Part shown: positions 1-38,920 of the stretch, in pieces | Layout of the letters: every line of letters begins with the position of its first letter | Position numbering within the stretch: the first letter of the stretch is position 1 | Origin: Deltaproteobacteria bacterium | GTDB taxonomy: Bacteria > Bdellovibrionota > JACOXK01 > 2-02-FULL-40-11 | Assembly (NCBI GenBank): GCA_023248265.1 | Contig: JAHFEZ010000005.1 | Coordinates: 1 to 38,920, forward strand | DNA: 38,920 nt | Direction of reading: 5' to 3' | Made by a program: the position numbers and the translations under genes | Notes under the pieces: model-generated | The model's database searches: none | What the model saw: only the letters and a program-made list of their open reading frames with translations | Told to the model about the DNA's origin: nothing

Positions 1-361
1 AAAATGCATAGGCATATTTTGGGTCATTTTGAACAGCTTTTTTAAAATACTGAAGCGCTTGATCTTCATGCTCTTGATAGAGATAACAAATCCCTAAGTT
101 TAACGCAGTTGTTGCACTTTTAGGATTTAACTGAAGTGCTTTTTTATAGGCCAAAATCGCCTGCTCACTTTCTCCCAATTTTCGGTGAACAAGCCCTAAT
201 TCATTATATGCTTGGGCATATTTGGCATACGTATTGAGAGCCACTCGCAACGCATTGAGGGCCTTATTAAATCTGCCCGCTTGGCGATATTTTTGAGCCA
301 GCGTCAAATAATCTTGAGCAATTTGCTTTTGTATGGGGCTGGTTTTTGCCTTAACCTTCAT
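1..361 (-). CDS. Tetratricopeptide-repeat protein (runs off the left edge of the window)
   Basis: Not in the ORF track. Translated by hand from ATG at 361: MKVKAKTSPIQKQIAQDYLTLAQKYRQAGRFNKAL...AQAYNELGLVHRKLGESEQAILAYKKALQLNPKSATTALNLGICYLYQEHEDQALQYFKKAVQNDPKYAYAF, which shows canonical 34-aa TPR motifs and no stop before base 1. Confidence 0.9.
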   Translation of the reverse strand, partial: MKVKAKTSPIQKQIAQDYLTLAQKYRQAGRFNKALNALRVALNTYAKYAQAYNELGLVHRKLGESEQAILAYKKALQLNPKSATTALNLGICYLYQEHEDQALQYFKKAVQNDPKYAYAF

Positions 362-370
362 CGTATATTC

Positions 371-398
371 AGATCGGCCAAATGTTTAAAAAACTTGA
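371..398 (-). promoter_or_regulatory. Possible sigma28 (FliA)-type promoter for the TPR gene
   Basis: Minus strand reads TCAAGTTT-N12-GCCGATCT against the consensus TAAAGTTT-N11-GCCGATAA. Spacer is one base long; the element ends 9 nt before the ATG. Confidence 0.35.
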
Positions 399-1276
399 GT
401 AAAATTTTTGAGTTTTTCAACGTAAGAAAGCCCTCCAGTATCATACACATTTCCATGATGGGCCCCCGAAATCGCATAAAATTCTTTGGGGACAGGGGCG
501 GCCTCAAAAAGATTTTGACCCAACCGGAAGGGAACCGTTTCATCTTCTGTACCATGAATAATAAGTTTGGGCATAGAAATAGATTTTATTTTTTCTAAAG
601 ATGCAAATTTACTTTTGACAAAAAGCCCCACGGGCAAATAAGGATAAAAAATCTTTGCCATATCCAATGCTGAAGTAAAAGTACTTTCCAAAATTAAGGC
701 TGATGCGAGCCGCTTGGAAGCCAAATCAACGGCGATCGCACCCCCTAAAGATTGTCCAAAGATAACAATATTTTTTTCTGAAATATGTTTTGTTTGCGTT
801 AAGTAACCGTAGGCCGCCTGAGCATCTTGATAAAGGCCTTCTTCGGAGGGGCGACCCTTGCTCTTTCCAAAGCCCCGATAATCTATAATAAAAACATTGA
901 GGTGCACTTTTTGGACAAATATCGAAATAAGCTCTAAATTATTGCTCACGTTTCCACTGTTGCCGTGAAAAAAAAGAAGTGTTTTTTGAGGATGCCTAGC
1001 TCCCCCAACTCCAACGACCGGAAAAAACCATCCATTTAATTTTATGTGGTCTTTTGTTTCAAAAAACACATTTTCAAACTTAAGATGATAGTGATCGGGC
1101 ATTTGCAAAATTTCTGCCTTGGGATGAAAAATAATATTTCCTTCATCAAGGCTTACTTTAAATGCATAGCCAAAATAACCCCCAAAACTCAAAAAGATGA
1201 GAAAAAGCAAAAGAATAGCAATTCTTTTTCTTTGCATAGCACCATCAACATACTCCTTTAAAGTTTTAGACCTCAA
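386..1276 (-). CDS. Membrane-anchored alpha/beta hydrolase (Bem46/ABHD13-like)
   Basis: N-terminal hydrophobic helix, FFHGNSGN, DYRGFGKS, nucleophile elbow GQSLG, HGTED acid and GAHH His. The true start may be ATG at 1237. Confidence 0.9.
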   Translation of the reverse strand: MRSKTLKEYVDGAMQRKRIAILLLFLIFLSFGGYFGYAFKVSLDEGNIIFHPKAEILQMPDHYHLKFENVFFETKDHIKLNGWFFPVVGVGGARHPQKTLLFFHGNSGNVSNNLELISIFVQKVHLNVFIIDYRGFGKSKGRPSEEGLYQDAQAAYGYLTQTKHISEKNIVIFGQSLGGAIAVDLASKRLASALILESTFTSALDMAKIFYPYLPVGLFVKSKFASLEKIKSISMPKLIIHGTEDETVPFRLGQNLFEAAPVPKEFYAISGAHHGNVYDTGGLSYVEKLKNFTQVF

Positions 1277-1299
1277 GAAAATTTATAACCGCCCGATAA
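1273..1299 (+). promoter_or_regulatory. sigma28 (FliA)-type promoter
   Basis: TCAA(G) at 1273, then N15, then CCCGATAA at 1292-1299. This matches TAAA-N15-GCCGATAA with exact spacing and is followed by an AGGAG RBS and ATG at 1329. Confidence 0.65.
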
Positions 1300-1328
1300 G
1301 CTTATGAAAACCAAACAAGGAGATAACC

Positions 1329-3179
1329 ATGAAAAACCCACGGCCCCAATCCATGATGATTTTAGCAATGACCCTTATATTTATTTCAACCAGCCTTCAT
1401 GCAGGATGGAACACGCTTAGACAGATCCAAATTCAAGGTAACAAAACGACGGTTCCAGAAGTCACGGGAAAGCCCCTACATACTGCAAAGGAAATTCTAA
1501 AAAGATCTGGGTTGCCATTTGAGGTTATCAATGAAGGACGCACTTTAAGCTCTGAAGAAAATGAACTCGTTACAAAACAAGAACCGAAAGCCAATAACCC
1601 CGTAACACAAGACACAAAAGTTAAATTATGGCTTAGTAAAGAAGCTGGTCAAGATGTTCAAGCAAAAAAATCGATCCCCAGTACCCTAATTAAAGTTCTT
1701 GAAAGCTCGCCCCAACACATCGCACTCTCGGGTCCCGATAGAGTGCGCCATGGTACTCTTTTTCAACTACAATGGACTCCTATCCGACAGATTCAGGAAT
1801 ATGAGCTCCACATGAGCCGTGACCGCAACTTTGCATACTTTGAAACTCAAAGGGTTATTGAAGCTAGAAGGGCCTTTCTTCAAAGTGCCAGCGAGGATGA
1901 TTCACATGTATACTTTCGCGTTCGTGCTATTTTTACAGATGGTAATCCCGGCATGTGGTCAAATATTAAAGATGTAACCATTACCGCCATGGAAGCCCCT
2001 CAACTTTCAATCAATAGAACTTCGGTTAATTCGGACCAACTTTACACGATGAATTGGTCCGTAGTTCAGGGGGCCACCTATTATTATGTGCAACGCTCAC
2101 CTCAGCCTTCTTTCCCTCGAGACCAAACTTTTTCATATCAAGTTGTCCCCAACTCTGATCAGCAGCATCATGAAGTCCATCAGAGAACTATCTATTATTA
2201 CCGAGTACAAGCAAGGCAAGACCTGAATAAGGGACGATGGTCTAATGCTGTTTCTGTGGCCATCGAACCCGGACGCAGCGCTACATCAGAAACACTGGCA
2301 GCTCCACGGCTTTCCACTTCAGCAACCAGTGTGTATGGCGGGAACGCTTTTCAATTAAGCTGGAGTAATATCCCAGGCGCTGTCCAATACGATTTTCAAA
2401 GCGCGGATAACCTTGAATTTAGACAGGGAGCCCTTTCTTCTCTTCAGTCCACCCAAACAACCTCTCGCATCAATATCAGAAATTTCCAAGACAGAGGAGT
2501 AACCTATTACCATCATGTACGCGCCCGCAATGAACAGGGCCCAGGCGCCTGGTCAAATATAGTGAGTGTCTCCATAAACCCTCTGCCAGCACCCCTGCTT
2601 ACGGTCAATTCCAATCAAGCTCAATCCGATCAAACTTACACGATTTCATGGTCACAAATTGAGCAGGCACGCGAATATATTGTGGAAGAATCTACGGCTC
2701 CTACCTTCTCAAGCGCAAACGTACGGTTGTATACTGTATCCAGCACAACATTGCCAGCTCACAACACCGTTTCTCAAAACATGCTCTACTACTACCGCGT
2801 TCGCGGGGACAATAGCCAAAGTGGTGGACGCTTTTCAAATATTGTAACCGTGGCAGTAAGTCCCTCACGAGGTACGGCTTCTACTCTTCCTGCTCCCACT
2901 CTTTCAGTTAATCCAACTCGGGTAATATCAAATGAAGCATTTGAACTGGGGTGGAATCGCATCACAGAGGCTCGAAACTATGATGTAGAAGAAAGTAGTG
3001 ACTCTACCTTCTCAAGGCCCAGCACTTTTGAAACAGAATTGCTACGATCAAGCATGCGAATTAATCTTAGCATTTCAAGACAAAGTACCACACACTACTA
3101 TCGTGTACGCGCCCGCAATGATCATGGCTCAGGTCCTTGGTCAAATATCATTCAAGTATTTATAGAATACCGAGAGTAA
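1329..3179 (+). CDS. Secreted PASTA-domain protein with five fibronectin type III-like repeats
   Basis: Signal peptide (ILAMTLIFISTSLHA), PASTA motif VPEVTGKPLHTAKEIL...VTKQEPKANNPV...VKLWLS (about aa 40-103), and five repeats ending YYxRVRA...GxWSN. Strong RBS. Confidence 0.85.
   Translation: MKNPRPQSMMILAMTLIFISTSLHAGWNTLRQIQIQGNKTTVPEVTGKPLHTAKEILKRSGLPFEVINEGRTLSSEENELVTKQEPKANNPVTQDTKVKLWLSKEAGQDVQAKKSIPSTLIKVLESSPQHIALSGPDRVRHGTLFQLQWTPIRQIQEYELHMSRDRNFAYFETQRVIEARRAFLQSASEDDSHVYFRVRAIFTDGNPGMWSNIKDVTITAMEAPQLSINRTSVNSDQLYTMNWSVVQGATYYYVQRSPQPSFPRDQTFSYQVVPNSDQQHHEVHQRTIYYYRVQARQDLNKGRWSNAVSVAIEPGRSATSETLAAPRLSTSATSVYGGNAFQLSWSNIPGAVQYDFQSADNLEFRQGALSSLQSTQTTSRINIRNFQDRGVTYYHHVRARNEQGPGAWSNIVSVSINPLPAPLLTVNSNQAQSDQTYTISWSQIEQAREYIVEESTAPTFSSANVRLYTVSSTTLPAHNTVSQNMLYYYRVRGDNSQSGGRFSNIVTVAVSPSRGTASTLPAPTLSVNPTRVISNEAFELGWNRITEARNYDVEESSDSTFSRPSTFETELLRSSMRINLSISRQSTTHYYRVRARNDHGSGPWSNIIQVFIEYRE
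2516..3121 (+). repeat. 18-nt exact direct repeat between FN3 units 3 and 5
   Basis: TGTACGCGCCCGCAATGA at 2516-2533 and 3104-3121; consistent with an internal duplication of a two-domain unit. Confidence 0.85.
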
Positions 3180-3188
3180 GATTTCATT

Positions 3189-3205
3189 TTGGCACAAAAA
3201 TTGCT
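3189..3205 (+). promoter_or_regulatory. sigma54 (RpoN) -24/-12 promoter upstream of ssb
   Basis: TTGGCACAAAAATTGCT matches YTGGCACRNNNNTTGCW; GG at 3191-3192 and GC at 3203-3204 are exactly 12 apart. Confidence 0.65.
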
Positions 3206-3219
3206 TACTTGACAGTGGG

Positions 3220-3241
3220 TTGAAGCTATGTTTGGCTTCAA
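3220..3241. promoter_or_regulatory. Inverted repeat (operator or 5' UTR hairpin)
   Basis: TTGAAGC-N8-GCTTCAA, with no adjacent U-tract on either strand. Confidence 0.45.
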
Positions 3242-3271
3242 AACATTAACTTTTAATCTAAAGGAGGGCGT

Positions 3272-3718
3272 ATGGCCGGAGTCAACAAAGTAATTTTAGT
3301 GGGGCGCTTAGGCGCGGATCCAGAAATGAAATACACCAATTCAGGAACAGGTGTATGTCGTTTTAATTTAGCCACATCTGAAAACTGGACAGGCAAAGAT
3401 GGACAAAAACAAGAACGCACTGAATGGCATAGAATTATTGCTTGGACAAAACTAGGAGAGCTTTGCAACCAATATCTTAAAAAGGGCCGCCAAGCTTATG
3501 TAGAAGGGCGCCTCCAGACCCGCTCCTGGGATGATAAAAACGGGGTTAAGCGCTATACCACAGAAGTTGTAGCCGCCACCATCCAGTTTTTGGGGTCCGG
3601 AGGAGAACGTTCTGCCACCTCACCCTCTGAAGCTTCTTCTTTCCAACAAGACTCCACGTTCGTTGAAGAGCCCTTGTCCCCCGCTGAGCCTGCAGGAGAT
3701 GAAGATATTCCTTTTTAA
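3272..3718 (+). CDS. ssb: Single-stranded DNA-binding protein
   Basis: [32 protein letters not shown], acidic C-terminus DEDIPF; RBS AAGGAGG. Confidence 0.98.
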
Positions 3719-3732
3719 ATTTCCTCATCCAT

Positions 3733-3741
3733 TGCTATAAT
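3733..3741 (+). promoter_or_regulatory. Extended -10 sigma70 promoter
   Basis: TGCTATAAT (perfect TGnTATAAT), 8 nt before ATG 3750; no Shine-Dalgarno sequence. Confidence 0.6.
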
Positions 3742-3749
3742 AAAACGCG

Positions 3750-4241
3750 ATGGGAAACTCTTCGGAAAACCAGAAAAAGAAAAAGCTCGAGTTGCTCGAC
3801 TATTATCTAAAAATGCACAAAAAATATCCCCTTTCAAAATATTTTGTGCCACTGGCAGAAACATATCGTTCTTTAGATCTTTTAGATGAAGCCTTAGATA
3901 TTCTTCAAGAGGGCCTCAAATGGCATCCCAATTATTTTATTGGGCGCGCCTTATTGGCGCATGTGTACTCTCAAATGGGACGAACTTCTGAAGCTGCTTT
4001 TGAAGCAGAGCGCGTACTCCAAAGTGATCCCAAAAATCTTTTGGCTCAAAATATTTTTTCAAGACTTTCACAAGCCCACACCGAAGCTTCTTCTTCCCAA
4101 AAAAGCCGTATCCAAGATTTTCAAATCCACTCTTTAGCTCCTGTTCATAGCTCCCTTGCCCAAAAATTTTCTAAACCCAAAAAAGTAATTTTCTTAGAAC
4201 ATCTTCTTAAAAAAATACAAACTCGAGTTCGGCTTTCATGA
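3750..4241 (+). CDS. Small TPR protein with C-terminal amphipathic helix
   Basis: FVPLAETYRSLDLLDEALDILQEGLKWHPNY and GRALLAHVY...AERVLQSDPKN TPR motifs, a Ser-rich linker and C-terminal VIFLEHLLKKIQTR. ATGA overlap with aroQ. Confidence 0.85.
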   Translation: MGNSSENQKKKKLELLDYYLKMHKKYPLSKYFVPLAETYRSLDLLDEALDILQEGLKWHPNYFIGRALLAHVYSQMGRTSEAAFEAERVLQSDPKNLLAQNIFSRLSQAHTEASSSQKSRIQDFQIHSLAPVHSSLAQKFSKPKKVIFLEHLLKKIQTRVRLS

Positions 4242-4726
4242 AAACAAAAAAAATTCTTGTCCTTCACGGCCCTAATTTAAATTTGCTAGGCAAGCGCGAA
4301 CTTTCTTTATATGGCTCCTTTTCTCTTAAAAAAATCAATGCTCATCTTAAAAAGATTGCGCGCGCACAAAAATATACTCTTTTTTCCTACCAATCCAATG
4401 TCGAGGGAACCCTGGTCACCAAAATCCAAAAATGGGCATCCAAAGTGGATGGCATTCTTATTAATCCTGCGGCTTATACACATACCAGCATTGCCATTCG
4501 GGATGTATTGGTCGCGGTTGGAATTCCAACCGTAGAGGTTCACTTATCTAATATTTATAAAAGAGAACCTTTTCGAAAGCAGTCTTTGATTTCTGATGTG
4601 GTGGATGGACAAGTGGTAGGCTTTGGTCCCAAAAGTTATGAACTCGGATTACATGCTCTCATTCAAACAATAGAGGGGCCCAGAAAAGGGCCCAAAGAAA
4701 GGCCCAAAGAAAGGCTAAAGACATGA
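4238..4726 (+). CDS. aroQ: Type II 3-dehydroquinate dehydratase
   Basis: LHGPNLNLLGKRE, QSNVEG, INPAAYTHTSIAIRD, EVHLSNIYKRE. Confidence 0.97.
   Translation: MKTKKILVLHGPNLNLLGKRELSLYGSFSLKKINAHLKKIARAQKYTLFSYQSNVEGTLVTKIQKWASKVDGILINPAAYTHTSIAIRDVLVAVGIPTVEVHLSNIYKREPFRKQSLISDVVDGQVVGFGPKSYELGLHALIQTIEGPRKGPKERPKERLKT
4676..4723 (+). repeat. Degenerate 12-nt tandem repeat (x4) forming the AroQ C-terminal tail
   Basis: GGGCCCAGAAAA/GGGCCCAAAGAA/AGGCCCAAAGAA/AGGCTAAAGACA, encoding GPRK GPKE RPKE RLKT. Confidence 0.8.
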
Positions 4727-5796
4727 AAAATTCAAATTCCATCATTCAAAACTACTTTCAAAAATATAACATCCAGGCCCTTTTGGTTTCTAATCTTCAA
4801 AATGTTCATTACCTATCCCATTTTACAGGATCCACCGCAACGCTGCTTGTTACGGACCGCGGATCTTTTTTCTTTTCTGATTTTCGTTATATGACGCAGG
4901 CCAAAGCACAAGTCAAAGGATTTACAATTATTGAGGTCGCCAGAGATTCTACCCATTCTATTGCCCAACAACTTCAAAAGTTCGGGTTAACGCGTTTAGG
5001 ATTCGAAGCCGGGGCCTTAACTTTTTCACAATATCTAATTTATCAAAAAGGGCTTTCAGGTGTAGAACTAGTCCCCATTGTTGAAGATCCCGCTTACATT
5101 CGAATGGTAAAAACCTCAGAAGAAATAAAAAATATTCAAAAGGCCATTCATGTCAACAAGCTTGCCTTTGAAAAAATTCTTCCTCGGATCAAGCCCGGGC
5201 TACGCGAAGAAGAAATTGCCAAAATGCTTGAGTTTGAAATTCGAAATTCCGGTGGAGAAAAGCTTTCTTTTGATACCATTATCGCCTCAGGCCCTCGAGG
5301 TGCGCTGCCCCATGGCCGGGCTTCTTCAAAAAAGGTTAAATGCGGAGAGCTTATTACCATCGATTTTGGAAACGTGGTTAATAACTACTGCTCAGATGAA
5401 ACTTGTACGGTGGGCCTCGGAAAACTTTCTTCAAAACAAAAAGAAATTTATACCATTGTCAAAGATGCCCACGACTTTGCTGTTGAAAAAATTAGACCTG
5501 GAAAAATGGGCAAAGAAATAGACAAGGTTGCGCGAGAGTATATTGATAAAAAAGGCTATGGAAAATATTTTGGACATGGGCTGGGCCATGGTATTGGTAT
5601 CGCTGTTCATGAACGCCCCATGGTAAATACCGCCAGCTCCGATGTGCTGGACGAAAATATGGTGTTTTCTATTGAGCCTGGCATTTATATCCCCAAGTGG
5701 GGGGGGGTAAGAATCGAAGATCTCGTTCTTTGCACGCCCAAGGGCGGAAAAGTTCTTTCTGAAATCGACAAGCGCTTAAGAATCCTTGATGCCTAA
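4723..5796 (+). CDS. Xaa-Pro peptidase, M24B family (YqhT/YpdF-like)
   Basis: Creatinase N-domain, ALPHG, IDFG...YCSDET, HGLGHGIGIAVHE, SIEPGIY, GVRIED. Confidence 0.95.
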   Translation: MKNSNSIIQNYFQKYNIQALLVSNLQNVHYLSHFTGSTATLLVTDRGSFFFSDFRYMTQAKAQVKGFTIIEVARDSTHSIAQQLQKFGLTRLGFEAGALTFSQYLIYQKGLSGVELVPIVEDPAYIRMVKTSEEIKNIQKAIHVNKLAFEKILPRIKPGLREEEIAKMLEFEIRNSGGEKLSFDTIIASGPRGALPHGRASSKKVKCGELITIDFGNVVNNYCSDETCTVGLGKLSSKQKEIYTIVKDAHDFAVEKIRPGKMGKEIDKVAREYIDKKGYGKYFGHGLGHGIGIAVHERPMVNTASSDVLDENMVFSIEPGIYIPKWGGVRIEDLVLCTPKGGKVLSEIDKRLRILDA

Positions 5797-5814
5797 TACA
5801 CATGCCTAAAGTCT

Positions 5815-6669
5815 ATGGATGACGAGTACTATCTTCTAAGAGAAATTGCCCTTCTTTTAAAACATAAAAAAAATAGTGAGGCCGCACATCTTTATGAAAA
5901 ACTGGGATACCTTTTTTTTAAAAGAAATTTTCATCAAAAAGCCTTGGCCGCGTACCAAAAAGCCCTTTCTCTTTCTTCTGAGCCTCATATCTATGTAGCC
6001 CTTGCCAATATTTATGAAGACTTAAATCAAAAATTCTTAGCCCAAGAAGCTCTATCCCGTGTGCCCCCAGAACCCTCTCAGGCCCCTCCTGCAGCCCCTC
6101 AGCTTTTAGAAAAACCCGAGGAAAATTCTCTCTCCCCAAAAGATCCACCCAGGGGCTCACCAAGAAACCCTCCAAGAAACTCTAAAGATGAGGTCATTCG
6201 CGCTTTAGAAAAAGACCTAGGAATTGAAATTGAAGCACCCCCCAACGTCCCCCCTTTTCATCTAAAAACCCCCTTGGAGGAACTTTCTCCAGAGTCCCTA
6301 TATGAGCTGGCCATTGGTTATAAAGAAATGGGGTTATTTGAAGAAGCCATCGAATACTTAAAGAGGGCCTTGTCTCTGACTCAAGACGCCACGTTCAGCC
6401 CCATGTGCTCTCATGTTTTGGGATTGTGTTATCTCCAAGCTGAGCGTGCCTTTGAGTGTATCTCTCTTCTAGAAAAAACCCTTCATCAAAACTTAAAACT
6501 TCCCAAAGAACTGCGACTAGAGCTATTATATAGTCTAAGTCAGGCATATGAATTGAGCGGCACAGAGGGGAAGGCTCTTTCTTGTCTGAGACAAATTGAA
6601 AAAGAAGACAAGTTCTATCGCGACATTGCTGATAGAATTAAAAAAATTCGTAGCAAAAATACATTTTAA
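5815..6669 (+). CDS. TPR protein, SgmX/Bd2492-like C-terminal module
   Basis: N-terminal TPRs, Pro-rich linker, C-terminal YELAIGYKEMGLFEEAIEYLKRAL...YRDIADRIKKI; directly precedes tamB. The family assignment is from recalled motif and synteny. Confidence 0.75.
   Translation: MDDEYYLLREIALLLKHKKNSEAAHLYEKLGYLFFKRNFHQKALAAYQKALSLSSEPHIYVALANIYEDLNQKFLAQEALSRVPPEPSQAPPAAPQLLEKPEENSLSPKDPPRGSPRNPPRNSKDEVIRALEKDLGIEIEAPPNVPPFHLKTPLEELSPESLYELAIGYKEMGLFEEAIEYLKRALSLTQDATFSPMCSHVLGLCYLQAERAFECISLLEKTLHQNLKLPKELRLELLYSLSQAYELSGTEGKALSCLRQIEKEDKFYRDIADRIKKIRSKNTF
6136..6183 (+). repeat. Degenerate 12-nt tandem repeat (x4) in the TPR linker
   Basis: CCAAAAGATCCA/CCCAGGGGCTCA/CCAAGAAACCCT/CCAAGAAACTCT, encoding PKDP PRGS PRNP PRNS. 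Confidence 0.65.
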
Positions 6670-6671
6670 AA

Positions 6672-9600
6672 ATGAAAAAATATCATGGTAGCTTCTTAGG
6701 TTGGCTCATTCCTATTGTAATCCTTGTTTTTTCTATCTCTTTTTATTTTACCAAGGGGAACCTCTTAAATTATCTTTTAAAACCCTATCTAGAAACCATT
6801 GCTTCTAAGTACTTAGATTTAAGGGTCTCTATTGAAAAAATAAATTTTTCCCTTTTGAGGGCTTCTTTAACCATTGAGAATATAAAAATGGAGGGACATT
6901 CAAAAACCTTTATCCACATTCCTCATCTCCGAGCCTCGGTTCAAGTTCTACAGCTTTTTGCGGGGCATCTTGCTCTCAATAAAGCCGTCATTGAAAAACC
7001 CATTTTTCACCTACACATGGAGCCTTCACAAAAACAAAAAAGACAAATTCCTTGGGTTCCTATTCTTCGCTTTGAGTTTAACAAGGTCGCTATTCAAGAT
7101 GCAAATCTCTCAATTTCACATCCAGATTATGAAATTCAAAACGCCACGGTTTCTCTCAATATCGCTCCTCACAAAAACACCGAAGCTATGATAGAAGCCC
7201 AAAGTCACAAGGGCACATTTCGTTATAAAAATTCTACCTTCTCTTTGCCTGACGCCTCTGTTACGGTATCTTTTAGCGATAACTCTCTTTACTTTTCCAA
7301 TCTCACTTTGATTCCTCCTAAACTTAAAGATCTTTTAGAGCTTCATGCGGAAGGCTCTTTGCTGTTTACCAAAGACAAAAAACTAGAGTCTGCTAAAATT
7401 TCCATAAATCAAGTCCCTTTTCAGCTCACAACAACTCCTTCTTCTGTTTTGTTGTCCTCAGAAAATGTCGATCTGGCCAAAATTTTTACTCAAAAATATA
7501 AACTTCAAGGCCAGGGCAGCTTCCAGGCAGAATGTTCTTTTGAAAAAAAAGAATCCCTCATAAAAACTTCCTTAACGTTTAAGAACGCTTTTTTTGAAAA
7601 CCTCTTTCTGGGAGACCTTCAAGGAAGCCTGACCGTGGCCCCTTCTTACATTTCAACAGCGTTCTTTTTCAAACATCCCCAAAGAACTTCCCAGGGGAAA
7701 CTCGTTACTTTATTTCAAAACCAGAGGGGATCTGGAAGCCTCGAAGTAAAGCAATTTTCCATTTTGGGAGAAAGTTTTTCACTTTTATCTGTTCCCTTTA
7801 CAGTATCTGAAGACAAAAGCATTCATTTCCCAAAGCTTGTTCTTCAAAAGAAAAATGGCCTTATAGAGGGGGCGGGCCTTGTTGACACGTCTAACTCTGT
7901 TCATTTCTCTTTCCTTTCCAGAGAATTGAAGTTTTCTGAATTCGACACTCTCCCTTTTTTATTAGAAGGGCCTATTAACCTCCATGGCCAGGTGGAGGGA
8001 GACTTATTGAATCCTTCTGGACAAATTTTCATCGAAATGGCTTTTGCTTCTTGGATCCAGGCAACCTTCAAAAATAGACTCTTGGATCTTCGTTCTTCCT
8101 TTCTCAACAATCAAATTACCCAGAAAGGATTGCTAAAACTAACTTCTCCGTACACTTACGAACTTCATGCTCAGTTTTTAAATGCCGACCTTGCGCCTAC
8201 GCTTTCTTTCTTCCAGAAAAAATTTATTGATTTAAAAAGCTCCTTGAGTGGAGCTCTAGATATAGAAGGGCAAGGATCCCCTGCAAAAATACTTTCAGCC
8301 TCTTTAAAATTAGACCGCCTAGATCTCCAAGGCCACGACTTTCATTATTTTAATTCTCAGCCTTTTTGGCTTGAAGCCAAACAAAGCTTCGTTCTTCTTC
8401 ACCCCTTAACCCTTTCGGGAACTGAAACACATCTTGAACTTCAAGGACAAAAAGATAGCAATGGAAAGCTGGCATTTTCTCTTGAGGGTCCTTTCAATTT
8501 TCAGCTTTTGCAACTTCTCTTACCTTTTGTTGAAAAAAGCGGTGGCAGCGCAAAAATATCAACAAAGCTTGAAGGCTTTCTTTCTCACCCAAAACTTTTT
8601 GGTAATTTTCTCCTTCAACATGGCTTTCTTAAAATAAATTCTCTGCCTTTTGCCATTGAAGACATTTCTTCTAATATTGGCTTTAGTCAAAATAAAATTT
8701 CTATTGATAAAATTACTGGACGAATCGGCGATGGTCCCGCTGATGTTCGAGGAGAAATTCTTTTGGGAGACCGCTTGGCTCCCCAATTTAATTTAAGCGC
8801 TCAAATATCCCAAACTCATTTTCCCTATCCTCCTGAACTTAAAAATCTTATTTCTGGAGAACTTACTTTAAAAGGAAATGCACGGCCGTATCAACTCAGT
8901 GGAAAAATTTTCATTCATGAGCTCCTATATAAAGAATCCTCTTTTCTCTTTTCTCAAAAAAATGTTAGCAAAGAAACGTACTTGCCTAAGGTCCCCTCCC
9001 TTGAAGCTCCCCTTCTTCAATTTGATGTTGACGTTGTGGCGCCTAAAAATATTCTTGTTAAAAATAACTTGGCCCAACTAGAAGCCCGCAGTCATCTGCA
9101 TCTGATTGGAACCAATGGAGCTCCCAATTTAGCCGGAGATATTGATGTTATTTCCGGACGTGTCTTTTTTAAAGGAAATGACCTCGAGCTCACGACAGGG
9201 CACATTCGGTTTGATCATCCGTATAGCATCATTCCTCGTTTCTTAATCAAAGCTGAAACGGCCGTTAAGGAATATCAGGTCTCTTTGGCGCTTGAAGGGA
9301 CCCCATCTAAATATACCGTTTTGCTCTCTTCGACCCCTCCACTACCAGAGGCAGATATTGTTTCACTTCTTACGGTAGGCACTACTCGAACAGACATTGA
9401 AAAAGAGGGAGGACAAACGCTTTCTTCTGCAGAACTAGGCTCCTTGCTTTTAGGAGGCTTAGAAGAACATGTTCAATCCGCCGCAAAACAGTCTTTAGGT
9501 GTGCGCCTGGGGCTTTCTCCTTCTTATTCTGATACCAAACACGCAACTGTTCCTCGTCTCTTTTTAGGAAAAAGCATTGGAAAAAAAGTGGACACTACCT

Positions 9601-9773
9601 TTACCTCCACTCTAGATCGCACGTCTATTTTTACAGATAAGGAATTTAATATTAAGCTTAATCTCAACCGCCATCTTTCTATTTTGGGTTTTTGGGAAGA
9701 TGTGAGCGATGAAGAGCTTCAAAATAACTCTAGCTTGGGATTAGATGTAAAAGCCCAATTTGAATTTCGATGA
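6672..9773 (+). CDS. tamB: TamB/AsmA-like translocation and assembly module protein (DUF490)
   Basis: N-terminal TM anchor, long beta-rich body, C-terminal LSSTPPLPEADIVSLLTVG motif typical of DUF490, ending in beta strands (GLDVKAQFEFR); coupled to the Omp85 gene. Confidence 0.88.
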   Translation: MKKYHGSFLGWLIPIVILVFSISFYFTKGNLLNYLLKPYLETIASKYLDLRVSIEKINFSLLRASLTIENIKMEGHSKTFIHIPHLRASVQVLQLFAGHLALNKAVIEKPIFHLHMEPSQKQKRQIPWVPILRFEFNKVAIQDANLSISHPDYEIQNATVSLNIAPHKNTEAMIEAQSHKGTFRYKNSTFSLPDASVTVSFSDNSLYFSNLTLIPPKLKDLLELHAEGSLLFTKDKKLESAKISINQVPFQLTTTPSSVLLSSENVDLAKIFTQKYKLQGQGSFQAECSFEKKESLIKTSLTFKNAFFENLFLGDLQGSLTVAPSYISTAFFFKHPQRTSQGKLVTLFQNQRGSGSLEVKQFSILGESFSLLSVPFTVSEDKSIHFPKLVLQKKNGLIEGAGLVDTSNSVHFSFLSRELKFSEFDTLPFLLEGPINLHGQVEGDLLNPSGQIFIEMAFASWIQATFKNRLLDLRSSFLNNQITQKGLLKLTSPYTYELHAQFLNADLAPTLSFFQKKFIDLKSSLSGALDIEGQGSPAKILSASLKLDRLDLQGHDFHYFNSQPFWLEAKQSFVLLHPLTLSGTETHLELQGQKDSNGKLAFSLEGPFNFQLLQLLLPFVEKSGGSAKISTKLEGFLSHPKLFGNFLLQHGFLKINSLPFAIEDISSNIGFSQNKISIDKITGRIGDGPADVRGEILLGDRLAPQFNLSAQISQTHFPYPPELKNLISGELTLKGNARPYQLSGKIFIHELLYKESSFLFSQKNVSKETYLPKVPSLEAPLLQFDVDVVAPKNILVKNNLAQLEARSHLHLIGTNGAPNLAGDIDVISGRVFFKGNDLELTTGHIRFDHPYSIIPRFLIKAETAVKEYQVSLALEGTPSKYTVLLSSTPPLPEADIVSLLTVGTTRTDIEKEGGQTLSSAELGSLLLGGLEEHVQSAAKQSLGVRLGLSPSYSDTKHATVPRLFLGKSIGKKVDTTFTSTLDRTSIFTDKEFNIKLNLNRHLSILGFWEDVSDEELQNNSSLGLDVKAQFEFR

Positions 9774-12514
9774 AATCTAAAACTTTTATATTTTTATCCT
9801 TGCTCATTGCCTTGGGACTCTTGGGGGTGGATCTTTTTGGTGAAACTTTTGAAGGTAAAAAAATTCAAAAAGTGTCTGTGGTGGCCCCCCCTGATTTCGA
9901 CACTTCTGAATTAGAGCAAGACCTCTCGGAATTCTCCGGCCAAAGCTTTTCCTCAAAGAAAATAGATGCCGCTTTGAAGCGCCTTTATCTTTCCAAGCGC
10001 TTTCACAATATTTCTATTCATGTCCTGGACAAAGCAGGGGGCCTTGTGGACATCTCTTTTGTCTTTGAACTTTCCAGAAAAATTGACTCTGTTGAATTTA
10101 AGGGAAATGCTTTTTTTTCAGACATCGCTCTTTTGAGATCCCTCTCTTCTAAAGAGGGAGGCTTTTTTTCTGAACAAATGCTGGTTGACGACAAAAAGGC
10201 TCTTTTGTCTCTCTACGAAGAAGTAGGTTATTTTCAAACACACATTCAAATAAAATTTTTGGCTCCCCAAAAACCTCACGTGGTTCAAGTTATCTTTGAG
10301 GTTGAAGAAGGAATTCCAGCAACCATTGAAAAAATTTCAGTCGAATCCACAGGTCGTCCTAAATCCAAATATATTCGCTCTCTTTTATCCTTAAAAGAAG
10401 GGGATCTTTATTTTCCAAAGACTCTTAGACAAGATCTCTTATACTTAAAAAACTATTTTTTCAAACAACGACATCTGGAGGCTAAGCTCTTCCCAGAAAA
10501 AATAACCTTTAATTCAGACAAAACCAGGGCCACGCTCTTTATCGCGCTGGCCCCTGGACCCCAGTATCAGTTCGAATTTGAAGGGGTCACAGTCTTCAGC
10601 CCACCTGCTCTCTTAACCCCCTTAACCAAAGAAGAGGGCAGTGGAATAGTGACTCTAGAAGATATTGCAAGCCACATTTTATCGTCTTACCGCAAAGAAG
10701 GCTTTTACCATGTCCAATTGAGCCAACACACAGACCTAGATAAAAAGAACAATAAAAAAATTATCACCTTTGTTGTTCAAGAATCCCATCGAGTTGAAAT
10801 TCAAAAATTTCTAATCCACGGCTCCCAACATTTTGATGAACCTCATTATCAACAGCTCATTCAAATACTCACACCTAGGAAGATTTATGATCCCCAAATC
10901 CTAGACACTCTGACCCAATCCTTGAAGGATCACTTAAAAAATCAGGGATTTTTATTTGCAAAGGTTTCAATCCCAAACTTAAACTGGGACGCAGATAAAA
11001 AGACCGTTACACCTGAAATTCTTATTGAAGAAGGCCCCCAAACACTCATTAAAGATGTTCAAATTCGTGGAAACCCGTCCTTTGGTAAAGAAACGCTCTT
11101 GAAAGAAATCCAGCTTTCTTTAGATGCCCCCTTAAACCCTCTAGCAATTGATGGTTATTTAAATAAACTTATTGAATTTTATCAAACCCATGGTTTTTTA
11201 AAAATGAAAATTGAAAATGCTTCCCCAGAGAAACTGATTGCTTATTCCCCAGATCGAAAAGAAGCCTACCTCAATATTCAAGTATCTGAAGGGCCTCAAG
11301 CAAAAATAGGAAACATTGTCTTTCGTGGGACAGTCCAAACACACAATCGGGTTTTAGAACGAGAGCTTACTTTTCAAAAGGGGGGGGTTTGGAATCCCAA
11401 AGAAATTCAAAAGACTGAAAGCCAACTTCTTCATCTGGGACTTTTTAGTGGCCTTCGTATTCAACCTCTTTCCGGAGATTTCCGACCTGGAGAAAATGAC
11501 GTTCTGGTTGAGGTCACCGAACGAAGACCGGGCCTGGTGGAGGTGGGAAGTGGCTTTAAAACAGATGATGGTATTCATGGATATTCAGGTGTGGCCTACC
11601 GAAATATGGGGGGGTGGAATCGCGTCATCTCTGCCCGAGGAGAGGTGAATCGAAAACTCCAGGCCTATAAATTCTTGGAACGAAAATTAGAGCTGGGTCT
11701 TTCTGAGCCTTATTTGGCTTCAATTCCATTCATGGCCAGGTTCAATATCATTCATAAAAAAGACACTACTCTTCCTTTTGATGTCCGTTCATGGGAAGGG
11801 AAATTTAGCCTTGATAAGGGCCTTTGGGATTTTTTGCGCCTCACACTTCAATACAGTTTTGAATATAGAGATATTTTCCATGCTCTAGATCCCAGAGATA
11901 TCCAAAAAAAAGGCATCGCATCTTTAGGCCCGTCCCTCCTTTTTGATTTTAGGGATAACTCTTTTAATCCTAAGAAGGGTTCTTCTCACAGCCTTTCAAG
12001 CTTCTTTTTCCTTCCTGAAATTGGAAGCAACAGCGAGGTGAGCCTTACTCGAAATCTTTTGGCCACCAGTTGGTATTTTACCCCCTGGTCATGGATTACG
12101 CTAGCTCTGTCAGGAAGAGGAGGATATGCCCATTCCTTTTCTTCTATTCATCCAATCCCCGCCGACCAACGATTTTATTTAGGGGGACGCTCTACCCTTC
12201 GGGGCTTTAAAGAAGATGTCATTGGCTCAGATACCAAAAACGCTCAAATTTTTGAAACTTCGTTTATCAACTATAAATCAGACCTACAATTTCATGTTTT
12301 TTCAGATTTTGGAGTTGCGCTCTTTTTTGATGGAGGAAATGTTTTTTTTGACAGTCCTACCTCCAAGGGCCGCTTTAGACATTCTATCGGACCCGGCCTT
12401 CGATATGCAACGCCCATTGGTCCCATGAACCTTGATTTTGGTTTTATTTTGGCCCGAAACAAAGCGGCCAACGAACCCATGGGAAGGCTTCATTTCTCTA
12501 TAGGATTATTTTGA
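9770..12514 (+). CDS. Omp85 (BamA/TamA) family outer-membrane insertase with about 7 POTRA domains
   Basis: Signal peptide, seven POTRA-like repeats, RFYLGGRSTLRGF lid motif, GLRYATPIGPMNLDFG, C-terminal HFSIGLF. Confidence 0.93.
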   Translation: MKSKTFIFLSLLIALGLLGVDLFGETFEGKKIQKVSVVAPPDFDTSELEQDLSEFSGQSFSSKKIDAALKRLYLSKRFHNISIHVLDKAGGLVDISFVFELSRKIDSVEFKGNAFFSDIALLRSLSSKEGGFFSEQMLVDDKKALLSLYEEVGYFQTHIQIKFLAPQKPHVVQVIFEVEEGIPATIEKISVESTGRPKSKYIRSLLSLKEGDLYFPKTLRQDLLYLKNYFFKQRHLEAKLFPEKITFNSDKTRATLFIALAPGPQYQFEFEGVTVFSPPALLTPLTKEEGSGIVTLEDIASHILSSYRKEGFYHVQLSQHTDLDKKNNKKIITFVVQESHRVEIQKFLIHGSQHFDEPHYQQLIQILTPRKIYDPQILDTLTQSLKDHLKNQGFLFAKVSIPNLNWDADKKTVTPEILIEEGPQTLIKDVQIRGNPSFGKETLLKEIQLSLDAPLNPLAIDGYLNKLIEFYQTHGFLKMKIENASPEKLIAYSPDRKEAYLNIQVSEGPQAKIGNIVFRGTVQTHNRVLERELTFQKGGVWNPKEIQKTESQLLHLGLFSGLRIQPLSGDFRPGENDVLVEVTERRPGLVEVGSGFKTDDGIHGYSGVAYRNMGGWNRVISARGEVNRKLQAYKFLERKLELGLSEPYLASIPFMARFNIIHKKDTTLPFDVRSWEGKFSLDKGLWDFLRLTLQYSFEYRDIFHALDPRDIQKKGIASLGPSLLFDFRDNSFNPKKGSSHSLSSFFFLPEIGSNSEVSLTRNLLATSWYFTPWSWITLALSGRGGYAHSFSSIHPIPADQRFYLGGRSTLRGFKEDVIGSDTKNAQIFETSFINYKSDLQFHVFSDFGVALFFDGGNVFFDSPTSKGRFRHSIGPGLRYATPIGPMNLDFGFILARNKAANEPMGRLHFSIGLF

Positions 12515-12539
12515 CAAAAAAAACACCTCTTGATACAAA
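12511..12539 (+). promoter_or_regulatory. sigma70 promoter for surA (predicted leaderless transcript)
   Basis: TTGACA at 12511-12516, 17-nt spacer ending TGA, TACAAA at 12534-12539; the predicted +1 falls on ATG 12546. Confidence 0.55.
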
Positions 12540-12545
12540 AGCGTC

Positions 12546-13433
12546 ATGGCTATTCATAAGTTTTTGTTTTTGCTTATTTTTTTCTTTTCTTTTGTGTGCT
12601 CCACTTATGGCAAAGTTGTAGATCGTATTGTGGCCATCATTAATGATGACATCATCACTCAATCCGAACTTAAAGAGTCTCAAAAAAACTTAAATACTCT
12701 CATTGAAGAAAAGCTTACCAAACAACTTGTTAAGAAACTAGACCTCTCCTCAGGCCCAGAAGAAGTTTCAGCCCAGATTAGTACTATTTTAAAAGCTCAA
12801 GGGATTACCCAGGCTCAACTTATCGACTTTTTAAAACAACGGGGCTTAAGTTTTAAAAAATACCAAGAAAACATTAAGCGCGGCATCGAACAACAAAAGC
12901 TTTTAGAAAGAGAAATTAAATCTTCTATTGTGATTAAAAAAGAGGACGTTCGCGCTTACTATTACAACTTTGTCAAAGATAAATCCTCGAAAAAAAAATA
13001 CCACTTAAGACAGATTTTTTTTCCAGCAGAGACCCCCTCTGAAAAATCAGAAAAATTAAAAATAGCCCAACAGGCGTACTCAGAATATAAAAAGGGGATT
13101 CCGTTTGAAGAGATTTTGACTAAATATAGCGGCGATGACGCTGCCAAGGAATCCAAGGGTGATTTGGGTTTTTTAGAAGATTCTGATTTAAGTGCTCCTT
13201 TTAAAAAAGCCTTGCAGGGCCTTTCTCAAAAAACTCTAAGCGCCCCCTTTGAAACTCCTGCAGGACTTCACCTTATTGAAGTTTTGGAAATCTCTTCCTT
13301 GGGAGGGAAAAGCTTTGAAGAAGCCAAAGATGAAATTCAAAAAACACTCTATGAAAAAGAATTTCAAAGGGTTTTTGACCAGTGGCTAAAAACGAAAAAA
13401 GAAGAAGCGTATATTAAAATACTTTCTCGATGA
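12546..13433 (+). CDS. surA: SurA-like periplasmic chaperone / parvulin PPIase
   Basis: Signal peptide, VVDRIVAIINDDIITQSEL, YHLRQIF, GDLGFL, PFETPAGLHLI; a single parvulin domain; precedes pdxA. Confidence 0.85.
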   Translation: MAIHKFLFLLIFFFSFVCSTYGKVVDRIVAIINDDIITQSELKESQKNLNTLIEEKLTKQLVKKLDLSSGPEEVSAQISTILKAQGITQAQLIDFLKQRGLSFKKYQENIKRGIEQQKLLEREIKSSIVIKKEDVRAYYYNFVKDKSSKKKYHLRQIFFPAETPSEKSEKLKIAQQAYSEYKKGIPFEEILTKYSGDDAAKESKGDLGFLEDSDLSAPFKKALQGLSQKTLSAPFETPAGLHLIEVLEISSLGGKSFEEAKDEIQKTLYEKEFQRVFDQWLKTKKEEAYIKILSR

Positions 13434-14350
13434 AGCCTATCATTGCTATCACGCAGGGCGAAGCTAGGGGCATTGGCCCTGAAATCATTATAAAGGCCCT
13501 TCAAAAGCCTTCCATTTTTAAGTTGTGTACCCCTATTATTATTGGAGAGGCTAAGTATTTTAAGCCTCTTCAAAAAAAAGTCCTTATTCTTCCCCCACTG
13601 GCTTCTCATACGTCTTGCTACGGCGCTCTAAAACACGCCGCTCTTCTTTGCTTAGAAAACAAAGCTTCTGCCTTCGTTACGGCACCCGTAGATAAACACG
13701 AAATTACTCAAAAAGAAGGGGTTCGTTTCACCGGCCACACAGAATTTCTCAAAAACATGTGCGAGCGTTATTTCAAGCGCCCCTTCCATCCCACTATGTT
13801 TTTTGTCTCCCCCAAAGAACGGATTGCTTTGGTAACAACGCATCTTGCCCTGAAAAATGTTTCTAAAGCGCTTTCTCCAGAGCTCCTCCGAAAAACAATC
13901 TTTAATGTTCATGCTGGCCTTCAAAGCCTTTTTCAAATTCCCAACCCCAAGCTTGCTCTTTTGGGATTGAATCCCCATGCAGGAGAGGGGGGGCTCTTAG
14001 GAAAAGAAGAAGAAACTATTTTAAAGCCTGCTCTTCAGTGGGCTCATCGCCAAAACATTCATCTTTCGGGACCTTATGCAGCAGATAGTTTTTTTGTGGA
14101 CCGCTGGCGTTTTTTTGATGCTACCCTTGCTCTTTATCATGACCAGGGCTTAACCCCCTTTAAAGCTAGGAATTTCCATTCTTCAACCAATGTCACCCTG
14201 GGGCTTCCCCTCATTAGAACCTCTGTTGACCACGGGGTAGGATATGATATTTCTGGAAAGAACAAAGCCAATCCTTTAAGTATGCAGGTAGCCATTGAAT
14301 GGGCGGCTAAATTGGCAAAGCGGAGGAAAAATATTCCATGGGAAATGTAA
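13430..14350 (+). CDS. pdxA: 4-hydroxythreonine-4-phosphate dehydrogenase
   Basis: GIGPEI, TAPVDK, GHTEFL, GLNPHAGE, YHDQGL, NVTLGLPLIRTSVDHG. Confidence 0.95.
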   Translation: MKPIIAITQGEARGIGPEIIIKALQKPSIFKLCTPIIIGEAKYFKPLQKKVLILPPLASHTSCYGALKHAALLCLENKASAFVTAPVDKHEITQKEGVRFTGHTEFLKNMCERYFKRPFHPTMFFVSPKERIALVTTHLALKNVSKALSPELLRKTIFNVHAGLQSLFQIPNPKLALLGLNPHAGEGGLLGKEEETILKPALQWAHRQNIHLSGPYAADSFFVDRWRFFDATLALYHDQGLTPFKARNFHSSTNVTLGLPLIRTSVDHGVGYDISGKNKANPLSMQVAIEWAAKLAKRRKNIPWEM

Positions 14351-15693
14351 ACCCAGAAATTTTTAGAGAATATGACATTCGAGGAATTGCAGAAATCGAT
14401 TTTTCAGAATCTTTTGCCCAAGATCTAGGAAGGGCCATAGGAACCCTCCTTCAAGAAAAGAAGGAATCCCTCATGGCCGTGGGGAGAGATTGTCGCATCA
14501 CTTCTGAAAAATATACCCAAGCCCTCGTCCGGGGCCTTTTAAGTACGGGAACTCACGTTGTCCACCTAGGTATTTGTCCAACCCCCTTGATGTATTTTTC
14601 CATTTTTGATCAAGAATTTACTCATGGTGTTGAAGTAACCGGAAGCCACAATCCCGCAGATTACAACGGCTTTAAGATCTGTCTTGATAAAAACACTCTC
14701 TATGGCCCCCATATCCAAGATCTTAAAACAAGAATCTACAAAAAAAAGTTTTATACAGCCCCAAAGCCAGGCGCCCTTTCTTTCTTTAATATTCATAAGG
14801 CTTACCAAGATTACATTTTCCAACACATCAAGCTTTCACGCCCCCTACATATTGTCGTAGACGCTGGCAATGGGGTCGCGGGCCCGCTGGCTCCTGCCTT
14901 ATTTCGAACCCTAGGGTGCACTGTCAGCGAGCTTTTTTGTGACATGGATGGTCATTTTCCAAACCACTTTCCAGATCCTACTGTTCCAGAAAATCTCAAA
15001 CATCTTATCTCAAAAGTTAAAGAAGAAAAAGCCGACCTAGGGATTGCCTTTGATGGAGACGCCGATCGTATCGGTGTTGTAGATTCCCATGGCTCTGTGA
15101 TCTGGGGGGATAAGCTTCTCATCCTTTATGCCAGAGAGGTTCTCAAATACCATCCCGGGGCAGCCGTGATTGCAGAGGTGAAGTGTTCAAATCAGCTTTT
15201 TTCGGACATCAAAAAACAAGGGGGGCGACCTATTCTTTGGAAGACAGGACACTCTTTAATTAAATCTAAGATTAAAGAAGAAAAAGCTCTCTTGGCTGGA
15301 GAAATGAGCGGGCATATGTTTTTTGCTGATCGCTATTATGGATTTGATGATGCCATTTATGCCGCGTGTCGACTTCTTGAAATTGTATCGAGCTCGAATA
15401 GGTCTCTTTCGGATTTGCTCTCCGATATTCCTCAAACTTTTTCTACTCCAGAAATTCGCATTCCCTGTCCTGATGAAAAGAAATTTGATGTCGTAGAAAA
15501 AGCCAAACGTTATTTCAAGTCTCGCTATGACACCATAGACATCGATGGAGTACGAGTTGAGTTTTCAGATGGATGGGGCCTGGTTCGCGCTTCTAATACC
15601 CAGCCTGTTTTGGTTCTCCGATTTGAGGCATCTTCGGAACACCGCCTTCAAGAAATCAGAGCTCTCATTGAAAATAAACTCAAAGAATTATGA
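14338..15693 (+). CDS. algC: Phosphomannomutase/phosphoglucomutase (AlgC-like)
   Basis: FREYDIRG, TGSHNP phosphoserine loop, FDGDADR, GEMSGH, VRASNTQP. Confidence 0.93.
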   Translation: MGNVNPEIFREYDIRGIAEIDFSESFAQDLGRAIGTLLQEKKESLMAVGRDCRITSEKYTQALVRGLLSTGTHVVHLGICPTPLMYFSIFDQEFTHGVEVTGSHNPADYNGFKICLDKNTLYGPHIQDLKTRIYKKKFYTAPKPGALSFFNIHKAYQDYIFQHIKLSRPLHIVVDAGNGVAGPLAPALFRTLGCTVSELFCDMDGHFPNHFPDPTVPENLKHLISKVKEEKADLGIAFDGDADRIGVVDSHGSVIWGDKLLILYAREVLKYHPGAAVIAEVKCSNQLFSDIKKQGGRPILWKTGHSLIKSKIKEEKALLAGEMSGHMFFADRYYGFDDAIYAACRLLEIVSSSNRSLSDLLSDIPQTFSTPEIRIPCPDEKKFDVVEKAKRYFKSRYDTIDIDGVRVEFSDGWGLVRASNTQPVLVLRFEASSEHRLQEIRALIENKLKEL

Positions 15694-18245
15694 CCGAGAG
15701 CTTCATTTCCATTATTGGAGCCAAAGAGCATAACCTCAAAAACATTTATCTTAAAATTCCTAGACAAAAATTAGTTGTCATTACGGGAGTCAGTGGTTCT
15801 GGAAAATCTTCTTTGGCTTTTGATACGCTTTATGCTGAAGGACAACGACGCTATGTTGAATCTCTTTCAACCTATGCCCGTCAGTTTCTAGAGCTTATGG
15901 CAAAGCCCGATGTAGAATCTATCGACGGTCTTTCTCCTGCGATTGCCATCGAACAGCGTACGGCTTCTAAAAACCCCCGCTCTACGGTTGGAACCGTCAC
16001 AGAAATTTATGATTACTTGCGCCTTCTCTTTGCTCGTATTGGAAAAGCCCTGTGTCCTAATTGCCATAAAGAAATTTCCTCCCAGTCCATAGATCAAATG
16101 ATAGACCAAATTCTAAAACGTCCTGCTGGAGAAAAAATAAATATTTTAGCCCCCCTTGTTCGAAATCGAAAAGGAGAATATCAAAAAGAGCTCTATGATC
16201 TGCGGCAGCAAGGGTTTATTAAAGTTAAAATTGATGGGGAATCCTTTGATCTTTCTCAATCTATTCATTTAGACAAAAATAAAAAGCATTCGATAGATGT
16301 CACTGTGGATCGCCTGATTCTCAAAGAAAACATCCATGCACGTCTTTCTCAATCCCTTGAAACCGCACTTACTTTGGCAGACGGCCTTGTGAAAATAGAA
16401 TTTTTAGATGAACCAGGAGAATTGCTTTTAAGTTCTCGCTTTGCATGCCAGGAGTGTGGGGCCAGTCTTCCAGAACTCGAACCCCGTCTTTTTTCTTTCA
16501 ATAGTTCCTCTGGGGCATGCCAGGAGTGTGGGGGCCTTGGGTTTAAAGACATTACCTCCGAAGTAGAAAAAATATTAGAAAGCGGTACTCCCGAGGATCT
16601 AGAAGAAGTAGATTTTTTTCATGAGACGCCCTGCTCCAGTTGTCATGGAAGTCGTCTGAAAAAAGAAGCTTTAAGTATTAGAATCAAAGACAAAACTATT
16701 TTTGATCTCTGCCAACTTTCTTTATTTCAAGCCCTCGAATTTTTCAAAAGCTTGAATCTGGCACCGCGAGAATATTCTATTGCAGAGCGCATGCTTAAAG
16801 AAATTACAGAACGCCTTTCTTTTCTCATAAATGTAGGCGTGGGATATCTGGCCTTAGGTCGTCTTTCCGCAACTTTGTCTGGGGGAGAGGCCCAGCGGAT
16901 TCGGCTGGCCACCCAAATTGGTTCTGCATTAACCGGCGTCCTTTATATTTTAGACGAGCCTAGTATTGGCCTTCATCTCAAAGACAATCAAAAGCTTATT
17001 GCCGCGCTTAAGGCCCTTCGGGATCAAGGCAACACCATTTTAGTTGTAGAACACGATGAAGAAACCATTCGTTCTGCAGACCACATCATTGATATGGGGC
17101 CCGGGGCTGGCGTCCATGGGGGATCTCTTGTTTCCCAGGGAACGCTTTCGCACATCATGAAAGATCCCCTCTCTTTAACAGGAGCCTATCTGAATAAACA
17201 AAAATTTATTCCTATTCCCACCCGTCGTAGAAGGCCCACCCAGCTTTTCTTAGAATTAGATGAAGCCCAAGAAAATAATCTTAAAAATGTCTCCCTTAAA
17301 ATTCCTCTGGGGCTTTTCATTTGTGTCACCGGTGTTTCTGGGTCTGGAAAAAGCTCTCTCATTTTAGACACTCTCTATCGCGCCTTAGCCAACCATCTTT
17401 ATAAGGCCCATCTTAGGGTTGGAAAATATAAAAACTTACGCGGCATAGAACACATCGACTCTGTCATCGATATCGATCAATCTCCCATTGGACGAACTCC
17501 CCGATCTAATCCTGCCACCTATACGGGTATTTTTTCTCTGGTTAGAAATTTTTTTGCTGGGCTACCAGAATCCAAAGTGCGCGGTTATACCCCGGGGCGT
17601 TACTCTTTTAATGTGTCTGGGGGGCGCTGTGAATCGTGCGGGGGAGCAGGGCTTATTAAAATTGAAATGCATTTTTTGCCCAATGTATACGTACCATGCG
17701 ATCTTTGCCAAGGCCAAAGATACAACAGGGAAACCTTGGAAATTCGCTATAAAGAAAAAAATATTTCTGATGTTTTGTCCATGCCCATTGAAGAAGCCTT
17801 AGAATTTTTTAATCGTATTCCTCAAATTAAATCTAAACTGCAAACGTTGCTAGATGTTGGCATGGGCTATGTTCAGCTGGGACAACAAGCCACAACCCTT
17901 TCTGGAGGCGAAGCCCAGCGAATTAAGCTGGCACGTGAGTTGAGTAAAAGAAGTACAGGAAAAACGCTCTTCATTCTGGATGAGCCCACAACAGGCCTAC
18001 ATTTTGAAGATATTCAAAAACTTCTTAAAGTGCTCCATCAATTGGTGGAGCTTGGAAATACGGTTGTCGTCATCGAACACAACTTAGAAGTTATTAAGTC
18101 CAGCGACCACATTATAGATATGGGCCCCGAGGGCGGAGAAAAGGGTGGTTTTATTCTGGCTGAAGGTTCTCCAGAAGAACTGGCCCAACATCCTTCTTCT
18201 CTAACAGGACAATTTTTAAAAAACGTCTTAAATTTTCCCAGCTAA
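15690..18245 (+). CDS. uvrA: Excinuclease ABC subunit A (short form, 851 aa)
   Basis: Two GVSGSGKS Walker A motifs, two LSGGEAQRI signatures, EGQRRYVESLS, IGRTPRSNPATY, CxxC zinc motifs. Confidence 0.97.
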   Translation: MTESFISIIGAKEHNLKNIYLKIPRQKLVVITGVSGSGKSSLAFDTLYAEGQRRYVESLSTYARQFLELMAKPDVESIDGLSPAIAIEQRTASKNPRSTVGTVTEIYDYLRLLFARIGKALCPNCHKEISSQSIDQMIDQILKRPAGEKINILAPLVRNRKGEYQKELYDLRQQGFIKVKIDGESFDLSQSIHLDKNKKHSIDVTVDRLILKENIHARLSQSLETALTLADGLVKIEFLDEPGELLLSSRFACQECGASLPELEPRLFSFNSSSGACQECGGLGFKDITSEVEKILESGTPEDLEEVDFFHETPCSSCHGSRLKKEALSIRIKDKTIFDLCQLSLFQALEFFKSLNLAPREYSIAERMLKEITERLSFLINVGVGYLALGRLSATLSGGEAQRIRLATQIGSALTGVLYILDEPSIGLHLKDNQKLIAALKALRDQGNTILVVEHDEETIRSADHIIDMGPGAGVHGGSLVSQGTLSHIMKDPLSLTGAYLNKQKFIPIPTRRRRPTQLFLELDEAQENNLKNVSLKIPLGLFICVTGVSGSGKSSLILDTLYRALANHLYKAHLRVGKYKNLRGIEHIDSVIDIDQSPIGRTPRSNPATYTGIFSLVRNFFAGLPESKVRGYTPGRYSFNVSGGRCESCGGAGLIKIEMHFLPNVYVPCDLCQGQRYNRETLEIRYKEKNISDVLSMPIEEALEFFNRIPQIKSKLQTLLDVGMGYVQLGQQATTLSGGEAQRIKLARELSKRSTGKTLFILDEPTTGLHFEDIQKLLKVLHQLVELGNTVVVIEHNLEVIKSSDHIIDMGPEGGEKGGFILAEGSPEELAQHPSSLTGQFLKNVLNFPS
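16443..16533 (+). repeat. 19-nt exact direct repeat encoding two zinc knuckles of UvrA
   Basis: GCATGCCAGGAGTGTGGGG at 16443-16461 and 16515-16533, both encoding ACQECG. Confidence 0.9.
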
Positions 18246-18566
18246 CGTGAAGGCGATCACCAGAGCATAAATCACCAAAGATTCAATCAGCGCTAAACCA
18301 ATGATCATGGGAACAAAAATCTTATCTGATGCTCCTGGATTTCTTGCAATGCCTTCCAAGGCTGAGGCCGCGGCCCGTCCTTGACCTAAGGCTCCGCCAA
18401 AAGATGCCAGGCCAATCCCAATCCCTGCTGCCAGAGCCAAGGCTGCTTTCACAAATATATCTGCTTGTTGAGAAGGGGCCGCTCCATGTTCTTGGGCAAA
18501 TGCCAACGCTCCAAAAAGATTCGTCATTAAAAAGGCATATGCCATGAGTGTTATTTTTCGTATCAT
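18228..18566 (-). CDS. atpE: F0F1 ATP synthase subunit c with N-terminal signal-like extension
   Basis: GxGxGxG-type helix, ARNP loop, IESLVIY; RBS AAAGGAG. Confidence 0.96.
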   Translation of the reverse strand: MIRKITLMAYAFLMTNLFGALAFAQEHGAAPSQQADIFVKAALALAAGIGIGLASFGGALGQGRAAASALEGIARNPGASDKIFVPMIIGLALIESLVIYALVIAFTLAGKI

Positions 18567-18578
18567 ACTATTCTCCTT

Positions 18579-19274
18579 TCAGTGATCATGTGCTGTTGCT
18601 AACGAAATATATACCATCGATAGCAACGTAAAGACAAAAGCTTGAATGACTGAAACAAATAAACCTAAAAACAAAAATATAACAGGAACTCCAATCGGAA
18701 CCAGATGAGAAAAGATTCCCAACACCAAATGATCTCCAGAAATATTTCCAAAAAGACGAATGCTCAAAGAAGCAGGGCGCACCAAATGGCTAATAACTTC
18801 AATCACAACCATAATGGGCGCTAACCACCAAATAGGCCCCATAAAATGTTTAAGATAGGCTATCCCATGAGCCTTAAATCCTTGATAGTTATAAAAAATA
18901 AATACCGTTAACGCACACGCTGCATTCGTATTGAGATTATCTGTCGGAGGCAAAAATCCTGGGATAAGTCCCATGAGATTTGACAAAAGAATATAAATAA
19001 AAAGAGACGCCATAAGGGGGAAAAATCTCTTCCCATCGTGATGGCCCATCACAGACTCTGCCAAAGCTAAAAGTTTTTCAACAGCAACATCAAAAAGAGT
19101 CAGCAGTGAAAAATGCTCGTCTGGAATAAGATACGTGGCTCTCTTTTGAAGAGCTCTATTTACAAGCAAAGAAAGAAACGCAATGATAGAAAAAATCATG
19201 AGAGATCCCGCCACCCAATGCGGCAGGTGCTTTAGTCCAGGAATGAATTGAAACCAAGTAAAGCCGTGTTCCAT
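18579..19274 (-). CDS. atpB: F0F1 ATP synthase subunit a
   Basis: NLMGLIPG, PPTDNLN, SLSIRLFGNI (essential Arg), IQAFVFTLL. Confidence 0.97.
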   Translation of the reverse strand: MEHGFTWFQFIPGLKHLPHWVAGSLMIFSIIAFLSLLVNRALQKRATYLIPDEHFSLLTLFDVAVEKLLALAESVMGHHDGKRFFPLMASLFIYILLSNLMGLIPGFLPPTDNLNTNAACALTVFIFYNYQGFKAHGIAYLKHFMGPIWWLAPIMVVIEVISHLVRPASLSIRLFGNISGDHLVLGIFSHLVPIGVPVIFLFLGLFVSVIQAFVFTLLSMVYISLATAHDH

Positions 19275-19275
19275 C

Positions 19276-19644
19276 TTAAGATAAAAAAATATGTTTTAGT
19301 CCTAACATCATCATAGATATTACTAAGGTGGACATTCCTATCAATAAACCCCCCATATGTAAATTAAAATAAATGATAGAAAGCCCCACAGATACAAACA
19401 ATAACAAATACTTAAATACAAGCGCCATTCCTAATTTAAGTTTTCCAACCTGCCCAGATGATTGTTTTTGAAAAGCTTTTAAAATAACTTTTTTTAAGAC
19501 CCAAAAGTTAGCTGCAGCAATCAAAAAACCTATTAAAATTGAAAGGCTCAGCCTCCACGACATCCAATAAAGACTGACCAATAAAAGTCCCGCGCCCATC
19601 AGCCCATTTGTTTTTTCAATCCAAAGTAAATCTTGCTCTTTCAT
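19276..19644 (-). CDS. atpI: ATP synthase protein I
   Basis: 122 aa, four hydrophobic helices, directly upstream of atpB. Confidence 0.8.
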   Translation of the reverse strand: MKEQDLLWIEKTNGLMGAGLLLVSLYWMSWRLSLSILIGFLIAAANFWVLKKVILKAFQKQSSGQVGKLKLGMALVFKYLLLFVSVGLSIIYFNLHMGGLLIGMSTLVISMMMLGLKHIFLS

Positions 19645-19666
19645 CGTAATGCCTCTGTGACGGCTT

Positions 19667-19891
19667 TTATTTTAAAAATCTTTTGGTATCCACATAAAAT
19701 TTATAAATACCCATGCCAAACCCTAAAAGCGCTCCAAGCGCTACGCCCACATTGCCATGGCCCACTACTTTTCGATCCAAATAATCTCCAACTCCCATGC
19801 CCACAATAACAAAAATAACAATTTCTAAAACCAGAAACGTTACGGTAGCATATTTTCTAAAATATTGGGCCCTACGATCATCATCTTTCAT
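19667..19891 (-). CDS. atpZ: AtpZ/AtpI-family two-helix protein
   Basis: 74 aa, GMGVGDYLDRK and GALLGFGMG motifs; first gene of the F0 cluster. Confidence 0.8.
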   Translation of the reverse strand: MKDDDRRAQYFRKYATVTFLVLEIVIFVIVGMGVGDYLDRKVVGHGNVGVALGALLGFGMGIYKFYVDTKRFLK

Positions 19892-21213
19892 AGGAAATAA
19901 TGCCTCATGCTCTCTAAAACAATATCCAACTCTTTTTTGGAATGAGAAAGAGAAATAAAATTAGCCTCAAACTGAGAAGGGGGCAAATAAATTCCTTTTT
20001 GAAGCATGGCATGGAAAAAACGTGCGTAAGCTTGGGTATCTGAAAGCATCGCACTATAAAAATTTGTTACTTTTGAGGGATTAAAAAAGAGAGTAAACAT
20101 CCCCGTTGTCCAATTCAACTGACATGGGCTCTGGGCCTTTTGAAGAATATTTTGGAGCCTTTCACAAAAATAGGTTGTCTTTGCCTTTAGCCTTCCATAG
20201 GTTCCTCTTTGAAAAAGTTCTCGAAGAGTCGCCAATCCCGCAGCCATAGCCAAGGGGTTTCCTGAAAGCGTTCCTGCTTGATACACGCCTCCTTCGGGGG
20301 AAAGATGGTGCATAATATCTTTTCGTCCTCCATAGGCGCCCACCGGAAGTCCTCCACCTATAATTTTTCCAAGACAAGTTAGATCTGGGCTAATTCCATA
20401 TATTTTTTGGGCGCCGCCTAGGGCCACTCGAAAACCTGTAATCACTTCATCAAAAATTAAAAGAGCGCCTGAGTCCTGGCAAAACTTTTGAAGCTTTTGA
20501 AGAAAGTTTTTTTGAGGAAGCACTACCCCCATATTGGCTGCAATAGGCTCTACAATGACGGCTGCAATCTCTTTTCCTTCTTGGGAAAAAACTTCTTCTA
20601 ATTCCTCATCGTCGTTAAATTCTACCACTCTTGTTTTTTCTACAACTGCCAAAGGAATACCCTGGCTCGTTGGAACACCGAAGGTTGCACCCCCAGAACC
20701 TGCCTTGACCAATAAAGAATCCGTGTGACCATGATAACAGCCTGAAAATTTTAAAATCTTTTCCCTCTGTGTAAATCCTCTGGCCAATCGAATGGCGCTT
20801 TGCGTAGCTTCGGTACCAGAATTTACAAATCTTATTTTTTGGAGCGAAGGATATGCTTTTTGGAGCTCTCTGGCCAAAAGATATTCTGCCTTTGTGGGCG
20901 CCCCAAAACTTGTCCCCTGAGATGCGGCCTCGCAAATAGCCTTCACAATAGAAGGATGACTGTGGCCTAAAATAAGAGCTCCCCACGAATTTACAAAATC
21001 AATATAGCCACACCCATCTTCATCATAGAGCCTGGCCCCGCAGGCCCTTTTAATAATCGGTGGCGATCCCCCTACAGATCTGAAGGCCCTAACAGGACTA
21101 TTCACGCCCCCGACTAAAAGTGTTTGAGATTTTTTAAAGATCTCGTATGAGTTCTTTGGTGAGTTCTTTTGCGATTTTCTTTGAGACTTCTTTTGGGGCT
21201 TCTTAGACTTCAT
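19888..21213 (-). CDS. hemL: Glutamate-1-semialdehyde 2,1-aminomutase
   Basis: GGVNSPVRAF, VNSGTEA, FDEVITGFR, LGKIIGGGLPVGAYGG, YQAGTLSGNP. Start placed at ATG 21213; the track start at 21228 lies deeper inside gyrA. Confidence 0.96.
   Translation of the reverse strand: MKSKKPQKKSQRKSQKNSPKNSYEIFKKSQTLLVGGVNSPVRAFRSVGGSPPIIKRACGARLYDEDGCGYIDFVNSWGALILGHSHPSIVKAICEAASQGTSFGAPTKAEYLLARELQKAYPSLQKIRFVNSGTEATQSAIRLARGFTQREKILKFSGCYHGHTDSLLVKAGSGGATFGVPTSQGIPLAVVEKTRVVEFNDDEELEEVFSQEGKEIAAVIVEPIAANMGVVLPQKNFLQKLQKFCQDSGALLIFDEVITGFRVALGGAQKIYGISPDLTCLGKIIGGGLPVGAYGGRKDIMHHLSPEGGVYQAGTLSGNPLAMAAGLATLRELFQRGTYGRLKAKTTYFCERLQNILQKAQSPCQLNWTTGMFTLFFNPSKVTNFYSAMLSDTQAYARFFHAMLQKGIYLPPSQFEANFISLSHSKKELDIVLESMRHYFL
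21145..21204 (-). repeat. Degenerate 12-nt tandem repeat (x5) forming the HemL N-terminal extension
   Basis: AAGAAGCCCCAA/AAGAAGTCTCAA/AGAAAATCGCAA/AAGAACTCACCA/AAGAACTCATAC, encoding [20 protein letters not shown]. Confidence 0.8.
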
Positions 21214-23689
21214 CGTCCTGTTCAACAACAGGAGCTACGGCCACTACACGCTCGCCCTCTGAAAGATTAATCAGGCGCACACCTTGAGTATTTCGACCTA
21301 TGACAGAAATTCCCTTGGCTTGCATTCGGATCACTTGGCCCTGATCTGTGATAATCATTACATCCATTTCATCTTGGGCCTCGATCATGCCCACCACTCG
21401 ACCATTTCGATCTGTCGTTTTAATGGTAATGATTCCTTTTCCTGCTCGGGATTGAGAACGATACTCCTCAGCGTCTGTTCGTTTACCATATCCATTTTCC
21501 GTCACCGTTAAAATCTTTGCCTTGCTTTGAGGGGCCAAGACTTCCATCCCCACTACCAGATCTCCTTTTCCAAGCGTAATTCCTTTAACCCCTCGAGCGA
21601 TGCGTCCCGTGGAGCGAACTTGCGCCTCATGGAAACGAATAGATTGTCCCTCCGCCGTGGATAAGAAAATATCATGTTTTCCATCTGTCAGCTCTACAGA
21701 AATTAACACGTCTCCTTCGTCCACAGAAATGGCCCGAATACCCCCTGTACGAATATTGCTGTATTCCATCAGCTCTGTTTTTTTAACCACACCATTTCTC
21801 GTGGCCATCACCACAAATTTTCCTTCCTCAAATTTTTCTATAGGTAATATGGCTCTTACTTTTTCATTGGGCGCTAAATTTAAAAGGTTCACAATCGCCT
21901 TTCCTTTTGCTGCACGTCCTACCTCAGGAATTTCATGAACTCTCAGCCAATAGAGTTTTCCAAGGCTTGTAAAACAAAGTACGTAGCTGTGGGTGGTAGC
22001 GGTAAAAAGATTTTCAACAAAATCTTCTTCCCGCGTTTCCATTCCTTTGACTCCCTTGCCTCCTCTACGCTGTGCACGATAGGCATCCACGGGTAGACGC
22101 TTGACGTAGCCTGAGTGGGTAATGGTCACCACCACATCTTCTTTTTCAATTAAGTCTTCAAGCGAGACTTCTTCTGCGCGTGCAATAATCTTTGTTTTAC
22201 GTTTGTCTCCATGGGCCGTAGAGATTTCCTCGAGTTCTTTTTTAATAATTCCAAATACAAGCTTATCATCGGCCAAAATATCTTTCAGATCTTTAATGAG
22301 CTTTAACGTGTCTTTATGTTCTTGAATGATTTTATCTCTCTCTAGACCTGTTAGCCGCTGCAACTTTAAATCCAAAATAGCTTGAGCCTGGATTTCTGAA
22401 AGCTGATAGGCTTTTATCAAATTTTGTTTGGCAGCTTCGGGCTCTTTGGCTTTTTTAATCAGCGCAACCACTTCATCAATATTTTCTATCGCCACTTTTA
22501 GTCCCTCTAACACATGCGCTCTTTCTTGTGCTTTTCTCAAATCAAAGGCCGTTCTTCGAACCACCACTTCTTTTCTGTGGGCAATAAAAAGCTGAAGCAT
22601 TTCTTTGAGGTTTAAGATTTTAGGAACATAGTTATCCAATGACAGCATAATAATGCCAAAAGAAGATTGAAGCTGTGTGAGCTTAAAGAGTTGGTTCATT
22701 ACAACGCCTGCAATGCTTCCTTTTTTGAGATCAAAAACGATTCTCATGCCAGTTCTATCCGATTCATCTCGAATGTCTGAAATGGCTTCAATTTTTCGGT
22801 TTCGAACAAGGTCAGCTACGCCTTCAATAAGCCTTGCTTTATTGACCAGATAAGGCAACTCCGAAACAATAATGCTTTGTTTGTCGCCCTTTTTCTCCTC
22901 AATTTCAACCTTGGCCCGCATTTGAATAATGCCTCGCCCCTGGGTATAGGCTTCCTTAAGACCAGATTTTCCATAAATAAATCCTGCGGTTGGAAAATCG
23001 GGTCCTGGAATAATTTTTAAAAGCTCTTCAATTGGCGCATCGGGACGATCAATAAGCGTCATACATCCTTGAATTACTTCTGTGAGATTGTGGGGAGGAA
23101 TATTGGTGGCCATTCCAACCGCTATCCCAGAAGACCCATTGATCAAAAGATTTGGAATTTTAGAGGGAAATACCAGGGGTTCTTTTAAAGAACCATCGTA
23201 GTTGGGCCCAAAATCAACCGTTTCTTTTTCAAGATCGGCCAAAAGCTCTTCTGCAATCTTGGCCATCCGAACTTCGGTATAGCGCATGTGGGCGGCATTA
23301 TCGCCATCAATAGATCCAAAATTTCCTTGGCCATCGATCAAAGGATAGCGAAGCGAAAAGTCCTGCGCCATCCGAACAATAGTGCCATAGACCGCCGCAT
23401 CTCCATGGGGATGATATTTACCAATGATGTCTCCAACCACGCGCGCCGATTTTTTAAAGGGCTTGTTGTGATAATTGGCCAGATCATACATGGCGTACAA
23501 CGATCTTCGATGCACCGGCTTAAGTCCATCTCTCACGTCGGGCAATGCCCTTCCTACGATCACGCTCATGGCGTAATCAAGGTAGCTATTTTTCATCTCC
23601 TCATCAATCACCACAAAGGGAATAGATGCGGGAGGAGAAGTCGTTGGGGGCTTTGTTTCTTTTGACGGCGTTTCTTTTTCTTCAGACAT
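21203..23689 (-). CDS. gyrA: DNA gyrase subunit A
   Basis: [41 protein letters not shown] (catalytic Tyr137), GyrA-box QRRGGKG. Confidence 0.98.
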
Positions 23690-23695
23690 GTTTTT

Positions 23696-23723
23696 TTACC
23701 ATCATTACCATCGGTTACCATCG
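23696..23723 (-). repeat. Triplicated 9-mer at the fabH stop codon
   Basis: Minus strand reads CGATGGTAA-C-CGATGGTAA-TGATGGTAA; the first copy is the last three codons of fabH. Confidence 0.85.
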
Positions 23724-24713
23724 AACTAGGGCCGAGGCCCATGTAAATCCTGAGCCAAAGGCACTCAAGCACACAAGGTCATTTTTCTTAATTTTCCCCG
23801 CCGCCCAAGCTTCGCTCAGGGCCAAAGGAATAGAAGCGGCCGTTGTATTTCCATACTTTTGAATATTGTTAAAAGTTTTTTCTTCTGGAATTCTCATTTT
23901 TTCACACACATTTTGAACAATTCTTAGATTGGCTTGATGAAAAACAAAAAGACTTACCTCTTCTTTTTGAATATGATTATGTTCCAAGGCTTCTGTAATC
24001 ACTTCCTCAAATTTTTTAACCGCCGTTACAAAAACTGCGCGTCCATTCATTTTGGGATACCAGCTTCCTTCATCTACATGTTGATGCGTAATACGTGGAT
24101 GAGATCGAGAAGAAGGCGTTTCAATCCAAAGATCTTTGGCAAATCGCCCATCGGCATGAAGGTGAGTGGATAATACCCCTCGCTTTTCTGTTTCCGGCAG
24201 AGCCCCCAAAATAGCCACCGCCGCCCCATCTCCAAAGAGGACTGTCACGTCTCTTCCTCGGGTAGCAAACTCAATTCCCGTTGAATGAACTTCTGTTCCT
24301 ACCAAAAGAATTTTTTTATACATCCCTGTTTTAATATATTGGTCTGCAATAGAAAGCCCATAAATAAACCCTGTGCATTGCTGGCGGATATCTAGGGCTG
24401 GAATATTGGAGATCCCTAGTTTTTCTTGAAGAAAACAAGCGGTGCCTGGAAAAGTATACTCTGGGCTCAGGGTACCCAAAATAATAAATTCAATGTCTTG
24501 AATTTTTAATCCTGTTCTTTGAAGCGCCATTTGAGTGGCCTCATAAGACATTTCTACGTTTCCCATGCCCTCTTCGACATAGCGACGCTCCTGAATTCCC
24601 GTTCTTTGCAAAATCCATTCATCTGTGGTGTCCATTAATTTTTCAAGATCGTGATTGGTTACAACCTTGGGAGGCACATAATGTCCAAGCCCTAAAAACA
24701 CAGTTTTATTCAT
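23715..24713 (-). CDS. fabH: Beta-ketoacyl-ACP synthase III
   Basis: DTTDEWILQRTGIQERR, QQCTGF (Cys), LFGDGA, HQANLRI (His), YGNTTAASIP (Asn), FGSGFTW. Confidence 0.95.
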   Translation of the reverse strand: MNKTVFLGLGHYVPPKVVTNHDLEKLMDTTDEWILQRTGIQERRYVEEGMGNVEMSYEATQMALQRTGLKIQDIEFIILGTLSPEYTFPGTACFLQEKLGISNIPALDIRQQCTGFIYGLSIADQYIKTGMYKKILLVGTEVHSTGIEFATRGRDVTVLFGDGAAVAILGALPETEKRGVLSTHLHADGRFAKDLWIETPSSRSHPRITHQHVDEGSWYPKMNGRAVFVTAVKKFEEVITEALEHNHIQKEEVSLFVFHQANLRIVQNVCEKMRIPEEKTFNNIQKYGNTTAASIPLALSEAWAAGKIKKNDLVCLSAFGSGFTWASALVRW

Positions 24714-24716
24714 AGA

Positions 24717-28478
<3,762 letters not shown>

Positions 28479-29585
28479 TTATAATGGCTGTATTTTTCCA
28501 TTTTCAACTTTAAAAAGCGCTTTTTCTTGTTCGTCATTTGCTTTCAAGCTTTTAACATCCGTTGTTGTAACAAAAACTTGTGTTCCTTTTTGCTTAAGAG
28601 ATTCAAATAAATATCCTTTTCTTTTTTCATCTAATTCAGAGGTGATGTCATCTAATAAAAAGAGGGGCTTGGTTCCTTTTTTCTGTTCCATGGCTACAAG
28701 CTCCGAAAGCTTTAAAGCTAAAATAGCTGTTCTTTGTTCTCCTTGAGATCCAAAAACTTTGATGTTTTTTTCCGAAATAAAGACTGAAAATTGATCTCGG
28801 TGTGGCCCCACTAAGCTTCTTTTAAGCTTTCTTTCTAAACCTAAAACCTCTTTTTGCTTATCTTTTAATAGCTCTAAAATATTTTCTTCATTTAAGTTAT
28901 TAATATTACTACATTTTATCTCTGAATCATAGTGAATAGACACCTCTTCCTTAGATCCAGAAATTTCTCTATATAAGTAAGGTGTCAGAGTATTTAATTC
29001 CGCTATAAATTGCAAGCGTTTTAAAAGAATTTTAGCTCCTAAAAAAAGCTGTTTTTCTCTCCAAATTTCAATCATTTCTTCATTTTCAATTCTTAGGGCC
29101 GCATTATGCTGTAAAAACGCTCTATAGTAATTTCCGATCTCAACTGCATACTGCGAGTTAAAGTTGAAAAGAGAGCGATCTAGGTATCTTCTACGAAGAA
29201 CTGGCGCCCCTTGAAGAACTTGAAGATCGAAAGGACAAAAACAAATAATGTGGACCAGTCCAAAATATTCTGATGTTTTTTTAATCACTTTGTCGTTAAT
29301 TCTGGGCCTTTTTCCTAACGGCTCAATATGCAGGCTATAGTGTTGTTGGACATCCCCCTCTTCAAAAATTCCTCTCAAGGTGGCTTCCTTTTTTTCCCAT
29401 TGTATGAGGTCTTTATTTTCTGCTGGACGAAAGGTTTGAAGGGTCGCTAAGAGATAAATGGCTTCTAAAGCATTGGTTTTGCCTTGAGCATTGTTTCCTA
29501 TAAAGACATTGGTATCTGAAGAAAAACAAATACTTTCTTCTTCGTAATTTCTAAAGTTTAAAAGCGAAAGATGCGACAAGCGCAT
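28479..29585 (-). CDS. recF: DNA replication and repair protein RecF
   Basis: NFRNY, GNNAQGKTN, RRRYLD, GPHRD, GSQGEQR, LLDDITSELD. Confidence 0.97.
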   Translation of the reverse strand: MRLSHLSLLNFRNYEEESICFSSDTNVFIGNNAQGKTNALEAIYLLATLQTFRPAENKDLIQWEKKEATLRGIFEEGDVQQHYSLHIEPLGKRPRINDKVIKKTSEYFGLVHIICFCPFDLQVLQGAPVLRRRYLDRSLFNFNSQYAVEIGNYYRAFLQHNAALRIENEEMIEIWREKQLFLGAKILLKRLQFIAELNTLTPYLYREISGSKEEVSIHYDSEIKCSNINNLNEENILELLKDKQKEVLGLERKLKRSLVGPHRDQFSVFISEKNIKVFGSQGEQRTAILALKLSELVAMEQKKGTKPLFLLDDITSELDEKRKGYLFESLKQKGTQVFVTTTDVKSLKANDEQEKALFKVENGKIQPL

Positions 29586-29591
29586 GAAAAA

Positions 29592-30707
29592 CTAAATTCT
29601 CATGGGCATAACTACACAGACGTAGTTATCGTCCCCTACAGATTTCATGACGCCAGGACTTAATTTGTCATTAAGCTCAATGGTGACTTGATCCCCATCC
29701 ATAGCATTGAGGATATCGATAAAATATTTTGCGTTAAATCCTACTTCAATGGCAGGTCCACTATAAGAAATTTCTATTTCTTCCTTAGCTTCTCCAACTT
29801 CTGGATTACTTGTCGATATTTCTAGGATCCCTTCTTTGGCTGCAAACTTAATAGCTCGGGATCTTTCATTTGAAAGAAGAGAAATGCGTTTTAAAGCCCC
29901 TAAAAATTTTTCCCTGTGTATGGTTATTTTCTTTTTATTGGATGGCGGAATAACTTGCTCATAATCAGGATATTCTCCTTCAATGAGCCGAATAAAGAGT
30001 ACCATTTTTTCTTTTTTTATAATTACATTACTGGAATCAAAGCCTATTTGATATTTCCCTTCGCCTTCTTCTAGAATTTTCTTAAGTTCACTCAATCCTT
30101 TTCTGGGAATAATAACTCCTCGAGTAAAAGAGAGCTCTTTAGAAAAGTCTAGGTGTTTATTAATAACACTCAGTCTATGTCCATCCGTAGCAACCATTCG
30201 AACCATATCTCCTGCTTTTTGGGGTTTTTCAAAAAAAACTCCATTGAGATGGTACCGAGTTTCATCATTAGAAACTGAAAAGATGGTTTTTGAAATCATC
30301 TCTTGAAGATCTTGAGGATCTACTTCAAAAAATTTTTTATCTTTATAGTTTGGAATCGCAGGATAATCATCTGCGGAAAGTCCTACAATATTAAACAAAG
30401 CCTTTCCCGAAATAATTTCTACCCAAAAGTTTTCTTTTTTTCTAAAAGAAATTTTTCCCTCAGGTGCTTCTCGAATAATATCATAGAGATTTCTAGCAGG
30501 AAGGGTGAGGCTCCCTTCTTTTAAAACAATAGCAGGATAGCTTCCGCGAATTCCAACTTCTAAATCTGTCGCTGTTAGAACCACCTGTCCTTTCTTTGCT
30601 TCAATTAGAACATTCGCTAAGATGGGCATCGCTGTTCTTCTCTCCACAATGCCTTGAACCCTGTGTAACCCTAAGAGCAATTCTTTTTTATCTATTGTAA
30701 ATTCCAT
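29592..30707 (-). CDS. dnaN: DNA polymerase III beta sliding clamp
   Basis: MPILANVL, ATDLEV, VATDGHRL, RLIEGEYPDY, GFNAKY, VVMPMRI. Confidence 0.98.
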   Translation of the reverse strand: MEFTIDKKELLLGLHRVQGIVERRTAMPILANVLIEAKKGQVVLTATDLEVGIRGSYPAIVLKEGSLTLPARNLYDIIREAPEGKISFRKKENFWVEIISGKALFNIVGLSADDYPAIPNYKDKKFFEVDPQDLQEMISKTIFSVSNDETRYHLNGVFFEKPQKAGDMVRMVATDGHRLSVINKHLDFSKELSFTRGVIIPRKGLSELKKILEEGEGKYQIGFDSSNVIIKKEKMVLFIRLIEGEYPDYEQVIPPSNKKKITIHREKFLGALKRISLLSNERSRAIKFAAKEGILEISTSNPEVGEAKEEIEISYSGPAIEVGFNAKYFIDILNAMDGDQVTIELNDKLSPGVMKSVGDDNYVCVVMPMRI

Positions 30708-30763
30708 ATGCGTTCTCCTGATAGGTTAAAAAGACTTATCCCCAAAAGATTCCCCTGCTACTG

Positions 30764-30826
30764 TTTTCTTATTATAATAAGATATAATTATAGTAGTAGT
30801 AGTAGTACCTGTGGATTTGTTCATAA
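30764..30826. other. DNA unwinding element: AT-rich tract, DnaA-trios and tandem DnaA boxes
   Basis: (TAG)x5 at 30791-30805, flanked by an almost pure A/T tract on one side and by CC plus boxes TGTGGATTT and TGTTCATAA (30810-30826) on the other. Confidence 0.85.
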
Positions 30827-31082
30827 CACACCCAAACATTTGTAATCAATGCATTTTCTCATGTGGATAAACTGTGGATATAGAAGTGGACAAAGCCCCC
30901 CTCCCTGTGGAGTTCTCAAATAACCCCCAGGTATGCACAGAAAAGTCCACAAGCTATCCACAGATTTTATGATGGGGGAAAAGAAATCTACGGCTGTTGA
31001 TGAATTTATGCGCATAAAGAGATCCCTTGGCCATCAAAAGAGAACTTTTCCACAGAAAAGGACGCACAGATGGCCTTTTTAA

Positions 31083-31095
31083 AATCAATGATTTG
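31083..31095 (+). promoter_or_regulatory. IHF binding site within oriC
   Basis: AATCAATGATTTG is a perfect WATCAANNNNTTR; a one-mismatch copy AATCAATGCATTT lies at 30844-30856. Confidence 0.6.
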
Positions 31096-31256
31096 AGAAT
31101 AGCTCTTTGTGGAAATGTGGAAAAGATATATAACACATTGAAAACACATAGATTTTACATGTGAATAAGCTGTTATTAAAAAGGGGGGCTCTAAAATAAT
31201 AAAAAAATTATACACAAGAAATCCACAGGCTATACACAAGGTTACACACAGAGTTA

Positions 31257-32633
31257 TTAATAGTTTTGGCTCTCAACAATTCTTTCTATAGAATCTAGGT
31301 CTTTCTTAAAAACAGGATCTTCTGTTGCCATCTGTGAAATTTTTCTAACAGCATGCATGACCGTTGAATGATCTTTTCCACCAAAAAACTTTCCAATCTC
31401 TGGAAAAGATTTTTGGGTATATTTTCGGCAAAGGTACATAGCTACTTGCCTTGGATGTGACAAAATCTTAATTTTCTTTTTGGATTTAAGGTCTATAATC
31501 TTAACATTGTAGAAGGTAGACACGTTTTTTTGGATGTCATCTAAAGAAATAGAAACTGATTTTTGTTGGATCACATTTTTAAGGACATCTTTGGCAAGGT
31601 CTACGGTTACTTCCATTCCTGTAAGCGAAGCAAAGGCGCCAATACGAATGAGAGAACCTTCCAGCTCTCGCACATTAGATTTAATATGCGTGGCCAGATA
31701 GATGGCCACATCATCTGGAAGATAAATATCATCCCCTTCGGCCTTGTTTTTAAGAATGGCAATGCGTGTTTCCATCTCCGGGGGCTGAATATCGGCGATC
31801 AATCCCCATTCAAATCTAGTTCTGAGGCGCTCTTCTAAGCCCTTAATATCTTTTGGAAATTTGTCGCTTGTAACAACAATTTGCTTTCGAGAGCTATGAA
31901 GCGTATTGAATGTGTGGAAAAACTCTTCTTGGGTACGATCTTTTCCAGCAATAAATTGGATGTCATCCATTAAAAGAACGTCGCATTGGTCCCGATATTT
32001 TTTTCGAAACTGATCCATTTTTTCATACCGCATGCAATTGATGAGCTCATTCATAAAACGTTCAGAAGCAATATAACAAACGCGGTAGCCTGGATGTTTT
32101 TGTTGAATATGGTTTCCAATGGCATTTAAAAGGTGTGTTTTTCCAAGTCCTACGCCCCCAAAGACAAAAAGGGGATTGTAGCTCCCCCCAGGCTGCTCAG
32201 ATGCTGCATAAGCAGCGGCGTGGCAAAACTGGTTACTTGTGCCAACTACGAAGTTTTCAAAGGTATATTTTGGGTTAAGTACGTCGGGCCCCTGAAATTT
32301 AGGCTGCGAGACCTGAACAGAAATAGAGGCAGGCGTTGTAGAAGCGTGTGGCAAGGCGGCTTCTTGTTGAATAATTTTTTCAAGAGGCTCAGGCACGGCC
32401 CCAGATTTAAAAATAAGCTCATAGGGACGATTGGTCAGTTGTTTTAAGAGATCTTTGATATAAGAAAGATAATTGTCATGAAACCAGGTCTCATAAAAAT
32501 TATTGGGAGTTCCTAATTCTATCACGGTATCTGTGATAGAAAGAACCTTGGTGGGCTCAATCCAAACCCGATAACTATGAGATGGGACTTTTTCTTTGAG
32601 TTTTTCTAAAATCTGGTCCCAGAGATGATTCAT
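31257..32633 (-). CDS. dnaA: Chromosomal replication initiator
   Basis: LNPKYTFENFVVG, YNPLFVFGGVGLGKTHL, DDIQFI, QEEFFHTFN, NVRELEG, GGKDHSTVMHA. Confidence 0.99.
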   Translation of the reverse strand: MNHLWDQILEKLKEKVPSHSYRVWIEPTKVLSITDTVIELGTPNNFYETWFHDNYLSYIKDLLKQLTNRPYELIFKSGAVPEPLEKIIQQEAALPHASTTPASISVQVSQPKFQGPDVLNPKYTFENFVVGTSNQFCHAAAYAASEQPGGSYNPLFVFGGVGLGKTHLLNAIGNHIQQKHPGYRVCYIASERFMNELINCMRYEKMDQFRKKYRDQCDVLLMDDIQFIAGKDRTQEEFFHTFNTLHSSRKQIVVTSDKFPKDIKGLEERLRTRFEWGLIADIQPPEMETRIAILKNKAEGDDIYLPDDVAIYLATHIKSNVRELEGSLIRIGAFASLTGMEVTVDLAKDVLKNVIQQKSVSISLDDIQKNVSTFYNVKIIDLKSKKKIKILSHPRQVAMYLCRKYTQKSFPEIGKFFGGKDHSTVMHAVRKISQMATEDPVFKKDLDSIERIVESQNY

Positions 32634-32684
32634 GCTGTCATTCCGTTTTTATTGTTACAATACCTAAAAAAGTTTGAACGGCAC

Positions 32685-32713
32685 AAACTACCAAAAAGAA
32701 AAATGCATTTCAA
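32685..32713 (-). promoter_or_regulatory. Putative sigma70 promoter of dnaA
   Basis: Minus strand TTGAAA-N17-TAGTTT, with a TGn extension. Confidence 0.5.
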
Positions 32714-32790
32714 GCAAAAGATATTTTATTTTAATTTTCGTCTAAGAAATTAGAAGAATGTCATCGATGTCCTTAGCTACCGAGAAGCCG

Positions 32791-32821
32791 TTGACAATGG
32801 TTTAAAAATATGGTCTAGCCT
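32791..32821 (+). promoter_or_regulatory. Putative rpmH promoter
   Basis: Perfect TTGACA at 32791-32796; the best -10 (TAGCCT, 32816-32821) has a long 19-nt spacer. Confidence 0.35.
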
Positions 32822-32831
32822 TTAAAGACAT

Positions 32832-32981
32832 ATGAAGCGAACGTATCAACCCAGCAATAGCCGAAGGCTTAAGAGACATGGATTTTTAAAACGTCAAGCT
32901 ACTCCCGGCGGAAAAAACGTCTTAAGAAGACGACGTGCAAAAGGACGCCATGTCTTGACCGTACAAATTGCAACAAAATAA
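32832..32981 (+). CDS. rpmH: 50S ribosomal protein L34 (49 aa; not in the ORF track)
   Basis: [49 protein letters not shown]. Confidence 0.98.
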
Positions 32982-32992
32982 TCCTCCCCCAC

Positions 32993-33391
32993 ATGATAAA
33001 GCAGACCTTTTCAAAAGCCCAAAGGATTTTAAAGCGGGCGGAATATCAAACTATTTTGCAAAAAGGTACCCGGTCTTTAACAGAGCACTTCATTTTATTT
33101 TATTTACAAAATGACAAAGAAATAAATAGGCTGGGCCTGGTTGTAAGTAGAAAGGCAGGAAAGGCTGTTCAAAGAAATAGAATTAAAAGGACGGTTCGAG
33201 AATATTTTAGGCTTCAAAATACAATAGATTCACATCCGAGGCCTTTTCACGACCTGGTGTTTATCAGTAAAAAAAATATCCAAAGCTTGACCTATCAAGC
33301 GGTTTGTCTGGAAATGAAAAAGTTTTATGAAAAAGAGTTTTATCGGGATCATTACACTGTACCAAAGGACGCTATCGCTGCTTCTACCTAG
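32993..33391 (+). CDS. rnpA: Ribonuclease P protein component
   Basis: RLGLVVSRKAGKAVQRNRIKR (RNR motif); follows rpmH. Confidence 0.95.
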   Translation: MIKQTFSKAQRILKRAEYQTILQKGTRSLTEHFILFYLQNDKEINRLGLVVSRKAGKAVQRNRIKRTVREYFRLQNTIDSHPRPFHDLVFISKKNIQSLTYQAVCLEMKKFYEKEFYRDHYTVPKDAIAAST

Positions 33392-33536
33392 AAGCTGTCG
33401 CTTTGTTCCTTCGTGCTCGCAGTATTCTAAAGAAGCCATAGAAAAAAAGGGACTTATGGGGGGTCTTTTTTTAACACTCAAGAGACTTTTAAAATGTCAC
33501 CCCCTGTCAGAAGGAGGATGGGACCCTGTCCTATAG
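33327..33536 (+). CDS. yidD: Membrane protein insertion efficiency factor
   Basis: CRFVPSCSQYSKEAI, RLLKCHP, GGWDPV. Confidence 0.95.
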   Translation: MKKSFIGIITLYQRTLSLLLPRSCRFVPSCSQYSKEAIEKKGLMGGLFLTLKRLLKCHPLSEGGWDPVL

Positions 33537-33542
33537 ATTTAC

Positions 33543-35192
33543 ATGGATCCGATGAATGGGATGGAGAAAAGAGCGCTTTTAGCAGTTGTTATTTCTCTGG
33601 CTATTTTGATTGTTTGGCAGATGGTTTTTTTAAAAAAGGGGGCTCCGCCTCCTCAAAAAACAGAAGCCGCATCGCAGCCAGAAACGTCCGCCCCTTCTCA
33701 TTCTTCTCAGGCACCCCAGTCCGAAGCAAAAAAACCTTCTTTGCTTCCTTCTATTCAAACAGAAACAAAGACAAAGGTTGACGAGGAAGAAGTTGTTATT
33801 GAAACAGATCTGTACCGAGCCATTTTTTCAACACACGGGGCAGCGCTTAAAAGCTGGAAGCTTAAAAATTATACAACTCAAGTAGGAAAAGAAGGAGAAT
33901 GGATTGAGCTTGTTACGCAAAAAAATCCTTCTTTATATCCCTTTTCTCTTTATTTTTCAGATAAGAACTTTGAAGAACTCAAAGACTTGGAATATGAAAT
34001 CCAAGAACAAACCCCCACCCATATTTCTTTTCGATATCGGTCTGCCAGCTCTGGAGGAGTGACCATCGAGAGGCGCTATCAGCTGGATCCCCAAAAATAT
34101 CATTTTGAACACGAAACAAAAATTTGGCTCAGAAAAAATAATTTTAAGGGAGATGTCTTGGTTGGAACCTCCGAAGGATTTTTAGAAGCACACAAAGAAA
34201 ATATTTTAACTTCTCCCTACGCAGACGTCAGAAGTTTTATTTTTCACGCTCAAAATAAAACTTCTCGAAAAAAAATCTCTGCCCTTAAAGAAGAAAGCGA
34301 AATTCGTTCTGTCACCCATTGGGCAGGCGTAGAAAACCGGTACTTTTTAACAGCGCTGGTTAATCGCTCGGAGTCCATTAAGCCCTATTTGATTATGTCT
34401 GGGGCGCAGCCAGGGGCCGAAATGATAGCACTTCAATATCCTTTTTATAAAGAAAGCCAAAAAGATTTTTTTGAGTTTAAAATTGAAGGATATCTAGGGC
34501 CCAAAAAAGTAGAATTTTTAAAAGAAGCAGGAAATAATTTAGAAGAAGCCATTGATTTTGGAATTTTTTCTATTCTGTGCATTCCCCTTTTAAAAGTTAT
34601 GAACTTTTTTTATCTTTTTGTTCGAAACTATGGAGTGGCCATTCTTCTTTTAACGCTTCTGATTCGAGTCCTTTTTCATCCATTGATCAAAAAAAGCTAT
34701 GTGTCTATGAGAGAGATGCAGCGTATTCAGCCTCAAATAGCAAAGGTTAAAGAAAAATTTAAAGATAATCCTCAACAAATGAATAAAGAAGTGATGGATT
34801 TAATGAAGGCCAATAAAGTTAACCCCTTAGGAGGATGCTTGCCCCTTTTGATTCAAATGCCCATCTTTTTTGCTCTCTATCGGGTGTTATATAATGCCAT
34901 TGAACTTTATCACGCGCCTTTTTTTGGCTGGATTCGGGATTTATCGAGCAAAGACCCCTATTATGTCATGCCAATTTTAATGATGGTGGCTATGTTTTTT
35001 CAGCAAAAGATGACTCCCTCAACGGCCACAGATCCTGCTCAACAAAAAATGATGCAGTTTATGCCTGTTCTTTTCGGTTTTTTTATGATTGCGCTGCCAT
35101 CGGGCTTGGTGATTTATATTTTATTTAGTACCGTTCTTCAAATTACCTCCCAATATTTAGTGAATCGCGATTTAATTAAAAAGGGTCTCTAA
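33543..35192 (+). CDS. yidC: Membrane protein insertase
   Basis: N-terminal TM, periplasmic domain, NYGVAILLLT, NPLGGCLPLLIQMPIFFALY, WIRDLSSKDPYY, LPSGLVIY. Confidence 0.97.
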   Translation: MDPMNGMEKRALLAVVISLAILIVWQMVFLKKGAPPPQKTEAASQPETSAPSHSSQAPQSEAKKPSLLPSIQTETKTKVDEEEVVIETDLYRAIFSTHGAALKSWKLKNYTTQVGKEGEWIELVTQKNPSLYPFSLYFSDKNFEELKDLEYEIQEQTPTHISFRYRSASSGGVTIERRYQLDPQKYHFEHETKIWLRKNNFKGDVLVGTSEGFLEAHKENILTSPYADVRSFIFHAQNKTSRKKISALKEESEIRSVTHWAGVENRYFLTALVNRSESIKPYLIMSGAQPGAEMIALQYPFYKESQKDFFEFKIEGYLGPKKVEFLKEAGNNLEEAIDFGIFSILCIPLLKVMNFFYLFVRNYGVAILLLTLLIRVLFHPLIKKSYVSMREMQRIQPQIAKVKEKFKDNPQQMNKEVMDLMKANKVNPLGGCLPLLIQMPIFFALYRVLYNAIELYHAPFFGWIRDLSSKDPYYVMPILMMVAMFFQQKMTPSTATDPAQQKMMQFMPVLFGFFMIALPSGLVIYILFSTVLQITSQYLVNRDLIKKGL

Positions 35193-35199
35193 TTCATCC

Positions 35200-36561
35200 A
35201 TGCTTCCACTTACGTTAGATACAATTGCAGCTATTTCTACGCCTCAAGGACACGGGGCCATTGGGATTGTTCGAATCAGCGGGGAAAAGGCCCTTGAGAT
35301 TTTAGAATCTATTTTCATTCGAAAACAAAAAGAAGAACCCTGGGTGCCTCATCAATTGACGAGAGGCGTTATTCAAGATGGAAAAGAAATTTTGGATGAT
35401 GTTTTGGTCGCTTTTATGCCAGAAAAAAAGTCTTATACGGGAGAAAGGTTGGTTGAAATTCAGGGCCACGGTTCTTCTTTTATTTTGTCTGAAATTTTAA
35501 CTTTGGTTATTCAAAAGGGGGCGCGGCTGGCTGAGCCTGGTGAATTTACATTCCGCGCTTTTTTAAATGGGAAAATGGACCTTGCACAAGCAGAGGCGGT
35601 TTTAGACTTAATTACAGCCAAAAGTCGAAAAGCACTCCATGCATGCCACCAACATCTTCAAGGAAGATTTTCTAAGGAAATTTTAGAGTTGAGAGGGGGC
35701 CTGTTGGAACTTTTGGTTCACACCGAGGCCTCAATTGATTTTTCGACAGAAGACATTGAAGTTTTTTCTTCCCGCTCTATGTTAGAAAAACTAAGACCTC
35801 TCCAAGAAAAAATAAAAATTCTTTTAAAAACATATGAACAAGGAAGGATGTATTTAGAGGGAGTCAAAGTGGCCATTGTGGGGCGTCCGAACGTTGGAAA
35901 GTCTTCTCTTTTGAACGCGCTTTTAAATTACGAGCGTGCGATTGTAACCGAAGAAGCTGGGACCACACGAGACACGATTGAAGAAGAGCTTTTCTATCGG
36001 GGACTTCAGATGCGGTTGATGGATACGGCAGGAATTCGAAAAACAGAACACGCGGTTGAAAAAATAGGAATTAAAAACTCGCTTGAAAAAATAAAATCTG
36101 CGGATTTGGTTTTAATCCTATTAGATGCAAGCCAGGAGTTATGTGCTCAAGATTTTGAAATTTTAGATTTAGTGGGAGATAAGAAAAAAATAGGAGTTTT
36201 TAATAAGATCGATCTTGTTTCAGGGGCAGATTTAAAAAAATTTCCCGTTCCTTATGTTTGTATTTCGGCACTTTATCGACAAGGAATTGAATCGTTGTTA
36301 GAAGCGCTTTACCGAGAAATTATCCAAGAAGAGATGAATTCAGAGAATATCTTATTGACAAAGATCCGACACAAGGATTCTTTAGAAAAGGCACTAAAAC
36401 ATCTTAATCTTTTTGAAGAGGGCCTGGCAGAGGAAAAATCTTTGGAGTTTTTAGCGCTGGATCTAAGATCGGCCATAGAAGAGCTAGAGATGATGATTGG
36501 TAAGATAACGCTTGAGGATGTGTATGATCAAGTTTTTTCTTCTTTTTGTATTGGAAAATGA
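35200..36561 (+). CDS. mnmE: tRNA modification GTPase
   Basis: [46 protein letters not shown]-terminal FCIGK. Confidence 0.98.
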
Positions 36562-38459
36562 ATAAACCGCATCAAATTATTGTTATTGGGGCGGGTCACG
36601 CGGGCATTGAGGCCTCGCTGGCCGCAGCTCGCATGGGAATTCGAACGCTTCTTTTAACCATGAATTTAGATCGCGTGGGTTGGATGTCTTGTAATCCTGC
36701 CATTGGAGGGATTGCCAAGGGGCACTTGGTTCGAGAAATAGATGCGCTGGGTGGAGAAATGGGGAAAAATACAGATGCCACCGCAATTCAATTCCGACGG
36801 CTCAATACTCGAAAAGGTCCGGCGGTTCAGGCCACTCGGGCACAGTGCGATAAGGTTTTGTATGCGAAAAGGATTAAAAAGATAATAGAGGCGCAGCCCA
36901 ACCTGGATTTAAAACAAGGCTCTATTGAACAAATCCATATTGAAAATGGAAAAGTAAGGGGAGCCACTACGCTCATTGGAGAATATTTTGAAGCCCAAAG
37001 CATTATTGTAACCACTGGGACTTTCTTAGATGGAAAAATTCATATTGGAGATATCAATTATCCTGCCGGAAGAGCTGGAGACCAACCCTCTATAGGGCTG
37101 GCTAAGTGTTTTAAGGATCTAAAATTTAAAATAGGGAGGCTTAAAACAGGAACCCCCCCCAGACTAAATGCTAAAACAATAGATTTTAGTAAGCTTGTCC
37201 CACAACATGGAGACGAGTATCCAAGTTTTTTTTCGTTTTCTACAGAAAAAATAACCCTTCCACAGCTTCCGTGTCATATAACGTATACGAATGAAAGAAC
37301 GCATGAAATTATTAAAAAAAACATACACTTATCTGCAATGTACGGTGGACATATTGAAGGCATAGGGCCTAGATATTGCCCCTCTATTGAAGATAAAGTG
37401 GTTCGATTTTCAGATAAATTAAGACATCAAATATTTTTGGAGCCCGAGGGCTTGGATACTCATGAGATTTATTGTAATGGAGTATCCACGAGCCTTCCTG
37501 TGAGTACTCAACTTGACTTTATCAAAACTATAGAGGGCTTAGAAAATGCAGAAGTCATGCGCCATGGCTATGCCATTGAATATGATTTTATTTTTCCAAC
37601 AGAGCTTCATCAAACATTAGAAACAAAAAAAATTGAAGGACTTTTTTTAGCAGGACAAATTAATGGAACCACGGGCTATGAAGAAGCCGCAGCACAGGGT
37701 CTTATGGCGGGGATTAACTCTGCGTTAAAAATTCAAAATAAAAATCCTCTTATTTTAAAAAGGCATGAAGCATATATTGGGGTTTTAATTGACGACCTTG
37801 TTACTAAGGGAACCCAAGAGCCCTATCGGATGTTTACTTCGCGTGCGGAATACCGGCTTCTTTTAAGAGAAGACAATGCGGATTTGCGGCTTAGAGAATA
37901 TGGGCATCGCCTGGGGTTGGTGGATCAGCAAGAATACCAAAGATATGAGGACAAAAAAGAAAGAATTCAAAAACTTTTAGAGAGGCTTTCAGCTCTTAAA
38001 ATTTCTCCAACAAAAGTCGTCAACGACAAGTTGGCGCTGGCTGGATTTTCTAAAATAGAAAATCAAACTTCTTTAGAAAAACTTTTAAGAAGGCCAGGGG
38101 TGGACTTTAGCCATTTGGTAAATTTTGGATTTATTGAAAAAGAATTAAATGAAGAGGCCGTCTGTCAGGTAGAAATGGAAGTAAAATATAAAGGATATAT
38201 TGATCGACAACATGAACAAGTGAAACAACAAGAAAATCTAGAAGAGGTTAAAATTCCAGTCGGCATTGATTTTTCTACCATTCCCGGCCTATCCAGGGAG
38301 GTTATTGAAAAGTTGTCTCAACTTCGACCCGGATCTTTAGGCCGGGCTCTTCAAATCTCTGGCATTACCCCAGGCTGTATTCCTGCGCTTATGGTCGGGA
38401 TTAAGAAACACCTTTTAAATGTTTCACGTGAAACGAATTTAGTGAGCCCAAAAGAATAG
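36558..38459 (+). CDS. mnmG: tRNA uridine 5-carboxymethylaminomethyl modification enzyme
   Basis: [52 protein letters not shown]. Start placed at ATG 36558 (ATGA overlap with mnmE). Confidence 0.98.
38420..38435. other. parS site 1 (inside the mnmG 3' end)
   Basis: TGTTTCACGTGAAACG, 15/16 match to TGTTTCACGTGAAACA; reads VSRET in MnmG. Confidence 0.92.
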
Positions 38460-38469
38460 GCCTGTAAAA

Positions 38470-38485
38470 AGTTTCACGTGGAACA
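38470..38485. other. parS site 2
   Basis: AGTTTCACGTGGAACA, 50 bp from site 1 and upstream of parA. Confidence 0.9.
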
Positions 38486-38563
38486 TTTTTTTGTTTACAA
38501 AAATAAGCGACTTCGTTACAACTAAGAGTGTTGGCAGTTTTTTGACACATAATAAAATCCATC

Positions 38564-38920
38564 ATGGCTAAAGTTATCACGGTAACGAATCAAAAAGGTG
38601 GCGTTGGAAAGACAACGACGGTTATTAATTTAGGCGCTTCACTTGTTGCCGCTGAAAAAAAGACTCTTTTAATTGATCTTGATCCCCAGGGGAATGCTGG
38701 AAGTGGGCTGGGCATTGATAAGTCCGCTCTTCAAGATAAAACCATTTATAATGTTTTGGTTCAGGAGAAAAAACTATCCGAAGTTATTCTTCATACAGAA
38801 CTAGAAGGCTTAGACATTGTTCCTTCTAATCAAGATCTTATTGGTGCCGAGGTAGAGCTTGTAACAGAAATCTCTCGAGAGACAAAATTAAAGGTTGCCC
38901 TAGAAGAAATTCAGTCAGCG
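38564..38920 (+). CDS. parA: Chromosome partitioning ATPase ParA/Soj (runs off the right edge; not in the ORF track)
   Basis: MAKVITVTNQKGGVGKTTTVINLGASL...LIDLDPQGNA...DLIGAEVEL. Confidence 0.96.
   Translation, partial: MAKVITVTNQKGGVGKTTTVINLGASLVAAEKKTLLIDLDPQGNAGSGLGIDKSALQDKTIYNVLVQEKKLSEVILHTELEGLDIVPSNQDLIGAEVELVTEISRETKLKVALEEIQSA

Follow-up and report, generated by a model that had tools for sequence, protein, structure and literature searches.

A putative PASTA-FN3 rod protein encoded behind a predicted sigma-28-type promoter in a member of the Bdellovibrionota

Introduction

The described proteins closest to the one analysed here are kinases of the PknB/PrkC/Stk1 type, in which a hydrophobic N-terminal helix is likewise followed by PASTA; for PknB, one study reports muropeptide binding by the PASTA domains and a role for them in localising the protein (PMC3145798). 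Class B PBPs, namely PBP2x, PBP1 of S. aureus and the FtsI-like PBPs of the phylum, share the PASTA fold with it. Not every PASTA domain binds peptidoglycan. PASTA domains lacking a catalytic partner also form stand-alone clusters in the ESM Atlas, including ones from the Gram-negative phylum Bacteroidota; examples are a 299-aa Bacteroidota cluster with 106 members and an Actinomycetota cluster combining Excalibur and PASTA, both under automatic names only. As linear arrays of beta-sandwiches, gp130, fibronectin and Aureispira GhpA are further points of comparison. With respect to regulation, chlamydiae are a non-flagellate group in which sigma-28 serves the expression of late genes. In Bdellovibrio, the motif TTAAG-N16-CCGATA is given in PMC3627812 for 92 of 140 attack-phase promoters, including those of cell-surface proteins and proteases, which agrees with the statement in an earlier note on this DNA that sigma-28 drives attack-phase genes there.

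Here we describe a gene in a 38,920-nt stretch of DNA (the window; contig JAHFEZ010000005.1 of assembly GCA_023248265.1, referred to below as genome G000). In contrast to the PknB-type kinases, its product has neither a kinase domain nor a cytoplasmic part and carries one PASTA domain, not three or four, followed by five FN3-like repeats. It differs from the class B PBPs in that PASTA is N-terminal and that transpeptidase and PBP dimer domains are absent, and from the stand-alone PASTA clusters of the Atlas, which have no FN3 array. The upstream motif T[TC]AAG-N15/16-CCGATAAG resembles the Bdellovibrio motif, but Bdellovibrio is flagellated, whereas the family studied here apparently is not.

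Results

Protein architecture

The following features, all on the + strand, were assigned in the coding region:

1329..3179, +: coding sequence of the PASTA-FN3x5 protein, 616 aa, with no Cys and no catalytic domain
1329..1403, +: signal sequence, aa 1-25 (hydropathy; conservation in three orthologues)
1449..1640, +: PASTA domain, aa 41-104 (Pfam PF03793; AlphaFold2 domain model; Foldseek)
1641..1709, +: flexible linker, aa 105-127 (pLDDT 23-45; length varies among orthologues)
1710..1988, +: FN3-like repeat 1, aa 128-220 (repeat alignment; AlphaFold2; Foldseek)
1989..2276, +: FN3-like repeat 2, aa 221-316 (repeat alignment; AlphaFold2; Foldseek)
2295..2579, +: FN3-like repeat 3, aa 323-417 (repeat alignment; AlphaFold2; Foldseek)
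2583..2867, +: FN3-like repeat 4, aa 419-513 (repeat alignment; AlphaFold2; Foldseek)
2886..3176, +: FN3-like repeat 5, aa 520-616 (best Pfam fn3 stretch, 534-610; alignment; AlphaFold2)

Read from the N-terminus, the parts are thus a signal sequence, a single PASTA domain, a linker predicted to be disordered and five FN3-like repeats, and the earlier reading of a signal peptide, one PASTA and five FN3-like repeats with no catalytic domain was borne out by Pfam, hydropathy, repeat alignment and AlphaFold2. Among the seven Pfam families listed at E ≤ 1 for the 616-aa protein there was no catalytic family and no transpeptidase or PBP-dimer domain, and Pkinase gave no Pfam match. PF28308 is present in the precomputed domain lists of P0001-P0003. 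A PDB sequence search with the whole protein returned nothing at E ≤ 0.01. The full-length AlphaFold2 model, built on three sequences, reached a pLDDT of 68 and a pTM of 0.29.

Judged from hydropathy and reading, the N-terminus has an n-region with K/R, then a hydrophobic core spanning aa 6-17, and the residues TSLHA directly before the predicted mature part. All three orthologues share TSLHA and a following G or E unchanged, whereas their hydrophobic cores differ. This pattern suggests that the signal peptide would be cleaved after TSLHA and that the protein is probably exported via Sec. Neither a lipobox nor a Cys is present in the protein, and inspection by eye revealed no beta-barrel or known C-terminal sorting signal in it.

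The PASTA assignment rests on a PF03793 match with an E value of 6.6e-12 (45.6 bits against a cut-off of 23.2; 50 bits in the six-frame genome search). The AlphaFold2 model of this domain (pLDDT 83.7, pTM 0.71) is predicted to adopt the small alpha/beta fold of solved PASTA domains over aa 41-104; the fold check that the earlier note had proposed for aa 40-103 therefore came out in favour of PASTA. In Foldseek, 26 of the 27 top matches listed (down to rank 31, with gaps) are PASTA domains with TM values of 0.53-0.68, drawn from PknB, StkP, PrkC, PBP2x, PBP1 and PonA2; the sole other entry among these 27 is 8s7v at rank 14. The top matches are PASTA domains of PknB, StkP, PBP2x and PBP1 (TM 0.59-0.68). 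Kinase PASTA domains provide the best sequence and fold matches (3m9g, E 0.0016; 5e12, 5nod and 3ouv in Foldseek, with 5e12 at E 6e-4 and TM 0.65), and PBP domains follow the same fold (7o4c, TM 0.68 and rmsd 2.1; 2z2l, TM 0.61). Identity of the predicted domain to solved PASTA domains is 17-26%, and the model contains an extra short helix at model residues 38-43 (pLDDT about 68). In the ESM Atlas model of the protein, aa 33-117 align to PASTA clusters with TM values of 0.47-0.53. The PASTA part is kept in both orthologues at 55-56% identity, with 33 invariant positions. A word-indexed search with aa 30-125 retrieved the query itself as its sole match.

Contrary to what the earlier note had implied, PASTA domains are not foreign to such lineages: in 28 of 40 relatives, an FtsI-like PBP encoded next to murE ends in a single PASTA, and the Bacteroidota clusters mentioned above exist besides. 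Similarity between our PASTA and those of the relatives' PBPs is weak (phmmer E 0.0015 to 5.9 over nine extracted segments, of which at least three are mis-extracted short frames), and we therefore rejected the idea that the module arose recently from the FtsI PASTA of this lineage.

The linker, which differs among orthologues by indels of 9 to 16 residues (alignment A1), leads into five repeats of about 95 aa each with pairwise identities of 20-37%. Pfam recognises fn3 (PF00041) in three stretches (E 3.4e-7, 30.8 bits against a cut-off of 25), and AlphaFold2 modelled each of the five repeats as a beta-sandwich. The tandem fold matches gp130 in Foldseek with an E value of 1.6e-18, and fragments of fibronectin and Aureispira GhpA were also matched (1e-18 to 1e-13 across these proteins). 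This is a generic likeness of fold, at 10-19% identity and a TM of 0.14-0.19 over the whole model, and the matched chains contain no PASTA. Very roughly, we estimate the length of a five-repeat rod at 18-20 nm. From sequence and models taken together, the product appears to be an exported, enzyme-free protein with one putative cell-wall-binding PASTA module on an FN3x5 rod.

Candidate upstream promoter

Three elements were read directly in the DNA preceding the gene:

1273..1277, +: -35-like element TCAAG of the sigma-28 (FliA) type, fitting T[TC]AAG of 30 other sites
1293..1300, +: -10-like element CCGATAAG, with 16 nt from TCAA to CCGATA
1317..1322, +: ribosome-binding site AAGGAG, 6 nt before the ATG at 1329

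The TCAA-N15 motif noticed earlier is present as read, with TCAA at 1273-1276 followed by 15 nt and CCCGATAA at 1292-1299; written as TCAAG-N15-CCGATAAG, it places the -10 element 30 nt before the ATG. To score it, a position-weight matrix was trained on 30 other sites in G000 and in G004, a complete genome of the family, with the site at 1273 left out. CCGATAAG is the commonest extended -10 among these other sigma-28-type sites. Spacing in the training set is 17 nt in 22 of the 30 sites and 16 nt in 7, so that the site at 1273, with 16, belongs to the minority class. In the genome-wide scan that the earlier note had called for, it scored 19.4 bits and ranked 14 among 2,319,220 genome positions, and is thus a good sigma-28 match by the genome's own standard.

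Oriented upstream intergenic DNA of G000 contains the pattern T[ACT]AA-N15-17-CCGATA 12 times, as against a mean of 0.98 (sd 1.3) for 180 permutations of the -10 hexamer, the best of which reached 4. We relied on this permutation control, as the antisense control (8 matches) is not clean: every divergent intergenic region enters it twice, once for each neighbour. The excess of 12 observed over about one expected implies that most of the oriented intergenic matches are real. Over the whole of G004 the motif was counted 26 times, compared with 17 for the reversed-pattern control, and since 14 of the 26 are intergenic, the signal in that genome lies in location. No sigma-70-like site was found on the + strand within 1238-1328. 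An RNA run from the same sample, available as contigs only, contained none matching the stretch, which has no bearing on expression either way. Among DNA contigs, one near-identical contig, possibly the source of the stretch itself, and small fragments matched. We infer sigma-28 dependence of the PASTA-FN3x5 gene from these sequence features; it appears to be switched on by a flagellar sigma factor that the lineage has kept for other uses.

Sigma-28 and flagellar genes in the family

The genome does encode fliA, whose presence had been named as a check (TIGR02479, 266.9 bits against a cut-off of 189.6, at C43:4553-5224), together with a short flgM. Across the 41 genomes, fliA exceeds the cut-off in 40, and it is kept in all 11 genomes comprising eight of the family and three of a sister family. 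Flagellin (PF00669) and FlhA (PF00771) were absent from the search of G000; as this genome is 61.6% complete, its lack of flagellar genes rests on the relatives. Profile searches detected neither flagellin nor FlhA in any of the eight family genomes, which are 83-100% complete except for G001 (71%) and include one that is 100% complete, or in any of the three sister-family genomes. The earlier label of a 'motility-phase' protein hence does not fit, and a flagellar or motility role was rejected. Larger genomes of the phylum contain 3-21 flagellin matches each.

In the clade, sigma-28-type promoters precede a T2SSF/FHA operon and genes encoding exported proteins, a LysM-M23 peptidase, a GGDEF cyclase and PrkA. 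G000 and G004 both have the T2SSF site 21 nt from its gene, with a differing spacer sequence. By a crude rule, 8 of 16 candidate regulon members have signal peptides as compared with 273 of 998 (p 0.044), a weak enrichment. In this clade, sigma-28 seems to regulate envelope and secreted proteins, a role that has been published for Bdellovibrio, and the candidate set seems to resemble the FliA-driven attack-phase programme of that genus, not a flagellar regulon. That the host is Gram-negative, as had been supposed, follows from BamA, TamB and SurA encoded within the window.

Locus, orthologues and rarity

Comparison with sister genomes delimits one further feature:

~1238..3198, strand not applicable: segment (promoter and gene) missing between the hydrolase and ssb in G002 and G003

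Hydrolase and ssb are immediate, divergently oriented neighbours in G002 (same genus) and G003 (same family), and the alignment with the ssb promoter region of G002 resumes at about window position 3199. The GC content of the PASTA-FN3x5 gene is 44.8%, the 96th percentile of the genes of G000. This gene represents an accessory, species- or strain-specific insertion. What had been put forward as a candidate 'new system' is a single accessory gene placed between two conserved neighbours and accompanied by no partner genes.

In billions of proteins searched, only two orthologues were found (P0002 and P0003), so that an architecture the earlier note did not recognise proved to be very rare. Scans of genome and metagenome contigs with the protein yielded no orthologous locus and two 42-residue FN3 matches only. 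The FN3 repeat family, in turn, gave 9421 matches at E ≤ 0.001, joined to diverse sets of Pfam partners. PASTA-less FN3 paralogues exist in the genus: a homologue of 428 aa in G001 (same genus) consists of a signal peptide and FN3x4, and TTAAA-N-GCCGATAAG lies 26 nt before its ATG, while no sigma-28-type site was found before the operonic paralogue type (C32 in G000 and C23 in G002).

Discussion

We consider the PASTA-FN3x5 protein to be a new arrangement of known modules that probably acts as a peptidoglycan-binding tether or adhesin. The explanation we favour, to which we attach about even confidence, is that of an accessory gene with its own sigma-28 (FliA) promoter encoding an exported, non-enzymatic PASTA and FN3x5 rod, in which PASTA binds a peptidoglycan-type ligand and the rod serves as spacer, tether or adhesin. 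On this basis we propose the following hypothetical sequence of events, in which (i) FliA-RNA polymerase would start transcription near 1306-1309, 6-9 nt after the -10 element; (ii) the protein would be exported via Sec; (iii) the kinase-type PASTA module would bind stem-peptide or lipid II-like ligands of peptidoglycan; and (iv) the FN3 rod would act as spacer, tether or adhesin, with the cell envelope or another cell's wall as its site of action.

Other readings of the same data have to be weighed against this. The protein could be an ordinary exported FN3-repeat protein in which PASTA has no peptidoglycan role, being structural or directed at another ligand, with a chance or weak sigma-28-like site and expression from some other promoter. 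The sheer size of the FN3 family with its many partner domains, and the PASTA-less paralogues in the genus, agree with such a view; yet PASTA is conserved in both orthologues with its 33 invariant positions, the site at 1273 is among the best-scoring in the genome, no sigma-70-like alternative lies upstream, and the permutation count implies that most oriented intergenic matches are real. We regard this reading as unlikely. Less probable again is the reading put forward in the earlier note, a prey- or host-directed adhesin of an epibiotic or predatory Bdellovibrio relative, released or displayed in an attack-like phase, whose PASTA would grip the exposed peptidoglycan of the other cell while the FN3 rod bridges the gap. 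It would fit the attack-phase-like candidate set (the LysM-M23 peptidase, the T2SSF/FHA operon and many exported proteins of no known function), the flagellin matches in the larger genomes of the phylum and the accessory, variable nature of the gene, which is common for adhesins, as well as the use of FliA for the attack phase in Bdellovibrio (PMC3627812). The rod fold also resembles fragments of the Aureispira grappling-hook protein, but that match is generic for FN3/Ig arrays (14-16% identity, TM 0.16-0.19). No outer-membrane route is evident, given the lack of lipobox, Cys, beta-barrel and known C-terminal sorting signal, and the peptidoglycan of a Gram-negative prey lies beneath the prey's outer membrane.

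An inner-membrane-anchored periplasmic ruler or scaffold seems to us the least probable of these readings. Here the N-terminal helix would stay uncleaved, with PASTA beside the membrane and the FN3 rod spanning periplasm and wall, so that the protein would be a kinase-less copy of a PknB ectodomain marking sites of wall synthesis. In its favour, aa 8-107 align to positions 333-431 of the Stk1/PknB profile NF033483 (36 bits against a cut-off of 450), a stretch that we take, from kinase topology, to be the transmembrane helix and first PASTA; the AlphaFold2 model has one long helix over aa 6-37; the alignment to a Ser/Thr kinase cluster in row 4 of the Atlas search starts at aa 7; and the estimated rod length is of the order of the width of the periplasm. 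Against it, the invariant TSLHA plus G/E behind a varying core is the typical signal-peptidase pattern, and a hydrophobic core of about 12-15 residues is short for a membrane span.

Going beyond the favoured explanation of an exported, FliA-dependent rod, one may speculate, at a probability below that of the prey-directed adhesin and above that of the membrane-anchored ruler, that a branch of a Bdellovibrio-like phylum with reduced genomes has, after losing its flagella, converted FliA and FlgM, the latter shortened and not exportable through a flagellum, into an independent developmental switch that controls an attack-phase-like secretome, and that PASTA-FN3x5 is a newly assembled 'wall hook' that would recognise exposed peptidoglycan of a partner or prey and hold it at a fixed distance.

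If the PASTA domain binds peptidoglycan, it would, in a Gram-negative bacterium, serve purely to target the structural rod to which it is joined, unlike its known role as sensor or localiser on a kinase or PBP; our literature search found no description of PASTA in such a role. As a single accessory insertion built from two very common modules, the gene alone is of modest interest. Its wider context may outweigh it, since a family lacking flagellin and FlhA keeps fliA and a short flgM, and genes of exported proteins, a wall hydrolase and a pilus-like operon are preceded there by sigma-28-type promoters. The retention of both regulators raises the question of how FlgM would be released where there is no flagellar export gate, and the use of sigma-28 in this family would extend the Bdellovibrio finding that FliA is a global regulator to organisms that have no flagellar link.

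Gene structure and predicted fold

The gene under study and the elements upstream of it were read as follows:

1329-3179, + strand: ORF of the PASTA-FN3x5 protein, 616 aa (translation)
1273-1277, + strand: -35-like TCAAG (direct reading)
1293-1300, + strand: -10-like CCGATAAG (direct reading; the CCCGATAA of the earlier note occupies 1292-1299)
1317-1322, + strand: RBS AAGGAG (direct reading)
1329, + strand: start codon ATG of the PASTA-FN3x5 ORF (direct reading)
1237, - strand: most likely ATG start of the divergent alpha/beta-hydrolase gene (RBS, reverse complement of 1251-1256)

With the hydrolase starting at 1237, the intergenic region spans approximately 1238-1328 and contains the complete sigma-28-like motif. 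No terminator-like hairpin was seen 3' of the PASTA-FN3x5 gene.

The Pfam search placed a PASTA domain at aa 41-104 (E 6.6e-12, 45.6 bits against a cut-off of 23.2) and fn3 in three stretches (E 3.4e-7, 30.8 bits against a cut-off of 25), and returned no enzyme family. Five repeats of about 95 aa (aa 128-220, 221-316, 323-417, 419-513 and 520-616; pairwise identity 20-37%) share the signature W..(G)A..Y ... YYYRVRA ... G.WSN, and the protein contains no cysteine. Pfam and the repeat alignment thus agree with the architecture that the earlier note had read from the sequence alone (one PASTA, five FN3-like repeats, no catalytic domain). We rule out a kinase because the NCBIfam Stk1/PknB kinase model, whose positions 333-431 align with aa 8-107, scores 36 bits where the family cut-off is 450; from kinase topology, we take these positions to be the membrane helix and first PASTA.

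The full-length AlphaFold2 model, built on three sequences (pLDDT 68, pTM 0.29), predicts a PASTA-like unit of beta-alpha-beta type (aa 39-103), then a disordered linker (aa 104-129, pLDDT 23-45) and five beta-sandwiches (pLDDT ~70-83). A PASTA-only model from alignment A2 reached pLDDT 83.7 and pTM 0.71, and solved PASTA domains make up 26 of the 27 top rows among the Foldseek matches listed, down to rank 31, the sole non-PASTA row among these 27 being rank 14. They include PknB 5e12 (E 6e-4, TM 0.65), the S. aureus PBP1 PASTA (TM 0.68, rmsd 2.1) and the PASTA domains of StkP, PrkC, PBP2x and PonA2. The sequence profile of A2 matched the S. aureus kinase PASTA 3m9g (E 0.0016), and kinase and PBP cluster PASTAs gave TM 0.47-0.53 against aa 33-117 of the ESM Atlas model. 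Predicted models therefore bear out the PASTA fold earlier proposed for aa 40-103.

A rare fusion inserted as one gene

The source genome, G000, is a 1.16 Mb assembly of 78 contigs (61.6% complete, 1% contamination, 40.2% GC), in which the window is contig C66. The window encodes dnaA-dnaN-recF-gyrB-gyrA, with GyrA 73-91% identical to that of the closest genomes, as well as BamA, TamB and SurA, which indicate a diderm cell. The phylum is probably one related to Bdellovibrio. The gyrB gene (24717-28439, - strand; 1240 aa) carries an intein (Intein_splicing, aa 444-869) adjoining the Toprim domain. Between 28479 and 38459, the - strand carries recF, dnaN and dnaA, and the + strand rnpA, yidC, mnmE and mnmG; the region of the chromosomal replication origin probably falls within the window, which has gaps at ~30.7-31.3 kb and ~32.6-33.0 kb.

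The hydrolase and ssb genes that flank the PASTA-FN3x5 gene lie side by side, in divergent orientation, in two relatives, G002 (of the same genus, its hydrolase 69% identical) and G003 (of the same family), and the ssb promoter region of G002, with its TTGACA-type site, re-aligns from about window position 3199. These alignments indicate that ~1238-3198, promoter and gene together, is an insertion in G000; two losses would be the less parsimonious alternative. The gene has a GC content of 44.8%, the 96th percentile of G000 genes.

Among 12 genomes of the class, the PASTA-bearing N-terminal part occurs in G000 only, and among 5.8 billion clustered proteins the full architecture recurs only in P0002 (599 aa) and P0003 (605 aa), at 62-64% identity. 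An exhaustive HMMER search of 1.84 billion representatives matched 9421 proteins at E<=0.001; within the best 150 of these, P0003 alone covers aa 11-616, and the best stretches of the others begin at aa 126 or later, that is, in FN3 only. PF03793 was found in none of 36 longer relatives. FN3 arrays with a signal peptide and no PASTA exist in the genus: a 362-aa FN3x3 paralogue in an operon on contig C32, with an orthologue in G002, and a 428-aa FN3x4 protein in G001, preceded by a sigma-28-type site 26 nt before its ATG. The FN3x3 paralogue is preceded by the gene of a conserved exported protein (G000 C32:3-980; G002 locus L138:62-1357) with a Q/G/P-rich low-complexity stretch and two ~100-aa repeats (NGPGQ..YY.R.DG.SPL). 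No title among the full-text literature matches listed describes the PASTA-FN3x5 architecture, and a full-text search for PASTA together with Bdellovibrio found no paper. The protein is a real, very rare fusion of two common, known modules, inserted as one gene, and not the new system first suggested.

Nor is PASTA foreign to such a Gram-negative lineage, as had been supposed, since 28 of 40 relatives carry one PASTA per genome. At the two loci read (L020, G003:C78; L024, G019:C1), it forms the C-terminus of an FtsI-like class B PBP directly upstream of murE; by sequence, PASTA on the division PBP appears widespread in this phylum. G000 shows the window PASTA only, in its 61.6%-complete assembly. 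A recent copy from the lineage's own PBP is not favoured, because similarity to the relatives' PBP PASTAs is weak (phmmer E 0.0015 to 5.9 over nine extracted segments, at least three of them mis-extracted short frames) and the nearest solved relatives are kinase PASTAs.

Sigma-28-like promoter and candidate regulon

The pattern T[ACT]AA-N15-17-CCGATA has 12 matches in 66.5 kb of oriented upstream intergenic DNA of G000 (998 crude gene calls), three sites being counted in two overlapping registers and the window's own site being absent because a crude TTG hydrolase start overlapped its -35 element. In the same DNA, the 180 hexamer permutations averaged 0.98 matches (sd 1.3), with 4 as the highest count for any other permutation. 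G000 holds 43 distinct sigma-28-like sites, 16 with the -10 element in non-coding DNA (~11% of the genome). In the complete genome G004, of the same family, TYAA-N15-17-CCGATAA occurs 26 times versus 17 for a reversed-pattern control; 14 of the 26 sites are intergenic, and several precede signal-peptide ORFs. The T2SSF orthologue of G004 has its site at 21 nt, as does the G000 gene, although the two spacers differ in sequence; this is a phylogenetic footprint.

Thirty sites (16 from G000, 14 from G004; window's site left out) were used to train a matrix, which has the consensus TTAAGTT ... CCGATAAGA and, in the genome-wide scan that the earlier note had called for, gave the window's site 19.4 bits and rank 14 of 2,319,220 positions. 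Of the 30 training sites, 7 have its spacing of 16 nt, the less common class, and 22 have 17 nt. The earlier note's statement that sigma-28 drives attack-phase genes in Bdellovibrio agrees with PMC3627812, in which the attack-phase consensus TTAAG-N16-CCGATA occurs in 92 of 140 mapped promoters and FliA is concluded to have become a global regulator, including of cell-surface proteins and proteases. We consider it probable that the PASTA-FN3x5 gene depends on sigma-28.

A further sigma-28-like site lies at 365-398 on the - strand (TCAAGTTT, 12 nt, GCCGATCT), at the hydrolase gene's 3' end, immediately ahead of a TPR gene starting at 361; it ranks 36 in the scan, and G002 and G003 have similar sites at the equivalent place. 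An identical 27-nt site near two contig ends (C44:17155-17181 and C47:90-116; flanks identical as far as compared) is probably an assembly overlap or repeat.

Genes of the candidate regulon (loci, among others, C62:3900-4514, C35:4327-5388, C40:3080-5155 and C71:13947-14864) encode a LysM-M23 peptidase lipoprotein, a GAF-GGDEF cyclase, PrkA, a hybrid histidine kinase, a DHH protein, a 950-aa HEAT-repeat protein with signal peptide, T2SSF at the head of an operon that also encodes DUF192 and three FHA proteins, and seven proteins without Pfam match, the majority with signal peptides. Signal peptides are weakly enriched (crude rule: 8 of 16 versus 273 of 998 overall, p 0.044).

Sigma-28 and FlgM without flagella

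The fliA gene, whose presence the earlier note had asked to see confirmed, lies at C43:4553-5224 (TIGR02479, 266.9 bits against a cut-off of 189.6); its neighbours, named from their translations, are not flagellar genes and encode a sigma-54-type response regulator, an HD-domain protein and HflX. It scores above cut-off in 40 of 41 genomes searched, including all eight of the family and all three of the sister family. Flagellin and FlhA are each found in 21 of the 41, flagellin with 3-21 matches per larger genome of the phylum; flagellin was found in 0/8 family and 0/3 sister-family genomes, and FlhA in 0/8, 0/3 and, in a third family, 0/4. Six of the eight family genomes are at least 90% complete, and G004 is 100% complete. 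The flgM gene is kept in G000 (C19:2829-2939), in 7/8 family and in 2/3 sister-family genomes (9/11), with reading frames of 59-92 aa versus 106-136 aa in flagellated relatives; the short frames match the C-terminal two thirds of the profile only. The clade retains the sigma/anti-sigma pair without a flagellum and, with fliA in 11/11 genomes and flagellin and FlhA in 0/11, the label 'motility-phase' once given to the protein is wrong.

Proposed function

Taking the PASTA domains of PknB and of PBPs as a guide (PMC3145798 and PMC8493512), we propose a hypothetical sequence in which (i) FliA-RNAP would start transcription near 1306-1309; (ii) the protein would be exported by Sec and cleaved after aa 25; and (iii) the PASTA module would bind stem-peptide-bearing wall material. 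The FN3 rod would serve as spacer or adhesin. An envelope tether or peptidoglycan-binding rod, its target unspecified, has about an even chance of being correct. That the protein has no peptidoglycan role, the gene another promoter, or both, is unlikely; as to another promoter, no sigma-70-like one was found on the + strand of the upstream intergenic region.

A prey- or partner-directed adhesin seems slightly less probable still. Foldseek matched the full-length model to tandem FN3 arrays, among them Aureispira grappling-hook protein fragments besides gp130 (E 1.6e-18), fibronectin and contactins; at low identity and TM 0.14-0.19, this likeness is generic, of fold only. An uncleaved, inner-membrane-anchored ruler is the least probable: the N-terminus, a charged start followed by a hydrophobic core at aa 6-17, is read as a cleaved Sec signal on our own inspection, and TSLHA is invariant across the three orthologues, the core being variable. 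The fusion, whichever of these roles it has, is credibly controlled by sigma-28, a factor that has outlived the flagellum in this lineage, and this regulatory context is more interesting than the gene itself.

Follow-up and report, generated by a model that had tools for sequence, protein, structure and literature searches.

Architecture of the P0001 gene and its product

The window, that is, the whole 38,920-nucleotide stretch of DNA analyzed here, carries on its + strand, to which all the features below belong, the coding sequence (1329..3179, taken from the ORF list and its translation) of a 616-residue protein, P0001, that combines one PASTA domain with five FN3 modules and has orthologs with 62–64% identity. 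The Shine-Dalgarno sequence AAGGAG (1317..1322), read from the sequence, ends 6 bases before the ATG, a spacing that argues for ATG 1329 as the start codon; in the database, the protein (P0002) begins 8 codons downstream of it. A FliA (σ28)-type promoter-like site, TCAAG-N15-CCGATA (1273..1298), precedes the ATG by ~31 bases and resembles the Bdellovibrio attack-phase promoter consensus TTAAG-N16-CCGATA, as given in the accessible text of PMC3627812. The same layout is present upstream of the ortholog at locus L044 and of the same-genus paralog at L002. Altogether, the -35/-10 pair, its spacing and the presence of FliA in the genome (266.9 bits, above the profile cut-off) suggest that this putative promoter places the P0001 gene in a FliA regulon. 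Flagellin was not detected in this lineage, which keeps FliA. TamB, BamA and SurA are also encoded in the window, indicating that the organism is a diderm.

P0001 starts with a predicted signal peptide (residues 1–25, 1329..1403) made of a positive N-terminus, a hydrophobic core and an LHA motif that is kept in the orthologs and after which cleavage probably takes place; the structure model displays a helix at residues 7–36, and an uncleaved membrane anchor would be the alternative. It is followed by the PASTA domain (residues 41–104, 1449..1640), which contains 8 Lys and 2 Arg and matches Pfam PF03793 over profile positions 2–64 of 64 (E 6.6e-12, 45.6 bits versus a cut-off of 23.2; 3.0e-13 in the genome search). 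Judging from family membership, this head would bind peptidoglycan or a muropeptide. A PASTA domain placed after an N-terminal hydrophobic helix is a feature that P0001 shares with PknB/Stk1-type kinases and PBP2x-type penicillin-binding proteins (PBPs), and residues 8–107 align with the membrane-helix and first-PASTA part of Stk1 (NCBIfam NF033483, 36 bits). P0001 is nevertheless not an Stk1/PknB kinase: the match scores 36 bits for a cut-off of 450 and is confined to profile positions 333–431, and, unlike these kinases and PBP2x, P0001 has neither a kinase nor a transpeptidase domain. No catalytic or effector domain of any kind was found in it by domain profile searches. Other PASTA domains of the phylum occur once per genome, in frames of ~640–690 residues, presumably PBPs; such genomes number 59 of 101.

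A linker (residues 105–125, 1641..1703) bearing K113, K114 and K122 connects the head to the rod; pLDDT is below 50 for residues 105–127, and the linker is gapped and variable in length among orthologs. The rod consists of five FN3-like modules, delineated by repeat alignment, a repeat profile and the β-sandwiches of the structure model: (i) module 1, residues 126–221 (1704..1991), which holds K214, matches the repeat profile with an E-value of 5.1e-32 and has its start at about residue 126–138; (ii) module 2, residues 222–314 (1992..2270), which holds K301; (iii) module 3, residues 315–417 (2271..2579); (iv) module 4, residues 418–512 (2580..2864); (v) module 5, residues 513–616 (2865..3176), the last three being devoid of Lys. 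The AlphaFold model (mean pLDDT 80.7) displays five β-sandwiches after the disordered linker, and pLDDT lies mostly between 70 and 94 for these all-β blocks. The best Pfam fn3 stretch is found in module 5 (residues 534–610; PF00041, E 3.4e-7), and the whole protein reaches 30.8 bits over three stretches for a cut-off of 25, to be compared with 32.4 bits for the paralog P0012. Since a genome search with PF00041 at the stricter threshold of E ≤1e-6 yields no match in the genome of P0001, the repeats are divergent members of the FN3 family. They are mutually 19.6–37.6% identical, and each of them retains an Arg-rich strand motif (Tyr/Arg). With Foldseek, the best PDB matches are tandem FN3/Ig arrays (E 4.7e-20 and weaker); a PDB sequence search gave no match at E ≤0.01. 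A bacterial structural analogue is the grappling-hook protein GhpA of Aureispira (PDB codes: 9flw, 9flp and 9flv), although the likeness is one of fold only (13–16% identity) and P0001 is much smaller.

Searching genome contigs with the ortholog alignment returned 54 pattern matches and no relative, and the same alignment retrieved a single ortholog locus, L044, from metagenome contigs. Its flanks differ from those in the window, and a conserved gene neighborhood was rejected. The precomputed domain annotation of the P0001 orthologs includes Pfam PF28308.

Lysine and arginine content of the rod

The uneven distribution of Lys that had first drawn attention to P0001 proved exact on recounting. 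Residues 1–122 contain 13 Lys (positions 2, 39, 48, 54, 58, 83, 87, 97, 99, 104, 113, 114 and 122), whereas residues 123–616, which begin at base 1695 as originally claimed, contain two, K214 (in IKD) and K301 (in NKG). The last 315 residues (302–616, 2232..3176, counted from the translation) contain none and form the longest Lys-free run of the genome. As had also been proposed, the switch coincides with the PASTA/FN3 boundary, in that the PASTA domain spans residues 41–104, the linker, counted here up to residue 127, accounts for three Lys, and the FN3 part follows. Arg is plentiful beyond residue 122 (42 of 494 residues, 8.5%), so that K/(K+R) is 0.045 in the rod, with 2 Lys among 44 cationic residues; 43 acidic residues bring the net charge to about +1. 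Ser and Thr together account for 102 of the 494 residues, and the rod is also rich in Asn, Gln and Tyr. P0001 does lack Cys (0 of 616 residues), a trait shared by 41 of the 522 ORFs of at least 300 residues in the genome and hence unremarkable.

The genome (40% GC; 1.16 Mb at 61.6% completeness, which scales to ~1.9 Mb) provided the first baseline, in the form of a crude ORF call of our own comprising 1048 ORFs with 7.79% Lys and 4.40% Arg; the assignment of ORFs to signal-peptide and cytoplasmic classes likewise relies on our own heuristic. At the Lys frequency of this proteome, the probability of finding at most two Lys in 494 residues is 3.6e-15. Among the 179 ORFs of at least 494 residues, the next-lowest window of that length contains 13 Lys, and the second-longest Lys-free run of the genome, 230 residues, lies within a paralog of P0001. 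Predicted signal-peptide proteins have a median Lys content of 7.4% (n=238) versus 8.6% for predicted cytoplasmic proteins (n=493). The rod thus falls far outside the distribution of the secreted proteins of its own genome, in agreement with the original prediction, and with such a median the idea that secreted proteins in general form a Lys-poor class had to be rejected. Four other orphan signal-peptide proteins of the genome are also Lys-poor. A Pfam scan of five other signal-peptide ORFs, namely four that are Lys-poor or Arg-rich and an acidic one (C59:36105-36839), identified no family; for ORF C34:15462-16409, the sole NCBIfam match is sub-threshold (22.1 bits versus a cut-off of 250). 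A Lys-poor class defined by a preceding σ28 site, which had also been envisaged, finds no support in this genome: P0001 is the only Lys-poor product among the eight genes preceded by a FliA-type motif, and the motif is missing from the paralog and from the three orphan Lys-poor genes whose upstream regions were read.

Comparison with relatives, other FN3 proteins and codon usage

Low Lys is a property of the whole family. The rods of the orthologs contain 3 and 4 Lys. More specifically, the ortholog at L044 has 2.3% Lys and 9.1% Arg, with 5.5–9.8% Lys in its flanks; the paralog P0012 has 1.4% Lys and 6.4% Arg; and same-genus FN3 proteins have 0.9–2.5% Lys and 6.2–8.0% Arg, with 4.7–16.9% Lys in their flanks. 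At the level of the phylum, we sampled 20 loci matching Pfam fn3 from 20 genomes of the phylum (19 genera). Mean Lys content is 2.2% in these FN3 proteins, 1.4% in their fn3 segments and 6.6% in the flanking ORFs, the FN3 protein being poorer in Lys than its flanks at all 20 loci. These exported proteins form the same tandem β-sandwich rod as P0001 and, like it, are without Cys or very poor in it. Set against the 1.4% baseline, the Lys count of the P0001 rod is only mildly low (P = 0.031). Among the matches listed, 119 sequence relatives have a median Lys content of 1.7%, with 2.5% or less in 88 of them, this set being biased by the use of a Lys-poor query to find it. In 86 relatives, Lys is as scarce outside the FN3 modules (1.9%) as inside (1.5%), and PASTA segments of the phylum are Lys-normal (3–8 Lys per 52–64 residues).

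The original prediction had named Lys-poor FN3 repeats in other taxa as the observation that would speak against it, and, as regards Lys, this is largely what the 119 relatives and the 20 phylum loci show: FN3 repeats elsewhere are Lys-poor, so that the trait belongs to a class of exported proteins and is not a special adaptation of this organism. What sets P0001 apart from the sampled proteins, besides its N-terminal PASTA head, is its Arg content, as these have 2.5–2.75% Arg and a K/(K+R) of 0.19–0.63 (P = 0.006 to 2.5e-9 for the comparison with P0001). In other words, low Lys is usual for exported rods of the FN3 fold, and the unusual part is the near-exclusive use of Arg; a class-wide low-Lys rule leaves 8.5% Arg unexplained. 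The same distinction emerges from the gradient that runs from cytoplasm to periplasm to extracellular space: according to the accessible text of PMC11928666, extracellular bacterial proteins are depleted in Arg, Lys and His and enriched in Ser, Thr, Asn and aromatic residues. The rod fits this trend in Ser/Thr, Asn, Gln, Tyr and low Lys, the head being Lys-normal, but the gradient described there lowers Arg too, whereas Arg is nearly doubled in the rod. Our literature search retrieved nothing specific on lysine-poor secreted bacterial proteins or on FN3 composition.

The rod region has a GC content of 46.8%, versus 40% for the genome. The excess lies at codon position 2 (0.47), and GC3 is 0.39 versus 0.344 ± 0.037 in the genome. 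Given the amino-acid content, GC3 has a z-score of +2.0 for P0001, and 9.8% of 522 genes exceed 1.9; for the other genes of the FN3 family, z ranges from -0.6 to -2.8. Codon usage is therefore native, and a recent foreign origin of the rod was rejected. Recent duplication as the cause of Lys poverty was rejected as well, the repeats being only 20–38% identical. Taken together, these two observations point to selection rather than to recent transfer or duplication, which bears out the original view that the composition looks selected, and neither of these two processes nor chance explains the Lys-poor rod. The related proposal that the rod is a module fused in from elsewhere is borne out in part: PASTA and FN3 occur together in only 3 of the 120 matches listed, which makes the fusion a rare one, but the native codon usage goes against a recent outside source.

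Finally, we examined which residues replace Arg. Among the orthologs, 25 of the 56 Arg columns of the rod are variable, the partners being Gln (11), Ser (8) and Lys (3). A single transition separates ~29% of the Arg codons, namely AGA and AGG, from Lys codons. Arg–Lys exchange affects 4 of 13 variable Arg columns in the head versus 3 of 25 in the rod, numbers that are small and not significantly different. Of the 56 Arg columns, 31 are invariant, compared to 33 of 92 for Ser, 18 of 73 for Thr, 17 of 50 for Gln and 15 of 39 for Glu; positive selection acting on Arg may thus contribute.

Significance of a nearly lysine-free rod

The most probable explanation, which we hold with moderate confidence, is that P0001 is a Sec-exported envelope protein whose Lys-poor rod represents the extreme of a rule followed by exported FN3 proteins and is kept by selection. 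The protein would comprise a signal peptide, one PASTA head, a disordered linker of ~20 residues and a rod built from five FN3 modules that diverged long ago. Exported bacterial FN3 proteins appear to be composed in the manner of extracellular proteins, with few Lys and abundant Ser, Thr, Asn, Gln and Tyr, and in the small FN3 family of the genus Arg would supply nearly all the positive charge, purifying selection at the protein level presumably holding this composition against an AT-rich, lysine-rich background. Produced from the FliA-type promoter, P0001 would be tethered to peptidoglycan by its head and its rod would project as a stalk, exposed outside or at the outer envelope. No sorting signal for outer-membrane crossing was found in P0001, and placement beyond the periplasm is put forward as a proposal. 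A long-lived exposed rod may benefit from being Lys-free by resisting lysine-directed damage, with Arg keeping it soluble and salt-bridged. Most relatives are Lys-poor over the whole protein; the boundary is sharp in P0001 because a Lys-normal, periplasm-type PASTA head is fused to a Lys-poor rod.

Several other explanations deserve consideration. The original prediction held that the rod works in a compartment where Lys is a liability, owing to a Lys-specific protease, amine cross-linking or host ubiquitination; its extracellular-type composition is in general agreement with this idea, but none of the three hazards could be shown. We regard as unlikely the corresponding niche-specific version, according to which the rod purged Lys because its surroundings, be they the organism's own, its prey's or its host's, attack Lys by a lysyl endopeptidase, amine-reactive chemistry or enzymatic cross-linking, to which Arg is immune. 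A K/(K+R) much lower than in the sampled FN3 proteins, the exchange of Arg with Gln and Ser but rarely with Lys, the four Lys-poor orphans and an exported transglutaminase-core protein (C59:25182-26177) kept in all three genus genomes are in line with it. This last protein, all that was found in favor of amine cross-linking, is little informative, the family being widespread (10 of 14 control genomes). Furthermore, no Lys-specific enzyme was identified, a search for YkuD L,D-transpeptidase in the 61.6%-complete genome gave no match, lysyl oxidase was detected neither in the three genus genomes nor in the control genomes, which makes its absence uninformative, and a hazard acting on extracellular proteins in general would need to leave untouched most predicted exported proteins, which are Lys-normal. 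Similarly improbable, in our opinion, is the view that Arg itself is selected and the lack of Lys a by-product, Arg-rich faces, including the conserved Tyr/Arg strand motif of each repeat, binding an anionic polymer or stacking on aromatics in a way that Lys could not. The Arg content, about twice that of the proteome, the invariance of Arg columns, above that of Ser, Thr, Gln and Glu, and the retention of the motif argue for it; against it stand a net charge that is not that of a polycation, the 25 variable columns, which imply that Arg migrates over the rod rather than occupying one fixed site, and the lack of a known ligand. We are more doubtful still of a reading that stresses polarity, namely an extracytoplasmic lysine desert in which Lys is confined to the peptidoglycan-binding-type head and the linker of a stage-specific surface stalk made under FliA control. 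If so, lysine-directed envelope chemistry, by the conserved exported transglutaminase-like enzyme or by cell-wall cross-linking, could fix P0001 by its head only, while the rod, Gln-rich and devoid of Lys, would remain free and unbranched or serve solely as an acyl donor; a FliA-type promoter in a lineage where flagellin is not detectable would suggest a stalk of the dispersal or attack form.

It seems improbable to a higher degree that the composition is a relic, the FN3 family having come from a GC-rich donor with Arg-rich, Lys-poor proteins and not yet ameliorated. Among the nearest relatives from other genera, many do combine at least 6% Arg with at most 2.5% Lys (29 of 119), several are labelled as coming from GC-rich lineages such as the Anaerolineae, and the rod region exceeds the genome in GC. 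This excess, however, resides at codon position 2, GC3 given amino acids is ordinary in P0001 and below expectation in the paralog and the genus relatives, and the trait persists through orthologs and repeats of low identity in spite of the Arg codons a single transition away from Lys; an ancient transfer, though conceivable, would not alone explain such persistence. Least credible of all is ubiquitin evasion by a rod acting in the cytosol of a eukaryotic host. Lysine-poor toxin A chains avoid ubiquitination, and like P0001 they display a sharp Arg/Lys switch between domains that genome GC does not explain. Moreover, the Lys-free run, 315 residues or 51% of the protein, reaches published lysine-desert lengths, a desert being a sequence that is Lys-free over at least 150 residues or at least 50% of its length (Szulc et al. 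2023, PMC10665810, accessible text), and the small genome also counts in its favor. The deserts described in the accessible text of that article and of a 2026 review (PMC13696103) are cytosolic and tied to ubiquitin or Pup tagging, whereas P0001 is exported and thus not a desert in this functional sense; a search of the 61.6%-complete genome for the Pup ligase PF03136 gave no match. Host ubiquitination is made unlikely by the Sec signal peptide, the PASTA head and FN3 modules of the kind usual in extracellular scaffolds, and the same Lys poverty is seen in FN3 proteins across the phylum. Unlike Lys-poor toxins, P0001 has no catalytic toxin domain or other effector domain, nothing suggests that it passes through a host endoplasmic reticulum, and its Lys-poor part is a structural repeat array; no result indicates a eukaryotic host.

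The striking lack of Lys in the rod is thus mostly the normal look of exported bacterial FN3 proteins, and similar flags raised elsewhere should be judged against this baseline, not against the whole proteome. The remaining interest lies in a genus-level family that uses Arg nearly exclusively in a lysine-rich, AT-rich genome, and which provides clean evidence that selection can maintain the preference of an exported protein for Arg over Lys in the face of mutation pressure. Exported proteins are not considered in the accessible parts of the lysine-desert literature (PMC10665810, PMC13696103), and the words 'secreted' and 'extracellular' are absent from those of the review (PMC13696103). The PASTA–FN3 fusion and the FliA-type promoter offer entry points for experiments on the cell envelope in an uncultured group with small genomes.

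Architecture and promoter of the PASTA–FN3 gene

The ORF call and its translation place the PASTA–FN3 gene at 1329..3179 (+ strand) and yield a protein of 616 residues. A Shine-Dalgarno sequence, AAGGAG (+ strand), lies 6 bases upstream of the ATG at 1329, and the database entry begins 8 codons downstream of this ATG. The N-terminus begins with charge and has a hydrophobic core, and the orthologs share its LHA motif; it is read from its sequence as a putative Sec signal peptide that would be cleaved, the alternative being an uncleaved anchor. Pfam assigns residues 41–104 to a PASTA domain (45.6 bits for a cut-off of 23.2) and also detects fn3 (30.8 bits for a cut-off of 25). The AlphaFold2 model, based on a 10-sequence alignment (mean pLDDT 80.7), displays (i) an N-terminal helix (residues 7–36); (ii) a small alpha/beta unit corresponding to PASTA (residues 39–103); (iii) a disordered linker (residues 105–127, pLDDT <50); and (iv) five all-beta modules. 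In the PDB, Foldseek ranks tandem FN3/Ig arrays highest (E 4.7e-20 and weaker), among them gp130, LAR, fibronectin fragments and the Aureispira grappling-hook protein; a PDB search with the protein sequence matched no chain. Altogether, the protein is exported and joins its PASTA head through a flexible linker to a rod of five FN3 modules.

The source organism is a diderm, since the window encodes TamB, BamA and SurA, as well as a dnaA–dnaN–recF–gyrB–gyrA cluster. Around 30700–33000, this cluster (dnaA at 31257–32633, − strand) gives way to rnpA, yidC, mnmE and mnmG, and the cumulative GC skew is lowest near 30–31 kb, which probably marks the region of the replication origin. gyrB (24717–28439, − strand; 1240 residues) carries an intein, the Pfam Intein_splicing match (residues 444–869) separating the GyrB core from the Toprim domain.

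A FliA-type promoter-like site, TCAAG-N15-CCGATA, can be read at 1273–1298 (+ strand). It resembles the attack-phase promoter consensus reported for Bdellovibrio bacteriovorus, TTAAG-N16-CCGATA, which has been attributed to FliA and reportedly drives genes for cell-surface proteins, among others (PMC3627812). A matching layout is present upstream of the ortholog encoded by metagenome contig L044 (TAAAG-N15-CCGATA) and of P0006, a paralog from the same genus, in locus L002 (TTAAA-N15-CCGATA); the motif was not found upstream of P0012, a paralog from the same genome, or of two other genes of the genus. The source genome (G000) encodes FliA (266.9 bits). A FliA/WhiG-type sigma factor scores above the curated cut-off in all six genomes examined in the family (G000:C43:4553-5224; G001–G004, G006; completeness 61.6–100%), and a search of these six for the flagellin N-terminal domain (PF00669) gave no match, so that sigma28 of this lineage may serve a non-flagellar programme. 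The original prediction had envisaged a class of lysine-poor, sigma28-preceded proteins. The motif lies at most 150 bases upstream of 8 of the 1048 G000 ORFs and, as the PASTA–FN3 protein alone among these is lysine-poor, lysine poverty and the motif define no common class.

Lysine poverty of the rod and of its class

The residue counts of the original prediction are right throughout: residues 1–122 contain 13 lysines, K214 and K301 are the sole lysines of the rod (residues 123–616) and the final 315 residues contain none. Arginine is plentiful (42 in the 494-residue rod) and cysteine is absent, as had been claimed, the latter being ordinary since 41 of the 522 long G000 ORFs lack cysteine. 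According to our own crude gene call (longest non-overlapping ORFs; 1048 ORFs, 92% of 1.16 Mb), the proteome contains 7.79% lysine and 4.40% arginine, and the resulting probability of finding at most two lysines in 494 residues, 3.6e-15, rules out chance. The next-lowest 494-residue stretch holds 13 lysines (179 ORFs of at least 494 residues), the PASTA–FN3 ORF is the sole one of the 522 ORFs with 300 residues or more to contain a lysine-free stretch of 300 residues, and its 315-residue run is the longest of the genome. The exported proteins of G000 are not lysine-poor as a class: with a home-made signal-peptide heuristic applied to ORFs of at least 100 residues, the median lysine content is 7.4% for exported proteins (n=238) versus 8.6% for cytoplasmic ones (n=493). 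Note that three signal-peptide ORFs (G000:C14:9547-10146, C34:15462-16409 and C41:14617-15180) are very lysine-poor, with 0–0.7% in the mature part, two being arginine-rich as well. An Arg/Asp/Ser-rich region and a hydrophobic tail that ends in arginines characterise one of them, a long Pro-rich tail another, and the third is Asn/Gly/Tyr-rich with a lipoprotein-like look. None matches a Pfam family, and the C34 ORF has just a sub-threshold NCBIfam match.

Among the matches listed, the 119 sequence relatives have median lysine and arginine contents of 1.7% and 4.4%, with at most 2.5% lysine in 88 and no lysine in 7, in a set that is biased by a lysine-poor query and whose genomic backgrounds are not known. 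As a control, 121 genomes of the phylum were searched with Pfam fn3, 62 of which matched at E <= 1e-6. Twenty loci (20 genomes, 19 genera; one match each, with up to 20 kb around) were picked among the 150 matches listed, favouring long contigs and omitting two giant ORFs and genomes with short contigs. Mean lysine and arginine contents are 2.2% and 2.5% for the FN3 proteins, 1.4% and 2.75% for their fn3 segments, and 6.6% and 4.6% for the flanking ORFs. The FN3 protein lies below its flanks in lysine in 20 of 20 loci, a consistent pattern rather than a significance test, as kin are non-independent. Thus, lysine poverty turns out to be class-wide in exported FN3 proteins, which largely amounts to the outcome by which the original prediction would be refuted. 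Extracellular bacterial proteins are reported to be enriched in Ser, Thr, Asn and aromatics and depleted in Arg, Lys and His, periplasmic proteins being intermediate (PMC11928666); the composition of the rod (Ser + Thr 102, Gln 36, Asn 31 and Tyr 25 per 494 residues) is alike, arginine excepted.

Relative to the fn3-segment baseline (1.4%), two lysines in 494 residues is mildly low (P = 0.031). The outlier is the choice of cation, arginine over lysine: lysine accounts for 2 of the 44 cationic residues of the rod, and K/(K+R) ranges from 0.19 to 0.63 in the 20 sampled FN3 proteins (binomial P of 0.006 at 0.19 and 3e-6 at 0.34). The arginine content, 8.5%, is about three times the sampled FN3 value. 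So sharp a switch within one protein is unusual too: in the 86 relatives with enough sequence on both sides, lysine amounts to 1.9% outside and 1.5% inside the FN3 parts, being lower inside in 51. As predicted, the switch coincides with the PASTA/FN3 junction, PASTA ending at residue 104 and the linker (105–127) leading to the beta modules. Since non-FN3 parts are lysine-poor in the relatives and PASTA segments of the phylum are lysine-normal (3–8 per 52–64 residues), this boundary is a domain-fusion seam between two compositional regimes. Of 101 genomes sampled in this diderm phylum, 59 encode PASTA, nearly always just once and in a frame of about 640–690 residues that is presumably a penicillin-binding protein; in G057, a 230-residue frame at a contig end contains three PASTA units.

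Relatives of the rod and origin of its composition

The protein collection holds two orthologs with the PASTA–FN3 layout, P0003 and P0004; among the matches listed, 3 of 120 bear PASTA, the window's own entry included. Contig L044 (38% GC) encodes a near-copy of P0004 (602/605 residues identical) with 2.3% lysine, 9.1% arginine and four rod lysines, among ORFs containing 5.5–9.8% lysine and gene neighbours unrelated to those of the window. The three-module paralog P0012 (C32:984-2072) contains 1.4% lysine and 6.4% arginine, and the FN3 proteins of same-genus genomes 0.9–2.5% and 6.2–8.0%, with 4.7–16.9% lysine in adjoining ORFs. Strong matches (E < 1e-17) to a profile built from eight repeats are confined to the three genomes of the genus, and none of the six other genomes of the family matched at E <= 1e-5. 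The modules fall into two alternating types, with Ser-Asp-Gln/Tyr-Thr (A) or Gly-x-x-Phe (B) at the start of the B strand, arranged A-B-A-B-A in the window (1704–3176), A-B-A in the paralog (L008:1149-2069) and A-B-A-B in L002:1108-2394, so that the module pair may be the unit of evolution of the rod. Upstream sequences are similar for P0012 and its counterpart in G002 (locus L003); in the latter, the FN3 gene begins where an upstream ORF ends (359 residues; 4.7% lysine, 1.9% arginine), and the two may therefore form an operon.

The five modules are just 19.6–37.6% identical pairwise, which implies that lysine was excluded from each independently and rules out recent duplication as the cause. 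Amino-acid choice raises GC at codon position 2 (0.47, 99th percentile). GC3 amounts to 0.39 (G000: 0.344 +/- 0.037). With amino-acid content and genomic codon usage taken into account, its z is +2.0; 9.8% of 522 genes exceed 1.9, and P0012 (z −2.8) and the FN3 genes of the same genus (z −0.6 to −2.0) fall on the opposite side. Codon usage is thus native, which rules out recent transfer: of the proposal that the rod was fused in from elsewhere, the fusion seam stands and a recent foreign origin does not. About 29% of the arginine codons are AGA/AGG, one transition from lysine, and the orthologs (62–64% identity) have three and four rod lysines. At 25 variable arginine columns, the partners include Gln (11), Ser (8) and Lys (3); 31 of the 56 arginine columns do not vary at all, a higher share than for other polar residues (all columns: 284/492). 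The composition of the rod is conserved by selection.

Candidate reasons for the exclusion of lysine

We rather favour the reading of an exported stalk, transcribed from the FliA-type promoter, from whose exposed rod lysine is excluded, the reason for this exclusion being its weakest step. The PASTA head would bind peptidoglycan and the rod, some 15–20 nm long if its modules have the usual FN3 size, would reach the outer envelope or beyond. An exposed, long-lived rod may benefit from having no reactive or cleavable amines, arginine presumably maintaining charge and salt bridges; cationic and acidic residues are balanced (44 versus 43).

A niche-specific hazard directed at lysine seems unlikely: most predicted exported proteins of G000, which are lysine-normal, would have to escape it. 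One ORF (G000:C59:25182-26177), kept in three of three genus genomes, combines a predicted signal peptide with a transglutaminase-core domain (95.2 bits), a mere lead for lysine-directed chemistry since the family also matches 10 of 14 control genomes. We give the same low weight to positive selection for arginine as a binding residue, with which the invariant arginine columns agree; the nearly neutral charge of the rod and its 25 variable arginine columns speak against it. An old compositional relic is improbable: codon usage is native, and an ancient transfer would not by itself account for the lasting composition. Evasion of host ubiquitin is very improbable for a protein with a putative Sec signal peptide and FN3 modules of extracellular type. 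In the literature consulted, lysine deserts are described in cytosolic ubiquitin or Pup contexts and in toxin A chains (PMC10665810, PMC13696103), and the words 'secreted' and 'extracellular' are absent from the lysine-desert review (PMC13696103). Our search found nothing specific on the composition of FN3 proteins or on secreted bacterial proteins that are poor in lysine, which does not imply absence from print. In conclusion, we file the PASTA–FN3 protein among the known exported FN3-repeat proteins, its uncommon features being the PASTA fusion and the extreme preference for arginine.
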